From Cladosporium halotolerans (Eukaryota), in the NCBI RefSeq assembly GCF_011745625.1, contig NW_027191469.1, positions 310,001 through 374,000 on the forward strand: a stretch of 64,000 nt of DNA. Reading direction: 5' to 3'. The translations under genes were made by a program, and so were the position numbers. The notes beneath the pieces were generated by a model. It was not told where the DNA came from and did no database searches. It saw only the letters and a list, made by a program, of their open reading frames with translations. Below, piece after piece: positions 1 through 64,000 of the stretch (its first letter is position 1; each line of letters opens with the position of its first letter).

Positions 1-1890
1 CCTTACCCAGTTGGTCAAGGAAACGGGACCGTGATTGCATCTTCTGGGTTCGGCACAGCAGTCTCCGGCACTGGAGTAGGCGAAGCGTCGATCCCAGTGC
101 AGACCCTTACCTCTCAACAGCCTGGCGGAGGCGCCGTCACGATCACCGTCACTCAATCTGCCGCTTCCTCTACAGAAGTCTCGCCAGAGATGAGTACCGC
201 TCCTTTGGGTAGCTCCATTTCCGATGCAGACGTGACAGGTGTTTCTGCCACTGGAACGGGTATTTCTGCTGGTGAGACGGGCGTCAGCTCCAACGGCAAC
301 TCTTCGTCCGCTGGCGTGAGCACTCTTACGAGCACTGGCCAAAACGGAGCCATCACAATCACAACTACAGTGGCTGGCGGAAGTGGCGCGTCCGGAGTCA
401 CTTCGTCTGGTGCGGCTGGCCAGACCGATAGTGCCCCGTACCCTGCACCAGAAGGGAACAACAGCATGGGCGTTGCTCCAACTGGATCTGGCTCAGCTGC
501 CACTACTTCACTCGCTACCGCATCAAATGGCCAATCCTCGGCCAGTGTCGCGGTCGCTACTGAAACCAAGTACTCAACTTCAGTCAACGGCGACTTCACA
601 AGTGTGGTCCCTATCGCAACTGAGATCCAGTACTCGACGATGATCAGCGTCGGTCAGCCCGTGACCAGCGTGGTACCGATTGGAACAGAAGTCGTCTACT
701 CTACGATGACCAAAGAAGGCGGAGCTGAGACCAGCACCGTGGCCATCGAGACAAAGACTGCATACACAACCCAAGTCACCAACTCCCCTGGCAACTCAAG
801 TGTTGTGCCGGTGTCTACTGAGACTCAATACTCGACGAGCGTTGAAGCTGGAGGATCTGGCTCTACGGTCATCCCAATTGCTACGGAGACTCAATACTCA
901 ACAGTTGTGAGCGTTGGCGAGGGACAAACAAGCCGGGTTGCCGTTTCGACCGCAATCAGCTATTCTACTATTGTCGAAGGCGGCGGTGCGCAGTCAAGTG
1001 TCGTTCCCGTCGCTACAGAGACAGCCTACGTGACTGTGACTGGAAGCAGCCCTTCTGGCTCTGTTCTGCCTATTGAGGAGCAGGGCGGCTCAGCGAACTC
1101 CTCCGTGGTACCAGTCACCACCACGGCTTACAGTACCAGCACAGACGCAGAAGGAAAGACTGCGGTTATCCCGGTGGCGACGCAAACATCGTTCTCGACC
1201 ATCATCACGCCTGGCGAGAATGTGACGTCCGTCTTCCCAATCAGCACTGCCATTCAATACTCCACCATTATTGGAGCCGGCGTTTCCGAGGCATCTGTCG
1301 TGCCTGTCGAGACAAAGACTGCTTACACCACCACCACCGGCCGCCCTTACCCATTGCCTTCGTCAAACTCGACTCTCGCTAACCCAACCGGGCCTACAGC
1401 TGGTACCGGCGTCTCCGTCGTCGCCTCTAGCAGCCTCGCCGAGGAGACATCCAGTGTGCCGACCTCTCTTGCAACTGTGCCTACTCCATCCAGCCCAGAG
1501 GAAAGCAGTGCAGAAACTGCTAGCGAAGTTCCCTCTGAAACCGCAACTGGCACGGCAAGCAGCCCTGAAGATAGTGACGGCGAAGGCAGCGCAACCCAGC
1601 CCGGCGAAGTACCTACGAGCACCGAGGTCGCTCCAGAGGAGACCAGTGCGGCGGCGGCGGAAACTCCAGCTCCATATGCCGCTCCTTCGAGTGGCGATAG
1701 CGGATCAGAGACTACTCCTGCCTCATCAGAGACTGAGGGCGAGGGCAATGAAAACCCAGCATCTTCTAGCACTGAGGCCGCTCCGGAGGAGACTAGTGCA
1801 GCGGCCAGCGAAGGAGCTCCGCCTGCTTCGTACGGCGCTCCCGCGACTTATGGGAAGAGGAGGCATGCTAGGGCGTTTGGATTGTTTTGA
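1..1890 (+). CDS. Ser/Thr-rich repetitive secreted/cell-wall protein, 5'-truncated by the window edge
   Basis: Frame is open from base 1 (PYPVGQGNGTV...). Very S/T/G/V-rich, with about nine ~21-aa repeats resembling (T/S)SVVP(I/V)ATETQYST and recurring PYP..NxS/T motifs. Ends YGKRRHARAFGLF*. Confidence 0.75.
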   Translation, partial: PYPVGQGNGTVIASSGFGTAVSGTGVGEASIPVQTLTSQQPGGGAVTITVTQSAASSTEVSPEMSTAPLGSSISDADVTGVSATGTGISAGETGVSSNGNSSSAGVSTLTSTGQNGAITITTTVAGGSGASGVTSSGAAGQTDSAPYPAPEGNNSMGVAPTGSGSAATTSLATASNGQSSASVAVATETKYSTSVNGDFTSVVPIATEIQYSTMISVGQPVTSVVPIGTEVVYSTMTKEGGAETSTVAIETKTAYTTQVTNSPGNSSVVPVSTETQYSTSVEAGGSGSTVIPIATETQYSTVVSVGEGQTSRVAVSTAISYSTIVEGGGAQSSVVPVATETAYVTVTGSSPSGSVLPIEEQGGSANSSVVPVTTTAYSTSTDAEGKTAVIPVATQTSFSTIITPGENVTSVFPISTAIQYSTIIGAGVSEASVVPVETKTAYTTTTGRPYPLPSSNSTLANPTGPTAGTGVSVVASSSLAEETSSVPTSLATVPTPSSPEESSAETASEVPSETATGTASSPEDSDGEGSATQPGEVPTSTEVAPEETSAAAAETPAPYAAPSSGDSGSETTPASSETEGEGNENPASSSTEAAPEETSAAASEGAPPASYGAPATYGKRRHARAFGLF

Positions 1891-2138
1891 GAAGTGAAGG
1901 CTGACGATTCGACGCATTGGATGGAGAGACATTGGAAGATCGCGAACAACATTTCGGAGAAGGATTCCATTTTGCCGTTTACGCGGCACCACACTCCTTT
2001 GAATTGGCTGAGAACATGTAGATATGTATGCACATACTGTTTTAGCTTTCAAGATTCAGCATTCAGTAGTGTACATTTATAGATCTTCCACAGATCGGAA
2101 GCTCCGATTACGCTCCAGTTAGCTTTTTGCTGCTGGAT

Positions 2139-2492
2139 TCACCGCCAACAACCCAGCAGATCTATCAGGGGGTCGTATACGCGATCATCTGCCACTTCAG
2201 CTTCACCACCTAAAGGCGCATTTTGTGCAGAGTCGCCAGCCTTTCCACCTTCACGCGCTTCCTTGGCCTCTCCGTTGCCAGTATCTGCTGTCTGACTGGG
2301 TTCCTCGGCAGTTGCATCGCCCGACTGTGCGGCCACTGACTCAGGCTCTTCCTTTGCTGAGTCCTTCGGATCTTCGTGTAGTTTTGTTCCAAAGATAGTT
2401 TTCCCCGAGGTATAATCTGCCCAAGCCGTTAGTCTATCCCTTTCCTCCCTCTCCTTGATCAACGTACCCGCAAAAAGCACGTCCCAGTCCAT
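2139..2492 (-). CDS. Hypothetical acidic/low-complexity ORF, possibly a terminal exon or a separate small gene
   Basis: 117-aa ORF with E/K/A-rich, protein-like composition. No family motif, and its splice link to the upstream gene is unresolved. Confidence 0.3.
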   Translation of the reverse strand: MDWDVLFAGTLIKEREERDRLTAWADYTSGKTIFGTKLHEDPKDSAKEEPESVAAQSGDATAEEPSQTADTGNGEAKEAREGGKAGDSAQNAPLGGEAEVADDRVYDPLIDLLGCWR

Positions 2493-2822
2493 GATATGCT
2501 TGGTATCTCCAGGTGTACCGGCTTGTGCGGGTGTTCTTGAGATAGATTTTCTGGAAGGTGGTGTTTGCGATATGGGAGGAACGCGTTGAAATTGGCATTG
2601 TTCTCATATGAGAGGAGTATAATGCTGACAGAAATTCACCGTTGACACCTACAGTCAATGAAGTAACATGGTTATCTGTTGTTTGTGACGCAATAGTTTT
2701 GGGGGATATGTTTGCCGATGAAGGAAAATCTAGACAAGAGTGTTTAGGAAATGGCTAATGAACGACTTGGGTTTGACTTGCCTTGCCTGTTGTATAGGAC
2801 GCTACGATACTTACCTTTCGGA

Positions 2823-4244
2823 TCACGAATGAGACATCCAGCAGAACGCCAGGCGCTTTGCCACCGACATGGTGTCCCGCCCTGGCGCAGCCTCGCGAAC
2901 AACACGATCGAAGAGCGTATTGGCACTCCATATCGTAAAAGTATCGAATCCCATTCTTCGACCCTGTGCACCAGAGTACAACTTCTGCGATGAAACGACA
3001 TTTACGCCAAAGGGACTGTTGCGCTGGAAGTTGTCGACCACATTTTGGATCCGTAGAGCTTCGAGGCCAATGTACTCACCTGCCTCGAGACTAATCCTAG
3101 TACGGACCGCACCTCCCGCACAACCGTCGTAATGCGCGACTGACCGGCGAGTGCGGTAGTAGGCGATATGGCCAGGAGTACAGCCGATCGCCTCCATCAG
3201 GTTGAAGATGCTGAAGTCGTGGTTCCACGCGTTTGCGCAGAGCGCGAAGACCTCTTTCGCGCTGGCGGTATTGCAAAACTGCACAACGTTAGCAACGAGT
3301 ACGACCCATGCTTGGATGTCCAAGAAGTGTAACGTGCTTTCATGTTGCCGCCACTCCACGGTACCAGTTGCCATGGCCGGATTTGAAAAGTTGCTCGAGA
3401 CGCAGTTGTCGAAATTAAGCACCGAGTTGTGGGCATCCACGTAGCGAGGTCCCATGATGCTCGGGACTTCAACTTGGAACATGCTGCTGATCTCGTCGTA
3501 TGAGTTGCAGAGCTCGATGTTCTGCAGCCAATGGAACACTGTCGGGTCACCTTCGATGTTGACCTCGCTCGCAGCATGAGTGTGAAACCAGCTCAAAGGG
3601 GCGTTGAAATGCTTCGGCTTGTTGTACGAGGCGCCGTCACCTGGCAGAATCCTTGAAGTTGTATGCAGCTGATCGAAGCATCTCTCCAGCGCCGTAGCCA
3701 CCTGAAAGACATTCTTGCACGCCTTCAGAGGCACGAACTCGTCGCCAAAGCCGATGTGGACGTGGAACCCGCAGGTCTGATTGGTCACTACGAGGCACCC
3801 GAAATCGCGAAGCTGATTCACAGTCTCCAGGACCGAAGCAACTTCTTGTTGCCAATTCTCGTCAGCAAAGCTGAGCTTCCGAGACGAAATCTCAACGGGC
3901 TCCTCGGTATACCCAGGAGGCAAACGCTTGTACTCAGCATCTGTCAGGCTATGGCAGTCCTTACTGATGTTCCAACGGGAGAAGCGCGGCGCTCCATGCA
4001 TAGGGGAATAGAGGGATTCTGTCGGAATGCCTTTCTTGTTCATGAGATGGGTCAAAGCCTTGACAGCATTCGACATGCCCTCCAGGCAGAGACGATTGAA
4101 GCATCCGGTCGGCCAAATGACCACGAATTCCAGCTCGATGCCAAACGTCATGTGATCAAGGTCCAACTTCGAATTAACAGTTCCCTGGCTTCCAGTGTTA
4201 GTATTGCTCAGGCGACCAGCGCCTTGAGCCTGTTTGTTGGCCAT
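2823..4244 (-). CDS. Putative amidoligase enzyme (Amidoligase_2 / COOH-NH2 ligase-type)
   Basis: Motifs TFGIELEF, VEISSRKL, TCGFHVHIG and TVEWRQHESTL, in the order typical of this family. Confidence 0.8.
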   Translation of the reverse strand: MANKQAQGAGRLSNTNTGSQGTVNSKLDLDHMTFGIELEFVVIWPTGCFNRLCLEGMSNAVKALTHLMNKKGIPTESLYSPMHGAPRFSRWNISKDCHSLTDAEYKRLPPGYTEEPVEISSRKLSFADENWQQEVASVLETVNQLRDFGCLVVTNQTCGFHVHIGFGDEFVPLKACKNVFQVATALERCFDQLHTTSRILPGDGASYNKPKHFNAPLSWFHTHAASEVNIEGDPTVFHWLQNIELCNSYDEISSMFQVEVPSIMGPRYVDAHNSVLNFDNCVSSNFSNPAMATGTVEWRQHESTLHFLDIQAWVVLVANVVQFCNTASAKEVFALCANAWNHDFSIFNLMEAIGCTPGHIAYYRTRRSVAHYDGCAGGAVRTRISLEAGEYIGLEALRIQNVVDNFQRNSPFGVNVVSSQKLYSGAQGRRMGFDTFTIWSANTLFDRVVREAAPGRDTMSVAKRLAFCWMSHS

Positions 4245-5130
4245 GCCAAAGATCGATTTCCAAGGAGTAGGGGCAAGGATTGAGGGCAGAACCTTGTTTG
4301 AGCAACCTTTCCCTGGAAATGCCTTTGGGAATCGTGACGGATTTCCAATCCAGCTTGTCGAAAACGCAACCTCATATAGACCTGCAACGTGGTGGAAGGA
4401 ACAAAGGAAAGCAGAGAAATCCCATTGTCATGGACAAAGAGGCACTAACCGGGACAATGGCTTTGTGCTTTTCCCTTCAAAGAAAGCTGAATTGGCGGTC
4501 CAGTGTATCCAGATCGCCTGGGCGGATGAGCCAGTAGGAGGTGTCTTTCTGTGGGAAAGTGAAGACGAGATTACGCCCATCATGATAACATGACGGCAGA
4601 AGCGGATGATCTGAGTGAGCTTGGCCACGCAATATGGATAGAGTGAGACACATCATGGTATTTAGAGTAGATCAAAGAACTCATCGACAACAGCTAATCG
4701 GCGGTGTTAGCAGCGCGATAGATGTAGACAATCATCGGAGTGAAATTGAGCGCGTTGAGGGAAGACCATGAGCGGCTCGACATGGCCACAGACGCCGCGA
4801 CGAGTTGACGCGAGGTGGTTATTCCGTTCGTGTGAGGTGTACGTTATGGCATAAGACCAGCATAAAGCGTTTACGATTGCTTCGTTGAGCCATGACGTGC
4901 GCGAAGAGTTGAGCCGATTTCATGAGGCTTGATGAGGCGTGGTGAATGCCCCGCCGCGTTTGTCCAAGCTCTCGGCGTTTGATGGCAGGCTGCCACCGCA
5001 GCACATCACTTCGCATGCAGCGCGTGTCTCGTGCATCAGCCACGCCGCGACCTCTGATGAGATGGATTTGAGTTATCTCACTTACTGATGCTCTAACACA
5101 TTATTGCAACCGCCAAGTGGTACTACCAGC

Positions 5131-6918
5131 ATGTCGCAAGTGCCCGAGAAGGTCCTCTCGTGGCTGTATAGCGTGCTTCACGTACGACCAGTCCCATGAT
5201 CTTTCACGGACAATGCGCTCACACTTGCGCAGGAATACCAAGACCCACAACGTACCTATTCCGATGCCGCGCGCACACTATCAGCCTTTCCCTCTCTGGA
5301 CCCACGGACCGAAGTCTACACGTATGAGAATGGCACATCAGCATTGCTGCTGACCGTCTCGGGGACATTGCCTGTTGATTTTCGCGGAGCCACCTACCGC
5401 TTTCCAGTAAAGCTATGGGTCCCGCAAGCCTACCCGCAAGAGTCGCCTATAGCCTATGTTACTCCTGGGAAAGATATGTTGGTGCGACCTGGGCAGCATG
5501 TTGGCGTCGAGGGAAGAGTGTATCATCCATATTTAAGAGATTGGAGCGGCATGTGGGACAGAGCGAATATTGCCGATTTCCTAAGCTACCTTCAGCAAGC
5601 CTTTGCAAGAGAACCACCACTTGTGAGCAGGATGCAGCAGCAACAGTTGCAACGGCCCTCAGGACAACAGCAAATACCCAATGGAAGCCCTGCGCCGCCG
5701 CAACTACCTCCTAAACAGCGACCAGGCAGCATTGCGCCTGTTGAGATGCCGAGCGCAAACACACCTCCGCCAAGGCCTCCAAAACCTGGCGATGAGAGCA
5801 TTATCAGAGGCCCGTCACGCAACATCGCTGTAGATGGGCCACCGCTACCGCCTTTGCCTGGTCAAGCCCCTCAAACCGCGCAACATTCGACCGGCTATGG
5901 CGCAAATGCGGCACGTCCACCTCATACGGCGGTAGAGCCTAGCCAGTATCCGAATGGCCATCCAACCAGGCAATCCCAGTCCCCGATGCCGGCCCTACCT
6001 CAACACGTACAGTACCAACAGCAAAATTTGGGCAACGAGTTGAGTCCAGTCTCGCCGGTAACGCCTCCACATACAAACATGCGCACGTCAACCGGCAACC
6101 GGTACTCATATCCTCCTCCTTTACCACCGCAAACGCAGGGGCAACCTCTTCAGCAGCAACCCCCAATGCCTGCCCAGCATTTGCCATACCAGCAACAGCA
6201 GCCATTTCAACAGCAACCACTGCCGTATCGTCCTTCCCAACAACATGATGCACCACCTCAATTCAACCCAGCAAGCCAAAATTTCGTTGCAAACCCAACA
6301 CCACACCCGGCGCCGCAACCGAAAAAGCAGGCAGCTCCAGACTTACTCTCGGATCCCTTCGAAGTCGCTCTACCATCAAGCTCAAGCTCGTCAATGCCCG
6401 CGCCACCCATACCTCCAAATCCGGAGAAAGAGCACCTTCTCCAGGCAATTTCAACCTCCTTAGTCCAACAGACCCACCAGAAAGTCAACCAAAACCTTTC
6501 CGCGCTCGCCCCCCTCCAAGCCCAGCAGAACGCTCTCCGCGCCGCCCACGCGCGCCTGGAAGCCGAAATATCATCGCTTCAAGCGCTCGACGCGACGCTC
6601 TCGTCCAACGAGAGCATCCTGCATCGCAGCATCCAGGAATGTAACCAGACCATTGCGGAGGCGAAGAGCAAGAAGCAGCCGCCTATTGATGAAGTGCTTG
6701 TCGCCCCGACGCTGGTCGCCCAGCAGCTTTGGACGCTGACGGCTGAGGAGGCAGCCTGTCGCGAGGCGATGTATGTGCTGCAGAAGGCGGTGGATCGCGG
6801 GAGAGTCAGTGGAAGTGACTTTGTTAGGCAGATGAGGGGCTTGGGGAGGGAGTGCTTCTTGAAGATGGTGCTGGCGAGGAAATGCGCGAGGGGGCTGGGG
6901 TTAGATGTTGAGAGGTAG
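5131..6918 (+). CDS. vps23: ESCRT-I subunit Vps23/TSG101 (UEV domain, Pro/Gln-rich linker, coiled coil, SB domain); intron 5182-5232
   Basis: Spliced N-terminus MSQVPEKVLSWLYSVLH|EYQDPQRTYSD. UEV motifs GTLPVDFRGATYRFPV, WVPQAYPQESP and GRVYHPYL. C-terminal steadiness box QQLWTLTAEEAAC...FVRQMRGLGRECF. Confidence 0.93.
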
Positions 6919-7512
6919 AGTTGTAGACCAAATGAAACATCTACTCACGTGATTTGCTTTAATTCAGTACGATACGACAGTGAATACCGGACATATACGA
7001 CATCCTCTCCTGGCCTGTCATCATGTGTGTCCGAGCGAGAACCACGACTTAGACTGGAGTGACCCTGATGTCTTCGCCAACAAATGCGACGAGACACTAC
7101 TGCCGATCCTATTCACCGTGCAAGTCTCCCCCCAAGATCCCTCACCAAGCCCCAACATAAAACGCTCAATCCTATCGCCTAATAAACGCAAACCTTACAC
7201 GAGCCTATAATGAACTCGACATAAGGGCACGTATATTCATTTATCTGGGACGCCGCCAGCCTTCCGAGAGTCTCCAGCAATGTGGGTCCTTGGATTGTCG
7301 GTCGCTTCGGATGGAAGTCCGGGTCCACAACATAACATCATGGGCGGAAGTGTAAATCCTGGCACGTCCGAAAAATCGTAGTGTGACTTGTTGAAGGGCA
7401 GAATTGGGAACTGATGATTGGTATTTACTGTAACAAATCTATTGCTATCTCTGTATATTTCATTTAAAGCATAAAACGTAAAAAGAATCAACGCGACCCT
7501 ACCTGAAGGAAG

Positions 7513-7545
<33 letters not shown>
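7513..7545 (+). repeat. (CAAT)8 microsatellite about 40 bp upstream of the SET gene ATG
   Basis: Perfect tandem caat repeat read directly from the sequence. Confidence 0.95.
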
Positions 7546-7546
<1 letters not shown>

Positions 7547-7585
7547 ATTGAAAGAAAAATCTTCAAAGAAGAATCACCACAAACC

Positions 7586-8551
7586 ATGGGCTCCCTAGAC
7601 ACCACACCAGCCTACAAGCAGCAAGCCATCGAAGGCAAAGGACAAGGCCTGGTCGCCACACGCTCCCTCAAACCAGGCGATTTGATCCTCAGCGAGCCCC
7701 CGCTCTTCACGACCGCCTCCCTCACCAACCCAGCCACCTTCGAGAAAGACCTGGGGGCAATCGTCAAGGGCCTCCCCAAAGACGGCCAGCGCGCCTTCCT
7801 CTCCCTGCACAACAACAACCCAGGCTCCGACCCTTTCAGCAACATCGTGCGCTCCAACGGCTACCCGCTCGGCCCCGACAGCGATGTCGGCGCCATCTTC
7901 CCGCTCGTTGCGCGCCTGAACCATGCCTGTAGGCCAAACGCGCAACATACGTGGAACGCCAAACGGGGCGTGGAGGTCGTGCACGCTGTGAGAGAGGTCA
8001 AGGAGGGGGAGGAGCTTACTCTGTCGTACTCCATGGGTGGACCGTCGGAAGAGCGCCGGGGCAGCCTGGAGGCGTACTTCGGGTTCGACTGCAAGTGCGA
8101 GGTGTGCTCGCTGCCGCAAGCAGAGCTCGAAGCGAGCGACGCCCGGTTGCGCGAGGCGCAGAAGCTCGACGAGGCGATTGGGGATCCCAGGCGCGTTCGC
8201 CACTTGCCTGAGCGCGCGCTGGCGGACTGCAAGGCTCTTCTGGGCGTGTATCGCGAGGAGGGAATTTTCGACCTAAGGTTGCCTAGACTTGACTACGATG
8301 CTTTCCAGATTGCAGCGATGCACTCAGATGCTGCGAGGGCGAGTGCGTTCGCTAAGCTGTGTGCTGAAGCGAGGACGGTGTGTGAAGGGGAGGAGAGTGA
8401 GGAGGTAGTGAACATGAGGGCATTGGAGGCGAAGCCTGCGAGTTTCCCGAATTGGGGGGCGACGAAGAAGTGGAAGAGCAAGATTGAGGATGTGCCCAAG
8501 GATGCAGATGCGAACGCTTTCGAGAAGTGGCTGTGGAAGGAGGCGGCTTGA
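7586..8551 (+). CDS. SET-domain lysine methyltransferase (Set5/SMYD-like, helical C-terminus)
   Basis: GKGQGLVATR, RLNHACRPN, GEELTLSY and post-SET FDCKCEVC motifs. Confidence 0.92.
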   Translation: MGSLDTTPAYKQQAIEGKGQGLVATRSLKPGDLILSEPPLFTTASLTNPATFEKDLGAIVKGLPKDGQRAFLSLHNNNPGSDPFSNIVRSNGYPLGPDSDVGAIFPLVARLNHACRPNAQHTWNAKRGVEVVHAVREVKEGEELTLSYSMGGPSEERRGSLEAYFGFDCKCEVCSLPQAELEASDARLREAQKLDEAIGDPRRVRHLPERALADCKALLGVYREEGIFDLRLPRLDYDAFQIAAMHSDAARASAFAKLCAEARTVCEGEESEEVVNMRALEAKPASFPNWGATKKWKSKIEDVPKDADANAFEKWLWKEAA

Positions 8552-11381
8552 GGTTGCCAAAGGCTGTTGGATTCAATGAAATATGATGAATGAATGGACG
8601 TGGAGATTGCCAGTCATTGGCGACTGTGTCGAGAGAGATTGCATTGCCATGTGTCTTCGCGATCTAGACAGCTGGTATTAGAGCGTGTCGGTGTTGGTGT
8701 CGATGCCACTGGCCGGAAGTTGAAAGCTCACGTGACGTGCGAGCGACTTCACGTCTCTCAGAACAGGACGGCACGCAACCTGTGAACCGTAAGTTAGTCG
8801 GCGATCTCTCGCTGCGGACGTGTGTTAGATTAATAACTTCAAGGTGGGCGAAATTGTCAAGGACCTAAGCTTTGCTGTTTGCGTGGGATCGCGGGTCGGG
8901 AGGCTTGCTCGATCTACGCGGTCCGCGAGGAGAAATGAGCCTTCCTTACTAGTGTGCCCATTCCGCTGGTGCTTGTCAGCGGTCTTACTCAGGGGTTCAG
9001 CCCTGCGGTTTCTGCACTTTTGTCAGGTGAGCGGCTGTCTTCACGTTCGGTGGTCGACTCCGAAAAGTGAAATTCAGCTCGTCCGACAGGAGTAATTCGT
9101 CGGGGTTCAAAAAGCCGCCGCGTAACCAGCGGTTTGCAGATCGCAGGGTAATTGAATGTTTTCATCATTTGGCGGTAGGAGATCCATCTTTCGAAAGCTG
9201 CAGGTCTTGAATCGCCGGTCGATGTGACGAACTCCTTTCCCCCTGTTTGGACTAGGGACGAACCCCAACTAAGCCGCACGTGGCTGCAAGGATTTCCTCA
9301 CAGCATTCTGATGCGCTCGATCGAGAACGAAGGGCGTTGGGAGACGTTGAATGCGGTGAAGAAGCCGACGTCTGCAAAACCAGCCTGGCCACAGATTTTG
9401 GAGCCGTGGGAGCATGGGGAGAGAAAGTGCTTGCGCTTCAAAGAGAGGTTTGAAGCTTAGCGACTCGTGTTACACTCCCATTGATAGGTCAGGCCACGAG
9501 TTTGCGGAGCTTCGAGTCAGCAAGCCCCCCGGCAGAAAGCTGCCATTGGCGACTGCGCGGGCCGGGAATCGCGTGGTTGTACTGCGCGGGTACTAAGGTT
9601 TCGGACCGCGTGATCAGGCCCCCTGAAACCTGGGAGGCGCCTTTTCCATGTGTTAGAGGGCCCAGCTTGATTATGTTATGGGTTCGGCAGTAGCGAGAAA
9701 GCTTCCCGCGAGAGAGCCGTTTGGCTGACGGCTTATTGACCTCGAAACCGAAGACAGGCGGAATGGCGTATGTAAGGTACAGTAACTATCGTGCCTTGAA
9801 TGGGCAAGGGCATCTCGCTTCTTCCGGTAGTCTGCCGCGGTCAATCTATTATACCTTGATAGGGTTGCATTGCTGGTCGCAGCCAAGCTGGAAGTGATAA
9901 CTCCGCGTATTATGATCGTTATCACGGCGCAACCTTCCGCATGTGATAGGTTGAATTCGAGCAGCACCAGCGCCGTGATCGCAGCGCGCTCCTCGCGCCA
10001 CGTGCCCCCCGGCGGTGGTGCAGTAAAGGATACATGATACATGGTACGGCAGTACGAATGGCTCAGCGCGTGCATTACATTGCATGTGCCGCGATCTGGT
10101 GGCTGGGCTGCGCGGCGGCACCCATGGCCCCCCCTGAAAACGTGGCGGTGGAGGTGCACGAGTAAGTGGCATGCCAATGGCTCTGCCAGGCCGGCGGGCA
10201 GATTCCGGCGACTTCGTGACGGGGAACGCCCATTACTCGAAGGGAGCTCCCAGTCGTCGCACCGGCCGGATGGTAGTGGAGGAGACAAAGTCAAGAGTCA
10301 GCGGGCTCGGGTGATGTACTAGTGACTGCTGAAAGTAGCATTGATTAGGGCCTGCAGAAGGCCGCAAAAACTCTGGCCCAGAGCCGCTGGAGGAACTTGC
10401 CCGCCTCGCCGTCTCCCCGCCGCGCCGTCAGCTGTTGATCTCAATCGAAAGCTTGGGACCTTGTGAGGGCGAGCCAGCGCGGCGGAAGCATACGTGGTGG
10501 GCGGAAGGGCTCCCTGGCCTCCTCCCTGCCCGTCCGTCGCGCCGTCAATGCCCGCCGCGGTCCCGGCACGTGAGGAGGTATCATTGTTTGTATTGTAGAG
10601 TAGGAGAGCGCCTCAGTCCCCAGTGCCGGAGCGCGGCCACGGCAGCAGCAGGCCCTGCTCCCTTCTTCAACCCACCGCCCCCCTTCCCTCCCACGCGTCC
10701 ACCCACCCACCTCACTTACTCGCCGCGCCGTGCCCGTCGGCCCTTCGTTCTGGAAGCGTCTAAACGCGCACTTGTCTCGCCGCCGGCGCCGCGCTGCCTG
10801 CTGCCCTTCGCCGATTCCCGTCCACGTTTGCGGGGACTAACACTAGCCCGCCCCGTTCAAGGTCCGCGCAGCCGCATCCGCCCAGCTAGCCGACTTCGAA
10901 CCCTCCTGCGGCCGCCGCTGGCAGGAGCAAAGAGCGAGCCAACTTCCTCCGCCTTCAGCTCCTTGTCCGACGACCTCACCTCCCTCCCAAACCCCCCTCA
11001 CCTCCGACTCCTCCGCCGTCGCCTTCGCACCGCTGAGGCCGCGGTACCACCTCTCCGCCTCCCGTGTGCCACCGACCTCCTCCTGTGAGCCCCGTCCACG
11101 CTGCGGCCACAAGCGCGAGCGACTCCCTCGACGCGGCATCCGGCGTCGCACCGCAGCCTGCTCCACCGCGCTGCACTGCTCCAGGGTCGCTCCTAGGCTT
11201 CTGGCGCGCCGTTTCCCGCCCGCTGCACCCTCGCTGCCAGCATTGACGCAGCTCTGCACGTCTTCCTCGCATCCCCAACCTTCGACGGCTACGCCAGCAG
11301 CATTATCGCCGGTCCGCCGGTCGAAGATCGCATTCACTCAGCTTCAACTCGACAGATCCGCCGGATCGTTGTATGTTCGCC

Positions 11382-12670
11382 ATGTGTTTCGGCGGCGGCA
11401 ACAATGGGGAGGACCCCGACGCGAAGAAGAGCAAGGAGATCGAGAAGCAGCTCCGCGAGGACCAGAAGAAGATGGCAAAGGAAGTGAAGATGCTTCTGCT
11501 CGGTACGGCCCAACTACATTGAACACTACGCGTGCGCGTTGCAATACTGACCGATTCACAGGTGCCGGAGAGTCTGGCAAATCCACGGTCTTGAAGCAAA
11601 TGCGCCTCCTCCACACCAAGGGCTTCTCGTCCTCTGAGCGCAAGCAGTGGAAGGTCACCATCTTCAACAACCTGCTGCACGCTTTCCAGGTCATCTTTGG
11701 CGCCATGGAGGAGCAGGAAGTCGACTTTGCACACGAAGGCAACATCGTAAGTTTGCGAGGCGCGTCGAGTTTCGAAGCAGATTGCTGATAGTTTCTTCAG
11801 CGCTTCGCTGAGATCATTGCTGCCGACCCCGAAATCGGCACTGAGGATTCCATGCCGCTGGACTGCATGAATGCTTTCAAGAGCCTTTGGAAGGATGAAG
11901 GTGTCCAACTCGCCATTCGCAAGGGTAACGAATACGCGCTCCACGACAACTTGCAATAGTACGCTGCATCAATACCCTCAATTCGTACAACACACTGACA
12001 ATCATCAGCTACTTCTCCGACCTTGATCGCCTATTCGCGAAGGATTTCACCCCCACAGACCAGGATATCCTGCGCGCGCGTTTACGGACTACTGGCATCA
12101 GCGAGACCATCTTTGACACGGGTAACTTGACTTACCGCATGTTCGATGTTGGTGGACAGAGATCAGAGCGTAAGAAGTGGATCCACGTTTTCGACAACGT
12201 CCAAGTCGTTCTCTTCCTCGTCGCCATCAGCGGCTACGATCACGTGTTGGTGGAGGATCGCAATGGCGTAAGTTTTGCCTCGGACTTGCTCAATTCTGAA
12301 GCAAATGCTAACACGCTCTCAGAACCAAATGCAAGAGGCCCTCATGCTCTTCGAGAGCATCGCGAACAGCAAATACTTTGAAAAGTCCGCCCTCATCCTC
12401 TTCCTCAACAAGATCGATCTCTTCCGCGAAAAGGTCATGAGCGGAAAGTCGCCGATTCGCGAGCACTTCCCTGACTTCCCGGGCGGCGACAAGGACATCG
12501 AGGCTGGCCAGGACTTCTTCGCACGCAAATTCAAGAACCTCGTGCGCGACCCGGGCAAGGAGGCCTATGTCCACTTCACCAACGCCACAGACACCAACCT
12601 GCTCGACAAGACCATGAAGAGCGTGCAGGATATGATCGTGCAGAGGAACCTGCACCAACTGATGCTGTGA
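11382..12670 (+). CDS. gna2: Heterotrimeric G-protein alpha subunit, fungal class II (GNA-2/GanA-type); 4 introns
   Basis: MCFGG start without Gly2. G boxes LLL|GAGESGKST, RLRTTGI, DVGGQRSERKKW, LFLNKID and TNATDT. C-terminus QRNLHQLML resembles class II. Confidence 0.92.
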
Positions 12671-14456
12671 GCACTTTCGATTCCCCAGCCCATCATCACC
12701 TCCTCACGCCCTCGCTTTCCCGGGACAAAGCTTTCTCTTTTTCTCTTTTTTACTACCAGACGCGCCAGTGCGCGCTGCTTGCTCTTTCTTTTTTCTACTT
12801 CTCTGTTCTGTTTTGAAACAAAATTCACTTTATTGCATGGCGTGGACTGCGTGCGCAGCCGGGAAATCAAGAGAGAACGAGAGGAACAAACACAACAACC
12901 GAAGAAATCATCGAGACAGACGGAAAATACCTCGCTCCCCCAGCAGACTAGGGTATTGACGTCTTGGAACCACACTCTACTGTACAACTTTTGCTTACCA
13001 GTGCTCATTGTTCTCTTTTCTCCCGATCTCGTTTGTTTTCTGCTGTCGATGACAGGAAGAATCAACACTCTGCTCTGACCGCCTGTCCCGGGAAGACCCC
13101 CCTCTTCTCCCCTGCATATTCACCTCGCACTCTTCCCTCCCGCCAAATGCACTTATCTGATCACGCGCCTCTTCCACCTTTGCAGGCTGAGTTAGATCCT
13201 ACGGCCGAAATACGATTATACCCGCCCGGTTCCGCCCATCCCGCGCCCCAAGCGAAGCCGAGAAAGACCAAGAAAAGCGGGAAGCGAAAGCTCGCTTTGT
13301 CGCCGTCCCGAGAGAGGCTCTGGAGAGATGTGAAGTGATTGCGCTGAGAGTGCGAATTGAGCTGAGCTGGGGTGAAATGGATGGATTCGAACGAATGACA
13401 TTGATACTTTTAGACCTCCACTTCTGCGCTTCTTGGATTCATTGTCGTTGTATGTCGGAGGACAAGGGAGCTGTTGAATTTTGGGCGCGGAAGACTGCAG
13501 CTGGTGATGTCTATGGAGAGGATGGAGTGGTTTGTCTCAGCGGGATTCCCACTGCCCTAGTCTGCGCCGGATATTCATGGTGTTGAGGGCAGCTGCTCTA
13601 CATAACTTGCTGGATCCTGGTGGGTTTGCAATCGTTCTACTCTCACTGAGCAAATCCGCGAGGAAATCGATGGTAATGATGGCAACGGCTCTAAGAAATC
13701 TGGCTGACCGTGTAGTATGGAAGATGCTCGACGATCGCGCCGCAAGTTTTATCAACCTTCTCCAAGATTTTTTTCGCGTCAAATGAACATGGCAGCAACG
13801 GCAACAGCTTAAATTACCTGTGCGATTTCCATATTGTCGATCCTCTCCCCAATCCTTTGGTCTCAAGGAGAGTGAATGGCAAAAAAGGCAGGAGCTTCAC
13901 AAAGCGTAGCCGTTCCTGTGTCAAGTACCACAAGTTCCCGGAGGAGATTTCCAACGTCTTGACCCTTTCGTGGTGGAAATGCTATCAAATATGGCAGCTC
14001 TGAAAGATCCGGCTCCCCTTGAATGGCGTATCTCACTCAGACAATACGCGGCGATCGAAACGCGAGTTGCACCACAGCCACCGCCTAGTGTCTTCAAAGA
14101 CCAGGCTCGATGGACGCACCGCTGAAACCTTTTGTTTTCAAGTGTGGCTATGTTTCTCCTCAAAGACAAAACGAGCGCGACGTGTTTGAGTCACACCTCT
14201 CCTCAGGCCCGTCTTTGGTACGAAGATGGTTGCGGTTGGCGATTGCTTCTCTGGTTGTCTTGTCCCGGGAACGTGCTTCTAGTTTACACAGCACCATTTG
14301 TTCGCAGGTCTCACTCGTGCTCTCCACGCTTCACTTCTACAAACGCACGGCCCCAGCAGAATACCGCATTCACACTAATGGCGGTGTCTATAAGTCTCTG
14401 CCTCCTCCCCACCTCAGCACCAGCACCACCTGGTCACCTCACTACCGCCAGCGACC

Positions 14457-15920
14457 ATGGACGGCCCAATTGCCCTAGAAGGGCTGATCCCCACGACGGC
14501 AGGCGCCCTATCCAGTGTCAACAGGGCTGCAATTGCCCTGAAGCTGCAAAAAGACACTAGATCAATCAATTGCCAGCCCTACGAGCCAGAGAAGTGGCTA
14601 TCACGCTCCAAAACGCTTGCTACGCTCGGATACCCTGAGCTAGCAACAGGCGATGCACACAAGGCTCTGCTGCTCTGCAAGAATCTCCTGGACTTCGTGG
14701 ATACTCGCGGGCCTGAGGGCTGGGCGTTGGGAAGCGGTAAAGGCTTCTGGATGCGTACGGAGGAGACTGACGACGAGATCAACTGGGAAAGAACGGATGA
14801 AATGAAAAACAGTTTGTCACGACTGCATCTGCGCGCTCAAGACGCCCAAGCATCAAACATCGACGATTACGACAAGCTTGAGGGTAGCTACATCCCGCAG
14901 CCATATCAATGGCTAGATGGAAGACACCGTGTGCGAGATGATGAGCTTTTGAACGAGATAAACGGTGAAATCGACGATATGGGATCTCGCTTATCGCTTC
15001 GTCACACTATGATCGAAGTCAGACGCTGCACCTTTCATCCAGACGGAGACATCAACGGGGAACACGCGTGCTTTGGTGTGTTCGCTAAAGCCGATATTCG
15101 GAGGAACACTACCATCGTTTCTGACCAAACTACTCTCTTTGGATGCACCGGGGTGGGGATCGATGATTCCACGATGAATCTCCACGGCGCAGAAGGGTGC
15201 GACATCCCACACCACCCCAATCTACCGGGGGAGGAGGGAGCTCTCAATCTACGTTGGGTCAGAGAAAGGACTGGCGTCAACGCCGCCGATCATTTGCTTC
15301 TCTGCCGCGCGCTCTTGAAAAGTGTCCAAGACGACGTGGAATCACCATTCGATCTTCCGATCATCGCCCGGCTCACGCCGTCATACCATCGCCAAGAACC
15401 CAGGTCATTCCAGGTAGACACGGACCTGGAAATCCCCACCGACGCTCTGCAAAAATTCGGCGTCGACATCTTCGCGGACCACCGCTATGACACCTGGGTC
15501 CTCTTCACGCTCTCCGCAAGGCTCCGCAACAACTGCTGGAGCAATCCCATCAACGCCGCCATCAGCCCCATCTTCTGCATGTTCAACCATAGCTGCGAGC
15601 CGAACGTGAAGTGGGCACCGAGCAGAAACCACTGCATCATGGAAATGCATGCGGACAGGGATATTGTTGCGGGGGAACAGCTGTTCATCGAGTACGATGC
15701 GTACCACTCCATCGAACCGCTGAAGGCTAGGAGAGAGAGGCTCAACAAGTGGATTGACCAGTGCATGTGTCCCAGATGTGTGCGCGAGGAAGAAGCTATG
15801 GAAGCAATGGAAGTGGACGGCGACGGCGAGTCGTGTGGATTACGCACTGGGGGCCAAGGCGCTCGCCCTGCGTGGGATCAAGGCGATGAGACAATGTTGC
15901 ACGGAGACGAGTTTTGGTAA
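14457..15920 (+). CDS. SET-domain protein with TPR-like N-terminus and a large SET insertion
   Basis: FGVFAKADI, MFNHSCEPNV, GEQLFIEY and post-SET CMCPRC. N-terminal LGYPELATGDAHKA helical repeat. Confidence 0.88.
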   Translation: MDGPIALEGLIPTTAGALSSVNRAAIALKLQKDTRSINCQPYEPEKWLSRSKTLATLGYPELATGDAHKALLLCKNLLDFVDTRGPEGWALGSGKGFWMRTEETDDEINWERTDEMKNSLSRLHLRAQDAQASNIDDYDKLEGSYIPQPYQWLDGRHRVRDDELLNEINGEIDDMGSRLSLRHTMIEVRRCTFHPDGDINGEHACFGVFAKADIRRNTTIVSDQTTLFGCTGVGIDDSTMNLHGAEGCDIPHHPNLPGEEGALNLRWVRERTGVNAADHLLLCRALLKSVQDDVESPFDLPIIARLTPSYHRQEPRSFQVDTDLEIPTDALQKFGVDIFADHRYDTWVLFTLSARLRNNCWSNPINAAISPIFCMFNHSCEPNVKWAPSRNHCIMEMHADRDIVAGEQLFIEYDAYHSIEPLKARRERLNKWIDQCMCPRCVREEEAMEAMEVDGDGESCGLRTGGQGARPAWDQGDETMLHGDEFW

Positions 15921-16119
15921 ATTCAAGCATCGATAGATTAGCGGCCTAGTCATTACTACAGCAGCTAGACATGTACAAACACAGAGCAATGGGAATGCAA
16001 ATCAATGCAATAGTATCTCCTTCCAAGCAGTCACAGGCGCAAGATAAGGGCAAAGATTGGAAGAAACAAGCCAGCAACCCCGTCCGGTGTCAAAACGATC
16101 AAGAGAGGAAACAGAGCGC

Positions 16120-16734
16120 TTACTGCGCTTGGGCAACATTATCAGCATCCCAATTGATGCCATCGAACGTCAGCCTTGGCACCACTTTCCACAACATGCT
16201 GGAGTAGTAATCGTAATTCGTCTTCGTAGCAGTACCAGGGTGCCTCAGCACCCGAAACCTTCTCACGGCCCGGTAAATGTCATTGAAAAGGACACTGGCC
16301 GGTCTAGTAAGTGCCGGCTGACTTTGTTCGAGGCGCTCGAGAAGGTGGAAGTGCAGGAATAGCATCGCAAGCCGTAGTTGCTCCACCAGGCGTTCAGCCT
16401 GGCGCCGCTCTCTGGCGTTGAGGTGTATGGTGAGACTTGGGCGCGGCTCCTCCTCGGTAGGAGGTGCATTTGTATCACTGATCCGATTAGCATGTGCTTG
16501 AAGAGTATTAGGATCTCGAAATGCTTACTTGGAAGCCACATTGAGGGCTTGCGGCGGATTTGTGGTTCTGTGCCTTCTGGCAGCAGCGCCTGCGGCGATG
16601 CTCTTCCAGAAGGCCTCGGCGCGGGCGGTTCTCTTGGCTTCACGGCGACTCTTGCGGATGACAGGGGACACGCTGGAGTTATTGGTACGGATAGCGGCAC
16701 CGGCGTTGGCGTTCTTGCTGGTAGATGGGGCCAT
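16120..16734 (-). CDS. Hypothetical 187-aa basic protein; exons 16734-16529 and 16477-16120
   Basis: A canonical 51-nt intron (GTAAGC...GCTAAT...CAG) joins two ORF-track fragments in frame (564 nt total). No recognised domain. Confidence 0.6.
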
Positions 16735-17771
16735 CGTGCTTGACTGTTGGGTTGCGTTTGGGATTGTGTTTGAACAGATTTCTTGAGAACCTGTGAAGTT
16801 GAGACCGCTGCATAAGAGAGTGGCATAGGCATATTTATGGAGTAGAGTGTGTCAGTTGCAATTGATTTGTTCACGGATCTGTTTGTTTAAGGTTTCGCGT
16901 GAGGACACTGTTGTACGACAGTGTCCTCACGCCAGCAGTCACATTGCCTGTGTCAGCGACGCGAAACGAAACGCTAAAGCAGCCAGCATCTCTTACGCGC
17001 AGTCAGATGGACGATTGACTGGAATAAGGCGTCCCAATTGAGTGATTGTTGAAGACAGCACCGACACAATTGGCCAGAACAAGACTTGACGCTTCGATTC
17101 TCGATGGACACGATTCGACAGTCCATTGACATGTCGTGCGGGCCGCAAAGCGACTACCATCGGTGAGGGAAAAACTAGTGTTCAGTGTCGAGCCTAGAAT
17201 CCGAATAAATACTGAGGGACAACGGAGTTGGGTATAGGGTTGTGTGCTATGGCTGACAAAGAATGCCGCAAAGCGTTGGGCAGGACGGCCGTGATTCGCG
17301 AGGACTGTCACAAAGAGATAAGATCCAAGCCATTAGAAAACCACGTTGCAATTGAGCCCATCGGTGTTGCGTTGTAAAAGCATCAGGCAGCACGCAGTTT
17401 GCTTGATTGGACCATCGCCCTCAACGAAGCTGCGTGGGGTACCACGGTTGTGACGGCAAAGTACAATAGCCTGGTGCACTCAGCATCCATGCTGTCGATC
17501 GATACGACCTTCGAGGAGGTGTAACTGTCCTCCGGCCATGAAGTGAACCACACGTCGTACTACTTCGTGGTCTGCTGCTTGGATGCTGACGAAAGCTTGA
17601 TGGACTGCAATTGAACTGCGCTGATCTCGTCAAAATGCCGGTACACAAGAAGTCAAGCACCGTTTGACAGTGCAGTTGCGATTGTAAACGCAACGGCACA
17701 GGTGCTTTTGGGATTTGTTTGTTCGATATGTGTGATCCGATGAGCGATCTAATTTATGGAGGCACTTACTT

Positions 17772-18676
17772 TCACAGCTTTGCTCTACCCTCTGCTAGCG
17801 ACAAGCCAGAGATCTTCTCAAGTTCTTTGACTGCAGCACCCGTTTTGCCGAGTACAACCTTCACGGTGTTCATGCCGACTTTTCTTCCGGTCCTGAGATT
17901 GCCGCCAATGTCGTCAAAGAACACCAGGTCTTCCATTCTCACGCCCTCATCACACCACCCCTTCTGTCGAACAAATTCGGCGATCCGTCCAAGAGTGTAG
18001 TAGTAGATATCCTCAGCTGGTTTACGCATGCCTACGTGCGCGGACGATACGAAGACATCGAACAAGCCCTTAAGCTCGGCATTCTGCTTTCCCTCTGGCG
18101 TGGATTTATCGTTGAAGGGGTGCCCCTCTGGGAAGATAGAGGTGTTTGACATGGCCGCTATCACCAGCTTGCCTTCGCTCGCGTCTGCCGCGGCGCGCAG
18201 CCTCTTAAGCGCAGGGTACATGTGCGGATCCGGCTCGCGGGCCACGCGCATCATCTCCCAGTACAACCATTCCGCATCAATCTCTGGTGGCGGAGGCACA
18301 TTGTATGCAGCTTCCTCGGCTGCGTCAGAGCCCTTCTCTTTACGATGGGCTGCCAGGTGCTTGCTGTAGAACACACGCCATCTCTTCTCGTCGGTAAGGT
18401 CTCGCTTGAACTCCGCGAAGAACGCCCTGTCTAAAGGGATCTCGCCGCGCTCGATTTTCTGCCATGCGCCATTGGGGCTAGTCGCAGAGATAGAGTGGTT
18501 CACCCAGCCTGGCGGAATGCCGTTTGCGCGCTCGTAGTCCAGGATCGCCTGGAATGGTGAGATAACCTGTTGCGTACATCAGCTGCTGACGGTCATTTGT
18601 TCGCCTTTCGACATACACAAACACCACCAATATCAAATAAGAAGACTTTTGGGCGTTGTGAGCGAGGTGGAGGCAT
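17772..18676 (-). CDS. HAD-superfamily hydrolase (sEH-N/ACAD10-N-like phosphatase); one 5' intron
   Basis: Motif I FLFDIGGVC in exon 1, then MSNT, SAHVGMRKP and FFDDIGGNL. Confidence 0.9.
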
Positions 18677-19759
18677 GGTGAAGGTTGTACCAAAGAGTGT
18701 GTACGACTTATTGTGTTTGGTCCATGAACCTGACATGACTGCTATAACATCGTCAGTCCTTACTTGAGAGATCCAACGACCATCTCACTGCCTCGGCCGT
18801 TTGGGCACGCCATGCCTGCGGATAAAGCAGATGATGAGATGGACGCGTTCGCGATAGCCGCGGCTATTGGATTCAAGGTTCCATCAGTCGAAGCGCACGA
18901 GCCACTTGAATTGGGAACATTACTGTAGCACGCGTGCAAGTACTGAGTAAATCATGAACAGATATCGTGCATCAAACGCGGTCGCTGACACATGAGTCTG
19001 CACATATATTGTAGTCGTGGATACAGATTTACATGGAGTAATACATAATAGTACAAATAGTACAGCTCAGGGGCCTCTGCAGGTCCGAAAATGTTCCTAC
19101 TGTGATCCTATCACAAACGCTTCCACCTCTGTTGCAAGCTCGGCTCTCTTTCTCTTCTGCAGCCTTGGCCAAGCTCTCAGATCCTGACAAGGATCACCAG
19201 GAGTTCCAGATTGATGTGCATCTTCCCACAGCCTGGCGGCGGCACAGTCGCGATCTCTCCCAGTCTTTTGCCACGCAGCTCTGATGGCATGCAACTGCTG
19301 TCTGCGGCGGCTGCGCACCGCTTGACGCGGAATAGGTGGATGCCCAGACTCCAATTTCCTTTTCACCTGACGGTTGGCGATCCTGATTTTTGCCGCCCGA
19401 TCCCTCTGGCGCTTTGCCATTACTCGCTCCGCAGCTAGCCTCCCAAGCTCTTTAAGAAGGTCTTCCAGTTTATCCTCCATCTGTGCAAGAAAACGTTCGC
19501 ACATCTTGAGCCATTGGGTTGCTCTGTGTTTGCGCGACAAGGTGGACCAGGGCACAGTAAGAACTTCAAATTCCAAGCGCTCCAGTGCAAAGTGGTGTTC
19601 TCTTCGGCCGCAAGATCCCAGCCCGATTGCCTTTTCTTTGGCAAGCGTATACCTGGGAGTGAGCTCGGCTAGCTGACGCTTGAAGACCTGAAAGGGCCAT
19701 ATAGCCGCAATCGAGCGGTAGACTTCGTTGAGTGCTTCATGAGACCCGACGCTTGCGAG

Positions 19760-21901
19760 TCACCTGGTCTTGGAGTTATCATCCGCCTGCTTGACCTCGG
19801 GGGCCACAGGACCCTCTGACCCGTTTGCATTGTCTAGACGGGAGCTGCTTTCGAAGTATTCTTCCACAGTGGACAGCGATCCATTGACCTCAGTAGTAAT
19901 GGTCTCGTCTATTTCTTCAGGCGACTTATCCCGCGAATGAGTAGCAGCTCCGCGACGCCCACTCCGCGATGCAAAAGGCGAAGTATCATTGCCTAAGCCT
20001 GGGCCACTGTCCGGCTTCCACAAGAAGTGTGCTCGACCAAATGGGACATCGAGTTTTGTCTGATTAGTGAGCTCTCTATTGTAAGTAGTCATTGCCATAC
20101 CGCCCTCGGACAACATCCCGAAAAAGCCAGGCACATGTCGTATGGTTTTCTCAGGCGAAGGGTTCGCAGTGCCCTTAGGAACGTCGTCAATAGATGACGG
20201 TATCGTTCCGAATGACAGACTGAGTGGCGCCTCCTCGTCCCCGGCCCCGTTAAAGGGAGGCAGCCTTTCTCGCCCAGGGGCCAAGAAGAACATAATGTCC
20301 TCACCCTGCTTGACGATCTCGCCAAGGGCGCGCTTCTTTTGTGCCTCCGCGGCTTCTTCCGTGACACCGTCGAACTTGTCGAAGTCAAATTGCCAGCCGT
20401 CGTCTTGCCGTAGCTCACGTGTAGAGTACTCGACATCGGGGTCGAGGCTTAGCAAACCAGCCTTCTTGCCCCAGCCCCCACCACCAGAAAGCACTTTGAT
20501 GAGACGAGCTCCGTGAGGAAGTAAGGTTCTTATGGCTCTCGTATACAGTCCTCGCAACCGCCTGGCGGAGATTGCATCAGGGCTCCACCATTCTCGTAGA
20601 TCATCGGGGCTCACAGAAAGTATCTTCCTTAAGGAATAATAAGCGCGTGCCTTCTGGATGGAATGGCCAAGATCGCGGGGGATGACAAGCGCCCAGACAC
20701 TGACTGGCTCTGGTTGTAGGTTGAGTGACTCGAAGTAGCTGGAAACTGCTGTTTCAAGCTCCTGAGAAGCGGACATGCTTTCATTTGTGTCGTCAGGTTG
20801 CCTCTCGAATATTTTCGCGGTGCCGTCTTGTTTCAGCGAGTGCGTGTAAGAAGGATACGAGGAGAGTTTTCGAACGATGTTGCCCATCACATAGTGAATC
20901 CTCCTGGGTGGTGTGAGGGCAACTAAAGGCATCTGGACAGCGAACGTGTAGGGATTAGTTGGAAGAGAAGGCACTTTCAAAGCCTGGCTCTCCAGCTGCT
21001 TCTCGTCTTGAAACTCCAGTTGGTCTTTCTCGATATCATATGTGTACCTTCTCTCGAAAAGATGAGATACTGAACCAGTGGTAAAGATAGTCTGCGCCAA
21101 AGGTAGCTGCACATCGTAGCCCGGGGCGAGACTTCCAGGGGAACGTGGTATGCAGAATTTCAACGATCCTGGCTTCTGTGCTGATGGCTGGTAAAGGGTC
21201 TGGTGCTTCTGCAGAAACTGTGGCGGGCTTCCCACAAACATGTAAGCCAGGCCCTCATCTCCTTTGAAGAGCTGCAAGCTCGACGGAATGCGGTCCACTA
21301 TCGCTGTGATTATGCGGAAACGGCTCCCATGCTCGACTGCTGACAGTCGGAAGCGTTTGAAAACAGCATCGGGTACGGATTTATCCTGAGCGTATCGGGC
21401 AAGACCGGGGGTCATGAGAAGCACCAGTAACGCTGGGCGCTTCTGAAGGTTGGGCAAGGCGTATGTATCCGTTGGCTTTATAGCTCGTGTGAGCTCTTCA
21501 ATGGTGGTTTCAACCGGACGAGACGTCGTGACAACACCATAAATGCCATCCATCTTCATGTCTGGAGTCGCTCCCCCGCTCTCTGGGAGAGTCGGAGGTG
21601 CCTTCGGGCCCAAGATTTTGCGGGCGAGCACCCGCCGTCGCTCACGATTGCGTTTGCGCCTAGCAGCCTCTCTTGCATTTGCACTTGTGCTTTCCTCCTG
21701 AAGCAATCCATCCTGAAGCTGCTGCTGAGCGGATGGTCTCTTTGAGCTGCCTAGCTGACTCACGTCGCGCGCAGTGTCCAGGTCCTCATGTTGTCGCCTC
21801 GCCGCGTAGCTTCTTCTAACCACCGCACCCAGTGTTTGCCTTGCTCTTAACGCAGTGCTGCTTGCGGATGGCCGTACCGCCCTTCTCACGCATGAGAGCA
21901 T
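19760..21901 (-). CDS. Conserved fungal protein of unknown function with a probable mitochondrial presequence
   Basis: 713-aa ORF with an R/S/A-rich N-terminus lacking acidic residues. Blocks LPLAQTIF, MGNIVRKL, ASQELE and KVLSGGGGWGKKAGLLSLDP look conserved. Confidence 0.8.
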   Translation of the reverse strand: MLSCVRRAVRPSASSTALRARQTLGAVVRRSYAARRQHEDLDTARDVSQLGSSKRPSAQQQLQDGLLQEESTSANAREAARRKRNRERRRVLARKILGPKAPPTLPESGGATPDMKMDGIYGVVTTSRPVETTIEELTRAIKPTDTYALPNLQKRPALLVLLMTPGLARYAQDKSVPDAVFKRFRLSAVEHGSRFRIITAIVDRIPSSLQLFKGDEGLAYMFVGSPPQFLQKHQTLYQPSAQKPGSLKFCIPRSPGSLAPGYDVQLPLAQTIFTTGSVSHLFERRYTYDIEKDQLEFQDEKQLESQALKVPSLPTNPYTFAVQMPLVALTPPRRIHYVMGNIVRKLSSYPSYTHSLKQDGTAKIFERQPDDTNESMSASQELETAVSSYFESLNLQPEPVSVWALVIPRDLGHSIQKARAYYSLRKILSVSPDDLREWWSPDAISARRLRGLYTRAIRTLLPHGARLIKVLSGGGGWGKKAGLLSLDPDVEYSTRELRQDDGWQFDFDKFDGVTEEAAEAQKKRALGEIVKQGEDIMFFLAPGRERLPPFNGAGDEEAPLSLSFGTIPSSIDDVPKGTANPSPEKTIRHVPGFFGMLSEGGMAMTTYNRELTNQTKLDVPFGRAHFLWKPDSGPGLGNDTSPFASRSGRRGAATHSRDKSPEEIDETITTEVNGSLSTVEEYFESSSRLDNANGSEGPVAPEVKQADDNSKTR

Positions 21902-22395
21902 CGAATTGGATCGGAATCCCGACGATCAAAGGTGTCGTCTATGATGGGGCAGATGTATGTTCACCTCGCGGGAAAGGTCTCATCAATCTTGCCCCGAAGT
22001 CATGGACTTGCCTGATTGGGAAGGCCGAGGTCCCGCCCGCAGGCTCGTGGCTGCGTTACACATCCGCATGATACCTACGCTCGGCTGATATTAATGCACG
22101 TATGTATAGAGACATAGAAAGTGTAGGCGTGATGGTTTTTCCTAATTTTGTGAAAGGTGCCGCATTTCCGGGGGGCGAGAAGGCTGAGCGTTCGTGACGC
22201 TCTACTCACGTCCGAAATCAAAATGTCCGTCCAGAGCAGCGCAGGTGGGCAATAAACTCTGGCTCACCTGTCGATGCCGGACCTTTGGGGCAAGATCACA
22301 TTTTCCAGCCGCTCTATTGTTGTGTGCTTGACACTCCTTATGTGTCTGTTTTTTAACAGATAACAAATACATACCGCTGATCAAGTAAGAAACAT

Positions 22396-23705
22396 TTAGA
22401 ACCCCTTCTTCTCTCCATTTGCAGATGGACCAGCTGGACTTAAGATACCTTCGTAGCCACCATTGCCTTGTCTCCTGCCCCGCGAGCGCATCTCTTTCGC
22501 CCACTCTGTCATAGCATACAGCCAACCTCCCGCAACCAGCACGCCGGATACGACGTTGACCAGCCTAATGAACAGCGACAGGAAAGAGGCCCACTCTTCC
22601 GCAATGGTGAGCATGACCGGCTCAATGTCGAACTTGACGAAGACGCCGGGAACGTTCATTTCCGAGACTGCGTGAGACTGCTCTGTCACAGCATATTGAT
22701 TGGTGAAAACGGTATCTTTCGCATACCGTTTGTGATGCTGCTTCATGCCATCTTCGCCGCTTGAAGGAGATTCGTGATACTTGTCGGTGTATTTCTTTAA
22801 TGACTTCGGGTCGGTGGTGTAAATGGTAGGTACCACGGAGAGATAGTATTGGAATTTGTGAAAATGATTCTCGCTTGTGGCAACGGTGTTGTCAAGGGGA
22901 TTGACCAACGATGGGTAGAAGGGGCCGAAGGACAGTTCGTTGATGTGATGGGAAAAGTTGAAGGCTGTGGCAGCGCGGTCAGTACGTTCCTCCCGAAGCA
23001 ACCTCAGTTCAAGATGGCCTCCAACATACCTTTGTGGTCCAGGTGTTGGCCCATCTCCATGTAACCATGTCCTCTCGCGGTGATATGGAAGTCACCCTGC
23101 ACCTTGTTGCCTTCCATGCTACCGTACACTCTGCAGCTATCCGGGAAGACGTGTTTCGGTAGCTTAGGGGTCTTAGGCCACTTCTTTGTCGCCCTAGCCG
23201 CTCCAAGGTAGTTGTGAACGTCCTCCTCCCTGTACTCTCCAAAACCAGGATAACCGCTCAGGTCGAGTCTCTCGTCTTTCGACTTGGGCAGATAGTGCAG
23301 CTTCCGGTCATTGCCCCATTGTACCCAAGAAGTAGAATCCTTGTGGAGCGCATTGCCCGCCAATATACGATCGCCGCTTGCATCTTGAACATTCACGTGA
23401 ATGTCCTCACAGCGCATGTGCACCACAATGTCCAAATTGATCTGCAGATCATGTCCGATTCCTTGCTCGACGCTGAAAGTATGCGTTGTCTCTCCCACCC
23501 ACCACCGTCCCAACTCTGTCGCTCCCAGCCATATGCTCGCGAGCACCAATACTATTGTCCAGATGCCGCCGGAGTTCGTTTGCTCGGTGTATGAAGGTTT
23601 TGTCTTAGGGAATACATCGAAGGCTTTTACCGCTTTCAGCGCACTGCTTTCGCCAAAGTTGTCCTCATCAAGGCCAGAATCGCCAAACCCATTGTGGCCG
23701 TTCAT
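22396..23705 (-). CDS. erv41: ER-derived vesicle protein Erv41/ERGIC2; one intron at about 22966-23029
   Basis: AFDVFPKTK, N-terminal TM helix, CRVYGSMEGNKVQGDFHIT, NFSHHINELSFG, PGVFVKFDIEP, C-terminal TM helix. Confidence 0.92.
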
Positions 23706-24212
23706 GATTGCGACCGGGTGCAGTTATTCAGGCGCGCGTGAGCCAGTTTCCGGGGAGAGTGGAAGGTGTCGCAACACAGCGAGGCTCCGCGTCGTACAAA
23801 CACTATCGCAGAAGCATTGAAGGTTTATAAGGAGTCAGGAGGGCGATATGAACACGGTGGATCTCGCGTGTCTCAGATTGGGTTGACGCTCTCCGAGGGG
23901 CCAACTTTCACATCGGCTTGAGGCTGAAGCCACATGCAGGGATCCGAACCGCGGCCCGCTGGCTTGGGTTCTTCTCGTGTATAGCAAGGAACCTCCTTCT
24001 TCCTTCGGCGAACACTCCTACTGTGCGCAATACAGCGTCCATCGATTATCAAGGGGACGATATGACATTCTATGAGGCTTTGCATTTGACGACTACCCAA
24101 AACTCTTGCAGAACCCAATCTTTCAACATCTTCCATGAGCTACACGATGAAGCATCCGCGAAACACCGCCTTGCACTTCGAACGAAAAGCTCGACACGAT
24201 TGATAGAGGCTC

Positions 24213-26065
24213 CTAACATAACCTGACATCGAGGGTCATCTTTGGTACGCCTTGAAAGCCCTGTGGCATCGCATAAGTGAAATTCCAAACCTCGAAATCG
24301 CGAATCGTCTCCGACGTGCCACCGTTTGCGCCGCCAAACGAGAGAACGTACGACTCGTTGGCATTCGTCGAGACCCCAACGTCCAAGCCAACGAGACCAC
24401 TCCAATCCGCTATGGTGCGATTCTGCTTAAAAGTGCCCACTATCAGCGTGAAGATGGAGCTTGAATTGCCCGAAGGATACTCCAATTCAAGCTTGTTTGC
24501 AGAGACGCCGACTTGCAAGGCCTCTTCGGTCGGGTATAGCTATTGCAGAGACGTCAGCCGCACCCTACACCTTTGGGCGCTTGAAATGTTTCTTACCGAG
24601 ATGAAGCTGACTTCACTCCCCGTCCACCACTGAACCACCGCCGGATTGAACGACTCTTGCGATTGCGATGGCCCGCCGAGTCCGTTCTCGTCGAATGACT
24701 CTGCTCCGATCGTCAATTCCTCGGACACCCAGGTCGTGATGTTGCGAGGGCTGTTGTCGATTGGTGGATAGTACGTCGAAGCAGTAAAGGTGTGTTCACC
24801 GGAAAACTTCGTCAATCCGTTCACGATTTCGTCTGGAACAAGTGTACGATGGAAGGCTGCGAGCACCGCGAAGCATGGAGCGTACGCATAATCTGCGCTG
24901 TGCGACATTACCTGCGGCTGAAGAGGTTGTCAGTGTTCGGAAGCTTTCCGACTGAACATTTGTGCTTCCTGACCTGCGAAATCAAGGATGAGTTGTCCTT
25001 GCCAACCAGAACCCAGAACCAGAGCGCCATCAAGGACAGGTAGCGATTCATGTCATATCCGTATGCTCTATCCCATGGCCCTGCCATATTCTTCAAACTG
25101 GGATTCCAGAGCTGAGACACTGCCTCCCACGTATGTTTAACCATTTCAGGTCCATGCTGTGCCATGACAGAGTCCTGCGGCAAGTATTTGCACCACAAAG
25201 TTAGACCATAAAGACTGACTCCGGTATAAGTGCCAGAGTTAAACTCCGATAGAGTATTGTTGCGGTCAAACAGGTCGATGATATCCTGGGCATACTTCTC
25301 GCCGGATACAGTCATGTTCGCTTCGTTAAGCCGGCGGCCGGTCCATCCGGACATGAAAGCTCGCATGATAGACTACGCCATTGCAGGTTAGTTTTTGAGC
25401 AGTTTTGCAAGTCTGAAATCGATCAAGCTCACAGGATTGCTGTATGCTGGGTAGAGATTGTCGTCGTCAACACCTCCAACTCTGTATTCATCGCCCTTCG
25501 TAGCGTTATACAGACTTTCCAAAACCAACTCTCTTGTGCTTTCTGATAAGAGATGCTCGTACTCTTCTATTGCGATGATCAAGGTCGTACCAATAAAGCC
25601 TCGCCAGTTCGGGTCCCAAGAGTTATAAATGTCCGGCTCGTACACTGGCGACCCAACATACGGCTCCTCTGGATATTTTTGGTAGTCGCCATACCTGGAA
25701 CACGATCAGCGAAAAGAATTGATGCGGTGGCCTCCGTTGTCAGACCATTGTTCCGAGGGGATCTTGAACTGAGCTCCGATGACATTGCCAATGATGCTCT
25801 CGGCTTGCTGGACATCGTCGTTCTCATGTCGAGCGAGCAGTCCGAGAGCGTACCAGACGGAGCTGCGAGTCTCATGGCGCAGTGCAGCCGTAGCGCTAAG
25901 ATCGTAAAGGTACGACTCTGAGCTGTCATAAAAGGTGTCCATCCATTTCATCGACTCGTCCAATAGGATTTGGGCATTGGCCGGTAAGTGGAAGCCATGG
26001 TGCGCAGGTGCCGCAGAAACGGAGATGGTATATCCCACAACGCTCAATGCGAATATGGACTTCAT
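24213..26065 (-). CDS. Secreted conserved protein (often labelled linalool dehydratase/isomerase-like); 4 introns
   Basis: Signal peptide MKSIFALSVVGYTISVSA. Motifs HETRSSVWYA, WDPNWRGFIGT, AYSNP, LSEFNSGTY and AGPWDRAYGYDM spread across spliceable ORF pieces. Confidence 0.75.
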
Positions 26066-27298
26066 GATCGTAGAGGAGCCTTAGGGTGTAAAGAAGTATG
26101 ACAGAATGGAAACAGGACCTTGGAAGACTCTTTGTCCCATACCGACCTCTATTGACTTTATGTCGCAGATCAAAAGCCTTGGTTGCAATGGTTACATTGT
26201 GGGTACCTTGGCAGGCTCACGATAGCGCGCTGCAGATACTACACTACCTAGCGCTATCCGAGGTATGAAGATAGGAAACTCGCCGTGTTATCGACGGTGA
26301 GAGGTGGAGGTGCTGGGGTCGGCGAAATTGGTTCGGCATTTGATGGGCCGAAGTCGCTTGAGGAGGCCGAGGGCGGGGGCGGAGCACAAGTCGCATTCAA
26401 AGCCTACTGTCGTTCCTCTTTGCAGCTACCACGCACTATTTGTCGACGAAGATGTTCCGTTGACATTTCCCGAGGAGTGTGTTTGTCTTAAGCAACGCTT
26501 TGCAGGACATCACTCTTGAGGGAAGCAGCAATCAGCTCATGTACGGCCCAGAGCTTGATGACGATGTTGATATGAGGCGATGCTCTTCCACAGCTACATT
26601 TTGCTCCATTACGTTCTATTCTGGCGAAGTGCTTCAGATTTTAGCTTCTATTAACTTCGGAAAAATGGTGGCACCCGGTACTAAAGCGGTGCTTCAATGG
26701 ATTGTTCGGGCATCGAAAAATCAGTCCTCATAAGGTTCTGCCATCGCTTCGATGAACATGTGCGACGTGTCCAGCTACTGTACGATCTGCATCTCATGAA
26801 GCGAATTTCTCCCATCCATCATTGAATGCATGACTTTCTGGTTCTTACAGTGGAAATTCAGTTCGCGGATGCATCAAGCATATCCTCTGATGCCTTTTGT
26901 GATCGACAACCACGTCTCTACAGGACCTAAGACATGCCTCGGATTTTCTTGTTTGTGTACTTAGTACCCGCATGTTGAGTCTGCATAGTCATGCGCCCAT
27001 CTTACCAAACATATTACCTTCTCCACACTCCACCTCACTTGGCGTGCAGCTCGCGTGCCCATTGAGGACTCATCTGTCAAGCTCTCATGCCGATCACCAT
27101 CATCATGAGCTACTTCCCCTCAATTAGAGGTTTATTCCCGTAAAGTTGCAGCGAACGTGAGTCGACTTCACGTGGCTACCACGAGCCGATGGCGTGCAGC
27201 CAGCTTCTTTATTAGACCGCTCAAGCGCAGGAGGTAGGCGAACTAGCTTTTGTTCCCTCGAACAGTGGCCTACGATTGTCTCAGCTATGCAAGTGAGT

Positions 27299-29265
27299 AT
27301 GAACACCGATAATGAGAAGCTTGAGAATACCACTATTGGTAAAGATACCAATGCAGAGCAACTGGAAGAACTTAAGAAGAGCATCACTGTTGATACCTTA
27401 CACAATGACGAGGCTCTAAAGGTGCTGGCCAATTACCAGGGCGATGAGACATGGACGGCCGAAGAAGAAAAGAAGCTGACCAGGAAGATTGACCGGCGGC
27501 TGCTGAGCATCTTGTGCATCACCTACGGCTTGCAATATTACGATAAAGCAATGCTCTCGCAAGCGGTATGGCAGGACGGTCCATCTCCCTATACCGATGG
27601 GCTAACCCAGCGCAGGCATTGTTCGGGTTGAGGACAGATCTTGAACTGAATGTTGGTCTGAGATACTCGATGTCGGCAGCGATTTTCTATCCCGGATTTA
27701 TCTGCGGCGCATATCCTGCCATAGTTCTTGCTCAACGGTACCCGATCGAGCGAGTTATCTTTGGCATCGTCTTACTTTGGGGTATGTTGGTCATGCATGG
27801 GCCTTTGCTTCGGACCAAGGGTAGTATCATGGTTCAATGCTGATGTTCCCAGGTATCTGTTTGATGACCACAGCGGCTTGTACCTCATACCAAGGTCTCT
27901 ACGTACAGCGCTTCTTCCTCGGTGCCCTCGAAAGTGGTGTTTCCCCAGGGTGGATGCTAGTCGTTGGAGGGTATTGCCATCCTCTTTTTCCATACCTATG
28001 GAATAGAAGCTGATCAAACTCATCTTTCTAGATGGTACAAAAAGCAAGAACAAGCCTTCCGCATGGGCGTCTGGTACTCCATGACCGGCTACGTCTCCAT
28101 TGTTTCGCCACTCATCAACTATGGCCTTGGCCACATCACTGGCTCGCTCTCTCCCTGGCGCTACATGTATATTGTCGCCGGCAGCATTACCGTCTTGTGG
28201 GCGTTCGTCATCCTCTTGCTCATGCCGCCAGATCCCATCCGAGCGAAACGATTCTCCGACCGCGAACGTTATATCGCCGTTGCGCGGATGCGGGTCAACA
28301 ACTCTGGCGTCCGTAATACGCATTTCAAGGTCGAGCAGATGTGGGAGCTGCTGAAAGATGTCAAATTCTGGCTGACGTTCTGGATGGCGCTCACGATGCT
28401 CGTCGCCAATGGTCCCGGTGTGTATAAACCACGCTTACCGTTTGCTGGCCAGTCGTTCACACTGACACTCACATCTCAGTCTCAACCTTCACTCCAATCA
28501 TAATCTCAGACCTCGGCTTCAGTGGGCTCAACTCACTCCTGCTCGTCATGCCGGCTGGTGCCGTGATCGGCACTATCGAGCTGACCGCCCCTTTCCTCGC
28601 GATGCGGTTTCCTGGATGGCGCTCGTTCCTCGTCGCCATCACCGTCGCCGGCACTCTCCTCGCTTCGCTTCTGCTCTGGCTGCTGCCACAGAGCGCGACG
28701 GGCGGCAAGCTGTTCGCCGTGTACATCCTGGCTAGCTACGGTGGTGGCTACGCGGTGTTGATGAGCCTGGTGATCGCGAACTCGGCAGGGTATACCAAGA
28801 GGAGTCTGGGGAGTAGTGGAATGTTCGTTGGATATTGCATTGGTGAGGAGCATCAAAATCGAGAGAAATTCTGCTGGCCAGAGGGCTGACATGCACAGGC
28901 AACTTCATCGGACCACTGGTCTTCCTCGAGGAAGAGAAGCCTCTGTACACTACTGGCTGGATCGTGACGGTAGCTCCTATCAGACTCTTTCAGTCCCACT
29001 AACTGCATGACTGACGCAGACATTAGGTTGTCACATCCGCCATCTGCATTATCCTTGCGCTCGTCTACCGTTTCATCTGTGATCGAGAGAACAAAAAGCG
29101 AGACAAGAGCGGCGTTGAAGAAGCCTTCGACCACGCGTACGAGGATGACCTGACGGACATCAAGAACAAGCAGTTCAGGTGTAAGTTTTGTTGCACTCAC
29201 TTCTCGAGGACTTTTGCATGGTATCGCTCAGGACAGGCTGACGAGACGACTCAGACACCCTCTAG
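27299..29265 (+). CDS. MFS transporter, allantoate permease (Dal5/ACS) family; multi-intron
   Basis: EEKKLTRKID, LQYYDK, RFFLGALE, WYKKQEQAFR, ANSAGYTKR, ENKKRD and DLTD..NKQFRYTL* (last exon spliced). Confidence 0.9.
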
Positions 29266-29788
29266 GAATGGCGTGATTGTAGATGTGATCCGCTCCTTTT
29301 TGAATGCCGTATCATCAGCTCAGACATCGCGGAACCGTGCAGTGAAGTAACATCGACAGGCACACAAAAAAGTAAAACGCAAGAAAGGAGAATCTGGAAT
29401 TTCGTCATTGAGCAGCTTCTCAAGTACTGTACAAGAAGCCACCAAAGCAGTCATTTGCAACGCTACACAGAAAAAGGAAAGCAAAAAGCAGACCCAAGAA
29501 ACTCGGTTCGTCCAACTCGCTTCAATGCAATCGTCGTCAATAATCGTTGGCTCATGGCCTCGGGCTGAACCCAAGCGAGGCCTTCGTGTCGTCGCAGAAA
29601 TGTGTCATTCGTCGTCAATGTGTTTTTGTGCTGTGTCGTATTCGGTTGCCCGAAAGTGGTGACCGTTTCTCTCCCCTGCGCCCGTTTACTGCAGGGATTT
29701 CATGATGCTGCCGTTGTCTCTTCTTTCGTTGCGTGTCTTGCGCTAGCCTTCTTTTTTCGAATTGGTGTCTTGCGTTTCTCCTCTCTTC

Positions 29789-32700
29789 TCAAGCGTCATG
29801 CACGATCCTCATGCCGATCTGATCCTTGAGCTCAGCTCTCCTCCTCTCCCTCGCCGCGTCTTCCTTCGTCTCGCGCCTTTTCTTCATCCTTTCCGTGATT
29901 GGCTTGAAGCCCACATACTGCAACTTCGTGCGTGTGCCAGGGATGGAGAAGACCCTGCCTTCACCGGATCCGCGCGAGCTCGCTGACTCCGTCGATGGCA
30001 CGCGCTGAAGCGACGTGTTGAACGACGGAGTGGAATCGCTGCGCGGCGTGACGTGCGGCCTGCGCTTGTTAGTCCCGTGCCTGTCCATGCCGAGGCTGTT
30101 TCCGAGCAGGAAGCCGCCGCTGCCGCGGAAGCCAGGCATGCGAACGCTCATGCTGCGCGGGAACTTGTTGCGCGGGTGCTCAGAGGTGTCGCCGCCGGCG
30201 GGGAGGGGCTCGGGAGGACCATCAAGGTCGTAGAAGTCCTCTTCATCTTCTTCTTCCCAGAAGCTGGTCGGCACCCAGTTCGGGTGGAGCATTTCGTCTT
30301 CGCGCTTCTCGGTCATAGTTGGAGCCGGTTTGATGTTGTGGTTGCGCGTTACGAGGGTGCGACCGATGAGAGGGCGTACGAGAACGTCGCTGTAGCGCCT
30401 CGCGCGCTTAGCGAGAGACGAGCGACGCTGAGGTACATCTGGCTCGTCATCGTCGCGCTGGGCGCGCTCGATTTCCTCGTCCGATTCATCGTGCGAAGGG
30501 GTCGGTGGGATGAAGTTGATGACGGGAGGAGCCGGAGCTTCCCTCGGATCCGTAAGCGGGCTTTTCACCGTGTGAATGCTCTTGCCATTGACAGCGATGG
30601 ATGGTGGATCAGCTGCTGGTGGAGGTGGAGGTTGGGCAGCAACTTGAGCCCAGGACCTCCGAGGCGGGTTGCTTGCTGGCTCCTTGACGGGCTTGGCAGC
30701 CTCTGGCTTGTCTTTGTTCAATGGCTTCGGTCCATTCTGCACGAGTAGTAGGCTGTCGTTGCTGTGCGGGTACAAGGCTACGTTCTGCGCCTCACAAACT
30801 TCCATTTCTGTACGGTCCGAGTTGGCGCTCGCCGACATTGGAGTTCCCATGCTGCGATCGCGGTTGTGAGAAAGGCCCAAAAGATGAGGTGCCGTGATGC
30901 TGGTGGTCTCGACAATCGTGGAGTAATCCTTGTGCTTAGTCGGCTCCTCTACCGGAGCTGGCTTGCTTTTGATCGCAGCTGGCTTGCTTTCGAGCACAGC
31001 CGGCTTGTTCTCCAATCTATATTCTCTGGAAGAGCGGCGGAGCGCGTGTTGGCGGGGACGATCATTGCGCGCATTGTCTCTAGCGTCTTGTTTGAGATGG
31101 ACAGGGAGCGATGAATGCCTCAGCTGCGGCGTCGGATTGGCTGGAAGAGGTGGCTTCTGCGACGTAGGAGGAGAGCCCTTGGATTGAGACAGCGATGGTG
31201 AGTTTTCGTTGGAGCGCAATGGACGGCCGGCACCGCTGAGCGGGCGCTTCTCATGGCGCAAAGAGTGGGAGCCGGACACGGAGCGGATTGTGCGCTGGGT
31301 ATCCGGACTGTCCGCAATGGGCGCCTTCTGCGGGACGAAGGCCTTCTTGTGGCGGAGCGAGTGATCGTGTACGGGTAGCTGACTGACGCTGGGCATGTAC
31401 GAGCTGTTGTCGTCGTCGCTGACGCTGCGCAGAGACTGGCGCTTGGTGACGTGCCGCAGATGGTGATTGCGCGCCGCCTCGGTCGGGGTGAGCTGGACGC
31501 CGACGGCCTGGCCGTTCTTGATCGCGTCGAAGCGGTCCATGTTGGCCTGCTGGATGTGCTTGTACACAGCGTCGTTGGAGTCGCGTGGGGGAGCAGCGAG
31601 GAATTCTGGAGGGATGTCTGATGAAGCCAGGGTCCCGGCGTGCTGGCGCAGCCACTCCATTCTGCGCGCCTCACGTGCCCCCGGCGACCGCTCCCTCGGA
31701 AGCCCACCGGGGGGCGCTGGAGGCGCCGGCGGCATCTGTCGTCGCCGCTGGATCTCCAAACTCGGCGATGCCGCCTCACTCTCTTCTTCGCTGCTGTCAT
31801 CGTCGTCGCTGTCTTCATCGCTGTCCTCCTCGCTGTCTTCACTGCTATCTTCACTGCTTTCTTCGCTGCTGGTCACATCGGAGCCTCGCTTCAGCCGCCC
31901 TTGTTCCGCGACAGTCTTTGGCGTCCCGGATGGAGCGAATGCCGGATTATTGATGCCCCTCGGCCGATCACTACGCTTGGCATTCGGGTTTTCGACCTTC
32001 CTGCCGTGGCCACTCAATCGAGAACCAGGAGAAATTCCACGCCTCAGATTCGGCGGACCCTCAGGCTCGTCCTCACTCTCCTCTTCGCTCCCTTCACTCT
32101 CTTCACTTGAGTCATCATCCTCCTCGTCATCGTCGTCATCTTCATCACTTTCACTCTCATCTTGGCCGTCAGCGGAGACATAAGAGACCCGATCCCCCCA
32201 CTTTCTTTCGATGCTCCGGTCTCGACCTTGAACTTGCCGAAGCTGATGCTGGTCTATAGGCGGCTGCCGTGGCCGTTGGGTCGCTTGCTGCGGCCGCTGT
32301 TGTTGTGCTTGACCTGATCGCGCTATCTGGGCTTTCAAGACCGAGAGTGGCGGCCCTTGTGAATGCGAAGGGGGCGCTGGCGCTTGCGGCGGAGGTGACT
32401 GTTGAACTTGCGGCCCAAGAGGCTTTACTCGCTGTGGTGGAGATTGTTGCGGCAAGGGCCTTCGCGCTTGCGGTGCTCGAGACTGTTCACGCGGTTGTTG
32501 TGGTTGTTGCGGAAGTGGCCTGCGCGCTTGTGGTGCTTGAGATCGTTCTCGCGGTTGGCTTGACCGGTCCGGTTGTCCCCGTTGCGCTTGCGGCGCTCGT
32601 GATCGATCTGATTGAGGGCATTGTTGAGGGAGTGTTTGAGGCTGGCCCCGTGGGTGATTTGATCGATCCTGTTGAGGCCGTTCTGATTGAGGAGGCTGGT

Positions 32701-33826
32701 GCTGTCCTCGCGGCTGTTGCATTCGATCCTGTGGCGGACGAGGGACTTGCGGAACTTGAGCTTGGCCACGCTCTTGTTGCGATCGATCGGGCTGGGGTCT
32801 CTGGGGCTGCGATTGTTGGGGCTGGGGCCTCTGCATTTGAGATCCTCGTGTTTGTCCTTGCGGTGGCTGCAGTCGATCTGCTTGTGGTGGCCTTGCTTGC
32901 GGTCCTTGCGGCGGTTGCCATCGGTCTGGCTGAGGCGCACGCGATTGCGCTTGCGAGGGTTGCGAGCGATTCGGTTGTGGCTTTTCAGGTTGCGTGTACG
33001 GTGGCTGGGGTCTCTGCAGTTGAGGCAATTGTGATTGCGGTCGTTGTGAATTTTGGCTAGGCCGATGTTGCTCGACTTCGTCGTCGTCGTCGTCGGAGTC
33101 TTCCTCCTCCTCTTCCTCTTCACTATCGGATTCGCTTTCGTCTTCCTCCTCATTTTCCGAATCACTGTCGTCCTCGGCGCCTGCAAACGGCCTTTGCCGA
33201 TCGAGTGGGCTCTCCGCGTCGTAGAAATACCTCTTGGGCCGCGCAATATCTCGGCTCGAACTGGTACTGGGCGGGCTGGGCGGGCTTTCTGTGTTCCGGT
33301 ACTGCTTTGGGCGTACATCTCTATTACTGGACCCCGTGCTCACCGTACTCATGGAATCATACTGCGTACTCGACTTCGCCGCACTGCTGGTGCTAGACAT
33401 GGGCGTCGAGCTCGGTGTGACATGAAAAGCACCCGGGATGTTCAGCCACGGCTCGTGATCCTGCTTCCGGCCCCGTCCATGATGCACGACTGCCTCCTCC
33501 TCTTCTTCTTCTTCCTCCTCCTCGCTCTCCGTGTCCTCCTCTCCGACCTGACTCGCCGCCTCGTCCGGGAAGCTCAAGAACTCCTGCGACAGCTCCTCGC
33601 GCGCGGTCTTGAACGAGTTCGCCCGCGAACTGCAATCGCGGTCCAGCGACGGCCGGACCATGGCCGGCGGCGAGAAATCCGGCGTCACCAGCTGCTGCTG
33701 GAGAGCCTGCATCGGGGGCGTCTGGACGGCAGCCTTGTGGTCATCGCTGTCTTCTTCCGGAGGCGTGGGCGGAAGGCGCATGTCTCTTCGCACGCGCGGC
33801 GCGACGACGTGCGAGAGCTCAGTCAA
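29789..33826 (-). CDS. Large (~1330 aa) intrinsically disordered fungal protein with acidic tracts and Q/P/R repeats; true start uncertain (first ATG about 33781)
   Basis: 4-kb uninterrupted ORF. C-terminal blocks LHPNWVPTSFW and GFRGSGGFLLGNSLGMDRHGTNKRRP look conserved. Confidence 0.8.
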   Translation of the reverse strand: MTELSHVVAPRVRRDMRLPPTPPEEDSDDHKAAVQTPPMQALQQQLVTPDFSPPAMVRPSLDRDCSSRANSFKTAREELSQEFLSFPDEAASQVGEEDTESEEEEEEEEEEAVVHHGRGRKQDHEPWLNIPGAFHVTPSSTPMSSTSSAAKSSTQYDSMSTVSTGSSNRDVRPKQYRNTESPPSPPSTSSSRDIARPKRYFYDAESPLDRQRPFAGAEDDSDSENEEEDESESDSEEEEEEEDSDDDDDEVEQHRPSQNSQRPQSQLPQLQRPQPPYTQPEKPQPNRSQPSQAQSRAPQPDRWQPPQGPQARPPQADRLQPPQGQTRGSQMQRPQPQQSQPQRPQPDRSQQERGQAQVPQVPRPPQDRMQQPRGQHQPPQSERPQQDRSNHPRGQPQTLPQQCPQSDRSRAPQAQRGQPDRSSQPRERSQAPQARRPLPQQPQQPREQSRAPQARRPLPQQSPPQRVKPLGPQVQQSPPPQAPAPPSHSQGPPLSVLKAQIARSGQAQQQRPQQATQRPRQPPIDQHQLRQVQGRDRSIERKWGDRVSYVSADGQDESESDEDDDDDEEDDDSSEESEGSEEESEDEPEGPPNLRRGISPGSRLSGHGRKVENPNAKRSDRPRGINNPAFAPSGTPKTVAEQGRLKRGSDVTSSEESSEDSSEDSEEDSDEDSDDDDSSEEESEAASPSLEIQRRRQMPPAPPAPPGGLPRERSPGAREARRMEWLRQHAGTLASSDIPPEFLAAPPRDSNDAVYKHIQQANMDRFDAIKNGQAVGVQLTPTEAARNHHLRHVTKRQSLRSVSDDDNSSYMPSVSQLPVHDHSLRHKKAFVPQKAPIADSPDTQRTIRSVSGSHSLRHEKRPLSGAGRPLRSNENSPSLSQSKGSPPTSQKPPLPANPTPQLRHSSLPVHLKQDARDNARNDRPRQHALRRSSREYRLENKPAVLESKPAAIKSKPAPVEEPTKHKDYSTIVETTSITAPHLLGLSHNRDRSMGTPMSASANSDRTEMEVCEAQNVALYPHSNDSLLLVQNGPKPLNKDKPEAAKPVKEPASNPPRRSWAQVAAQPPPPPAADPPSIAVNGKSIHTVKSPLTDPREAPAPPVINFIPPTPSHDESDEEIERAQRDDDEPDVPQRRSSLAKRARRYSDVLVRPLIGRTLVTRNHNIKPAPTMTEKREDEMLHPNWVPTSFWEEEDEEDFYDLDGPPEPLPAGGDTSEHPRNKFPRSMSVRMPGFRGSGGFLLGNSLGMDRHGTNKRRPHVTPRSDSTPSFNTSLQRVPSTESASSRGSGEGRVFSIPGTRTKLQYVGFKPITERMKKRRETKEDAARERRRAELKDQIGMRIVHDA

Positions 33827-35027
33827 AGAGCAGCCAAACGGGAAGATCGTCGGTCTTTCCCTGCTGCCGCCGCGGCCGCCCGAGGCGCTATGACAGGATC
33901 ATCAAGGCGTTAATGCTGGGGGAGCAGATAGCGTGAAGGATCGATGGGTCAGAGGCTCCTGCGCATTTCTGGGAGGGGGAACGACATGCATATGCGAGAA
34001 ACGAGAGTTGCAGATTACAGGCGCGCAATACCTAGGCCCTTGGCGGGATAGCCTTCGGGTCTCGGTGACAGAATTGTGGGATGCCGCACAAGTACGATCC
34101 AACGGGTTTTGGGCCAGTTTCACGGTGGTCTCGCCTTGTACATTGGGCGAAGTCGATCAAAATGATAGTAGGGCTTATAGACGATTGGAGACGAGGCGTG
34201 GAGCGATCCGCTACATCGTGTGTCAGATGGCTCCACCGCCATGTTCTTCAGCCGGAGTTGTTGGTTGTCTTAGACCGCTGAAGCTGCTGCGACGCTAGCG
34301 CTGTCGAACCGTCACGATACTAAAGCAGCCCGAGATTGGCTGTGCTGTACATACTTGACATCGAAAGCCGCCCGACTCTACTAGAGTGCGTTGTCATTCC
34401 TGCAAGTATTCGTGTGAAAAGCGCACGGGTTCCAGTTCACCTCACCGCGTGCTCTCCCAAATTGGAAGTCGCGATGCAGTCCCGGAGCTTTTGCCCTCCA
34501 CTCGAGAGCTAAGATAGGCTCAGACTAGTGCCAGGAATGACGAGAATGACATCAAGCCAGAGAAACACGCGATTCTCCAGCAAATCTTCGCACGCGCAAT
34601 CACGTTATCAATTTGAGATGGCCGCACTCTCCCTCCGAAGCCATCGCGCTCTGTCAATGTCTGGAGGCGAAGAAACGATCGCGCCTGCGTGGCCGTCTCA
34701 CACCGATACTGCAGAGCAACTCCGCAGCGGCACGACATTGCATGCGCGGGCAGGCTCTAGGCTAGATGGCCTGCATAAATCCCACACCACCGTGCAAAGC
34801 CGCGTGTCCCGCGCCCCAATCACAGCGCGTCACGACGGCGACGGACTCCTCTTCCTCGGCAGGCTGCAGGATACGAGTGTGGGTGTTTGCGCCCGGTAGT
34901 GCAGGCGGGCCTGGCTGGGGACTACTACCGAGTGATCATGCGAGCGATGGTTATCAAGATGGCTGGGAGTCCACTTGGGTTGCTGGCGTTGCACGCGGAC
35001 GCGATGGCCGGAATCACTCCCCGCTCA

Positions 35028-36419
35028 TCAGACGATGCTCCTCCGCCGCAAATCTTCTATCTTGGCATCTGGATATCCTAGCCCTCGCAGCACCTCCCCT
35101 GTGTGCTCTCCAAGCGTAGGCGGCCTGGATTCAGTCGCCGCTCTGGTCTTCTCGAATTTGACCGCAGGACCAATGCTCTGCCATTGCCCCGAGCGAACCG
35201 CATCCCACTCCACAGGCCGTACCATATCACGAGCTTTCGTCTGAGGATGATCGAAAGCCTTCTGAATCGTGTTGACTGGCCCATGTGCCAGACCAGAGCC
35301 ATCGAGCTCTCGCAACCACTCCTCGCGTGTCTTCGAGCGGAATGTCCCCTCGAAAACCTCGTCCATCAATGCGCGATGCTCCACTCTGTTGGCATTCGTT
35401 GCGTATCTCTTGTCCTCCGCCAACTCCGGGCGCCCAACCCTCTCGCACAAAGTGCGAAATTGACGATCATTGTTCGCCGCAACCGTCAGCCACTGCCCGT
35501 CTTTACACCTCCAAGTATTGTACGGCACGATACTGGGATGCGCGGCCCCGTACCTCTTCCCTTCAACTCCCCGATTCAACCAGTCCGCTCCAACGTTGAT
35601 CAGAAGACTAATCTGCGTCTCGAACAACGAAGCGGAGATTTGCTGACCCTCTCCGGTGCGGTCGCGGCTATACAGCGCTGCCATGATCGCTCCATGCGTA
35701 TACAGTCCCGTCGCCATATCCGTCATTCCCAGCCCAGGCCTCACCGGGCCGCCCTCAGGCGAACCAGTTATGTGCATGAGCCCTCCTTCCGCCGCAGCAA
35801 TCGCATCGTAGCCCGCGCGCTTCGCGTACGGCCCCGACGAGCCATAGCCCGAAATACTCGCATAGACCAGCCGTGGGTTGAGATCGGACAGCCTCTCATA
35901 TCCAATGCCGAGTCTGTCTGCGGCACCCGGAAGGAAGTTTTCCAGCACCACGTCGGACGTCTTGGCTAGCTCGAAGACGATCTCCAGCGCCTCAGGCTGC
36001 TTCAGATCGAGGGTCAGACTGCGCTTGTTGCGGTTGACAGCTGCGAAGTAGAAGCTGGTGGGCCCGGCTGAGTCCTCCCAGTGAGAGGCTTCGCCTTTGC
36101 CTTGCCAAGAGCGTGTTTCGTCGCCAATGAGACGTTGCTCGACTTTGATCACGTCGGCACCGTAGTCTGCAAGGATTTGGCTGTAGCCCGGTGAGTCAGT
36201 AAACCGTCAAAAGCTAAGGTAAGTTTTGGCTCACCTGCAAAAGGGCCCAGCAAGGATGCGAGAGAAATCAAGCACTTTAATGCCTTTCAGAGCTCCAGGC
36301 ATAGCTGGAGAGTCTTGAGGATGTGAGTGTCGTATCTGGCGGATGTATGCATGGTATTGTATATTATTTCGAGCTTGTAAAGCCAACACTCGGCGGTAGT
36401 TGGGACCTGAAAAGCGCAT
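35028..36419 (-). CDS. CoA-transferase family III (CaiB/BaiF; SUGCT-like), mitochondrial presequence; one intron
   Basis: LKGIKVLDFSRILAGPFC|SQILADYGADVIKVE, NRNKRSLTLDLK, GYDAIAAAEGG, catalytic Asp in GMTDMATG, and PPTLGEHT. Confidence 0.93.
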
Positions 36420-36665
36420 ACTCCCCACGGTACAACCGATTAATCAACCTCTTGACCAAAATCTTGAGCGAACTGACCTTACTACTATATCAATATCTGA
36501 CAAAACAAGAATACGCTATGTGGTGCCGCTTCATGCACATCAGGCGGGGTTCCATGAAGCCGAGGTCGAGACCCATCGTTTGTCTAACAACGATGCGTAG
36601 GACTATCAAATCATCGATCATTCAAACGAAAAGGAACATTCGAAACCCAAAGATATCCCAGAAAG

Positions 36666-38110
36666 ATGTATTCCCAGGCCAGATCAATCGAAACAAACAT
36701 GTCGAAACTTTCATCTCCTCGCCACCCACTGCGTCGGACCGCCTATTCCGCCAGCTATCCCCGAACCATATCACGATCGCCACTCTGTTCCACGGCAACA
36801 ATTTCAAGGGTTGCCATCAGACCAGTGTTCTCAAGACTTCCGCACCTTAACCAGCGTCAAATCCGCACCTACATCCCCAAAGTAACTGACCACCTGCCAA
36901 TCCATACAGACTATACCCCAACCCAAGCATCAATCCGCAGTGCCCTTTCCCAACTCTGCTCCAATTTCCCACCATCCTACTGGCTCAACCTCGACCGCAC
37001 CGGAACCTGGCCCACAGACTTCCACGCCGCAATCGCACGCGCCGGCTACCTCGGCATAATGCTACCAGCCGCATACGGCGGGTCCGCGCTGGGCCTCGCC
37101 GAAGCAACCGTCATGATGCAGACGATCGCTGAAGGCGGTGGGGCCTACGCGGCTGCGAGCAGCGTGCATATGAACATTTTCGGCCTGGCGCCGGTCGTCA
37201 AGTACGGAACGGAGGAGCAGAAGGAGCGGTTCCTGCGGCCGTTGGTCGAAGGGAAGGAGAGGGCTTGCTTTGCGGTGACGGAGGCGGATTCTGGACTTGA
37301 CACGCTTGGGTTGAAGTCTAGGGCGCGGAGAGAGGGCGAGGAGTATGTGCTCAGCGGGAGCAAGGTGTGGACTTCGACGGCGCAGGTCGCGGAGCGGGTG
37401 CTGATTTTGGTGAGGACTGGCGAGGGACGTAAGGGTGCGCTGACGTTATTTTATACGGCTTTGGATCGAGAGAAGGTCTCTGTGAGGCAGATCGAGAAGA
37501 TGGGGAGAAGCGCGGTAGACTCTAATGAGTTGCATTTTGAGAACTGGAGGGTGCCTGTTGCGGATCGTATTGGAGATGAGGGTGAAGGGTTCAAGATGAT
37601 CATGCACGGTATGAACGCAGAAAGGATCCTGCTCGCGGGCGAGGCGGTGGGGATTGGATTTGCCGCACTGAGACTCGCCGCCAAGTATGCGAAGGAAAGG
37701 GTGGTATTTGGCAGGCCGATTGGGCAGAATCAAGGGATCGCACATCCTCTGGCCAAGTCGTGGTGCCAATTAGAGAGCACAAGATTGATGATCATGCAAG
37801 CGTCGAAGATGTGGGATGAGGGCTTTGCGACGGGAGAATACGCCAACGCTGTCAAGTATCTGGCTGGAGAGCACGCATTCGCTGCTTGCGAGACGGCGGT
37901 GTGCTCTATGGGTGGGATGGGTTACGCCAAGGAGTGAGTCTGTTCGTTTCCTTGGGTCAGGAGGTGTGCCGCTAATGAGTGGATTATTCCAGATATCATG
38001 TTGAGAGATTCCTCAGAGAGGTCATCATCACGCGTTTGGCTCCGATAAGCAGGGAGATGTGCCTGAACTACATTTCGGAAAAAGTCTTGGACCTGCCGAA
38101 GAGCTACTGA
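36666..38110 (+). CDS. Acyl-CoA dehydrogenase (bacterial-like subfamily), mitochondrial presequence; intron at about 37934-37991; start may be 36699
   Basis: YGGSALG, CFAVTEADSGLD, GSKVWTS, MNAERIL, RVVFGRPIGQNQGI, GGMGYAKE|YHVERFLRE and RLAPISREM. Confidence 0.92.
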
Positions 38111-38459
38111 GTCCGAGGGGGCGAGGCGTAAGCGTTGTCAAGATGTGCCATACGTCAACATTTCTTGACTTGCTCTAAAGAAAAGGTAATTCTCAAGGAA
38201 CTTGCAGCTGCACGCTTGCGCCCCGTGGCTTGCTCGGTTAGATGCGCAGTCGGCTCAGCCTTGTTATGCAACACACGACCTCAGCCTCGTCACCGGCTCG
38301 CGCCCAGAGCTCTGTACTCATCATCCACGACCATCCCGGAGGAAGAACACTGTTTCAAGAGTCGACGCTCAAGTCATCCCATTTTTACAGCGGAACGTGC
38401 TCCCTGACCGATCTTCCTGCCACTACTCATCCTGGTCATCTTCGGGCCCGGAAAATACT

Positions 38460-41400
38460 ATGGATGCTGCCAGCCTCATATATACTGTTTCCAAGGATCT
38501 CTATGTATTCTACCAAAAAGCAAACAGACGCGAGGATGACATCAAAGACATCCGAACCCAGTTGCTCTGGATGGGGGAGAAGTCTGTCTTGGTCCAAGTT
38601 TTGCTGCAACGAGATGGCGTCAAGGCTGAAGACACGTCGAAGATCGAGAGCAACCTGCAGAATTGCCAAACTGCCGTGATAGAGCTCACCAGTGCTGTGG
38701 ACAAGCTGAAAACATTGGACCATAGCAGCACAAATGGCATCGCAAACCTAAAAACCCGGCTCATAAAGATGGGAGTCAGGACAGCATGGCCGTTAAAGAC
38801 GGAGACGATTATTGCTCTTGGAGGGCACGTCAGGACATGTCATGATGCTCTGGACTCTGCAATGTCGCTCTTGCACATGAACATCAGCGCATCGAATATC
38901 GAAAAAGTCCGAGATCTGGACAAGACGATCATGAGTGGAAAGACGAGCTTGGAGAATGCCCTGAACACCGCTCGATCCTTGTTTAAAGATGAGCTTCAGA
39001 TAATCTCACGTCAGCTGGTACAACAATCCCAGGTACTCGCGCATCAGGCTAAATTGCTAGTTAGCGAGCAAGAAATACAACGGACACAAAGAGTGTTGGA
39101 CAGCTTGAAGTACGACGGCATGGAAGATCGCGAGCACCAGATAGAAGATTCCAAAGACATTACCTACGTCTGGGTTTTCACCCATGAGGCGAAAAACCTG
39201 CCAGAAGTGCAGAACCTTGTGAATTTCCTGAACACTGGCTCTGGCCTTTTTTGGATCTCAGGCGAAGCAGCATCCGGAAAGTCCACTTTCATGAAGTACC
39301 TTGCGAGGCCCCAACGCACAGGATCCGACTTGTGGCAGTGGAACGGAAACAGTGAATTCATCGTCGTTCGGCACTTTTGCTTCGTCGCTGGATTGGAGAT
39401 GCAGAAGACCCAACTTGGCCTGCTGAGAACTTTGCTATTCTACCTACTCAAAGCGGAACCGGGCCTTGTTCCCGATGTCTGCCCTGATGTGCCCAATGCT
39501 GGCCTCGGGCAAGGTCCCTGGTCGGTCCGTGACTTGCGCGGTTCCTTGCAACGTGCTGTTCAAGCGACTTCTAGGCGACTTTGTATTTTCGTTGACGGGT
39601 TGGATGAGATCTACAAGGAATCTGAGCTCGAAGATGTCGTTCGCTTTCTGAAACAAATCGCTTCTCATGGGCACGTCAAACTGATCATCTCTTCTCGGCC
39701 GTGGAGAGTCTTCAGGGGCCACTGTGCTGCGAAAAATGAGTTACACATGAAAAGTATCAACACAAGAGCGATTGTTTCGCATCTGAAGAGCACACTTGGA
39801 TCCTTGCCTGCTTTCCTTGACGTCTCCTGGCAATGCCAGACGGGTTTTCTCGAGTGCGAGCACACCGACGACTACTCACAGAATATCGACAGAAATGCCC
39901 ATGGAACGGCCCACAGGTTAATCTTCAACCTCCTTTACAAAGCCCAAGGGAACTTCCTTTGGATCTATCTAATCTCAAAATCCATCCGATCAAGGTTGGA
40001 TGCAGATCTCAGCATGGCTAGCACCATCAAAAGAATCGATGAAACCCCAAGCGATCTCAACACTTACTTCCGAGAGATGATCCTTGAAAGACTTGACAAA
40101 GACCTGCGATCTGAGACTGCCATGGCTTTGCGTATCGCACTTCTGCCGGACTACGCCACCTCATGGATCTCATTTTGGCAGCTTTTGAACCACTGCAATG
40201 GCGAAGCGCCATCGCTAGAGCACGCCGACTTCTCTACACTGACACCCTATCAACTGTACGATCGCCCAGCGGTTGAGAGCATGATACGGCAGACAGGTGA
40301 TTTCCTGGACCAGTGTGGCAGAGATCTTCTGGACACTCGTCGAATGCGTCGTCTACTGATCACAGTGAACGGCCCTTGGAAGAGATTTGCAAGACGCCGC
40401 GTCATCTTCACCCATCGTACTGCGTATGATTTTTTGAAAACGCGAGAGATGGATGATCTGCTGAACGAGCGGACTCCACGGGCATTTCGCGACGAGAATT
40501 TCCCGCACAGCCTTCTACTTTCACAGATCAAACTATCATTTGGAGGCACAGGTGTCAGCAGCAGGAGGAATGAAGCAATCTCCGCCTGGCGACTCATTGA
40601 GCACGCTTTAAATCACTTCAATGAAGAACGGGTTTCACAGCAACCATCGAGGTTTGCGAAACTCGCCAAGGAAGCAGACGCCATAGCCCTGCACTATTTG
40701 GTGGATTTGGAATCTCTATTCCATGATTCTTCACAATACACTCTGTCGGACAAGGTTGTTTCAAAGTACGTGTGTTACTCTCTCGCTTGTCACGGCTGTT
40801 ATGGCACCATTGATACGATTCTGGAGCGATGGCCGGCGCAAGCCTGCTCTATTCGTGACTATTTCGACCACGACATGTTAAGCGATGCTTTGCGTCTGTC
40901 ACCGTATCATTATGATGACGAAAGTCCCAATTTGAAATGGCTGAGGAAACTACTTGCCGCAGGTGCTGATCCGAATAGGCCATGCATCTTCTCATCGTTC
41001 CGATCCAATCAAACGGATGCCTTAGCATGGTCCACAACTTGGTGCAGATTTCTGGACGAGCTGGAAGACCACACGCAAGGTTTGCCTGTTCAAGCAGACG
41101 AAGGAGACCAAGGATCTGTAATAGCTCCACCTCTTCCTTTTTCGTCTCCGAGTGTACGATCTGCAATCAAGCTCCTCCTTGAATTCGGTGCAGACCTTCA
41201 ATTCACTCGTACTAGACTGGATCCAAGGACCGTCGACTTCCAATTCCGCACTGAGTCTGATATAGGGGACGATACTGTGATTGAGGACGGACGCATCGAT
41301 CCACTAGCCATACTACGAGCCCGGCTTCCCATGGACGCCGATTCAGAATGGCCTTCGCTCCTAGAGCACTACCTGAAACCCGAAACACGCCAGGAAATAC

Positions 41401-41474
41401 AAGAAAGACGTCGGAAGATCCTGGAAAAATGGCCACCGTCATATCGACCGAACGCCTTGACAGAACTTGTCTGA
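38460..41474 (+). CDS. NACHT-domain (fungal NLR-like STAND) protein with a helical N-terminal domain and degenerate ankyrin-like C-terminus
   Basis: Walker A FWISGEAASGKSTFMK, Walker B CIFVDGLDE, ISSRP, AQGNFLW and FTHRTAYDFL. LLAAGADPN and LLLEFGADL occur near the C-terminus. Intronless. Confidence 0.9.
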   Translation: MDAASLIYTVSKDLYVFYQKANRREDDIKDIRTQLLWMGEKSVLVQVLLQRDGVKAEDTSKIESNLQNCQTAVIELTSAVDKLKTLDHSSTNGIANLKTRLIKMGVRTAWPLKTETIIALGGHVRTCHDALDSAMSLLHMNISASNIEKVRDLDKTIMSGKTSLENALNTARSLFKDELQIISRQLVQQSQVLAHQAKLLVSEQEIQRTQRVLDSLKYDGMEDREHQIEDSKDITYVWVFTHEAKNLPEVQNLVNFLNTGSGLFWISGEAASGKSTFMKYLARPQRTGSDLWQWNGNSEFIVVRHFCFVAGLEMQKTQLGLLRTLLFYLLKAEPGLVPDVCPDVPNAGLGQGPWSVRDLRGSLQRAVQATSRRLCIFVDGLDEIYKESELEDVVRFLKQIASHGHVKLIISSRPWRVFRGHCAAKNELHMKSINTRAIVSHLKSTLGSLPAFLDVSWQCQTGFLECEHTDDYSQNIDRNAHGTAHRLIFNLLYKAQGNFLWIYLISKSIRSRLDADLSMASTIKRIDETPSDLNTYFREMILERLDKDLRSETAMALRIALLPDYATSWISFWQLLNHCNGEAPSLEHADFSTLTPYQLYDRPAVESMIRQTGDFLDQCGRDLLDTRRMRRLLITVNGPWKRFARRRVIFTHRTAYDFLKTREMDDLLNERTPRAFRDENFPHSLLLSQIKLSFGGTGVSSRRNEAISAWRLIEHALNHFNEERVSQQPSRFAKLAKEADAIALHYLVDLESLFHDSSQYTLSDKVVSKYVCYSLACHGCYGTIDTILERWPAQACSIRDYFDHDMLSDALRLSPYHYDDESPNLKWLRKLLAAGADPNRPCIFSSFRSNQTDALAWSTTWCRFLDELEDHTQGLPVQADEGDQGSVIAPPLPFSSPSVRSAIKLLLEFGADLQFTRTRLDPRTVDFQFRTESDIGDDTVIEDGRIDPLAILRARLPMDADSEWPSLLEHYLKPETRQEIQERRRKILEKWPPSYRPNALTELV

Positions 41475-41593
41475 CCGCCAACAATCCCCATGGCATGCCA
41501 TCAAAACGAACCCAAGGCCCCACCTTGACAGAAACCCCATTCCAACATCCCCACCAGCCCTCCTCAACCTCTCTTCCCTCCCTCCAACCCGTC

Positions 41594-42363
41594 TCATCCC
41601 GCAACCGGCTGCGGCTCCCCCACCCTCGCCCCATACGAAATCCTCCCCCCGGGCAAAAAGAACAACGCCACGCCCCTCCCGCCCCTCGCGCGCGGATAAT
41701 GGTGCGAACCTGCAGGCAAGCTCGTCCAGCCCGCGCCCTGCCAGCGCTCGCCGACGGGCAAGCCCTCGAGCTCAAAACCCGGATCGATCGGCACGACGCA
41801 GTTGATCTCGCCGTACGGGTGCTTGTGGTACTGGCCTGCGTAGATGCCGGAACCCCCGGTGGTGTCGAAGTAGACGGTTGTGATGGACATGTAGAGGGTT
41901 TCGGGGGTGGGGAGGGAGATCTGGCGGGTCTCAGTAGGGGTGGGAGTGGGCTGGGGGTTTTCTTCTTTTTCTTGTCGAGGAGGGTGGGGATGGGATGGGA
42001 TGGGGAGGAAGACGGACACGACCGCGGCGGTATTTAGGCCCGTCGAGCTCGCCGGAGGCGGCCCAGCCTTCTTCGATGCCTTTCTTGACGAGGGTGCAGA
42101 AGTCTTCGTAGAAGGCGTTGCCGGGGCCGTAGTTGGCGTTGAGGTGCGATTCGAGGTCTTTGCCAGGCGTTCTGGGGTTGGGTTGGTCAGTTGATTGGAG
42201 CTCAGTCAGATCGGGTCGATAATTCAGTTACAACTCACAAGTCTTTTACTTCATGCATGAACTCGCCGACTCGCTGCACCAGTTTCGCTGCCGCGGGGTA
42301 GGCATTGAGGTCGACGCCGGTGGGCGAGCCGTCGTAGCCGCCCGGAGGATTGGTGGTGGTCAT
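41594..42363 (-). CDS. PnbB / 4-hydroxylaminobenzoate lyase-like (DUF4863) cupin, 201 aa; exons 42363-42239, 42171-42018, 41920-41594
   Basis: The spliced model (606 nt) gives EGWAASGELDGPKYRRGRI, GQYHKHPYGEINCVVP, GWTSLPAGSHHYP and LFFLPGGRI. Confidence 0.85.
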
Positions 42364-42976
42364 GTTTGAAGTGAGGTTGAGCGACAGAGAGACCCTTGCT
42401 GGAATATTTCAATTCATATATTTGCGAAAGGTTACCTTACCTTGCTGGAGAATCTCACCTCGTGCGTGCCAATCAGGCCAGAGTTCAAAATGAGGGGTCG
42501 TTCGCTTTGGGTTGCCAACCTGTCAGCCGGTTGTTGATGCGGTAAATAAAACCGTCCATACCCTTTGCTATACACCGCAAGTCGATGTAGCTTCCGTCGA
42601 CCAAGTTAAGGATGCGAGTCTCATTGTCCCTGCAATGATCGACAAGACAAGTTTTTGAAAAACAGAGACACGCTCGAGGAGAGGCTAACGTGTAATGGCC
42701 CGTTGGGTATCATGAAAAAGCTATCCAATGCTTCTCCGCTCTATGGTATGTGCCATCGATGTTTTGTGGTTGTTATGTTCATAAGCGCCGCGTATGCACA
42801 TCCTCTCGTCAAAGAATTCCCCATACTCTCCGACCTAATCCACTGACGCCCTGGGCAAGTCCGCACCCTTGCAGTCCATATGCGACATTGACGCATGTTC
42901 TTCGTATCCTCAATCCCACTATGCATCTCCTCCGGGAGACTTCTCAACAATTCTTCTCGTATAACGATTTTCCACT

Positions 42977-43910
42977 TCAAGGCTTCTGCTCAGCCTGAGC
43001 ACCACCCGCATCAGCGACGGGCTTGACGTCGCTGGCGCTCTCCTTAGTCTGGCCCAGAGGCAGCTTCTCCTTGGAAGCCTCGAGGCTCTCCTCCTGGCTG
43101 GACAGGAGGGTGTGGACCGGGGCGTCGAGCTTGGCGCGGCCCTGGAGGAAGTCGAGCTCCATCATGAAGAGGAAGCCCTTCAGGTCACCAGCCAGCTTGC
43201 GGACGAGGGAACCGGCGGCGGCGGCGGATCCACCTGGGAGAGAGATATGGTCAGCGGAGGTGTTCACTGGGAGTGCAGCAGGGTTGACGGGAGAGCTTAC
43301 CAGTCGCGATAATGTCGTCCACGATGATGACCTTCTGGCCCGGCTTGATCGCGTCCTCCTGCACCTGGAAGTGGTCGGTGCCGTACTCCTTCTGGTAGCC
43401 CTCGGTGACACACTTGCCAGGGAGCTTGCCCTGCTTGCGGACGGGGACGAAGCCGGCGCCCAGGCGCAGAGCGAGAGTAGGACCGAAGAGGAAGCCGCGG
43501 CTCTCAAGGCCGACGACGACGTCGATGTCGCTCTTCTCGCCGACAGTGGTGTCGAAGGCGGCCGCGACCTGCAGCTCCAGGGCGCGCACGAGGTCCGTGA
43601 AGGTCTTGTGGTTGGCGAAGATGGGCATGATGTCCTCGAAGAGGATGCCCGGCGAGGGGAAGTCGGGGAACTGGCGCAGAGCTCCGCGCAGGTTTACTTT
43701 AAGACGGGAGAGTTCGGCGGGACCGGAGGCATAGGCGGCGGCGAGTCCTCCTTGGGCGCCATTGCTGGCGGTGCTGGTGGTCGGGTCGGGCTTCTCGGCG
43801 GGCGGGTGGGAGGCAGTGGAGGGCTTGTCGACGGCCTGAGTGCTGGCGGAGGTGTTGTCCGGGTGGCCGTGAGGAGGGTGCTGAGCGTGCGAGACGGGGG
43901 CGGCGCTCAT
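42977..43910 (-). CDS. apt1: Adenine phosphoribosyltransferase; one intron at about 43233-43300
   Basis: [39 protein letters not shown] and the PRPP motif [12 protein letters not shown]. Confidence 0.96.
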
Positions 43911-45594
43911 ATTGGGAGAAGGAGGGGAGGGGTTTTTTCCTGGGGTGGGATGGGAAATTTTTTGGTGGGCGGATGGCTGCGTCGGCGGGTGCAAGAGTGA
44001 GGTAAGCGGTGACAGGGCCGAGAGGGGAGCTGGAGCGAGATGCTGGGGGGAGGTGCAGGCGAGCGGCGGGCGACACGGCAGGTTTGTGCGTGGAGTCTGG
44101 CGATGGTTGGGTCTGGTTGGGTTTGTTGCTGCACAGATATCACAGCAGGGCGGGCGGCGGGCGGCGATGGTGGGAGTGCGGGGCGCAGGGCCGGGAGGGA
44201 CTGATTGACGAACACCGACCAAGGGCCGCTCCCAGGGACCGCTCACATTGTTGTTTTGGGCTGTGATTACTTGACTGTGCGACAAATGATCACGCATATA
44301 CGACATGTTCATTGTATACGTCTAGCAAGGTGACACACCACAACGCTGTCCATACCATACCCGGCAATAAACCAACCACACACATTGATCCCACCATCAT
44401 CTACCCCCTCCCATCCCATCCCATCCCACCTCGCACCCTCCACGCCGTCACGCAATAATAACAAAGCCCCCAAGTAGCTCCCTCCCACCACGAGTGGCGG
44501 TCTACACGCTCCACACGTGTCCGCGCGTATTGGCTGGCAAATCACTCAGCGGCAAAGCGAGAGATTCGCGTTGCGGGGCACACGCACCAAGCACACACGC
44601 CTGGTCTGGCCTGACTCTTCACGCAGCCCTGGCCGCTTGGAAGCGAGCTCCGAGCTCCCTAAGGTAGTAAGTAGTAGGTCCTTGGTAGCAAGCTTCAGGT
44701 CCATCGAACGTCTTCCCACGTCACACCAGCAGAGCGGCAGAAGAAACGCAGACGCAGCCTGCACTCCACCCTCAACGCATGCACCCGCCCGTCAGCCGCA
44801 CGAGCTACGAGTCTCGAAAGCGTTCCAGAAGGCCTCCCCGTCTGCAGCCGAGCCGGTGCTGTCGCGTCAGATAAGCAGCGAGTCGTGCGAGAGGTTGTTC
44901 AACCAGACGGACGGCTGGCGGGGGAAGGGCTTGCTTGCTGCGTCTGCCGACGTCGTCCCATCTTCGGGAGACCGTGATGGCCGGATGATGCTGTGTAACG
45001 TTGCACGCGATGGTTTCTTTGTGTCTTGTTGAGGGTGGGCAAGATTGAGTGGATTTGTGCATGCAATAGATTGTGGATGGTGAACGCTTCAAGAACGAAG
45101 TGTTGTATGTCGGCTTCTATTGGGTCAACCATAGGTGTGGATGTCTCACTTTTGTACGCCTGCTCATCGACTGCACCCGCGTTCTGATCTATCAGGTCGC
45201 TCAGCTGGCTTGACGAGGCCTACAATGAACCTCAAGAATGTTACAGATGGGTTGGCCAACATCTCTGATTGATTGGATCCTTGAACCCATCACACAATCG
45301 TGTCTGACTAACAAAGCCAAATGGGTCCTGTTGACACGTCTGACAGCTCCCAGGTGGCGTGAACACCTGGAGAAATCGCCATTCTGCTCGTCTCACGTTC
45401 GACCGTCTTTATCCGGAAGCTTGTGCCTCGCGCTCGTGCCAAAATGTGACATGTCGGTGGTGCAGGCACGGGACGCGTTACATTTGCGACGCGTCGTGCG
45501 TCCTTTACCGCCGCTCAATTCTACCACCACCTTCCCAACCGAGAACAGCGAAAGCTTGGCATCACCGTCGAATCACGCCGCAACTTCTCCCCCT

Positions 45595-46287
45595 TCAGCA
45601 AAACCTATGTGTCTGCTTCACAACCGCGTCGTCCATCTCCCACTTATCCAACAACCCACACCTCCCAAACACACCCCTAACATCCTTCTCCTTCACATCG
45701 TCCCTCATCCAACCGATTAGCACCTCCCTCAACTTCTCCCTAACCTCCTCGCAAACCTCCCTATCAACCCAAGGCAACACCCCCTCCTCCCCCCTCCCCT
45801 CCAGCCTCGCCCAATACCCCGTCCAACACCTCCTCGCAAACCGCACAACAGCCCGCTCCACCACCTCCCTCCCACACCCCAGCTCCAACCCGACCAGAAC
45901 CTCCACGACCCTCCTGGCACCCCACACCGGCATCCCCGGCCACGCGCCCGTCACCGTAACCCAAGCCTCAGCATACCTCTCCGCGAGCCCCGGGTCCAAA
46001 GCCGCCCAGTCCTGCTTGGGGTGAGTCGTGGCGAGCCTGTGCGCTTCGGCAGCGATGGGCGAGGGGACGAGGTAGCCGGCGTGCTGCGTCTGCCAGGGCG
46101 TGCCGTCCCAGACGTCGTAGAGGACGTGGCCGCGGGCGAGGGTGGCGGTGCGGGCGAAGTGGCGGGTGTGGGCGGGGTCGGTGGCGGGGATGAGCGTGTG
46201 GGTTGGGGGAAAGGGGTGGGATTTCGTGATGCGGATGACGGTTGAGTATTCGTGGTCTTGGGTGGGTAGGTGGGTGTGGAAATCCAT
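45595..46287 (-). CDS. Hypothetical protein (230 aa)
   Basis: ATG-initiated ORF with the same 5' C-rich to 3' G-rich codon gradient as neighbouring genes. No recognised domain. Confidence 0.55.
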   Translation of the reverse strand: MDFHTHLPTQDHEYSTVIRITKSHPFPPTHTLIPATDPAHTRHFARTATLARGHVLYDVWDGTPWQTQHAGYLVPSPIAAEAHRLATTHPKQDWAALDPGLAERYAEAWVTVTGAWPGMPVWGARRVVEVLVGLELGCGREVVERAVVRFARRCWTGYWARLEGRGEEGVLPWVDREVCEEVREKLREVLIGWMRDDVKEKDVRGVFGRCGLLDKWEMDDAVVKQTHRFC

Positions 46288-46703
46288 GATTTTCGGATTG
46301 GGTTGGGTGCTTGGTGGGTTCTGGGGTGACGTGATTTCGCGCATGTAATGTGCTGTAGACGTCGTGCGCGTGGGTTTGTGTAGTTCCCAGACATCCTTTG
46401 TCGTCCGGATCGAGCATGGAGCACAAGTCCCTTTGTTCGAAGCTGTGATGTCTGGCGGGTGCGCATCGTGAGATTGAGGTGGATGTTCTTTGTTGCTCTT
46501 GCGGAGTTTGCACGGACGTCATATGCGCTGCCAGGGAGAAACGGCATATCTTCCATGGTCATCATGGAAGCCGTTCTATTCGACGATATTCAGTCTTGAA
46601 CAAAGCATGTCCAGTGTGGTATCCGGCCAAGAAATCAATGCCAAAGAAGACATGGAAGGGCCGAAATCGAAATCTCTCAAGAATGCACTGTTGGACGACA
46701 ATC

Positions 46704-48803
46704 TCAAATCGGTGTGTCAGTCCCGTTGACGCCTTCCGGACCAGCACTTGGTTCCGCTGAATCATCGTCCTGTATCTCGATAGGGTCTTCGTGCGTGTTG
46801 TTTGTCTGGGTGCCAGATGAGCGCGCGACATTAGCAGGAGCCGCAGCGCCGGGTGTAGCAGGAGGGGCGCCGTTGCCAGATGGCATGCGCGCCGCGCCAA
46901 CCTCATCAGACTCTCCCATGCCATTGACTTCTGGCCAGAGACCCTTCCATAGCCAGAGGGCTTGTGCGAAAGTCGCCTCGCAGCGCTGCAGTTCCTGGCG
47001 ACCGTTTCCTTGTGTCATGCCGTTAGCTACCTCGTCGACGATCGACCTGCAAGCGTCGACGAATTTGCTGAAGGCCGGTGACGTCCAATTAGGGATCAAA
47101 GCCTGATGAAGGGCGTTGATGTGAGCTTCATTGCTGGTTGAGTCCGGGCCGAAAGGGTTACCATTATTGTTGGACTGTCCAGTCATGAACGAAGGGAGCG
47201 AGTAGTTTGACCCAGAGGTATTGTTGGAGGTGAAGGTGCTGGCGTAGTGCCACGACTTTCGATAGCACTAGGATCATATGTTAGAATAAGGACACCATGA
47301 GAACTTGGTCATAGACATACATGTTCAGTAGCCCAAAGCAAAACCAGGCCTTCCAGCAAAGATGCGCCAGAGCTTGAGGTGCTGGCAAACAGATCGATGA
47401 AACCTTTCGTTGCGGGCTTCATGTCTTCTGAATCGATCTGCAAACCATACTTGCTGGCGGTGTTGTCGAAGAAATTCATTTCACGGCGAACGTTGTTCAG
47501 CGTGCTGATTAGGAGGTCCATGGTACGGAATATTGTGTTATCCATCGTGATTGCGGTATCCGGGAGCCGCATCTTGCCGAGTAGACGTCCGATGAAAGTC
47601 ACAAAGGCACGTGAGATGTGGGCGTCCTGTGACAGCCATTGGCATAGCGCGTGTGCGGACAGAGTACCACAGCCTGCGTGAGAGAGGAAAGGAAGTTGAG
47701 TGGCCGAATCGAGAGATCCCGAATCGCGGCTCAAGAGATGATTGACAAGAGACGGCGTTGGTCCGGGTGGAGGCGGTGGCGCCATGGGTTGGCGATTAGG
47801 CGTCACAGGCACACCCGGATAGGAGTAGCCTTTGGCAGCAAGGGGAGGAGTGGGATTCGCATGAGGTCGCGGAGCGGCGCTCAGATGCGGATTCGCGACG
47901 TTGCCGCGTAGAATGCTGCCACTCTTTCTCTGAGGCGGCATCTTTTCTGGTTCGGGGCTTTTCTCCCCGGCTACTGTCCGCCTTTCCTTCTCTGCAAGGT
48001 AGGTCGGACACCTGAGCAGATGCTCAATTTGACGAGTAGTGTTTTTTGCTCGCTTGAAGCCGCAATGCCTGCAGCGACTGCGTGTGCACTACATGACAGC
48101 ATTAGTGCTGTCGCGAGAAGTGATGACTATCTGCAAATGAAGGATCAAGGTACCCTTCGCTCGTCGTCGAACGAGTCCTCAAACTCCTATCAATGGCCGT
48201 CAGTTTCGTCATCATGCTAGTTCTTCGGCCGGTGCATCAATCTACCCTTTGGAGATCTGCATGAGGTTAGATTTAATTACATAGAGCGCCAAGCCAAAGC
48301 GCCGGAGAGGAAGTACCTGGTCTTTTCTGCTGTAGTACCGAGCAGCTAGTCTCTGCACCTGCTGCGGCAGGTGGACTGGCTTGGTCGCTATTTTGTTGCC
48401 GTTGGCTGAGAAAGGAAAGTCAGCATGCACGCGGTACTCGGCGTTGTAGTGAAAAGCAGACGCGAACGCTCTGGCGCGAAGCCAGACGTGGGTTTTGAGC
48501 CGAAAGAGGAAAGGGCTGATTTCACGCTTACTCTTCGCTGGTCGTCCCGTGAAAGGAAGGGCGTGGGACTCTCTGGTTGTATGGGTTCACTGGGCCCATT
48601 TCTTGCCCATTGCCTGCTTCTCTCCATTCGAGGTACGCCGGGCATGTCGTGAGATGGGTCTTCTTACGGCCTAGGCTGACGGTACTGACGGTCCAGGTCT
48701 TGCAGTGCAAGCAACGAATCGTCGGAATCTCTGGGTCGCCGCTCTGGTGAGTGTCAAGTGTCTCAAACTGGCTGTGAGTGTAGACGTCCCCTGTACGAGG
48801 CAT
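46704..48803 (-). CDS. Tandem BED-type zinc finger + TenA/heme-oxygenase-like fusion protein (578 aa); exons 48803-48532, 48405-48317, 48256-48246, 48186-48154, 48088-47321, 47267-46704
   Basis: All five introns are GT..CTRAY..YAG and phases match (1737 nt). Finger 1: IRCLHC..KKTHLTTC. Finger 2: SRCRHC..AKNTTRQIEHLLRC. TenA-like motifs ATQLPFLSHAGCGTL, WLSQD, RREMNFF, LWATEHCY and IPNWTSPAF. Confidence 0.8.
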
Positions 48804-49520
48804 TGTTGCTTGGACAGGTAGCCAGTACAGCGCACAACGTTTGGACACGCTCTGGCCGATATCAATTGGTCGTAAGACGGCCGTGAACGACTGAAAAACA
48901 GCTTGTAACGGCGATAATTGGCGGCTCTAATACCACCTAAACCAGATGGGGATCAAGACGGAGCCTGCCGCCTTTGCCAAGTCGCTCTCAGAAAGAATGA
49001 GAATGCCTCCGTTGCCGTAAGACAAGGCACATGGACAATTTCTGTCCAAATGACGAATCCACAGCCTTCTGCAGCCGTCGATTGCAGCAACGAGCAACCG
49101 TCTGCGTTGATCTAAGTTTTCGTTGGCACCGAACAGAGGAAATGCGTTGCGAAGAACCTGAAGAACGACATGCGGTGCCCCACCAAGCCGCTACAGGAAG
49201 CCAGCCCACCGGGGTCTGTCGTTAGCCCGAACCATGGACAAGCCAATTCTTGGGACGGCTCGCTCTTATCTTTTCCTTTGAGCCATCTTTTTCCTTTAGG
49301 AGCTTTCTGTCATCGCTACCGCAGCTGTTCTTTCTGCTAAGTTGACTCTCGAGGTCTCTCGTTCATCAGGCAGGTTCTCACTATCCTCAGGAATTGACTT
49401 CGACGTTTGCGACGCTTCTCGCCGATGTCGCTCTCAATGTTTGGTAGCACTAACCATCTTCACAGGCGCATCCACTGTCTGAAACAGCTTTCGAACGACT
49501 GTACGCCACGCCCTACCACA

Positions 49521-49813
49521 ATGCATTCTAGTAGCAAAGCCGCATCTGGAGTCCAAGATCAAGGTATCGCCCGTAAACAGCATGAGCCGGTGCTCGACGC
49601 TTAGCTGCGGCCCGTGACACGAGCGCATTACGCATACCGAAAGGTATGGACGCTCTGTCCGGACCGCAGCATTCGTCGGGCTGAGATCATACGGCCTTGA
49701 ACTTGCTCTGGGTAAAGCCAGCGAAAGGATCATGCTTTTGAGACAATCTGAGAGTGAGGTGTGAGAAACTGACTTCTTTAGGACACCATGGAAGAGCGCG
49801 GAACAATGGATGA
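49521..49813 (+). promoter_or_regulatory. Inhibitory uORF created when the proximal donor (49564) is spliced to the acceptor (49781)
   Basis: ATG 49521 reads MHSSSKAASGVQDQ, splices in phase 1 to G-HHGRARNNG*, and overlaps the permease ATG (49788) out of frame. Confidence 0.65.
49579..49736 (+). promoter_or_regulatory. TPP (thiamine pyrophosphate) riboswitch aptamer in a 5'-UTR intron of the NCS1 permease
   Basis: P1 AGCATGA/TCATGCT, P2 GCCG/CGGC, P3 GCTCGACG/CGTCGGGC with a long extension, CTGAGA pyrimidine-sensing junction, and P4/P5 ACTTGCTCTGGGTAAAGCCAGCGAAAGG matching the fungal pattern ACTTGATCTGGATAATACCAGCGAAAGG. Intron is GTATCG (49564) ... CTGAC ... TAG (49781). Confidence 0.93.
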
Positions 49814-51389
49814 AGCGGCCGGTGTGTCGCAACGCCAGAGAATGCAAGATGTTGAAAAGATCGGGCCAAACCTTGCGCCCCAAACGTCTGTCGCTGCGCA
49901 GACGGATTCTACGGATGCCGAAGCAACTGCTGGCCGTGGACCAATGCGATACATGAAGTCTTTCGAGAAGACCTTAATTCGCTACAATATGGAAGCGCGA
50001 GGAATCCAAAGAGTCATGCCGGAAGACCGCCACAGCCTTACTCAACTGGGCTTTGGCCAGATCGGTATCCTGTGGTTCAGTGTCAACTTGGCCGCCAACA
50101 ATATCACTCTTGGTATGCTGGGTCCCGCCGTGTACCATCTCGGCTTCACTGAGGCGAGCTTGTGCGCGGTGTTCGGTATGATTGTAGGCATCCTCCCAGT
50201 CGCGTACGTCGCTACGTTCGGACCAAGGTCTGGTAACAGGACCATGGTTTTCGCCCGCTACTCGATGGGATGGTACCCTGCGAAGATCATCGTGATCTTG
50301 AACATCATCGTTCTTCTTGGATACTCTCTCCTCGATGCTGTGATCGCCGGACAGATGATCAGCGCTGTCAGCGGCAGCGGCAACTTGAGCGTCGTCGTGG
50401 GCATCATCGTGGTCGCCGTAATCACCTGGGTCATCACGACCTTCGGCTACAGCGTCTTCCACCTGTACGAGCGATACGCCTGGGTTCCCCAAATCATCGT
50501 GGTCTCCATCCTAGCCGGCGTCGCCGGCCCCTCCTTCGACCTGACCTCCAACCCATCCGAAGGCGAAGCACCCCTCACAATCAAAGGCAACCGCCTCAGC
50601 TTCTTCAGCCTCTGCCTAGCCGCCGCCATCACGTACAGCGGCGGCGCCGCCGACCTCTTCGTCTACTACCCCGAATACGCGCCGCGCCGCAAAGTCTTCT
50701 TCGTCACCGCCCTCGGCCTCGCCGCCTCCTTCACCTACGCCTTCATAGTCGGCATCGGCCTCGGCTCCGGCATCGCGCGCAACACCGCCTGGAGCGACGC
50801 GTACACCGTCTCGCAGGGCGCGCTGATCGTCGAGGGCTTCGCGCCGCTGGGCGCCTTCGGGTCTTTCTGCGGCGTGATCGTGGCCCTCGGCCTCGTCGGC
50901 AACATCATCCTGCCCGTCTACGCGTCGGGCGTCGACTTCCAGACGCTGGGGACGAATTTCGAGAAGATCCCGCGCGTCGTGTGGAACTCCGTCGGCGTGG
51001 TGATTTTCACCGTCTGCGCGATTGCTGGGCGCGCGAACCTCGCGACGATCTTTACGAACTTCCTCGCGCTTATGGGATACTGGGTGTCGATCTGGATCGC
51101 GATTCTGCTGGAAGAGCACCTGCTTTTCCGCAAGTGGCGCGGACTGGGCTGGAATTGGGATGCGTGGGACGACGCGCGCAAGCTGCCTGTTGGTCTTGCG
51201 GCACTGGTTGCGTTCCTCGTCGGTTGGGCGGGCTCGATTCTGTGCATGGCGCAGGTTTGGTATATTGGTCCGCTGGCGGCGCTGGTGGGAGAGTATGGTG
51301 GAGACATGGGCAACTACGTTGGGTTTGCTTGGGCGGGGATTGTGTTTCCTGGTCTGAGGTGGTTGGAACTGAGGAAGTTTGGACGGTGA
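49788..51389 (+). CDS. NCS1-family purine-cytosine permease (Fcy2/Tpn1-like), probably transporting thiamine or a precursor
   Basis: EARGIQRV, LWFSVN, FGPRSGNRTMV..RYSMGW, FHLYERYAW, ADLFVYYP, NFLALMGYW, AQVWYIGP and ELRKFGR; about 12 hydrophobic helices. Substrate is inferred from the riboswitch. Confidence 0.92.
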   Translation: MEERGTMDEAAGVSQRQRMQDVEKIGPNLAPQTSVAAQTDSTDAEATAGRGPMRYMKSFEKTLIRYNMEARGIQRVMPEDRHSLTQLGFGQIGILWFSVNLAANNITLGMLGPAVYHLGFTEASLCAVFGMIVGILPVAYVATFGPRSGNRTMVFARYSMGWYPAKIIVILNIIVLLGYSLLDAVIAGQMISAVSGSGNLSVVVGIIVVAVITWVITTFGYSVFHLYERYAWVPQIIVVSILAGVAGPSFDLTSNPSEGEAPLTIKGNRLSFFSLCLAAAITYSGGAADLFVYYPEYAPRRKVFFVTALGLAASFTYAFIVGIGLGSGIARNTAWSDAYTVSQGALIVEGFAPLGAFGSFCGVIVALGLVGNIILPVYASGVDFQTLGTNFEKIPRVVWNSVGVVIFTVCAIAGRANLATIFTNFLALMGYWVSIWIAILLEEHLLFRKWRGLGWNWDAWDDARKLPVGLAALVAFLVGWAGSILCMAQVWYIGPLAALVGEYGGDMGNYVGFAWAGIVFPGLRWLELRKFGR

Positions 51390-52911
51390 TGGGTGGTGGT
51401 TGGGATAAGGAAGAATTGGGTTCTGATGCCGTTGAGCCTTCAAGCTCAATGGGTATGACCTACGTATTTTGGACATAGGTGTGAATACAAGATTGCCACT
51501 TTGAAGTATTCATTCATTTGATTTCGATCGTGTCGACGAGATCCGTAAAACCACGGGCAGCTGAGATTAATTTCCAATGGCCGGACATCGTGAAGCACAT
51601 GGAACACTCCAGCAATCGCAGCGAAGCAGGGGTTCCTGTCGACGACACGATATATTTTATGTGGGCGATATTTTCATTTCAGAGGTATTATCCGGAATGC
51701 TCGCTCCACTTCGGGTCGTTTTGCCTTGCGGCGCCGGCTACATCCAAAATTGATGCCAAAGCGTAATCAGCTTCTTATCGGCGGACTTGCGCCCGGTTGT
51801 ATTTTTCCGCCTGTCGCCGCGGATGTCGGTGGAAAAGGCAGCCCACGTGTGACCATTACATGAAGCATCGTGAAATTCTGTGACCATGCTTTTTGTCGTG
51901 GCGTTTGCCATGCCGCCGTAGAAGGTTGAGAGTCACCCTCAGTTCTAGGAGGATGTCAACTTGGCATCACAGGGTCGTTGCTCCATCTGAGCTCAAGGCG
52001 TGCAAGTTGCTTCTTTGGATTGCCGAACCTCCGGAACAAAATGTGACCAATGCCGAGAGGGATACCAGACGGTTTTCCGGCTCCAAGGTACATGTATTAT
52101 CATGATGTTTGTGAAGCTGACCGGCTTGGCTTCCGCAGCATGCCGCTTACAGTACAGGATGTTTTCATGGCTGTGTCAGCGATTAGAGAGACACCGAGCT
52201 GCAGCCGCCGCAAGTTGCCATGTCATTATGAAAGCAGCTGGCCCCGCCGGGGGGCAGCACAAGGTTGCTAGCACCCGTCCAAGGCCCTTCTTCGTAGCTG
52301 ACTGACACACGCTATCCGGCGGTTGTTTGGAACAAACACAGACCGACAGTCGTAGCATTAGATAGATAAACAGTCATACGAAAAACAAGCTTAGTTCCGT
52401 TTGCACAGTACGGCAGTTCGTAGGACCAAGCAAGACGTGGAGGGCGATTGATGTGACTTTAGCCGCCCAGACACCGACGGACGAAGCGTTGAGCGAGTCC
52501 CCTTCAACAACAGTTCCATATCCGCGATACAGGCAAAAGCCGCGGAGTGCCGGCGTCTGCGCAAACAGCCCTCCCGCCGTCTGTGCCAGCCTCGCCAGCC
52601 TGCCCGGCCTGCCGTTGCCAGGCCTCACACGCCTCGCTCGACGGACTGCCACGCGAAGGCCGAAGGCGGATCGAATCATCGCGCTGATCGCGGCGGGCCC
52701 AGCGCCAGCGTGCAGGGCCGACTAGCAACTGCGCCCGCGAGCCCCTACTCGCCCCTCGTCCAAACATTGCCCCACCATCATCGTCATTTTTCACCCACCC
52801 ACCGACGACACGCCACCTTGCCCTCCGCTCTCTTTTACTGCCCGCCCTCATCCACATCTCACACCTTCTTTCCCACGCTACACTGCAGATCCATCTGACA
52901 CTACCGCAAAG

Positions 52912-55266
52912 ATGGGCTACGACAAGACTGACCAGCTGGCTATCAACACCATCCGCACTCTTGCGGTACGTTTGTTGGGACGAGCTCAATGGAGGGGCAG
53001 CACCGCGTCACTGCACCGCAATGGCTGCGGTCAAGCTCCTCCAGCACGACAGTATCACTGACTGACATGATTTACAGGTGGATGCCACCTTCGCTGCCAA
53101 CTCTGGCCACCCCGGTGCGCCCATGGGTATGGCCCCGGTCGTGAGTCCCCCCCGCCCTCACCGCAAGCTTCCCATCAGCTCCCAGTCGCTAACCACACAT
53201 CCTGCCCGCAGTCCCACGTCCTCTTCAACAAGTTCATGAAGTTCAACCCCAAGAACCCCAAGTGGCTCAACCGTGACCGCTTCGTTCTTTCCAACGGCCA
53301 CGGCTGCGTGCTCCAGTACTCTCTGCTGCACCTCTTCGGCTACAAGCTCTCCATCGACGACCTGAAGAACTTCCGTCAGGTCGACTCCATCACCCCCGGT
53401 CACCCTGAGTCTCACGACACTGAGGGCATTGAGGTCACCACGGGCCCTCTCGGCCAGGGTTTCGCCAACGCCGTCGGTCTCGCCATGGCTGAGCGCCAGA
53501 CCGCCGCTACCTTCAACAAGCCAGGCTACGAGCTCGTCAACAACTACACTTACTGCTTCTTCGGTGATGGCTGCGCCATGGAGGGCATTGCCTCCGAGGC
53601 TGCCTCCACTGCCGGTCACCTTCAGCTCGGCAACCTGATCACCTTCTACGATGACAACCACATCTCCATTGGTAAGAAAGATTTTGGAATAGAAATAGAA
53701 GGGACACAGCTAATATTCTTTAGACGGTGACACCAAGTGCGCCTTCACTGAGGACGTCAGCAAGCGCTTCGAGGCCTACGGCTGGCACGTCGTGTGGGTC
53801 AAGGACGGTGACAACGACCTCGAGGGCATTGAGAAGGCTATCAAGGAGTGCCAGGCCGTCAAGGACAAGCCCTCCATGATCAGGCTCACCACCACCATTG
53901 GTTTCGGCTCCAAGCTCCAGGGCACCGGTGGTGTCCACGGTAACCCTCTCAAGGAGGACGACTGCAAGCAGGTCAAGGAGAAGTTCGGCTTCGACCCGTC
54001 CAAGAGCTTCGTCGTCCCCCAGGAGGTCTACGACATGTACCACAAGCACGCCGACGAGGGTGCTGCCGCTGAGCAGGAGTGGAACCAGCTCCTCGAGAAG
54101 TACTCCGCTGAGTACAAGGCTGAGGGCGCTGACCTCAAGCGTCGCCTGACTGGCAAGCTTCCCGACGGCTGGCAGGAGAAGCTCCCGACCTACAAGGTCG
54201 ACGATGCCGCCATTGCTTCCCGTAAGCTCTCCGAGACCGTCCTTGAGAAGATCTACGACGTCATCCCTGAGCTCGTCTCCGGCTCTGCCGATCTGACTGG
54301 CTCCAATAACACCCGCTGGAAGGCCGCCGTCGACTTCCAGCCCCCCAGCACCGGTATTGGTGAGTGGTCTGGCCGCTACATGCGCTACGGTGTGCGTGAG
54401 CACGCCATGGCCGCCATCATGAACGGTCTCTCCGCCTACGGTACCCTCATCCCCGCTGGTGGCACCTTCCTTAACTTCGTCTCCTACGCCGCCGGTGCTG
54501 TCCGTCTCTCCTCCCTCTCTCAGCAGCGCGTCATCTACGTCGCTACCCACGACTCCATCGGTCTGGGTGAGGACGGCCCTACCCACCAGCCGATCGAGAC
54601 CCTCGCTCACTTCCGTGCCCTGCCCAACATGATGGTCTGGCGCCCGGCCGACGGCAACGAGTGCTCCGCCGCTTACTACGTCGCCCTCACCTCCCAGCAC
54701 ACTCCCTCCATCCTCGCCCTCACCCGCCAGAACCTTCCCCAGCTCGAGGGCTCCACCATCGAGAAGGCCATCAAGGGTGGTTACGTCGCGCTCGAGGACA
54801 AGGAGGCCGACGTCACCCTCGTCTCCACCGGTTCCGAGGTCTCCATCTGTCTTGAGGCTGTCAAGACCCTCAAGGAGAAGAGCAACCTCAAGGCCCGCGT
54901 CGTCTCCATGCCCTGCACTGAGGTCTTCGACGCCCAGCCCAAGGACTACAAGCTTTCCGTCATCCCCGACGGCATCCCCGCCATGTCCGTTGAGGTCATG
55001 TCCACTCTCGGCTGGGAGAAGTACTCTCACGAGCAGTTCGGTCTCAACCGCTTCGGTGCCTCTGGCCCCTACAAGAAGGTTTACGAGGTACGTTACCCAT
55101 CGCCTTCTAATTATCCATTTATATTGTATGCTAATAATGCCTTCCACAGAAATTCGAGTTCACCCCCGAGGGCATCTCCAAGCGCGCCGCTGCCACCGTC
55201 GATTTCTGGAAGGACGTCAAGCCCCTCCGCTCCCCGGTCAACCGCGCTTTCCAGCAGCTCATCTAA
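52912..55266 (+). CDS. tkl1: Transketolase; 4 introns
   Basis: [33 protein letters not shown]-binding GDGCAMEG...YDDN, GVREHAM and [16 protein letters not shown]. Strong C-ending codon bias. Confidence 0.98.
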
Positions 55267-55636
55267 GCTCGTGGAGGCGATGTGCTAACGACCGTGCGAC
55301 GACGAGGAAACTTCCCTGTTATGAAAAAAACGAATACAAAAGAAGAAAAAGTCTTCGGACACGAAGATAATGGTCTGGAGGCCTAATTCACACATGGTAG
55401 ATAGACCGTCCGGCTATATGGGAATATGACGTTTCACTTTTTTTCTACAAACAAGCCTGTCCGTATCTCGATTGTGAGGTCTCCGCCTTGTTGAGAATGT
55501 GTCTGCTCTTGTCTTGTTTACTTGTCACCCATATTCCATGCTCATCCTACATGTGAATGATGTTTCCCTTGCCCCGAAAAAGCTGACATGCACCAGATGT
55601 TCAATCCCAACTCACTGAGCATACAAAACGCAGCGC

Positions 55637-57781
55637 CTAGCCCAACCAAATTCCCAGCCCTAACACACACGCCCAAAACACAACCGAAACCAGCTTTCCT
55701 TCCACCCTCCCAGCACCAGACTCATCGTCCGCCCCACTACTCTCACCCTCCCCTCCGCCCTCATTCCCCAGCTCACTGCTCTCGCTCGTAACAGACGGAA
55801 GCACACCTCCTGCTTCCACGCTCGGCAAGCTCTGCAGCCGGGTGACCGTCGAGGTTACAGTCCTGTTCCCCGGCGTCGAAGTCTCATCTTGCTGCGAACT
55901 CGTGGTTTGTGCGCTTGAGCCAAGGTGGATTGTCTGCGATCCGATCACTACTATTGGACTGGAGCTGTCGGCTGTTAGAGTGATGAGGGTCGGTGTTGGG
56001 GAGCTCAGGGCTGCGCTGAGGACTTCGTAGGCGTTTGTTGGGCTGTGGGATGGTGGGATAGCGCTGATGATCAGGAGGTTGCTGGATAATGTGGCGGTGT
56101 AGATTGTGCTGTTGAGGGTTATTGGGTCGCTGTTTGGGAGGAGGGTGGGCGGGGCGGTGGTCTGGCTGTCGTAGAAGAATTGGGGTTGAGGCGCTGTTGT
56201 CGCTTCGCTCGACGGGCTGCCATGTGTTGCTGATGGTTGATCTGATTCATGGTGATTTTCGTTGCCTTTGCCCTCGTTGCCATCGCGAAATTGCCCAGGG
56301 TCTGGAAGCGCTGGTGAGTCCGGCCCATGTTCTTCTTGGCTCGCACCTGGCTGAGGGTCAACTTGGACGATTGTGGTTACTTGGACCAAAGAGGCAGTTG
56401 ATGTATCCGTGTGTTCACTTGGTCGGGCTGTGGCGTAAGGCGGAGTTTCAGGTGAGTACGTGAACATTCTTCCAGTGCTTTCTGATTCAGTTGACTGCTG
56501 ACTTCCTGGCGACGATGTCCCAGAGGAACCGGAAAGCGCTGACCCTGCCGTTTTTGTGGATGCTGTCACCTTCGCCGGGCTTTCAATGGTGGATTTGGGA
56601 GAAGCGAGCTCGGTATGGGTCGGTGCCACAGCAGTTGTAGGCACAGCGATTGATTCCGCTTCCGACAAAGCGATTGGAGGATCCCAAGAGCCGCGCCAGT
56701 CAAGATCACAAGTCGCCCAGGCGGGATCCATCTCGCGAATATGTGTTGGCACAACCAGTTGCGGGTGGAAACGAGAGGGCGTGATGATTCGGCATCCCGA
56801 AGCAACACAGACCGGCATTGCTTGGTACGCCGGTCCAGGTGGTAGACCTGTGAGGTGGTCATAGTTGAGCTTCTGCGATTCATAGAAAGACGTAGTAACC
56901 AGCTCATCTTTGATGGTTGTCGTGACGATGAAGTAATCGTTGCGGGCGTTGATGCTGAACAGGTCGTCGGGATCAAGGGCCAATATTGCTCCCGGATAAG
57001 TGTTGCCGACAGTCTTTGAGCAGCCATCAAGCGCGTATGCAGTCTTGTACTCCAAGTATATCGAAGGAGACGTCAAAGTGGCGTTCTTGTAAACGGCGGT
57101 GACTGCTCCGCCGGCAGTCGACGTGCCTCTGTCATGCCCAAAGCTGGAGTTCGCAGATGTCGACGGCCAGAATAAGAGCTCTACCGTGCCACCTTGGACG
57201 GTGCAAGCATTTTTGTTGCACCAAGACCGCTGTGAGCATGTGAAGCTGGGCGTGATGCAAGATGGTTTCGGAACCAGGGTGGAGACGATTTCAAGTTGCG
57301 GCGCCCAAAAACTAATGGTCTTAGTCCCGGACTTGGTTGTGATTTCTGGACCCATCGCATACGTGTATCCGCTGACAACCTTCAGGCTCTGAGTTATCTC
57401 ATGGAATGACTGTGTCTCAGTCTTGAAGGCGTCGGAGTTCATGGACCTTTTCAGCCCGGTACGTGTCCAAGCCGCCCATGTTCGAGAGCATGCGTCGTGG
57501 TGCCATGAGCAAATGCTGGCGCACCTGGTATCGTTGTAGCCACATTCTGTAGTGAATGAGGCGTTGTTGTAGAATACCTTGCCATTTGTGTGAATTAATA
57601 ATGTGTTTTCCCGGGATGGCACGCGTGTGATTTGAGCTGTTGGCAGACCAGTCTTGTCGGTCACAGATACGTTGGGTTTGGCTATACCATCTGTCTTCGC
57701 GGCTTGAGAGGTGTATCCTTTTTCGGCGTTGCAACAAGTCAGGACAAAAAGTACTATGCCCGATAAACGAGATAGGAGCAT
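55637..57781 (-). CDS. Secreted, probably GPI-anchored Ser/Thr-rich protein with a Cys-containing conserved domain
   Basis: Signal peptide, then CTVQGGTVELLFWP, TLTSPSIY and WATC...WDPPIALS, a long S/T/P stalk, and a hydrophobic C-terminus after ESGAGR. Confidence 0.8.
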   Translation of the reverse strand: MLLSRLSGIVLFVLTCCNAEKGYTSQAAKTDGIAKPNVSVTDKTGLPTAQITRVPSRENTLLIHTNGKVFYNNASFTTECGYNDTRCASICSWHHDACSRTWAAWTRTGLKRSMNSDAFKTETQSFHEITQSLKVVSGYTYAMGPEITTKSGTKTISFWAPQLEIVSTLVPKPSCITPSFTCSQRSWCNKNACTVQGGTVELLFWPSTSANSSFGHDRGTSTAGGAVTAVYKNATLTSPSIYLEYKTAYALDGCSKTVGNTYPGAILALDPDDLFSINARNDYFIVTTTIKDELVTTSFYESQKLNYDHLTGLPPGPAYQAMPVCVASGCRIITPSRFHPQLVVPTHIREMDPAWATCDLDWRGSWDPPIALSEAESIAVPTTAVAPTHTELASPKSTIESPAKVTASTKTAGSALSGSSGTSSPGSQQSTESESTGRMFTYSPETPPYATARPSEHTDTSTASLVQVTTIVQVDPQPGASQEEHGPDSPALPDPGQFRDGNEGKGNENHHESDQPSATHGSPSSEATTAPQPQFFYDSQTTAPPTLLPNSDPITLNSTIYTATLSSNLLIISAIPPSHSPTNAYEVLSAALSSPTPTLITLTADSSSPIVVIGSQTIHLGSSAQTTSSQQDETSTPGNRTVTSTVTRLQSLPSVEAGGVLPSVTSESSELGNEGGGEGESSGADDESGAGRVEGKLVSVVFWACVLGLGIWLG

Positions 57782-59446
57782 GACGAGCGCCCGTAGGGCC
57801 GTGAACAGCCCAACAGGTTAATCAAGATGAACATGTGCTCAAGACATTCGAACCAGAATGACAGATGGCAGGTAGGAATAGATGTTTCATACCAGCGGTA
57901 ACGCATAGAAGCGCTTGCGTGATACCCAACTTGGGCGCTTAACTTCTGACATCTCAACAGCCTATAAACGCATGGCTGCATTGATATCACATTATGACGA
58001 CTTCGCAGACGCTGGACAGCAAGGCATTGTCCCTATCGGAAACTTTTGACCTCATGTAGCAATAAAACCACGATTGAATGTCAAGCGGTGCCAGTTGCGG
58101 CACGATGGGCTGCCGACAGCAGTGCTGCGTAGATCCGCCACAATGGCTCGCGATGACGCGCAACGTTGATTCTGGATAGTATGAACGATGACTTAGAAAT
58201 AGGGACAGAATCATGGAGGTACAGTACAGAGCTTGCTGTGACTGGCCAGCGGTATCTTTGCTGAGGTTCAGTAGTGAGTGCTTGAAGGGAGGAGAGAGCA
58301 TTGTGAGGGAGGAAAGGGTGGCGGCTGTGAGTTCCTCGGCATGTTTCAGCAAGCGAGCCAATCCGCCTGCTTGTTTGAAATCTGAAGCCCTTTGTTTTTA
58401 GGACTCTCAAATCAATCATTACTTCTAATAAGCGGACTTCTCGCTCCAACAGACAATTAATGAAACACGGCAATTACTAGGCGCGCCAGAAGGCCGCAAA
58501 ACATTTTGTGCCACCCGGAGCATGTTGCCATTCATAAGCGTAAAGCTGCCTTGCCGCTATCTTGCGATCGGTGTCTTCGCGATCAGGCCAGCAAGCAGGC
58601 CGGATGCAGCATTCGAGATCCTTCAGCTCGCTTCCCGAGGCGTGGCGGCAAGCGAGCCGTCATTACAGGAGCCCCTGCGGTGCTTCTTCGACGAACGACA
58701 GGTGCCATACTCCGAGCGTCCACATCATGAGGGTCGAATGTGGAGACCACGAGTGGACGGTTCCCCTTTCGAAGTTGCCATTATTTTCTACTACCTGATT
58801 TTGGTCACAGAGTCAGCCAATGCGATTACCTTAATTTCCCCTTTGGACAAGGGCTGAATCAGGCCTACCATCTTTGCTCGTTGCGATAGTCCGCGGCGCA
58901 CACCTGCCATCTGCACACGCCACTGATCAGATTGCATCTGGATGACGAGGCAGATATGGTCGAGCAGATATGGTCGAGCAGATATCCCTTGGGAAAACTC
59001 GCTTAGCGATACCATGCTATCTCAATCCGCGTTTGGCTTCAAGCTGGCTCAAATAGGCGACCACACAGGACAGCTACCCGGATAGGGCTGAACAGAAGAG
59101 ACTGATTCGCATCAAGCAGCGTCCTGAAACGCTGATGTATGATTCCAGACCATGCAGGTGCACCCTTCGGGCGTCATCCCTGCTTCTGCCGCCCTTACTA
59201 ATGCAGCGCCAGCATTGAGTGAACTGGATGGCCTTCACTATTTGAGCCACGATTGACTCCAGGGGAAAAAGTAGGTATATCTGGTGTACTTTGGCCTTTC
59301 GGGCTTTCTGAGATCCTCTGTTTCCCTCAAGACTCCAGGTCTCAATAGCGCAGGACGCATCGAGATCCCTGAGTTGGATTTCATCACATTCGTTCATCGG
59401 TCGCTTTCGAGGCTTCCTCCCAGTCAGTGATTTGAACCATCGCAAG

Positions 59447-60949
59447 ATGTATTCCCGCATCTTTCTGGGCATTTTTGCCTCCGTCGTTGGAACAGTGGAC
59501 GCCTTTTGGCGCATGCCTTGCAGTGGGAGACTTCTACTCGAACGAGTTGATCCCATTGTATCTCCTGGCCAAGTTTCCGGCCACGTCCACACCATCTCTG
59601 GCGGCAATGGATTTGGCTTTACCACTTCCTATGACAAAATGAGAGCTTCCACGTGCTCATCATGCCCGATTAAACCAGATTTGTCAGTGTACTGGACACC
59701 GAAGCTTTACTTCCAAGCAGAGGATGGAACGTTTGAAGATGTGCCACAGGCTGGTGAGGGAAATGGCAGAACGGGCGGGATGACCGTTTACTATCAGCAA
59801 CGGGCAGGTCCCAAAAACGACAAACTTCAAGCTTTCCCAAAGGACTTTCGCATGTTTTCTGGCGATCCTTTTCAGCGGAGCTATACTGGTGAAGAAGCGG
59901 CTCCTGGTAATGCTGTGAGCTTTGTGTGCCTAGATTACGAAGGAGGGTCGACTCAGCATAACGAGATTCCAGACAAGAACTGCCCCGACGGACTCCGTGC
60001 GCAAATTTATTTCCCTTCCTGCTGGGATGGTGAGAACCTTGACTCTCAGGATCACAGGTCGCACATGGCATATCCAATCGGCCAGTACGATAACGGCGCA
60101 TGTCCCACCTCGCACCCGAAACACCTGATCTCCATCTTCTACGAGGTAATCTACTCGATCGACGGCTTTAAAGACCGCTGGCACGGGTCCGGCCACCCAT
60201 TCGTCTTCGCACAGGGCGACGGAACCGGCTACGGCTTCCACGGCGACTTCATCAACGGCTGGGACATCGACACGCTGCAGCGAGCGACCGACGAGTGCCT
60301 CAGCAACAGCGGCCGCCTCGAAGACTGCCCTGTCTTCGCCGACGACCTCTTCACCACCGACGAGCAACAAGCCTGCCGCATCCCACCCTCCATCAACGAA
60401 GCCACAACCGGCACCCTCTCCGCCCTCCCAGGCTGTAACACGCCGACGAACGGCCCAGACTACGCCCGACCACCCACCACCTGCGCCGCCAATGCCACCA
60501 TTGGCAAGCAAGCAACTTACTTCACCGACCTGACGTCCTCCAACTGGGCCTACGCCGGCTGCGCCGCAGACGACTACTTCGATCGCACGCTGACGGGGCC
60601 CTCCACGTCGTCCGATAGCATGACGGTCAAGACGTGCGTCGACTTCTGCGAGTCTAAAGGCCATGCGCTCGCGGGGTTGGAGTACGCGAGAGAGTGCTAT
60701 TGTGGTGACGAGTATAGCGATGCACAGCGGGCGCCGAAAGAGGGTGTGCTGGGTGCTTGTGGAGAGCCGTGCTCGGGCGATGAGCGGGAGATTTGTGGAG
60801 CGGCGGGCGCGCTGAGCATGTACAGAAAGTGTGAGGGCGGTGGGCAGTGTGAGAATGCTGTGTATGGCGTGTCTGCTGGGCGGAAGGTGAGGAGGCATCT
60901 GGAGCACCATAGGCATGCGGAGGTGCATGGTGGTGCTGCCGTCGACTAG
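59447..60949 (+). CDS. Secreted DUF1996 + WSC domain protein
   Basis: Signal peptide, AFWRMPC, RVDPIVSPG, DLSVYWTP, FPSCWDG and GYGFHGDFINGWD. WSC domain: WAYAGC..MTVKTCVDFC..GLEYARECYCG..CSGD..ICG. Confidence 0.93.
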   Translation: MYSRIFLGIFASVVGTVDAFWRMPCSGRLLLERVDPIVSPGQVSGHVHTISGGNGFGFTTSYDKMRASTCSSCPIKPDLSVYWTPKLYFQAEDGTFEDVPQAGEGNGRTGGMTVYYQQRAGPKNDKLQAFPKDFRMFSGDPFQRSYTGEEAAPGNAVSFVCLDYEGGSTQHNEIPDKNCPDGLRAQIYFPSCWDGENLDSQDHRSHMAYPIGQYDNGACPTSHPKHLISIFYEVIYSIDGFKDRWHGSGHPFVFAQGDGTGYGFHGDFINGWDIDTLQRATDECLSNSGRLEDCPVFADDLFTTDEQQACRIPPSINEATTGTLSALPGCNTPTNGPDYARPPTTCAANATIGKQATYFTDLTSSNWAYAGCAADDYFDRTLTGPSTSSDSMTVKTCVDFCESKGHALAGLEYARECYCGDEYSDAQRAPKEGVLGACGEPCSGDEREICGAAGALSMYRKCEGGGQCENAVYGVSAGRKVRRHLEHHRHAEVHGGAAVD

Positions 60950-61130
60950 CATTTCAGGGTTCCAATTACAGAGTCCGTGGATGTCTGAGTTCGTTCGTCG
61001 GGATGTCATCCGACTGACATATAGACATGAGATTGCAAGAGTTATATGCAAATCTTAGTGAGCAGATCATCCGAGTTAGAGACCTAGCAGACCTTGTCCA
61101 ATCTGTTTTACGCCCGCGTCATCATATCTA

Positions 61131-62500
61131 TCAGCAAATCGCACCCTTTCCCTTCTTCCTCCTCCCCTTCAACCCCTCCCATCTCTTGACCTCCCTCCAA
61201 CCCTGCCTAACACTCGCAAAGAAATTCGGGAACCTAAACCAAAAAACACAAAGCAACCCCAACCCCAACGTCAGCGGCGCGACCACCGCCCAGAACTTCC
61301 AGAAACACCTCGCAACCCTCAACGGCGTCGACTCCAGCTCAAAATCCACGTCGAAAAACGGACTGCTGAACACCGTGCTCACGCCCGTGACGGGCAGGAA
61401 GACGAGCGTCAGCACGGCGATGAACTTCATCGCGTGCGAGTCGGCCTGCGTCACGAGCGCCTGATAGACCTGGATGCTGCTGAGGGCGCGCTTCTCGAGC
61501 GCGTAGACTTTGAGAAGGGTAGATTTGAAGGTGCGTTTGCGGTAGGCGATAGCGCGGAGGGTGGTGGCGCGGGAGGTGGGAGGTGGGTTGGTTTCGCGGA
61601 GGCTTTCGAGGATGGCGTCCAGGGTGGACATGAGTGCTTCGGCGGTTTCGATCATGAAGATGCAGTTTCTGGTTGAGATCTGTCAGCGGAAAGTGATCAA
61701 GAGGGATCAAATGGGCGCTCGTACTTTTGGACCTCGTGCAGGTCTTTGAAACTGAGCTGCGGCGCGCCTGCTTGGTTGATAGCCGACTCCTCGACTCTGC
61801 GCAGGGCTCTAGCCAGGTTCCCACTCAAACCATCAAAAAGGCCATGCAGCTCATCAAAGACGATACCGAACAGCAGATACGGCTCCTTGATCGCATCCAG
61901 CCAAGAGTCCTTCACCCGCGCCTCATCAAACCTCTTCACAATCCTCTCCGGCGCACCAAAGCAAAGCAGCGTAACCGTCCCGTCCTTCGCAGCATGCAGG
62001 AAGAAATCGCACATGATCCACAAACTCAGGGCGCCCTTGCCCTGATTCTGCCCCCCCTGATCATTGCGAAGGTAGCCGAAGTTCTGCAATTTGTTCTCTC
62101 TAACATCAATCCGCCTGCAGAGAAAGTGGCACCACGCGATCTCCGCGTCGCCGCTGGCCGTCGTCGAAGACCCAAAAGCGTGATTGACGCTGCGCATGCG
62201 CTCGGCCAGAACCTCGGACGGGATCGAGTAGTGCCTGATCAGCTCTTTGTGCTCCTTGACGTCCGCAGGACTGCTCGACATGCAGCAGTTGGGCAGGAAG
62301 GCGACTCTCAAGCGGCGAGGGACGGCGGAGTCGATGAGTTCCTTCGCACACTGAAACAAGACATCCTTCTCGCCATCCGGCACCTTCTCGCCCCACTGCA
62401 AGCAGCGGATCAAAGGCGTCGTCTTCTCATCTCGCGGCTCTCCGAAGACGCCGTTCGGATACTCGCCGAGGTTGCGGCCGTTCTCGCAGAAGAGCGACAT
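61131..62500 (-). CDS. CorA-like transmembrane-domain protein; internal intron at about 61669-61723
   Basis: Spliced LHEVQK|NCIFMIE, a helical stalk, then DSHAMKFIAVLTLVFLPVTGVSTVFSSPFF and FWKFWAVVAPLT (two TM helices). Confidence 0.8.
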
Positions 62501-63488
62501 GCTTGTTAGCGTCCTGCTTGGGACGGAATAACGAGATGAGACTCACGCATGGCGGGCGACATCAGCTTAGAAGTATGCCTTGTCCTAAGACGGGCGGCCG
62601 TGCGTGGCCTGCACAGCTCTATCCTGCATCTGGTGAAGTGGCTGATTTTCAGCTCCTGCAGGAGGCCGGGCTACGGTCTGGCGTAGCGCCTCCGCGAGCC
62701 TTGTATGGGCACTGATCATTGTGGGGCGCGGAGGCGGAACCTACGAGGGCGCAGGCGGCTCACACCACCTAGAAGATGCGCTGGACATTAAATTGGCGAC
62801 ATTGCTCAAGTATTGATGACCGGCAGAGCAGGCGGAGCATTCGCCATGGCGCTGTTGCGGCTGAAAGCACGGTGCTTCACGGACGGGACAAAGTTCAAGC
62901 CCTGGTCGTGTGGAAACCTGAATGCCTCAGGTGCAACTAATTCGCCAGAACAGGCATGGAAAGACCTCACTTCATCAGTACAGGACCAAAATTTAGGGAG
63001 CAAAGCGCATCGATTTCTTGACGATTCATAGCTAATGGCAAGGCGGATGTCAGCCAGACAAGCATTCTCCCACCGCCCCCTCGTATCGAACCTGGAGCGA
63101 GCTGGGGGTATTTCGAGCAGCGAAAGTTCAATCAAAAAGCAGGAAATTGGAAGGAGACCACCGGCCATGCTCCTGGCGCCGAGCCATGGCCGCGAGGCCT
63201 GGCAGAGCGGCGAAGCAGCGAAGAGCAATCTCGCGACGACCGGCGCACCCGACCCCTGCCACGGCGCAAAAAGGAAATGCATTCGGGTATTCAAGCGAGC
63301 CAAAGAGTAAGGAAAAAAGGGCTCCCAACGCCGGCCGCGCCCGCGCTATCTCGTCGCGAATCCTGTTGAAGAGATAGCCGTCAGGCTCTCCGTGATCCAG
63401 AACCGATACGCCCATGTAATCGTGAGCCGCTCTAATCGCCGTGCCATTGCGCCATTTGTGCCATATTCATGAGCGAGGACTTGGTCTC

Positions 63489-64000
63489 TCAGTCATTCTT
63501 CTCCACCACGGTCCCGTTGAATTCCGGGTAGCTGCCGATTGCGCCGCCCATGGTGTTGCCCAGGCTCTGGTCGATGTTGCTGTCCATTGTGTGATCGATG
63601 TTGCCCATGTTCATGTTGGTGCCCATGTGGCCCGTCATGGGCGCTTGGTCGGGTACTCTCTGGAGGCCCTGGGACGTGAGCTGCGACAGCGTATCTTCCA
63701 GGGACTTCATTCGCGCCTCTCGAGCGGAGTCGTTAGCTTCCATCCTGCGGATCCGCTCGTCTTTCTCAAGGTTGTCGGCCTTCAGGCGCTGCAGCTCCTG
63801 CTCGAGATCATCGCTGCTGCGCGGACTTGCGCCGTTGTCAAGGCGTCTGCGCTTGTTGAGATCAGGGTAGGGAGTTGAAGTGTTAAGTTCGTCAATTTCG
63901 CCAGTCTCTGAAAAGCGGGAAGCCGGGGTCTCGATCATGTCGGCGCCGGGGGCCGCATCGGCAGCAATTTGACGAAGATTCGAGGGATTCGTGGGATTCG
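63489..64000 (-). CDS. C-terminal part of a probable nuclear coiled-coil protein, truncated by the window edge
   Basis: Frame is open to the window end. Contains NLS-like NKRRRL, heptad LEQELQRLKADNLEKDERIRRME and an M/N/G-rich tail. Confidence 0.65.
   Translation of the reverse strand, partial: NPTNPSNLRQIAADAAPGADMIETPASRFSETGEIDELNTSTPYPDLNKRRRLDNGASPRSSDDLEQELQRLKADNLEKDERIRRMEANDSAREARMKSLEDTLSQLTSQGLQRVPDQAPMTGHMGTNMNMGNIDHTMDSNIDQSLGNTMGGAIGSYPEFNGTVVEKND

Follow-up and report, generated by a model that had tools for sequence, protein, structure and literature searches.

A zinc-finger TenA gene and a riboswitch-controlled permease gene form a putative thiamine-pyrimidine salvage pair in Cladosporium halotolerans

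In the 64,000-nucleotide stretch of Cladosporium halotolerans DNA that was analyzed (the window), a gene for zinc fingers fused to a TenA-derived domain lies head-to-head with the gene of an NCS1 permease that carries a TPP riboswitch in its leader. A sequence-only reading had joined these two genes with those for adenine phosphoribosyltransferase (APRT) and transketolase into one co-regulated module. As a four-gene "sense, import, use" module this proposal fails, whereas the TenA-permease pair stands, because synteny splits the proposed group: gene order across species sustains the idea for the pair and in part for APRT, and not for transketolase. What remains echoes bacterial cytX clusters. 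The explanation that we favor, at roughly even confidence, is a thiamine-pyrimidine salvage pair whose enzyme partner became non-catalytic and probably nucleic acid binding, with APRT as a looser associate and transketolase as a chance neighbor.

All four genes are real and lie where they had been placed (Table 1). The start codons of the finger-TenA and permease genes are 984 nt apart, in agreement with the 1 kb or so first given, and the APRT start lies 2.8 kb from the TenA stop, where about 3 kb had been noted. Transketolase is indeed the next gene after the permease, starting 1.5 kb past its stop codon. An additional ORF between APRT and TenA had been overlooked. Splice joints were taken from contigs of runs X1, X6, and X11, which are not on record as RNA yet are spliced. 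Contig depth in X1, X2, X6, and X11 is unable to rank genes and was not taken as expression evidence. The joint of the APRT intron (43234 to 43300) was present in X1, X6, and X11. Within the divergent intergenic region, three short words near 49210 to 49255 were kept among Cladosporium-like loci (alignment A4).

Table 1. Features of the locus, with positions in the window
Feature	Positions	Strand	Basis
APRT gene, 2 exons, 288 aa	42977..43910	-	PF00156
Intronless 230-aa ORF	45595..46287	-	conserved in close relatives (Cladosporium-like loci)
Two-finger TenA gene, six exons, 578 aa	46704..48803	-	joints in X1, open frame, homologues
Finger-TenA exons	48803-48532, 48405-48317, 48256-48246, 48186-48154, 48088-47321, 47267-46704	-	joints in X1
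TenA_E-derived domain, approximate limits	46900..47760	-	structure and alignment comparison
Finger 2 core, C141-x2-C144...H-x3-C162	48008..48073	-	sequence comparison
Finger 1 core, C31-x2-C34...H50-x3-C54	48642..48713	-	sequence comparison
Divergent intergenic region and first leader exon	48804..49369	none	alignment A4
First 5' leader intron, GC-AG type, 96 nt	49370..49465	+	joint in X1
Upstream donor S1 (use excludes uATG; predicted ON form)	49501..49506	+	sequence
uATG and first part of 24-codon out-of-frame uORF	49522..49563	+	sequence
Downstream donor S2 (GT at 49564) and aptamer-pairing segment	49546..49569	+	S2-spliced form in X1, X6
TPP riboswitch aptamer, long P3 stem, inside intron ending at 49781	about 49579..49736	+	RF00059 and core motifs
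NCS1/Fcy-like permease, 533 aa, AN4526-type riboswitch-controlled transporter	49788..51389	+	PF02133; PMC5997356, PMC5882874
Main transketolase gene, 5 exons	52912..55266	+	joints, protein family

The permease scored 67.2 bits against PF02133 (cutoff, 23.5) and matches the AN4526-type class of NCS1 transporters, an assignment based on the layout of the leader, the protein family, and the species of the homologues. Fungal TPP riboswitches occur in five gene groups, of which this type is one, and the substrate assigned to it is a prediction (PMC5997356). As described in the accessible parts of PMC5997356 and PMC5882874, the AN4526-type "nucleoside transporter" of Pezizomycotina is likewise an NCS1 permease similar to Tpn1/Fcy21 with a riboswitch in a 5' leader intron, and the order of S1, uATG, and S2 found here is that of the printed Bipolaris maydis example. 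Unlike those examples, the C. halotolerans permease has a long P3 stem and an extra GC-AG leader intron, the GC donor of which is conserved in five related loci. The same parts of the two papers contain no mention of a linked finger-TenA gene, and none of the permease matches bears a TenA domain.

Against Rfam RF00059, the aptamer reached 35.1 bits (E value, 9e-05) and not the gathering score of 54.3. At the gathering threshold, Rfam gave no match anywhere in the window; the riboswitch surfaced by E value only. This low score is likely caused by the very long P3 stem in the computed fold. The genome carries TPP riboswitches on at least three genes, THI4, NMT1, and this permease, and those of THI4 and NMT1 are likewise below gathering (36 and 27.7 bits). 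The conserved core of a TPP aptamer, comprising P1, CUGAGA, P4/P5, and the GCG-A motif, is present in the permease leader and kept in relatives.

The leader has a Type I layout, with two donors, a uATG between them, the aptamer before the 3' splice site, and an S2 that can pair with the aptamer. The duplex between the S2 segment and the 5' strand of aptamer P2-P5 amounts to -20.6 kcal/mol, a value reached by 1 of 500 shuffles; when the whole 65-nt aptamer half served as target, 3% of shuffles and 5% of nearby 25-mers paired equally well. Permease, THI4, and NMT1 are alike in having donors 55 to 68 nt apart with a uATG between them and an S2 maskable by an aptamer strand, as in the Neurospora NMT1/THI4 switch. 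Unlike in Neurospora, the controlled gene here is a transporter, and after S2 splicing the uORF overlaps its main start out of frame. Among the joints listed, only the S2-spliced form, which keeps the uORF, was seen, and the S1-spliced form was not. If the Neurospora NMT1 model applies, the aptamer strand would mask S2 without TPP, S1 would be used, and permease would be made; with TPP, S2 would be freed and the uORF would shut off permease translation. The RNA control layer first proposed from the sequence is real as regards its two donors, uORF, and anti-aptamer layout, and a permease riboswitch of this kind, including both donors and the uORF, has already been published for this transporter class in Dothideomycetes. 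Upstream of the permease, THI4, and NMT1, a comparison of low power within one genome yielded no common 8- or 9-mer, and the ten 7-mers in common were no excess over a control mean of 13; a shared promoter word was rejected.

The five introns of the finger-TenA gene are all supported by one single contig of run X1. Exon 48256-48246 is an 11-nt microexon, and the frame contains no internal stop. Finger 2 is common to the whole fused family, finger 1 is distributed over the Capnodiales in the wide sense, and the C2HC ligands of the fingers are invariant. The label "BED" originally given to them names a likeness. They resemble BED fingers (PF02892) in C-x2-C...H-x3-C spacing and in a helix-strand-strand-strand-helix model, but 6 of 14 homologous proteins scored 9.4 to 12.9 bits against a cutoff of 20.6, the other eight gave no PF02892 match, and the leading motif is without Trp. 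ZBED1/ZBED2 structures were among the fold matches of the finger model, ZBED2 (Z, 3.7; rmsd, 3.8; 63 aligned) scoring level with SF3A2- and TUT1-type fingers. A search with the isolated finger had a top Z of 4.3, RNA-binding U1-type fingers and BED domains both lying at 3.7 to 4.3. Atlas neighbors of the finger are BED-like (scores, 0.85 to 0.88), which is a lead only. Within the literature searched, no description of a finger fused to a TenA domain was found, and to that extent the fusion is undescribed.

The fold of the other domain is confidently TenA, with 2F2G and 1RTW as top structures for a model of the Polychaeton homologue (TM by target, 0.84 to 0.87). Among solved structures it is closest to the TenA_E proteins At3g16990 and PF1337, with which it shares the fold, the Asp, the Glu140/Glu129 equivalent, and the absence of a catalytic Cys: at the equivalent of TenA_C Cys135, Thr389 aligns with PF1337 Glu128. 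Yeast PET18 is another member of this subfamily. Pocket residues D290, E390, Y393, and W452 are kept, and I293, F365, and W498 stand in place of Tyr47, Tyr112, and Glu205, respectively. Mutation of each of these three impairs B. subtilis TenA (PMC5623701). TenA_E is defined by two conserved active-site glutamates (PMC5635689); finger-TenA keeps E390 and has W498 at the second (Glu198/Glu205) position. Unlike TenA_E proteins, it also carries two zinc fingers ahead of the domain and an acidic tail behind it.

Tyr/Tyr/Glu was preserved in 72 of 82 complete rows in which no finger was detected, versus 7 of 84 fingered rows, and in a quick tree SH-aLRT was 99 for the fingered clade and 99 for the Trp clade. 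The fused family spans intact pockets (Bathelium, Patellaria, and Botryosphaeriales) to degenerate ones (Dothideomycetidae). Sequence comparison shows that finger-TenA arose from fungal TenA_E by gain of a BED-like finger; in the Dothideomycetidae branch, the Glu205 equivalent became Trp and the stacking Tyr was lost, and the second finger was gained later. This series would offer a clean case of an enzyme turning into a regulator. Loss of key pocket residues fits a non-enzyme, yet it weakens finger-TenA as a ligand sensor, and a Trp in place of Glu205 could occupy the pocket so that no ligand binds. The same genome has a stand-alone TenA paralogue on contig C57, catalytically intact-looking by its residues, and a THI20-like gene on contig C317.

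Microsynteny, the check initially suggested for the linkage, supported the pair. TenA and permease carry successive gene numbers in 8 of the 20 named genomes, belonging to Capnodiales, Cladosporiales, Mycosphaerellales, and Trypetheliales, and are at most 3 genes apart in two more. The distance is 12 genes in Aureobasidium pullulans and 42 to 344 genes in four genomes, and in five the genes are on different contigs; adjacency is dispensable, since the pair is separated in many of these genomes. Those with an adjacent pair are mostly close kin, representing about two independent lineages. Of the 11 two-finger loci (duplicates included) that extend 2 kb or more upstream, 10 have the permease as the adjacent, divergent gene. 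The core stays while flanking genes shuffle: related loci L012 and L015 have the same two genes at the flanks with the block in opposite orientations, and orthologues of these flanking genes (91% identical) sit on other contigs of this genome. A pairwise, ORF-based comparison of 11 long loci, used as tblastx against the whole window was too noisy, found only TenA, permease, and APRT to recur widely. An amidase lies near the block in loci L082 and L087, and no close copy is near the window. As for the hallmarks of a fungal metabolic gene cluster, linkage across species holds for TenA and permease, in part for APRT, and not for transketolase. The riboswitch permease is common in Aspergillus, yet just one of the named fused-TenA proteins comes from that genus.

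APRT partly belongs with this pair, as a looser old neighbor. It lies close to TenA in 7 of the 79 related loci compared and is otherwise loosely kept; it follows TenA, not the permease, in Aureobasidium-like loci and is missing from L087, though the pair is present there with about 9 kb on each side.

We propose that the pair was originally a salvage unit combining uptake with hydrolysis, as in bacterial cytX clusters. The permease would import a pyrimidine precursor or breakdown product of thiamine (HMP, aminomethyl- or formylamino-pyrimidine) or thiamine itself. Finger-TenA here would be a non-catalytic, oligomeric nucleic acid-binding protein tied to thiamine salvage, the chemistry being done elsewhere in the genome by the stand-alone TenA_E and the THI20-like gene. 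In 2002, Rodionov et al. reportedly described bacterial loci where a TPP riboswitch governs cytX with tenA beside it. PMC5874261 describes CytX as an NCS1 transporter clustered with bacterial thiamine genes, with a plant homologue that carries HMP. The bacterial clusters, as covered there, would be analogous in that an NCS1 transporter under thiamine control lies beside a pyrimidine-salvage gene; unlike them, the pair here is eukaryotic, divergent and not operonic, governed by a splicing-based switch, and joined to a probable pseudoenzyme. A conserved TenA-family neighbor points to a concrete substrate class for the AN4526-type transporter.

A serious rival to the salvage-pair reading, possible if on the unlikely side, is neutral leftover microsynteny, in which TenA, permease, APRT, pelota, and RidA were ancestral neighbors, short divergent spacers resist inversion, and the job of finger-TenA is not thiamine related. 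The L082 gene order (permease, pelota, APRT, RidA, TenA) fits such a history, as does the degenerate pocket. Permease and pelota are neighbors in L082, Diplodia, and Lasiodiplodia, Botryosphaeriales included, and unrelated neighbors too can evidently persist across orders. Separated TenA and permease genes are often on one contig, as mesosynteny predicts (PMC3516569). However, neutrality requires a coincidence that puts a TenA gene beside one of three TPP-riboswitch genes, the rough chance of some adjacent pair among 8 to 20 thiamine genes in a genome of 10 to 12 thousand genes being 0.5 to 4%. It also has to accommodate direct adjacency in two widely separated lineages, in one of which (Bathelium) the active site is intact, and the restriction of wide recurrence to three genes in the long loci.

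More doubtful is a one-component regulator, by which finger-TenA would sense a pyrimidine precursor via its dead pocket and control the permease, perhaps also THI4 and NMT1. Yeast Thi3, a TPP-sensing decarboxylase fold with a proven regulatory role, may be analogous as an enzyme fold of the thiamine pathway that serves gene control and no longer catalysis; unlike finger-TenA, it has no DNA-binding domain of its own, and the regulatory role of finger-TenA is only predicted. If true, filamentous fungi monitor thiamine by two readouts at a single locus, RNA for TPP and protein for the pyrimidine precursor, and the pairing identifies the orphan AN4526-type transporter as the fungal HMP/AmMP importer.

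We regard it as very unlikely that the locus is a purine-salvage cluster, with an incidental riboswitch on an Fcy-type permease that supplies imported adenine to the linked APRT. Fcy-family members transport purines (PMC8306328) and APRT does occur near TenA, but there is no clear rationale for placing a purine importer under a conserved TPP switch, L087 has the pair without APRT, and in Aureobasidium-like loci APRT goes with TenA rather than the permease. Slightly less probable still is a fused TenA that remains an enzyme within a working uptake-plus-hydrolysis unit of this organism: the four kept pocket residues, the confident fold, and the seven fingered rows with Tyr/Tyr/Glu would allow it, but the three changed residues and the intact paralogue argue against it. 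Hardly credible is the full module of clustered, co-regulated sensor, importer, and TPP-using transketolase, which draws on adjacency in this genome and on the need of transketolase for TPP, since transketolase is unlinked to the pair in 11 of 11 named genomes (Cladosporium sp. NU13 included), is absent from 79 of 79 related loci and from all eight reaching more than 2 kb beyond the permease, and, as the main housekeeping copy, has 1.5 kb of upstream DNA to itself. Microsynteny refuted this "utilization" arm, and the linkage was rejected; being unlinked elsewhere, transketolase would be a recent juxtaposition here, a chance neighbor outside the conserved block. The negative result matters in that transketolase is to be dropped from the thiamine-module story. 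The ORF between APRT and TenA matched no Pfam family and has a weak DUF2293 lead (score, 0.79).

The divergently oriented finger-TenA and permease genes form a real two-gene pair, as the sequence-only reading had suggested. Among 20 genomes encoding both proteins, in which gene or accession numbers were assumed to follow gene order, the two were consecutive in eight (Polychaeton, Cryoendolithus, Rachicladosporium with two pairs, Hortaea, Meristemomyces, Friedmanniomyces simplex, F. endolithicus, and Bathelium). By these numbers, they were 2, 3, and 12 apart in Neodothiora, Zasmidium, and Aureobasidium pullulans and 42, 65, 120, and 344 apart in Lasiodiplodia, Patellaria, Didymosphaeria, and Diplodia seriata, respectively; Cryomyces, Bimuria, Amniculicola, Melanomma, and D. 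corticola carried them on separate contigs. Of 79 related metagenome loci, several of them duplicates, 34 extend 2 kb or more beyond TenA on its upstream side. The permease was upstream in 11 of these 34, namely, in 10 of 11 two-finger and 1 of 23 one-finger loci, duplicates included. Given that half of the genomes show the pair broken up, that those with adjacent genes are mostly kin, and that the unrelated pair permease-pelota also persists across orders, we grant neutral synteny a minority chance of explaining the arrangement. The flanks of the block are unstable. Metagenome loci L012 and L015 both have it between one kinase gene and one F-BAR gene, the same two in each, with the block inverted in one relative to the other. 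It has other neighbors in L022 and the window, in whose genome the kinase and F-BAR genes are on contigs C132 and C1.

The proposed extension of this pair to a four-gene module of sensor, importer, transketolase, and APRT had to be abandoned. Transketolase was unlinked in all 11 comparable named genomes, and none of the 79 loci contained it, including 8 that reach more than 2 kb past the permease. Membership of APRT was borne out in part: 7 of the 79 loci had it close to TenA, either downstream as in the window (L012, L015, and L017), upstream beyond an intervening RidA gene (L051, L085, and L082), or 9.5 kb away (L039), and it was lacking in L087. The order in L082 (2436-11283) is permease, pelota, APRT, RidA, TenA, and its TenA has lost the remaining glutamate too. 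In the window, APRT is adjoined by a PnbB-family (4-hydroxylaminobenzoate lyase-like) gene (41597-42360), followed by a NACHT-like gene (38460-41474); neither was present in the related loci. Two further transketolase-like genes with 43 to 46% identity are on contigs C46 and C1 of the same genome, and one C1 match contains three internal TGA stops.

The window contig, C89, belongs to a 27.9-Mb fungal assembly. Its nearest named relatives are Cladosporium: the top transketolase cluster (95%) contains five named Cladosporium proteins, and the TenA domain of Cladosporium sp. NU13 is 80% identical to that of the window. Introns of APRT, TenA, the permease leader, and transketolase were backed by contigs from public runs that we presume to be RNA. 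The finger-TenA gene has six exons, including an 11-nt micro-exon, and encodes 578 amino acids. One contig of run X1 spans TenA exon 5, the 230-aa ORF, and sequence up to 44445 (window 44445-46703), as would result from a greatly extended 3' end, from read-through, or from the merging of neighboring transcripts. Three short words at 49210-49255 of the divergent spacer are kept among six Cladosporium-like sequences and are candidate promoter elements.

Features of the locus and of the permease leader (window positions)
Feature	Position	Strand
APRT	43910-42977	-
230-aa ORF (absent from the sequence-only reading)	46287-45595	-
Finger-TenA gene	48803-46704	-
Permease	49788-51389	+
Transketolase	52912-55266	+
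GC-AG intron, permease leader	49370-49465	
Donor S1, permease leader	49501	
uATG, permease leader	49522	
Donor S2, permease leader	49564	
Acceptor, permease leader intron	49781	

The TPP riboswitch on the permease was confirmed as one of a published type, with a full S1/uATG/S2 leader. Its aptamer scored 35.1 bits in Rfam (E 9e-05), under the gathering score, as did the THI4 and NMT1 switches of the same genome; no further match emerged from the 49 candidates scored, making three a lower bound. The GC donor of the upstream leader intron is retained in five related loci. S2-spliced leaders were observed in runs X1 and X6. As read from the sequence, S2 splicing retains a 24-codon uORF, out of frame and overlapping the main start, and S1 splicing would remove it. 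Predicted pairing of the S2 segment with the aptamer strand reached -20.6 kcal/mol, equaled by 1 of 500 shuffles; a less strict comparison with the longer half of the aptamer put the share of equally good pairings at 3 to 5%. The layout was recovered in six of seven related leaders, and visual inspection revealed it in the seventh (L086), where the S2 context is a variant one. The predicted arrangement is that of the published Type I mechanism, and both riboswitch and permease are already known. The available text of Mukherjee et al. describes a "nucleoside transporter" with such a switch in many Dothideomycetes and Aspergilli (PMC5882874), and that of Donovan et al. assigns the switch-bearing transporter to the AN4526 family, which resembles Tpn1 and Fcy21 and whose substrate is a prediction (PMC5997356). 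The window permease was provisionally matched to this family by leader layout, family, and the species of its homologues. A search of the non-subscription literature, mostly at abstract level, returned no paper on the finger-TenA fusion or the TenA-permease linkage.

The structures nearest to the fused TenA domain were the TenA_E proteins At3g16990 and PF1337. Alignment to PF1337 showed that D290, E390, Y393, and W452 are retained, and I293, F365, and W498 occupy the positions of Tyr47, Tyr112, and Glu205 of Bacillus subtilis TenA, respectively, mutation of any of which impairs that enzyme according to the available text of PMC5623701. This trio was intact in 72 of 82 rows without a detected finger, a few of them fragments of fused proteins, versus 7 of 84 fingered rows, counting only rows complete at all eight sites and leaving out fragmentary ones. 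A quick tree built from 66 selected rows grouped the fused family into one clade (34 rows, support 99), within which all forms with Trp at the Glu205 position formed a single clade (22 rows, support 99). A stand-alone TenA with an intact trio is encoded on C57 of the window's genome, and C317 carries a kinase-TenA (THI20-like) gene. A search for longer homologues yielded 86 proteins, of which 72 carry species names; judging by these names, five of which were verified, all 72 are from Dothideomycetes. The C2HC ligands of the fingers are invariant, and the finger models are confident. The "BED" label stands as a similarity, but the fingers fall under the Pfam cut-off and their structural match to BED ties with that to RNA-binding U1-type fingers; DNA binding is inferred. 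The window protein stops approximately 15 residues short of where its homologues have a conserved C-terminal motif (window 46704-46790), and we take a short hydrophobic-acidic motif in its acidic tail to resemble a SUMO-interacting motif.

We hypothesized that the permease would be repressed by TPP and would import a thiamine-related compound. Its cargo may be the pyrimidine half of thiamine, because of the TenA neighbor and the CytX/PLUTO precedent for such transport in the available text of PMC5874261. Finger-TenA would originally have been a finger-bearing salvage hydrolase that lost its catalytic activity in Dothideomycetidae. We give this combined reading roughly even chances. The boldest case, that finger-TenA is a true precursor-sensing regulator, is unlikely, since Trp may close the TenA pocket and no promoter word shared upstream of the permease, THI4, and NMT1 was found.

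Related fusions were also noted. The finger-TenA of Aspergillus spinulosporus fell inside a Teratosphaeriaceae-like Trp clade (support 97, quick tree; entries P0431, P0426, and L073:9557-11281), and horizontal transfer is possible; metagenome locus L073 is 73% like P0426, with no permease within 9.5 kb. Proteins P0086 and P0474 couple an intact TenA_E with helix-turn-helix domains of other kinds (CENP-B type in P0086); either gene-calling merges or independent fusion events may account for them. By an atlas structure match, a finger of the same kind occurs with DUF3237 in an ascomycete cluster, so several enzyme-like domains may have been joined to this finger as a module.

Follow-up and report, generated by a model that had tools for sequence, protein, structure and literature searches.

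The closest described systems are the TenA proteins, the BED zinc fingers and the thiamine regulators of yeast and filamentous fungi. According to the available text of the cited papers, Bacillus subtilis TenA is a thiaminase II of the TenA_C class with active-site residues Cys135 and Glu205 (PMC10277260), and At3g16990 is a TenA_E protein (PMC5874261). The TenA_E hydrolase At3g16990 (2f2g) and Pyrococcus furiosus PF1337 (1rtw) share a W-A-x-E helix, a Q-D motif and an all-helical fold with a protein encoded in the window, the 64,000-nt stretch of Cladosporium halotolerans DNA analysed here. The window protein differs from both in having ~245 extra N-terminal residues that contain two zinc fingers, in the Trp and Leu that replace the Glu and Phe of the E-x-x-F-W motif, and in a 30–40-residue insertion ahead of the I-P-N-W-T-S helix. 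BED fingers (PF02892; 2ct5, 2djr) resemble the window fingers in their C-x2-C-x13/15-H-x3-C spacing, in an upstream aromatic/acidic motif and in a strand–strand–strand–helix model, but the window protein has no hAT transposase part and scores under the Pfam cut-off.

For thiamine regulation, a close comparison is the yeast Thi2/Thi3/Pdc2 circuit. Pdc2 has a DNA-binding domain of the HTH_ABP1_N plus HTH_Tnp_Tc5 type, and two sister fusions (P0054 and P0331) join their TenA-like domain to this same Pdc2-type pair of modules. Judged by its sequence, the window protein would hold sensor-like and DNA-binding parts in a single chain, and its fold is that of TenA rather than pyruvate-decarboxylase-like. 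The available text of two sources describes Thi3 as a TPP-enzyme-derived protein that senses TPP alongside DNA-binding partners (PMC12329505), presents the circuit as patchily conserved outside yeasts and, for filamentous fungi, describes thiamine control by TPP riboswitches only (PMC12329505, PMC5882874).

Our preferred reading, to which we give slightly less than an even chance, is that the window protein is a dimeric nucleic-acid-binding regulator on a pseudo-enzyme scaffold, tied to thiamine-pyrimidine salvage. It would be a nuclear protein that binds nucleic acid, most likely DNA, through two basic BED-like C2HC fingers, which disordered linkers would tether to a helical domain derived from TenA_E. 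This domain would probably serve dimerisation and possibly ligand binding, and the regulator would control transcription in thiamine-pyrimidine salvage or uptake, with the adjoining permease gene and/or its own gene as the target. With its TenA scaffold and its place beside a transporter that is probably riboswitch-controlled, it is a definite candidate, open to experiment, for a protein that regulates the salvage of vitamin B1 precursors.

Gene structure, transcript and family

The gene lies on the minus strand, where six exons (48803..46704) join into 1737 nt that form an uninterrupted frame of 578 codons ahead of the stop codon:

48532..48803, minus strand: exon 1, with the ATG at 48803, encoding residues 1–90 plus 2 nt; its joint (48405/48532) is present in the X2 contig
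48317..48405, minus strand: exon 2, 89 nt, encoding a low-complexity linker; its joints are present in the X2 contig
48246..48256, minus strand: exon 3, an 11-nt micro-exon that codes for D-L-Q-R
48154..48186, minus strand: exon 4, 33 nt, encoding the acidic/aromatic motif ahead of finger 2; placed by splicing in the X2 contig and by homologue alignment
47321..48088, minus strand: exon 5, encoding finger 2, a Pro-rich linker and the N-terminal half of the TenA-like domain; present in the X2 contig
46704..47267, minus strand: exon 6, encoding the rest of the TenA-like domain, an acidic tail and the stop codon (46706-46704); its joint (47267/47321) is present in X2 and X10

The three ORF fragments from which the preliminary description had assembled a 578-residue frame are found on the minus strand (48528..48926, 47309..48088 and 46704..47267), and the five canonical introns that it proposed (126, 60, 59, 65 and 53 nt) each run from GT to AG. 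Its view that these pieces form one gene with one transcript is borne out by a single 4078-nt contig (run X2) that has all five splices, micro-exon included. The joints in this contig are 47267/47321, 48090/48156, 48187/48317 and 48405/48532, and the two sides of the joint 48187/48317 are separated by 10 letters, which read in reverse complement as the 11-nt micro-exon. The RNA nature of run X2 is a guess (label ‘RNA?’), and its contig is 95–99% like the window, which points to a related strain as the source. The joint 48090/48156 is drawn 2 nt off the GT..AG boundaries of the six-exon model, an offset that a single base difference in the X2 strain would explain. Run X10, which is recorded as RNA, shows the intron-5 joint. 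The X1 and X6 contigs read through the introns unspliced; they therefore look like DNA and are neutral for the gene model.

Homologues begin with MPRP.D, supporting the start of exon 1, and the D-L-Q-R of the micro-exon aligns with D-[LIV]-x-[KR] in homologues; short coding pieces akin to the micro-exon were spotted by eye at three loci (L019, L020 and L025). Public gene models of the fusion family are often truncated or mis-joined because of this 11-nt exon. The gene is under purifying selection, with dN of 0.2–0.5 at saturated dS and dN/dS of 0.07–0.30 where computable. The family of the window protein is uncharacterised, occurs in Dothideomycetes and goes under the name ‘heme oxygenase-like protein’; the combination of two fingers with a TenA fold is conserved among relatives. 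Our literature search found no paper or experiment on this combination, in agreement with the earlier statement that the architecture is not known as a characterised protein.

The two zinc fingers

The N-terminal part of the protein contains two fingers of the C-x2-C...H-x3-C pattern, as first described:

48618..48782, minus strand: BED-like C2HC finger 1, with ligands C31, C34, H50 and C54; from the AF2 model and the conserved ligands
47954..48256, minus strand: BED-like C2HC finger 2, with ligands C141, C144, H158 and C162; spans introns 3 and 4

The ligands of finger 1 are invariant in 22/22 alignment rows, and those of finger 2 are found in 46/49 (first Cys), 46/49 (second Cys), 49/49 (His) and 49/49 (last Cys) family members. 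The AF2 model of finger 1 (window residues 1–76; mean pLDDT 71.5) contains three strands followed by helices, and finger 2 is predicted with pLDDT 92–95 in the model of a homologue. The two fingers are 36% identical over 33 residues (E 5e-5). Finger 2 of the window protein is strongly basic, with ~13 Lys/Arg against 3 Asp/Glu in 40 residues as counted on the translation. Between the knuckle and the helix, the stretch R-A-K-N-T-T-R-Q-x-E-H-L is nearly invariant among the 49 family members, and its N-T-T-R-Q-x-E-H-L portion resembles the N-T-S-N-L-x-x-H-L motif of BED fingers. BED fingers in their original description have aromatic residues ahead of the first two Cys ligands. Such residues precede both fingers here (Y-T-H-S-Q-F before finger 1 and [Y/E]-F-[D/E]-[E/D]-[F/S]-[W/F]-D-D before finger 2) and are kept in homologues.

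The preliminary description called these fingers BED. That label is weakened: zf-BED is the nearest named family and gives sub-threshold matches, but the Pfam gathering score (20.6 bits) is never reached. Pfam zf-BED (PF02892) matches 22 of the 49 members at E<=10 (best E 0.011) and is the second commonest Pfam family among them; P0208 scores 12.4 bits (E 0.16), and the exon pieces of the window have no zf-BED match at E<=1. The nearest language-model clusters carry the name zf-BED with a score of 0.87, which serves as a lead only. As for the BED fold, BED and RNA-binding C2H2 fingers tie in the fold comparison, with all Z-scores below 4. Foldseek with the finger-1 model returns nothing at E<=0.001. 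The top VIA-align rows for this model are RNA-related C2H2 fingers, namely Serrate (Z 3.9) and an SF3A2-like finger (Z 3.7; spliceosomal 6qx9_A2), and further RNA-related fingers of C2H2 type are found in TUT1 (Z 3.5), TUT4 (3.5) and ARS2 (3.4). The BED fingers of ZBED2 (2djr; rmsd 5.3, 65 aligned) and ZBED1 (2ct5) reach Z 3.1 and 2.1, respectively.

The RNA-related neighbours of finger 1 raise the alternative that the fingers bind RNA or protein and have a post-transcriptional role, for example in mRNA splicing or stability, which would suit an adjoining permease that is probably regulated through RNA structure and splicing (see below). We consider this quite improbable: ZBED2 comes out level with those neighbours, zf-BED and zf-BED_2 are the only named sequence families recovered for the fingers, and the sister fusions bear transposase-type DNA-binding HTH domains. 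The DNA-binding modules fused to the TenA-like family comprise one BED finger, two BED fingers, HTH_ABP1_N plus HTH_Tnp_Tc5, and another HTH (P0104 carries an HTH_SB/sigma-r4-like HTH). This repeated fusion fits the DNA-bound role that our preferred reading, a dimeric regulator, supposes for the fusion protein.

The TenA-like domain and its pocket residues

The C-terminal part of the protein contains a single recognisable domain:

46932..47755, minus strand: TenA_E-like (heme-oxygenase-fold) domain, spanning intron 5 and containing Asp290, Trp498 and Leu501

Assignment of this region to the TenA/heme-oxygenase-like domains, already made in the preliminary description, is secure at the family level, with the fold itself predicted through the homologue P0199 (46–52% identical to the window protein), on which the model was built. 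Exon 5 of the window alone matches Pfam TENA_THI-4 (PF03070) with E=0.16; across the family, 37/49 members match at E<=10 (best 6.6e-11). A family profile recovers 1rtw from the PDB (3.4e-8), and with a wider alignment both 1rtw (6.5e-29) and 2f2g (7e-22) are found. The AF2 model of P0199 has pLDDT 92–98 over residues 230–490. Foldseek matches this model to Pyrococcus TenA (1rtw; E 9e-8, TMt 0.88) and 2f2g (TMt 0.85), and UndA and CADD match too. Many polar residues are conserved in the alignment of 49 family members. The C-terminal motif P-Y-G-G-x-G-L-G-A-V, kept in 10/10 relatives examined, is missing from the window copy.

The Dothideomycete fusion family derives from a family of stand-alone fungal TenA_E-like proteins of ~250 residues (e.g. 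P0091 and Aspergillus entries). These are 35–48% identical across the TenA-like domain and have the same motif set; they lack a DNA-binding domain and almost always keep the pocket Asp, Glu and Phe, whereas the window copy has fingers, Trp and Leu. Of 518 matches, the best 120 include no Dothideomycete in so far as their entries are named, suggesting that the fused form may correspond, in Dothideomycetes, to the stand-alone proteins. Source names of the stand-alone proteins include ‘putative transcription regulator PAB1642’, ‘thiaminase’ and ‘heme oxygenase-like protein’.

Within the pocket, we take the Asp of the Q-D-x-x-[YF] motif to be B. subtilis Asp44 and the Glu of E-x-x-F-W to be B. subtilis Glu205, the latter from the B. 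subtilis sequence and from alignments of the H. pylori, Pyrococcus and Arabidopsis sequences. This Glu is Trp in the window protein (Trp498) and in 19/19 two-finger members, and the Phe of the same motif is Ile, Val or Leu in 19/19 (Leu501 in the window protein). The window protein retains the Asp (Asp290), as do 3/19 two-finger members; the remaining 16 have Asn, Glu, His or Gln there. One-finger members have the Asp in 28/30 rows and the Glu in 16/30; together with the HTH-fused relatives, they mostly retain the Asp, Glu and Phe of the TenA pocket. The stand-alone TenA-like rows shown have the Glu throughout and nearly always keep all three residues. The solved structures closest to the family are of the TenA_E type. 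As a possible equivalent of the thiaminase II Cys135, the sole Cys in the vicinity is that of an E-H-C-Y motif, present in 12/19 two-finger and 22/30 one-finger rows.

With these substitutions, the TenA-like domain has lost key active-site residues, and the window copy is probably not a hydrolase. The earlier proposal that the TenA pocket acts as an aminopyrimidine sensor is weakened, since Glu and Phe of E-x-x-F-W are kept in 0/19 two-finger members, and any sensing of an HMP-like pyrimidine by the window copy is weakened with it. The graded series from intact pockets (stand-alone proteins, one-finger and HTH fusions) to degenerate ones (two-finger proteins) could show how an enzyme turns into a regulatory module.

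We think it unlikely that the protein is instead a working salvage enzyme of the TenA_E type, an amino-HMP or formylamino-HMP hydrolase beside the importer of its substrate, with the fingers serving localisation, stability or moonlighting. Glu-to-Trp and Phe-to-aliphatic changes in the window and throughout the two-finger members, replacement of the Asp in 16 of the 19, and two conserved basic fingers that would be unexplained on a soluble hydrolase all argue against this, even with full-length homology to 2f2g (E 7e-22) and the Pyrococcus TenA homologue, a retained Asp290 and many conserved polar residues in its favour. The mostly intact pockets of one-finger and HTH-fused relatives also favour an enzyme, as does the adjoining NCS1 permease with its probable TPP riboswitch.

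The regulator that we prefer would probably use the domain for dimerisation. The suggestion in the preliminary description that it is an oligomerisation module gains modest support from a predicted homodimer, which scores 0.38 against 0.00 for the best control, although this pass may reflect memory of solved TenA oligomers. Of proteins solved as pairs, 21/30 reached this mark, and of those solved as single chains, 0/23 did. Contacts agree to at least 94% in the homodimer runs, and pLDDT of the partner is at least 81. The predicted interface lies on a conserved helix (H-I-S-R-A...F-I-G-x-L-I-G-K-x-R-L-P).

The divergent permease and its putative 5' intron

The preliminary description sought a connection with thiamine in the TenA pocket and missed the strongest hint at the locus, an adjoining NCS1 permease that is probably riboswitch-controlled. 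The features concerned are the following:

48804..49787, no strand: intergenic region common to the zinc-finger gene and the permease, with a putative regulatory link
49564..49781, plus strand: putative permease 5' intron (GT 49564, branch-like CTGAC 49769, AG 49780-81), read off the sequence
49578..49736, plus strand: probable TPP riboswitch aptamer with a long P3 stem (RF00059, 35.1 bits, E 2.4e-5)
49788..51389, plus strand: divergent NCS1-family permease (Pfam Transp_cyt_pur, E 1.6e-18)

The permease matches TIGR00800 ncs1 with E 4.9e-41, under the cut-off, and the CytX model weakly (27 bits, cut-off 310); its sequence has no match in the PDB at E<=0.01. The available text of one source counts PLUTO and CytX, both of the NCS1 family, as transporters of HMP or as candidates for that function (PMC5874261). 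A short upstream ORF from ATG 49521 precedes the putative intron, and the intron donor sits in a block that is conserved in four of five lineage groups and absent from L030.

Within this intron, the element from 49578 to 49736 is a probable TPP riboswitch. Its RF00059 score (35.1 bits in E-value mode over 401 nt) is under the gathering value of 54.3, and a gathering-threshold Rfam scan of the whole 64-kb window gave 0 matches; in our reading, a P3 insert of ~80 nt depresses the score. Orthologues match RF00059 at the same place and on the same strand (L030, 37.2 bits; L019, 31.8; L027, 31.4; L077, 30.3) and keep the core motifs CUGAGA and ..CCAGCG.A..G. Minimum-energy folds contain P1, P2, a long P3 and P4/5 in six of seven sequences, with L030 lacking P1, and 7 of the 36 pairs in the consensus structure have compensatory changes. 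The available text of PMC5882874 describes Ascomycota ‘nucleoside transporter’ genes in which TPP riboswitches work through alternative splicing with uORFs. With a probable aptamer in its putative 5' intron and an upstream ORF, the window permease fits this riboswitch-controlled NCS1 class; ‘TenA’ has 0 occurrences in the available text of that paper, whereas the window permease has a conserved divergent TenA-like partner.

Where the flank of a two-finger locus extends to 3 kb or more, the permease is divergent and upstream (6/6 loci); L018 has it too. The pairing is limited to the two-finger clade: it occurs in 1/17 ‘from finger 2’ loci, there ~6 kb away, and in 0/4 TenA-only loci. In our preferred reading, retention of the gene head-to-head with an NCS1 permease that probably bears a riboswitch makes transcriptional control in thiamine-pyrimidine salvage or uptake the most likely role. 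The pairing may also be inherited gene order, since these loci share the synteny of other neighbours as well, namely APRT and the ORF at 45595-46518. A rival explanation is a DNA-binding or chromatin protein unrelated to thiamine, with the TenA-like domain as a scaffold and the permease as a neighbour by descent. Degenerate pocket residues, the shared flanking synteny and the scarcity of the pairing among ‘from finger 2’ loci (missing in 16/17) are consistent with such a protein, and so are the neighbours of one-finger genes (GH5, P450, Kre9 and amidase), which have no relation to thiamine; the one-finger loci L006, L010, L013, L014 and L033 contain no thiamine-related neighbour gene and no riboswitch. 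We nevertheless assign this explanation a low probability, as the pairing persists where the intergenic DNA has diverged to 43–58% identity outside the riboswitch block and persists in L030 despite just 65% identity of the permease, and as the domain descends from a thiamine salvage enzyme.

Beyond the dimeric regulator that we prefer, it is possible, if doubtful, that the BED–TenA family is a protein sensor-regulator of Dothideomycete thiamine-pyrimidine salvage, a former salvage enzyme that binds the promoter held in common with the NCS1 importer. If so, the importer of HMP-like precursors would be under double control: the protein would respond to the precursor or a breakdown product, and the TPP riboswitch to the end product. 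Those one-finger and HTH-fused relatives whose pockets are intact would then be the ligand-sensing ancestors, and the pocket of the two-finger clade would be retuned or ligand-independent.

Footprinting and k-mer enrichment gave no conserved candidate binding motif in the intergenic region outside the riboswitch block, the enrichment sample being 31 non-redundant upstream regions (51 usable minus 20 near-duplicates). The four Cladosporium-like lineages have no 8-mers in common in this region outside the riboswitch. Five 7-mers are common to them, against 0.6 expected (shuffle maximum 3); these are not collinear and were rejected. The top enriched upstream 8-mers, also set aside, merge into one string, which we take to encode Q-D-T-P in one-finger proteins and which entered the upstream set because the start estimate is rough.

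Gene structure and transcript evidence

Three long reading frames lie on the minus strand (48528..48926, 47309..48088 and 46704..47267). They belong to a gene of six exons, whose borders were read with a sequence ruler and then verified by script:

48803-48532, minus: exon 1 of the family gene
48405-48317, minus: exon 2
48256-48246, minus: exon 3
48186-48154, minus: exon 4
48088-47321, minus: exon 5
47267-46704, minus: exon 6

The spliced exons total 1737 nt, or 578 codons plus a stop, and all five introns (126, 60, 59, 65 and 53 nt) are bounded by GT..AG. This model, rebuilt from frames and splice borders, is identical to the six-exon, 578-aa fusion gene of the preliminary description.

A search for RNA runs yielded relatives and none from the source organism; four of the runs were aligned to 46400-49100 at 90% likeness or higher. 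A 4078-nt contig from run X2, 95-99% like the window, contains all five splice joints; the RNA label of X2 is a guess, yet this contig lacks the introns. Of the 11-nt exon, 10 letters are visible in this contig, flanked by the two halves of the 48187/48317 joint. The intron-4 joint is drawn 2 nt from the model borders, with non-canonical ends, and a single base difference in the X2 strain (Arg to Lys at the end of exon 4) would reconcile it with GT..AG. The intron-5 joint is also present in X10, a run on record as RNA, and the contigs of X1 and X6 are unspliced and DNA-like. In this close relative, the transcripts do not show separate genes, which was the outcome named in the preliminary description as refuting the model. 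The contig extends ~2 kb past 46400, possibly by merger with the next gene, and is therefore uninformative on the 3′ end.

The micro-exon (48246-48256, minus) encodes D-L-Q-R and, together with exon 4, aligns to a conserved D-[LIV]-x-[KR]-x-F-[DE]-E-F-W-D-D motif; it seems to be old. By eye, the short pieces D-V-K-K, D-L-K-R and D-V-T-K occur at the same place, amid stop-rich stretches, in three distant relatives (loci L019, L020 and L025). The public gene model of P0151, a Cladosporium protein, omits finger 2 and many database entries start at finger 2, so the 5′ part of family genes is evidently hard to annotate.

At the other end, the window copy stops (46704-46706, minus) 13-16 codons before a conserved tail, P-Y-G-G-x-G-L-G-A-V-H-A-A-N-Q, that is encoded in all 10 related loci examined. 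Because the frame still reads T-V-H-S within 40 nt downstream of the stop, the tail looks freshly lost through a nonsense change. The differences listed for the aligned runs include none at the stop codon.

Family distribution and domain architecture

A search of 1.84 billion representatives with exon 5 returned 318 proteins at E<=0.001 (38 at E<=1e-30); within the size range of 455-2000 aa there were 76 matches. The named matches in this size range are without exception from Dothideomycetes, including Cladosporium, Pseudocercospora, Zasmidium, Cercospora, Zymoseptoria, Alternaria and Parastagonospora. Source labels include ‘heme oxygenase-like protein’, ‘Thiaminase-2/PQQC domain-containing protein’ and, twice, ‘transcription factor/regulator’; the proteins are already public as uncharacterised entries. 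The top match, P0151, covers 80% of the query at 71% identity, and two-finger homologues (552-578 aa) align end to end with the joined model at 46-52% identity. Stand-alone proteins of ~250 aa, 35-48% identical to the TenA-like domain, come from Eurotiomycetes, Lecanoromycetes, Sordariomycetes, Leotiomycetes and others, as judged from the best 120 of 518 matches at E<=1e-10. In the predicted proteins P0054 and P0331 the domain follows HTH_ABP1_N and HTH_Tnp_Tc5 (CENP-B/Tc5-type), and in P0104 it follows another HTH. A literature search that reached few subscription journals found no published account of the finger–TenA architecture or of the stand-alone family.

The finger ligands are C31/C34/H50/C54 and C141/C144/H158/C162. 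Those of finger 2 are present in 46, 46, 49 and 49 rows of a 49-member alignment, and finger 1 also occurs in 19 of these members. The two fingers are 36% identical over 33 aa (E 5e-5), and finger 1 appears to have arisen as a copy of finger 2. In AF2 models each finger comprises three short strands and a helix; in homologue P0199 the pLDDT of finger 1 is ~87-91 and that of finger 2 is 92-95, and the mean is 71.5 for window residues 1-76. Pfam zf-BED did not match the window's own pieces, and 22 of the 49 members matched it below threshold (best E 0.011). When finger 2 was looked up with a language model, clusters of zf-BED and zf-BED_2 were listed with a score of 0.87; we treat this as a lead only. 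Foldseek gave no match with the finger model, and in VIA-align RNA-related C2H2 fingers tied with ZBED2/ZBED1, all with Z below 4. The C2HC ligand sets proposed initially are retained, and we therefore replace the BED assignment with ‘BED-like C2HC’, which is probable but not demonstrated.

The TenA-like assignment holds. The family profile matched the solved TenA protein 1rtw at 3.4e-8; once stand-alone relatives were added, it gave full-length matches of 6.5e-29 to 1rtw and of 7e-22 to Arabidopsis At3g16990 (2f2g). A homologue model superposes on 1rtw and 2f2g with TMt of 0.88 and 0.85, and the di-iron enzymes UndA and CADD also superpose. At3g16990 belongs to TenA_E, the class without an active-site cysteine, and hydrolyses thiamine breakdown products, according to PMC5874261 and PMC10277260. 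The motif E-x-x-F-W aligns with F-E-L-I-F-W (1rtw), L-E-V-A-F-W (2f2g) and Y-E-Y-L-F-W (3ibx). Its Glu is kept in the stand-alone and HTH-fused rows shown and in 16 of 30 one-finger members (finger 2 only), and is Trp in the window and all 19 two-finger members. The Phe is kept in 19/30 one-finger and 0/19 two-finger members and is Leu in the window; the Asp of the Q-D motif is kept in 28/30, 3/19 and the window. The pocket D, E and F are intact in the HTH-fused P0054, P0331 and P0104. Given Trp for Glu and Leu for Phe, the window's domain is, by its sequence, a TenA_E derivative that lacks some of the residues that hydrolases keep. It is still constrained (dN 0.2-0.5, dS saturated), and clade-specific polar residues are conserved (S-H-A-G-C-G, and a His after Q-D-x).

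A predicted homodimer scored 0.38 (best control 0.00), passing a mark that was reached by 21 of 30 proteins whose solved structures are pairs and by 0 of 23 whose solved structures are single chains; contact agreement between runs was at least 94%, with pLDDT of at least 81. The predicted interface lies on a conserved helix, F-I-G-x-L-I-G-K-x-R-L-P. As structures of TenA oligomers have been solved, the predictor may have passed through having memorised them.

The divergent permease and its 5′ region

An NCS1 permease is encoded divergently from the family gene, and its 5′ region contains several predicted elements:

49521, plus: ATG of a short upstream ORF that precedes the putative 5′ intron
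49564-49781, plus: putative GT..AG 5′ intron of the permease, just before its ATG and holding the aptamer; read from sequence
49578-49736, plus: probable TPP riboswitch aptamer with a long P3 (sub-gathering RF00059 match, orthologues, folds)
49788-51389, plus: NCS1 permease (Pfam Transp_cyt_pur, E 1.6e-18; TIGR00800, 4.9e-41)

The NCS1 members PLUTO and CytX are described as HMP transporters or candidates in PMC5874261. We collected 80 relatives' loci from metagenome contigs, and 27 of them extend 3 kb or more upstream. All 6 two-finger loci among these, and also L018, have the permease there in divergent orientation. It occurs in one of the 17 loci whose match starts at finger 2 (L077, at a distance of ~6 kb) and in none of the 4 TenA-only loci; some loci are duplicates, and five lineages, including the window, are distinct in sequence.

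Intergenic DNA is 43-75% identical across the five lineages. Amid this divergence, four of the five lineage groups share identical blocks of 36, 30 and 14 nt (none were found in L030), and shuffles give 0. The blocks lie in the permease's 5′ region and form part of the TPP-riboswitch-like element. RF00059 matches this element with 35.1 bits (E 2.4e-5), which falls short of the gathering score; at the gathering threshold there were no matches. The corresponding position in L030, L019, L027 and L077 also gives a match, on the same strand. Predicted folds of the element contain P1, P2, P4/5 and a P3 that is long and variable, with compensatory changes in 7 of 36 consensus pairs. The putative intron, aptamer and upstream ORF match the mechanism by which riboswitches control ‘nucleoside transporter’ genes in Ascomycota, as described in PMC5882874.

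Other neighbours are also shared. An adenine-phosphoribosyltransferase-like (APRT) gene (43251-44321, minus) has counterparts in six loci (L006, L077, L020, L064, L026 and L033; Pribosyltran match in L006 and L077), no more than a few kb from the family gene, as in the window, and on varying sides; this may reflect old micro-synteny among nucleobase-salvage genes. Directly downstream of the family gene, a 307-codon frame (45595-46518, minus), with no Pfam match, is conserved beside it in nine loci at 30-45% identity. As both are syntenic in the same loci, the permease pairing may be inherited gene order.

In the most economical account, the protein would be a dimeric regulator that binds nucleic acid, is built on a pseudo-enzyme scaffold and is linked to thiamine-pyrimidine salvage. 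We caution against over-reading it because the BED call is sub-threshold, no conserved candidate DNA-binding motif for the predicted regulator emerged, the permease pairing is confined to a single clade, where it may be inherited gene order, and the window copy lacks the conserved tail. The degenerate pocket, moreover, weakens the idea that the TenA domain senses HMP.

Elsewhere in the window, two overlapping frames (53071-55288, plus) resemble, from their translations, one intron-split gene for transketolase, a TPP-dependent enzyme, and a 1094-codon ORF (38190-41474, plus) contains a P-loop-like G-E-A-A-S-G-K-S-T.

Follow-up and report, generated by a model that had tools for sequence, protein, structure and literature searches.

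How might a TPP aptamer in the leader of a transporter gene decide whether the transporter is made? The question is raised by a locus of Cladosporium halotolerans that lies in a window of 64,000 nucleotides (positions 310,001 to 374,000 of contig NW_027191469.1, assembly GCF_011745625.1); coordinates below are those of that whole stretch, and all features are on its forward strand. The first-pass annotation had read the leader as a complete expression platform of the NMT1 kind, in which two donors, with an ATG between them, share one acceptor. Inspection of the sequence finds every element that it had named in place: the candidate distal donor GTACGC at 49501-49506, the upstream ATG at 49521-49523, the proximal donor GTATCG at 49564-49569, and the acceptor AG at 49780-49781. 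Is the aptamer genuine, which of the splice sites are used, and what structure could connect the one with the other?

The permease gene and its aptamer

The main ORF (49788-51389) starts at an ATG in ACCATGG context and encodes a 533-residue NCS1 permease of the Fcy21/Tpn1 type, with a Pfam match to PF02133 (E 1.6e-18). Unnamed relatives from metagenomes are 86% identical to the permease, in an alignment that starts at residue 1, and named relatives from the Dothideomycetes, 64-74% identical, bear the labels purine-cytosine permease FCY21 or vitamin B6 transporter. The likely import substrate of the permease is thiamine or one of its precursors. For the neighbouring gene at 46704-48803, a Pfam search with four raw ORFs and a PDB sequence search with two of them brought no relevant match.

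The aptamer (49579-49736) is not conspicuous to a standard search. At the gathering threshold, Rfam gave no match to RF00059 anywhere in the 64-kb window, and a local Rfam search of 551 nt gave 35.1 bits, against a gathering score of 54.3, with E 3.3e-5. The score is low because the P3 insert is long; the RF00059 alignment misplaces P1 and P2 into the inner hairpin of that insert. Orthologs with a short P3 (L033, L034 and L046, three of 20 loci scanned, which were picked from 80) reach 54.9-56.1 bits, at or above gathering. When 49575-49742 is folded alone, the structure of minimum free energy is the canonical TPP architecture, with P1 at 49579-85/49730-36, P2 at 49586-89/49692-95, a P3 of about 90 nt (about 49592-49681), and a pyrophosphate arm made of P4 (49702-04/49725-27) and P5 (49708-11/49718-21). 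Of the core motifs of a TPP aptamer, which are CUGAGA in J3-2 together with ACGG...GAAC and GCG in the pyrophosphate arm, CUGAGA stands at 49681-86 and GCG at 49721-23. The columns of these motifs vary little or not at all when the window is aligned with 50 non-redundant orthologous leaders (51 sequences, alignment A3). J4/5 reads GCU in the window, and GAU in most relatives and in the Rfam consensus.

The stems covary. Over the 51 sequences, P1, P2, P4 and P5 are 92.8% paired, with compensatory changes in 7 of the 18 pairs, and stem covariation is 0.203 versus 0.102 for shuffled alignments, none of 500 of which reached it, and no more than 0.080 with slid partners. Pairs of P3 also show compensatory changes among the eight closest relatives. 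The TPP aptamer is real and conserved.

Splicing of the leader

What do transcripts say about the splice sites? Contigs came from four runs, X1, X5, X7 and X13, of which X1 and X7 represent two studies. X13 is the sole run recorded as RNA, and X1 and X7 were labelled RNA by guess only; that these two do contain RNA follows from the spliced joints that their contigs carry. The cover of X13 is limited to 49780-50172, and X5 is without joints, so that neither informs on the leader. A joint 49563^49782, which skips 218 nucleotides and has GT..AG ends, is present in contigs of X1 (depth 19.7) and X7 (depth 50.4), and the proximal donor and the acceptor of the first-pass annotation are therefore confirmed. 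The acceptor is preceded by CTGAC at 49769-49773, which on reading the sequence resembles a branch site. Contigs that retain the intron are likewise found in X1 and X7 (depths 29.6 and 36.8-45.1). The intron at 49564-49781 is thus spliced out of some transcripts and kept in others, and in either case the ATG at 49521 stays in the transcript.

Of the two alternative donors claimed, the distal one is a candidate. In its favour is the conservation of the distal GTACG, which is taken up below. The distal joint 49500^49782 was not found in the contigs of the four runs: exon 2 contigs pass through 49500 without interruption, and position 49780 is where every exon 3 contig of X1, X7 and X13 starts. 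Rare forms may be missing from contigs, and the samples are of unspecified thiamine state, so we take the missing joint as absence of evidence and not as disproof. The contigs of the same four runs also lack a joint 49369^49782, by which exon 2 would be skipped.

The first-pass annotation had assumed a shorter 5'UTR than the contigs of X1 and X7 reveal; the 5'UTR reaches upstream of 49300 and includes an additional intron. The 3' part of exon 1 (49300-49369), which has no ATG, is represented by contigs that extend from 49300 or 49316 to 49366 and are then joined to 49463. The joint 49366 to 49463 skips 96 bases with five ambiguous letters, and a GC..AG placement fits the splice signals. Intron 1 so placed (49370-49465) has the donor GCAGGT, a branch-like CTAAC at 49450-49454 and the acceptor CAG; its donor sequence AGGCA.GT is invariant in all seven aligned close relatives. 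The interior of this GC-AG intron, 49393-49454, is without cover in X1 or X7, and the intron appears to be fully removed in both. Exon 2 (49466-49563, 98 nt) is covered without a break, from 49463 to 49564, in the same two runs. Of this exon, bases 49466-49500 would survive a distal splice, and 49501-49563 holds the upstream ATG.

By the contig joints, then, the intron that bears the aptamer is the second intron of the 5'UTR and lies upstream of the main start codon; counted from the distal donor it is 281 nt long and non-coding. NCU01977 has coding sequence on the 5' side of its riboswitch intron; such an arrangement was considered here and rejected, since with either donor stops close the frames that lead from exon 2 to exon 3.

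The upstream ORF and a predicted donor-masking helix

It had been proposed that proximal splicing creates an upstream ORF, out of frame, that extends across the main ATG, and this is borne out. After the 49563^49782 splice, the ATG at 49521, which has an A at -3, opens a reading frame of 24 codons (49521-49563 joined to 49782-49813) that is out of frame with the permease, passes over its ATG, and ends at the stop 49811-49813. Such an ORF would be expected to interfere with the main ORF in proximally spliced mRNA. The observed forms, proximally spliced and retained, would be poor templates for the permease, because both keep this ATG with its A at -3.

Is the layout of the leader under selection? 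Orthologous loci, 80 in all, were collected from metagenome contigs. A first regular expression recovered the aptamer in 51 of the 80, and a relaxed one led to 50 non-redundant leaders. Among the 29 loci missed by the first expression, 13 have too little upstream DNA to judge. An aptamer is visible by eye in L020, L024, L025, L031, L041, L042, L043, L052, L053, L055, L059 and L076, and no clear one was seen by eye in L011, L061, L062, L073, L074 and L075. In 37 of the 50 leaders GTACG is found 55-105 nt upstream of P1, as against 332 of 8077 background windows (4.1%), and a donor-like GT[AG][ACT][AG] occupies the distal position in 48 of the 50. Immediately 5' of the proximal GT, GATCAAG is nearly invariant in the 51 sequences; it is kept even in L027, L028 and L030, where the adjacent GT is lost and has given way to a donor that lies more 3'.

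The upstream ATG is tied to this same element. With the anchor element present in 49 leaders, 46 have an open upstream ATG, and in 39 of the 46 this ATG shares the reading frame of GAT CAA G. The spacings from ATG to GAT CAA G are 24, 27, 30, 33, 36, 45 or 48 nt, all multiples of three; with seven in-frame spacings, repeated insertions and deletions must have preserved the frame of the upstream ORF. In an untallied listing, most leaders spliced at their first proximal donor have an upstream ORF that passes over the main ATG in another frame; the rule is broken in L027, L028, L030, L036, L045, L048, L063 and L064. Since the leaders are related, the counts (44 to 51 leaders) are not counts of independent events. 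As judged by sequence comparison, the conservation of GTACG, of the in-frame upstream ATG and of GATCAAG raises the layout above chance.

How could the aptamer reach the proximal donor? The first-pass annotation had proposed that the nucleotides before this donor pair with the P4/P5 strand. On paper TCCAAGATCAAG can indeed form nine pairs with CTTGCTCTGGG, and complementarity is conserved, yet the P4/P5 register is not the one that folding favours: forcing it costs 6.7 kcal/mol, and its probability in the ensemble is near 0. The favoured partner of CAAGAUCAAGG in this clade is predicted to be CCUUGAACUUG at 49695-49705, with pair probabilities of 0.78-0.95 in the free ensemble. In the unconstrained structure of minimum free energy for 49466-49800 (-116.1 kcal/mol), 49554-49564 is paired with 49695-49705 (CAAG.UCAAGG with CCUUGA.CUUG). 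The donor-masking strand, CAAGATCAAG followed by GT (49554-49565), contains the conserved GATCAAG, and the aptamer strand, CCTTGAACTTG, comprises the 3' end of P2, J2-4 and the start of P4; the two are predicted to be partners when the aptamer is unfolded. RNAalifold on the eight closest sequences gives the same 49554-49564/49695-49705 helix together with CCGUA:UACGG.

The wider part of the earlier proposal, that a ligand-free structure masks the proximal donor, is supported by folding, and the predicted structure excludes the aptamer fold. P1 has a probability of 0.03 in the free ensemble, whose energy is -122.5 kcal/mol versus -119.4 with the aptamer forced. The gap is 3.1 kcal/mol; with so small a cost of forcing the aptamer, the pair of structures is suited to a two-state switch driven by its ligand. 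The eight nucleotides that precede the proximal GT have a P of 0.78 in the window for pairing with the 3' half of the aptamer, and over 44 leaders the mean P of this pairing is 0.42 versus 0.09 after 12 nt are shuffled, exceeding 0.5 in 19 of 44 leaders versus 0 of 44 shuffled sets.

Two registers were compared across the alignment, register A with its partner side at 49702-49705 and register B with its partner side at 49696-49700. Their complementarity is 79.7% and 73.8% of cells paired, versus at most 53% when the partner is slid. Neither shows significant covariation: register A gives 0.091 versus 0.083 shuffled (61 of 500 as high), and register B 0.119 versus 0.120 shuffled. Duplex energy was dropped as evidence, the 20-mer at the donor being no outlier beside other 20-mers: among 512 other 20-mers from the region, 54 bind the 3' half of the aptamer equally well or better, and the median rank of the donor 20-mer over 41 leaders is 12%. 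The masking helix is therefore a prediction supported by conserved complementarity, folding and precedent, and not by covariation.

The partner strand of the helix has probably shifted away from P4/P5 in this clade. Orthologs whose aptamer has CTTGATC fit the P4/P5 register, and L017, L056 and L076 combine an aptamer CTTGAAC with a leader GTTCGAG or GTTCAAG. A tentative proposal, which we regard as possible though short of likely, is that in this Dothideomycete clade the platform has slipped its register: the usual CTTGATC target would now be CTTGCTC, CCTTGAAC would have been gained, and the unchanged GATCAAG, with its adjoining GT, would invade P2 and J2-4, not P4/P5.

Other long-range helices were tried and set aside. 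A helix of AGTAGC.GCCGAGTC with the region of the 3' splice site, given by RNAalifold on the seven closest relatives, is broken in the window itself. For pairing of the upstream-ORF region with the 3' splice site or the branch site, the mean z over 41 leaders is -0.39, with 5 of the 41 below -2 and the window at +2.15; leader-to-3' splice site complementarity is strong in L033 and L034.

A proposed splicing switch, its alternatives and its relatives

The reading that we favour, and consider fairly likely, is that of a eukaryotic TPP riboswitch which belongs to the NMT1 ('Type I') class of splicing switches and is housed in intron 2 of the 5'UTR of the NCS1 permease gene. When TPP is low, CAAGAUCAAG followed by GU (49554-49565) would pair with the aptamer strand at 49695-49705. 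The resulting helix would hide the proximal donor and would block formation of P2, J2-4 and P4. The distal donor, GUACGC at 49501, would then be spliced to the common acceptor, removing the upstream ATG and giving a translatable mRNA, the ON state. At high TPP the aptamer would fold and free the proximal donor; the proximally spliced or unspliced forms would result, and their upstream ORF would block translation of the permease, the OFF state. Use of the distal donor, binding of TPP and the direction of switching are the parts of the scheme that we infer. The forms found in the contigs are those that the scheme classes as OFF.

Could a simpler arrangement produce the same transcripts? One might suppose that TPP shifts only the balance between removal and retention of the 218-nt intron (49564-49781), that GTACGC at 49501 is unused, and that ribosomes reach the permease start by leaky scanning past the upstream ATG. 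The contigs, with just the proximal splice and retention, are what such a single-donor switch predicts; it leaves unexplained, however, why GTACG should stand at one position in so many leaders relative to background, and it must rely on forms that both retain the upstream ATG with A at -3, neither of which would be a good template. We consider it unlikely. An ATG-free mRNA could also be obtained by skipping exon 2, the GC donor at 49370 being joined to the acceptor at 49781, again with GTACGC unused. Exon 2 is short, internal, and part of the 5'UTR, it is bounded upstream by a GC-AG intron, and its omission would remove the upstream ATG as distal splicing does. Against this quite improbable route stand the missing 49369^49782 joint and the conservation of the distal GTACG in distant lineages, the comparison of the GC-AG intron covering the seven closest relatives.

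Two further accounts concern the aptamer and its partner. If the aptamer were a relic that had lost TPP binding, the locus would have an ordinary, alternatively retained 5'UTR intron, and one could point to the Rfam score below gathering and to the GCU in J4/5. The score is, however, explained by the long P3 insert; the core motifs do not vary, and the stems show covariation, across 51 sequences that include this clade, and P3 has its own compensatory changes among close relatives, so that we hold a relic to be very unlikely. Least probable of all, in our judgment, is a mechanism of the NCU01977/DUR31 type, in which part of the leader close to the distal donor would pair with the 3' shoulder of P1, loop out the proximal donor, and favour distal splicing. 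Complementarity of the leader to the P1 shoulder does reach z below -2 in 11 of 41 leaders, and the strong 3' splice site complementarity of L033 and L034 is in its favour. In the window, however, both tests give complementarity weaker than shuffles (z +1.26 for the P1 shoulder and +2.15 for the 3' splice site), and pairing of the alpha-alpha' type with the P1 3' shoulder is thus absent there by comparison with shuffles. The gene is moreover NCS1 and not of the DUR31 family, and its intron, at 281 nt and non-coding, differs from the one of about 600 nt between coding exons that is described for NCU01977 (PMC3597705, in the part concerned with that gene).

How does the favoured scheme, the NMT1-like splicing switch, compare with known systems? 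As the relevant sections of the published accounts describe them, the Neurospora crassa NMT1 and THI4 genes have an aptamer in a 5'UTR intron, two alternative 5' splice sites with an upstream ORF between, and one acceptor, a layout that our locus shares with its distal site as a candidate; the aptamer is complementary to the region of the proximal donor, and the logic is TPP-OFF, which for our locus is a proposal (PMC3597705, PMC5997356, PMC5882874). In those riboswitches nucleotides of P4/P5 mask the proximal 5' splice site, according to the portion of PMC3597705 that treats them, whereas the predicted partner here is the 3' end of P2, J2-4 and the start of P4. NMT1 and THI4 are biosynthesis enzymes and our gene is a transporter; in contrast with them, too, the locus has an extra, constitutive GC-AG intron upstream. 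With NCU01977, which is DUR31, the locus shares a TPP riboswitch on a transporter, a choice of 5' splice site, and an OFF state at high TPP, again as proposed here. In the sections of Li and Breaker (2013, PMC3597705) and of PMC5997356 that deal with it, that riboswitch is placed in an intron of about 600 nt between coding exons, with alpha-alpha' pairing to the 3' shoulder of P1. NCU01977 is a solute carrier 5 transporter, unlike the NCS1 permease with its 5'UTR intron.

TPP riboswitches on transporters of the present group have already been published (PMC5997356, PMC5882874, in their passages on these genes). Donovan et al. (PMC5997356), in the text on fungal riboswitch genes, list a 'putative nucleoside transporter' group that resembles Tpn1 and Fcy21, and they credit the group also to Moldovan et al. 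For fungal transporter genes, the relevant part of Mukherjee et al. (2018, PMC5882874) predicts 'Type I' regulation, with alternative splicing based on a uORF or on stop codons, and the Aspergillus oryzae member, TPPsw-NUC, has been modelled, as the portion of PMC8786325 on that RNA records. The locus resembles A. nidulans AN4526.2, the Stagonospora nodorum gene and A. oryzae TPPsw-NUC in combining a Tpn1/Fcy21-like NCS1 permease with a 5' TPP aptamer, a likeness drawn from the group description in the pertinent sections of PMC5997356 and PMC8786325 and from protein labels. With its Fcy21/Tpn1-like permease and its 5' aptamer, the locus belongs to the fungal NCS1 'nucleoside transporter' riboswitch gene group.

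In the literature that was covered, no title appeared to concern a splicing experiment on the NCS1 transporter group, and neither PMC12329505 nor PMC11683625 deals with the splicing of this transporter. Moldovan et al. 2018 (Fungal Genet Biol 114:34) is said to reconstruct mechanisms for the nucleoside transporter riboswitch group, and may have described such a platform there already. To our knowledge, the mechanisms of eukaryotic riboswitches have been solved experimentally in very few genes, namely NMT1, THI4, NCU01977/DUR31 and plant THIC, and the NCS1 transporter group is, as far as we know, familiar chiefly from genome surveys.

To this group the present locus adds a proximal junction derived from transcripts, a concrete pair of alternative structures, and a comparison of 51 sequences that picks out leader elements under selection: the distal GTACG, the frame-locked upstream ATG, and GATCAAG. 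The general understanding of how such switches work is unchanged by it. The permease is flagged as a candidate importer of thiamine or of a pyrimidine precursor. If the register has indeed slipped in this clade, then, taken together with the frame-conserved upstream ORF, the decoy ORF and the masking helix would each be under selection, and the masking helix would be able to move along the aptamer in the course of evolution.

Architecture of the aptamer

The P3 stem of the predicted TPP aptamer is long, occupying about 90 nt (49592-49681), and its inner hairpin is capped by GAAA. This long P3 insert explains why the window goes undetected at the gathering score of the Rfam TPP model, and why that model misplaces P1/P2. 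We note that one contig from X7, one of two sequencing runs guessed to be RNA, carries 77 other letters in place of 79 bases of P3, a replacement that looks like a strain variant. J4/5 (49705-49707) reads GCU, versus the usual GAU; GCU is common to all eight sequences of the window clade (the window and its closest relatives) and to one further ortholog, L056, and in the orthologous loci L012, L017 and L021 the J4/5 segment is GC, one base shorter.

Splice sites of the leader

The 5'UTR contains a GC-AG intron (49370-49465) located 5' of the riboswitch intron, as indicated by contigs of X7 and of the other run, X1, that lack its sequence. Its donor, AGGCA.GT, is unchanged in seven of seven close relatives. 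A third donor-like site, GTAAAC, lies at 49573-49578, 7 nt 5' of P1, and CAG|GTAAAC is found at the matching place in related leaders; no splice joint from this site was seen in the run contigs.

The upstream ORF and the (G)AGTAGCA motif

The upstream ORF (49521-49563 and its orthologs) keeps its reading frame in 39 of 46 leaders, and the number of codons before GAT CAA G is variable among orthologs, from 8 to 16. At GAT CAA, synonymous change is almost nil across the orthologs, so that RNA-level and frame-level constraints coincide at these two codons.

The motif (G)AGTAGCA is found 6-9 nt 3' of the upstream ATG, at 49529-49535 in the window and at the same place in most of the 80 orthologous loci (L001-L080). 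It is kept even in distant orthologs. In L026, L033-L040, L060 and L069 a complement of the motif, either CTGCTACT or GCTACT, overlaps the branch site, and in L046 the match to such a complement includes one uncompensated mismatch. A pairing partner was sought in the window clade, and none was found there.

Distant homologs, the neighbouring region and possible long-range pairing

Five more distant homologs (L061, L062, L073, L074 and L075; 56-62% identity) were inspected over about 100-400 nt 5' of the CDS match. Each has a GCATGAACACCTGTT-like sequence at the expected P1/P2 place, and none has a CTGAGA core upstream of the CDS match; the GCATGAACACCTGTT-like sequence may represent a decayed element or one of another kind. 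The head-to-head neighbour on the minus strand (46704-48803) gave no relevant match when four raw, unspliced ORFs were searched against Pfam and two against PDB sequences.

In the clade of the orthologs L033 (640-870) and L034 (190-420), there is strong complementarity between the distal-donor and upstream-ORF regions on one side and the branch site, the 3' splice site and the start of exon 3 on the other, with duplexes of -37.6 and -37.7 kcal/mol and z of -2.8 and -3.6, respectively. The predicted pairing recalls the looping idea for the known TPP riboswitch of NCU01977, in which leader pairing with the P1 3' shoulder loops out the proximal donor. In L033 and L034, such complementarity would place the distal donor beside the acceptor.

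Follow-up and report, generated by a model that had tools for sequence, protein, structure and literature searches.

A TPP riboswitch of the described TPPsw-NUC group in the leader intron of a Cladosporium halotolerans NCS1 permease gene, with probable Type I control

Introduction

Does a TPP riboswitch control a fungal permease gene that would be annotated as a purine/cytosine or B6 transporter and, if so, how, and is the pairing new? The question was raised by a sequence-only reading of 64,000 nucleotides of Cladosporium halotolerans DNA (the window, whose first letter is position 1). This initial annotation placed a full aptamer, P1 to P5 with a CUGAGA junction, at 49579 to 49736, inside an intron that ends 6 nt before the ATG of an Fcy/Tpn1-type NCS1 permease. 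It named NMT1, THI4 and an SSS-family transporter as the best-studied fungal cases, and implied that the pairing with this permease was novel. Features described below lie on the + strand of the window unless stated otherwise.

A TPP-type aptamer with an extended P3

The aptamer spans positions 49580–49735, as delimited by its minimum-energy fold, a sub-threshold match to RF00059 and an alignment of 36 sequences; the layout is as first claimed, to within 1 nt. From the sequence and the fold, P1 is formed by GCAUGA (49580–49585) and UCAUGC (49730–49735), and P2 by GCCG (49586–49589) and CGGC (49692–49695). An extended P3 of 89 nt (49592–49680) and a P4/P5 arm with a GCG bulge (49702–49727) were assigned in the same way, and J3-2 reads CUGAGA (49681–49686). 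The CUGAGA of J3-2, ACGG/GAAC around J2-4 (49691–49702) and the GCG bulge between P5 and P4 (49726–49728) are what we take to be the ligand-pocket motifs. All three are present, in columns that are invariant in the alignment. Folded alone, 49575–49740 forms a three-way junction with P1, P2-P3 and P4-P5 arms (−73.6 kcal/mol, z = −5.19), and none of 200 dinucleotide-shuffled sequences folds as well. Judged by its motifs and predicted fold, the element is a TPP-type aptamer, and TPP binding is predicted.

At the gathering score, RF00059 has 0 matches in the whole 64-kb window. When 601 nt were searched with permissive filters, no other Rfam family was detected, and RF00059 itself scored 35.1 bits (E = 3.6e-5), short of the gathering score of 54.3. 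The Rfam search proposed in the initial annotation thus finds the family at a score under the threshold. In the alignment to the model, the 3′ half of the element fits the consensus, but the 5′ half is misplaced into the hairpin at the far end of the extended P3. The score falls below gathering because P3 is long and the P3a hairpin is missing in the fungal element. When 20 orthologous loci were scanned at gathering, two passed (L033, 56.1 bits; L046, 54.9 bits). Both have a short P3, and both aptamers occupy the same position relative to the gene as that of the window.

For comparison, metagenome contigs were scanned with an alignment of the permease protein, which gave 80 loci at 47–88% identity. 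The 36 distinct aptamer sequences were aligned over 202 columns (alignment A3), and the structure was scored as 27 pairs in 5 helices. Standard pairs are formed by 90.6% of the cells, versus 28–43% when the partners are slid by 1–3 columns. Ten of the 27 pairs change on both sides, e.g., U-A/A-U/G-C in P5, A-U/G-C in P2, and six pairs of P3. In covariation the alignment scores 0.197 versus 0.085 in shuffles, and none of 500 shuffles reaches its score. Covariation among the 36 distinct sequences thus supports all five predicted helices.

Also of note in this alignment is the sequence of P1, which is near-invariant in the 36 aptamers beyond what pairing asks for (GCAUG … CAUGC; A3 columns 4–9 and 189–195), so that each P1 strand puts an AUG in the retained intron. 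The Hortaea werneckii NMT1 aptamer, as printed in a 2024 supplement, begins and ends in a like manner (PMC11683625).

The permease gene

The aptamer precedes a single-exon CDS (49788–51389) with an ORF of 533 aa. The translated protein matches PF02133 (permease for cytosine/purines, uracil, thiamine, allantoin) with 67.2 bits against a Pfam cutoff of 23.5, and the NCBIfam model TIGR00800 (NCS1) with 140.9 bits, which is under the equivalog-style cutoff of 353.1. About 10–12 hydrophobic segments are displayed in a crude Kyte-Doolittle scan; an NCS1 profile and a polytopic topology are therefore both found. No solved structure matched the permease sequence at E <= 0.01.

A total of 914 homologues of the permease were found. 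Among those that carry a name, the best come from Dothideomycetes: Polychaeton citri (74% identity), Hortaea werneckii (71%, labelled 'FCY21'), Aureobasidium pullulans (70%) and Verruconis gallopava (64%). The labels carried by homologues are purine-cytosine permease FCY21/fcyB, vitamin B6 transporter, or NCS1 nucleoside transporter family. With these labels and the PF02133 score above cutoff, the assignment to the NCS1 permeases stands. The names that refer to purines, cytosine or B6 are automatic transfers, with no assays behind them.

The main start codon is at 49788, in the context ACCAUGG. It is supported by an N-terminal block, DVEK..LAP, that is common to the permease homologues. It should be noted that the protein-database entry for this permease has 481 aa and begins at Met53 (MRYMKS...). 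The gene caller missed the first 52 residues (49788–49943), which are conserved and lie beside the riboswitch intron.

Introns of the leader

Contigs of four public runs (X13, X1, X5 and X6) were aligned to positions 49000–51500. Run X1 is RNA by the index's guess only, and contigs cannot reveal rare isoforms or thiamine dependence. The riboswitch intron is 218 nt long (49564–49781, GU..AG) and is seen both spliced and retained in X1. One contig, of depth 49.9, has a joint 49561>49780 that skips 218 nt with GT..AG ends at cut +2. A second contig, 49535–49809, of depth 78.6, reads through the intron unspliced. With depths of 98.6 for exon 2 and 143.5 for the CDS, the X1 contigs are too noisy to speak to a third isoform. 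Exon 3 begins at 49782, 6 nt ahead of the ATG. Thus the spliced contig confirms that the aptamer lies inside an intron, 49564–49781, that ends 6 nt before the permease ATG. The 3′ end of the intron (49769–49781), read from the sequence and the X1 joint, consists of a branch-like CUGAC (49769–49773), a pyrimidine tract and the acceptor AG (49780–49781); the pattern [CU]UGAC...CAG is kept there in close loci.

A second, upstream leader intron is indicated by another X1 contig, which matches 49463–49564 and carries a loose end of 50 nt before 49463 that resembles approximately 49348–49366. This intron 1 (49370–49465) is placed by the loose end together with conservation in the nine closest loci. 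It has a branch sequence CUAAC (49450–49454) and an acceptor AG (49464–49465), and its donor is either CAG|GCAGGU at 49370, which would make it a GC-AG intron, or the GU at 49374. In an alignment with the nine closest loci (A2), CAGGCA.GU and the branch plus CAG are kept in the same places. Removal of intron 1 eliminates the ATGs at 49425 and 49437.

The donor of intron 1 reads CAG|GCAAGU in these relatives (L001–L009) and CAG|GCAGGU in the window (49370–49375; A2 columns ~169–180). The loose end of the X1 contig fits a GC-AG donor if its 30 printed letters adjoin the joint, and use of the GU four bases downstream is possible.

Between the two introns lies leader exon 2 (49466–49563), which is delimited by X1 and X6 contigs that start at 49463 and by an X1 contig that ends at 49564. 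The exon holds a candidate distal donor and the start of an upstream ORF, and toward its 3′ end A2 shows hardly any variation among the nine closest loci.

Donors, upstream AUG and complementarity to the aptamer

The 120 nt upstream of P1 were compared across the 36 distinct loci. The proximal donor, S2, reads CAAG|GUAUCG, with its G at 49564; the donor with its flank covers 49555–49575 and is fixed by the X1 splice joint. A motif [CG][AG]AG|GTA is found at S2 in 32 of the 36 loci, and P1 lies 15–25 nt beyond it. Upstream of S2 there is an AUG at 49521–49523, in the context ACAAUGC, and an ATG is found in this place in all 36 loci. Farther upstream is the candidate distal donor, S1, ACU|GUACGC (49501–49506), to which conservation points: the aligned column has GTACG in 24 of 36 loci, and a further 7 carry GTATG, GTACA or GTAAG, so that 31 are GTA-type.

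The upstream ORF depends on how the leader is processed. After splicing from S2 it has 24 codons and runs across the main AUG in another frame to a stop at UGA 49809–49811; with the intron retained it stops at UAG 49602–49604. The number of upstream AUGs in the window leader is 0 if S1 is used or exon 2 is skipped, 1 after splicing from S2, and 4 when the intron is retained. A gene model was obtained for 34 of the 36 loci, with 3′ splice sites and start codons placed heuristically. On these models the S2-spliced upstream ORF runs across the main ATG in a different frame in 31 loci, and in the other 3 it ends 12–18 nt before it.

The S2 region is complementary to part of the aptamer. In 24 of the 36 aptamers of A3 the P4 5′ strand reads CUUGAUC, the exact complement of the GAUCAAG that precedes S2. 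The window lineage has CUUGCUC in P4, and pairs instead UCAAGG (49559–49564) with CCUUGA (49695–49700), and CCGUA (49571–49575) with UACGG (49690–49694). In the predicted ligand-free minimum-energy fold of 49495–49790, helices between S2 and the aptamer replace P1, P2 and P4. The strongest 16-nt partner of the aptamer segment from P2′ to the P5 5′ strand lies in the S2 flank (−40 to −8 from P1) in 28 of 36 loci, and the best 16-nt duplex of the window has −15.1 versus a median of −7.3 kcal/mol, values that are thermodynamic predictions, as are the folds, on related and non-independent sequences. A whole-region RNAduplex comparison of the 120 nt upstream with the 3′ half of the aptamer gave low energies with weak z against mononucleotide shuffles (window −1.2; range +0.2 to −4.5).

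A model for control of the permease

What is observed at this locus is the aptamer with its conservation and covariation, the intron, S2 use and retention of the intron in RNA-type contigs, the upstream AUG with its conservation, and the complementarity between S2 and the aptamer. We hold with good confidence that the element is a TPPsw-NUC riboswitch in the 5′-leader intron of an Fcy/Tpn1-like NCS1 permease gene of a Dothideomycete, most likely with control of the NMT1 type (Type I). At low TPP, the aptamer strand of P2′, J2-4 and P4 (49690–49706) would pair with the S2 flank (49559–49575) and hide S2. Splicing would then take place from the distal S1 (49501), or exon 2 would be skipped. Either event would drop the upstream AUG, and with a leader devoid of upstream AUGs the permease is therefore proposed to be made. 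At high TPP, the aptamer would close and S2 would be freed, with the short intron then removed or retained. The AUG at 49521 would be kept, with its ORF running over the main AUG out of frame, or four upstream AUGs would be present in the retained form; the permease is therefore proposed to be off. In this model we infer S1 use, the direction of the switch and TPP binding, and the cargo would be thiamine or a precursor.

Among the features that mark Type I switches, complementarity of the P4/P5 strand to the proximal donor region is found by prediction. As for two donors that flank the start of an upstream ORF, S2 use is seen and both S1 and the upstream AUG are conserved. A junction that joins 49500 or exon 1 to 49782 was not found in the contigs of X13, X1, X5 and X6, which is not evidence of its absence, because contigs drop rare forms.

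The S2-spliced and intron-retained forms are the only isoforms seen in the contigs, and a switch that uses S2 as its single donor should thus be considered. The S2-spliced mRNA would then be the productive one, by leaky scanning past the upstream AUG, and TPP would block splicing, which adds three further upstream AUGs and premature stops and leaves the message silenced or degraded. The four upstream AUGs of the retained form, against one after splicing, agree with such a scheme, as does the context of the main AUG (ACCAUGG), which is better than that of the upstream AUG (ACAAUGC). Genes with one obvious donor and unspliced products that carry stops are known, and a scheme of this kind is proposed for some DUR31 genes in Donovan 2018 (PMC5997356). 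However, a single-donor switch leaves unexplained the conserved GTA-type donor upstream of the upstream AUG (31 of 36 loci), the out-of-frame overlap of the upstream ORF with the main AUG (31 of 34), and the sequestration of S2 in the ligand-free fold. Since that fold sequesters S2, TPP is predicted to promote its use, not to block it. We regard control by retention from a single donor as unlikely, although it keeps an appreciable chance, and prefer the Type I model with two donors.

Distribution and loss of the aptamer

A custom covariance model built from A3 (R1) has one match in the window. In the metagenome loci, the survey of orthologues that had been suggested as a check finds the aptamer upstream of the orthologous CDS in 63 of 80, one match per locus. 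The 17 loci with no R1 match comprise 11 that are cut off upstream and six (L011, L061, L062, L073, L074 and L075) that have ample upstream DNA and no intact aptamer. Riboswitch control is thus dispensable in some lineages.

Such losses could suggest that the aptamer is a relic, neutral or in decay, and that thiamine has nothing to do with the permease, which would be an ordinary transporter of purines/cytosine or B6. Locus L028 does have a damaged aptamer (CGGAGA, CCAAAG), the six loci with upstream DNA have no match, and homologue annotations name purines, cytosine or B6. Against this, every position that is invariant across the 36 aptamers is intact in the window, and in the nine closest loci the leader diverges around an aptamer core that, like its flanks, does not vary. 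The names themselves, being automatic transfers, carry little for this reading, and we consider it very improbable for the window. Less probable still is that an ordinary intron resembles a TPP aptamer by chance. The Rfam score under the gathering threshold could be cited for this, but we consider it refuted by the comparative data, given the fold z of −5.19, the covariation and the same element in the same place in 63 of 80 loci.

The loci with altered or absent aptamers show several types of change. The sequence at L028:2326-2468, compared with L027:1649-1793, has the marks of a decaying aptamer: CGGAGA replaces CUGAGA, CCAAAG takes the place of the bulge motif CCAGCG, and the P1 3′ strand reads UCGUGC instead of UCAUGC. 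The upstream ORF of L028 has shrunk to ATG-TAA, and its R1 score is 71.4 bits versus 103.3 bits for its close relative L027. In L061, L062, L073, L074 and L075 (56–62% identity; ~2270–2450 in each), where there is no R1 match, a 5′ remnant GCAUGAACACCUGUU[CU]G is kept, and in L073–L075 a GAACUUG-like piece is found further on. This looks like lineage-specific riboswitch loss in the five loci. No aptamer trace at all is found in L011. Another sublineage, L024, L025, L031, L041, L042 and L043, displays an insertion in the region of the P5 loop, and its P2 has GCCGGAG or GCCAGAG instead of GCCGGUG. R1 scores are low in these six loci (17.6–58.9 bits), and they may represent a structural variant of the aptamer.

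Relation to published riboswitches

The pairing of riboswitch and permease was already published in 2018, and the locus is a further member of the described TPPsw-NUC group, that of the 'nucleoside transporter' genes or AN4526.2 family. The novelty implied at the outset does not hold: this permease family is one of five published fungal TPP-riboswitch groups (PMC5997356, PMC5882874, PMC11683625). Donovan 2018 describes TPP riboswitches in genes of Stagonospora nodorum and Xylona heveae and in AN4526.2 of Aspergillus nidulans, likens these genes to Tpn1 and Fcy21, and counts AN4526.2-type genes among five groups that were also found by Moldovan 2018 (PMC5997356). In Mukherjee 2018, nucleoside-transporter riboswitches act through an upstream ORF or an in-frame stop, and a Type I scheme is set out that includes pairing of P4/P5 with the proximal donor (PMC5882874). 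A survey in ACS Omega 2024 has 26 TPPsw-NUC elements, 13 of them in Dothideomycetes, with two H. werneckii elements labelled '5′ UTR, Type I' (PMC11683625). H. werneckii, A. pullulans and V. gallopava, whose permeases are 64–71% identical to that of the window, are all listed there with a TPPsw-NUC element (PMC11683625). The Aspergillus oryzae member is treated in a modelling paper (PMC8786325). According to published surveys, the NUC group tends to occur where a riboswitch-controlled 'urea-type' transporter is absent (PMC11683625, PMC5882874).

The window locus shares with the TPPsw-NUC group the gene family, judged by annotation and by homologues in the listed species rather than by the AN4526.2 sequence, the place in a 5′-leader intron just before the start codon, and the predicted Type I mechanism. 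Compared by eye with the H. werneckii NUC aptamer in the 2024 supplement, the window aptamer has the same P1 (GCAUGA/UCAUG), P2 (GCCGG/ACGGC) and P3-base motifs. It differs in its longer P3 (89 nt) and in a total length of 156 nt versus 107 nt. The window lineage further differs from the group in P4, with CUUGCUC instead of CUUGAUC, and in an extra CCUUGA in J2-4. An additional leader intron is present upstream here, but nothing essential differs.

A close parallel outside the group is NMT1 of Neurospora crassa, whose TPP riboswitch was reportedly described by Cheah et al. in 2007. There also the aptamer is in a 5′-UTR intron, two donors flank upstream start codons, a P4/P5 strand is complementary to the proximal donor, and the off state with TPP is predicted to come about through an upstream ORF left in the mRNA. 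The NMT1 switch is classed as Type I in Mukherjee 2018 (PMC5882874). The two loci differ in that NMT1 is a biosynthetic enzyme and the window gene a permease, and in that the distal-donor isoform and TPP dependence would here be as the model predicts. DUR31/NCU01977 is alike in being a transporter under splicing control by a TPP riboswitch; however, it belongs to the SSS family and not to NCS1, and its intron of 650–900 nt acts through long-distance pairing (Type II). Thiamine transport by Dur31 has been shown by experiment (Donovan 2018; Li and Breaker 2013 as cited in PMC5882874).

Neighbouring genes

A transketolase, which is a TPP-dependent enzyme, is encoded at 53071–55288 (+), ~1.7 kb downstream of the permease. 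It is found as two reading-frame pieces, the first with PF00456 (266 bits) and the second with PF00456, PF02779 and PF22613. A functional cluster of permease and transketolase was considered and rejected: a transketolase is present in the flanks of 0 of the 80 related loci, and the adjacency thus looks coincidental. On the other side, ~5 kb upstream, a phosphoribosyltransferase domain (PF00156, 37 bits) is encoded by an ORF at 43254–44321 (−). Only in L024 and L025 does a relative of this ORF, with 48% identity, lie downstream of the permease.

Possible substrate and meaning for the permease family

The import of thiamine or of an HMP-type precursor, proposed in the initial annotation, is the same guess as that made in the literature on the group. 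The idea of an HMP-type precursor has its basis in bacterial CytX (TIGR02358). This member of the NCS1 superfamily is a putative transporter of HMP, and is often preceded by a TPP riboswitch. CytX and the window permease are alike as NCS1-type permeases under a TPP riboswitch. They are unlike in their mode of control, which in bacteria is by transcription or translation and not by splicing, and the match of the window permease to the CytX model is weak (27.2 bits versus a cutoff of 309.85). No experimental test of the substrate of this permease family, or of the splicing of its switch, was found in the open-access literature. An example with a verified intron together with 63 related loci is therefore a reasonable starting point for such work.

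The locus itself adds little, as the group was catalogued in 2018 and again in 2024. The Rfam result has a wider bearing on the family. At the gathering score RF00059 misses the group, with the window and 18 of the 20 scanned orthologous loci falling below it, and annotation will therefore keep calling these genes purine-cytosine or B6 permeases.

As a tentative suggestion, held with low confidence, the AN4526.2/TPPsw-NUC permeases may import a pyrimidine precursor, either HMP or a related product of salvage, and not thiamine itself, and the leader exon may be a dedicated 'anti-aptamer' module. Such a module may consist of an upstream ORF whose RNA is near the reverse complement of P4-P5 and is conserved across fungal classes; no description of a leader module at such resolution was found in open-access papers. 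If import of such a precursor is true, these permeases would be the eukaryotic counterpart of bacterial CytX, and the Fcy branch of NCS1 would gain a new substrate class.
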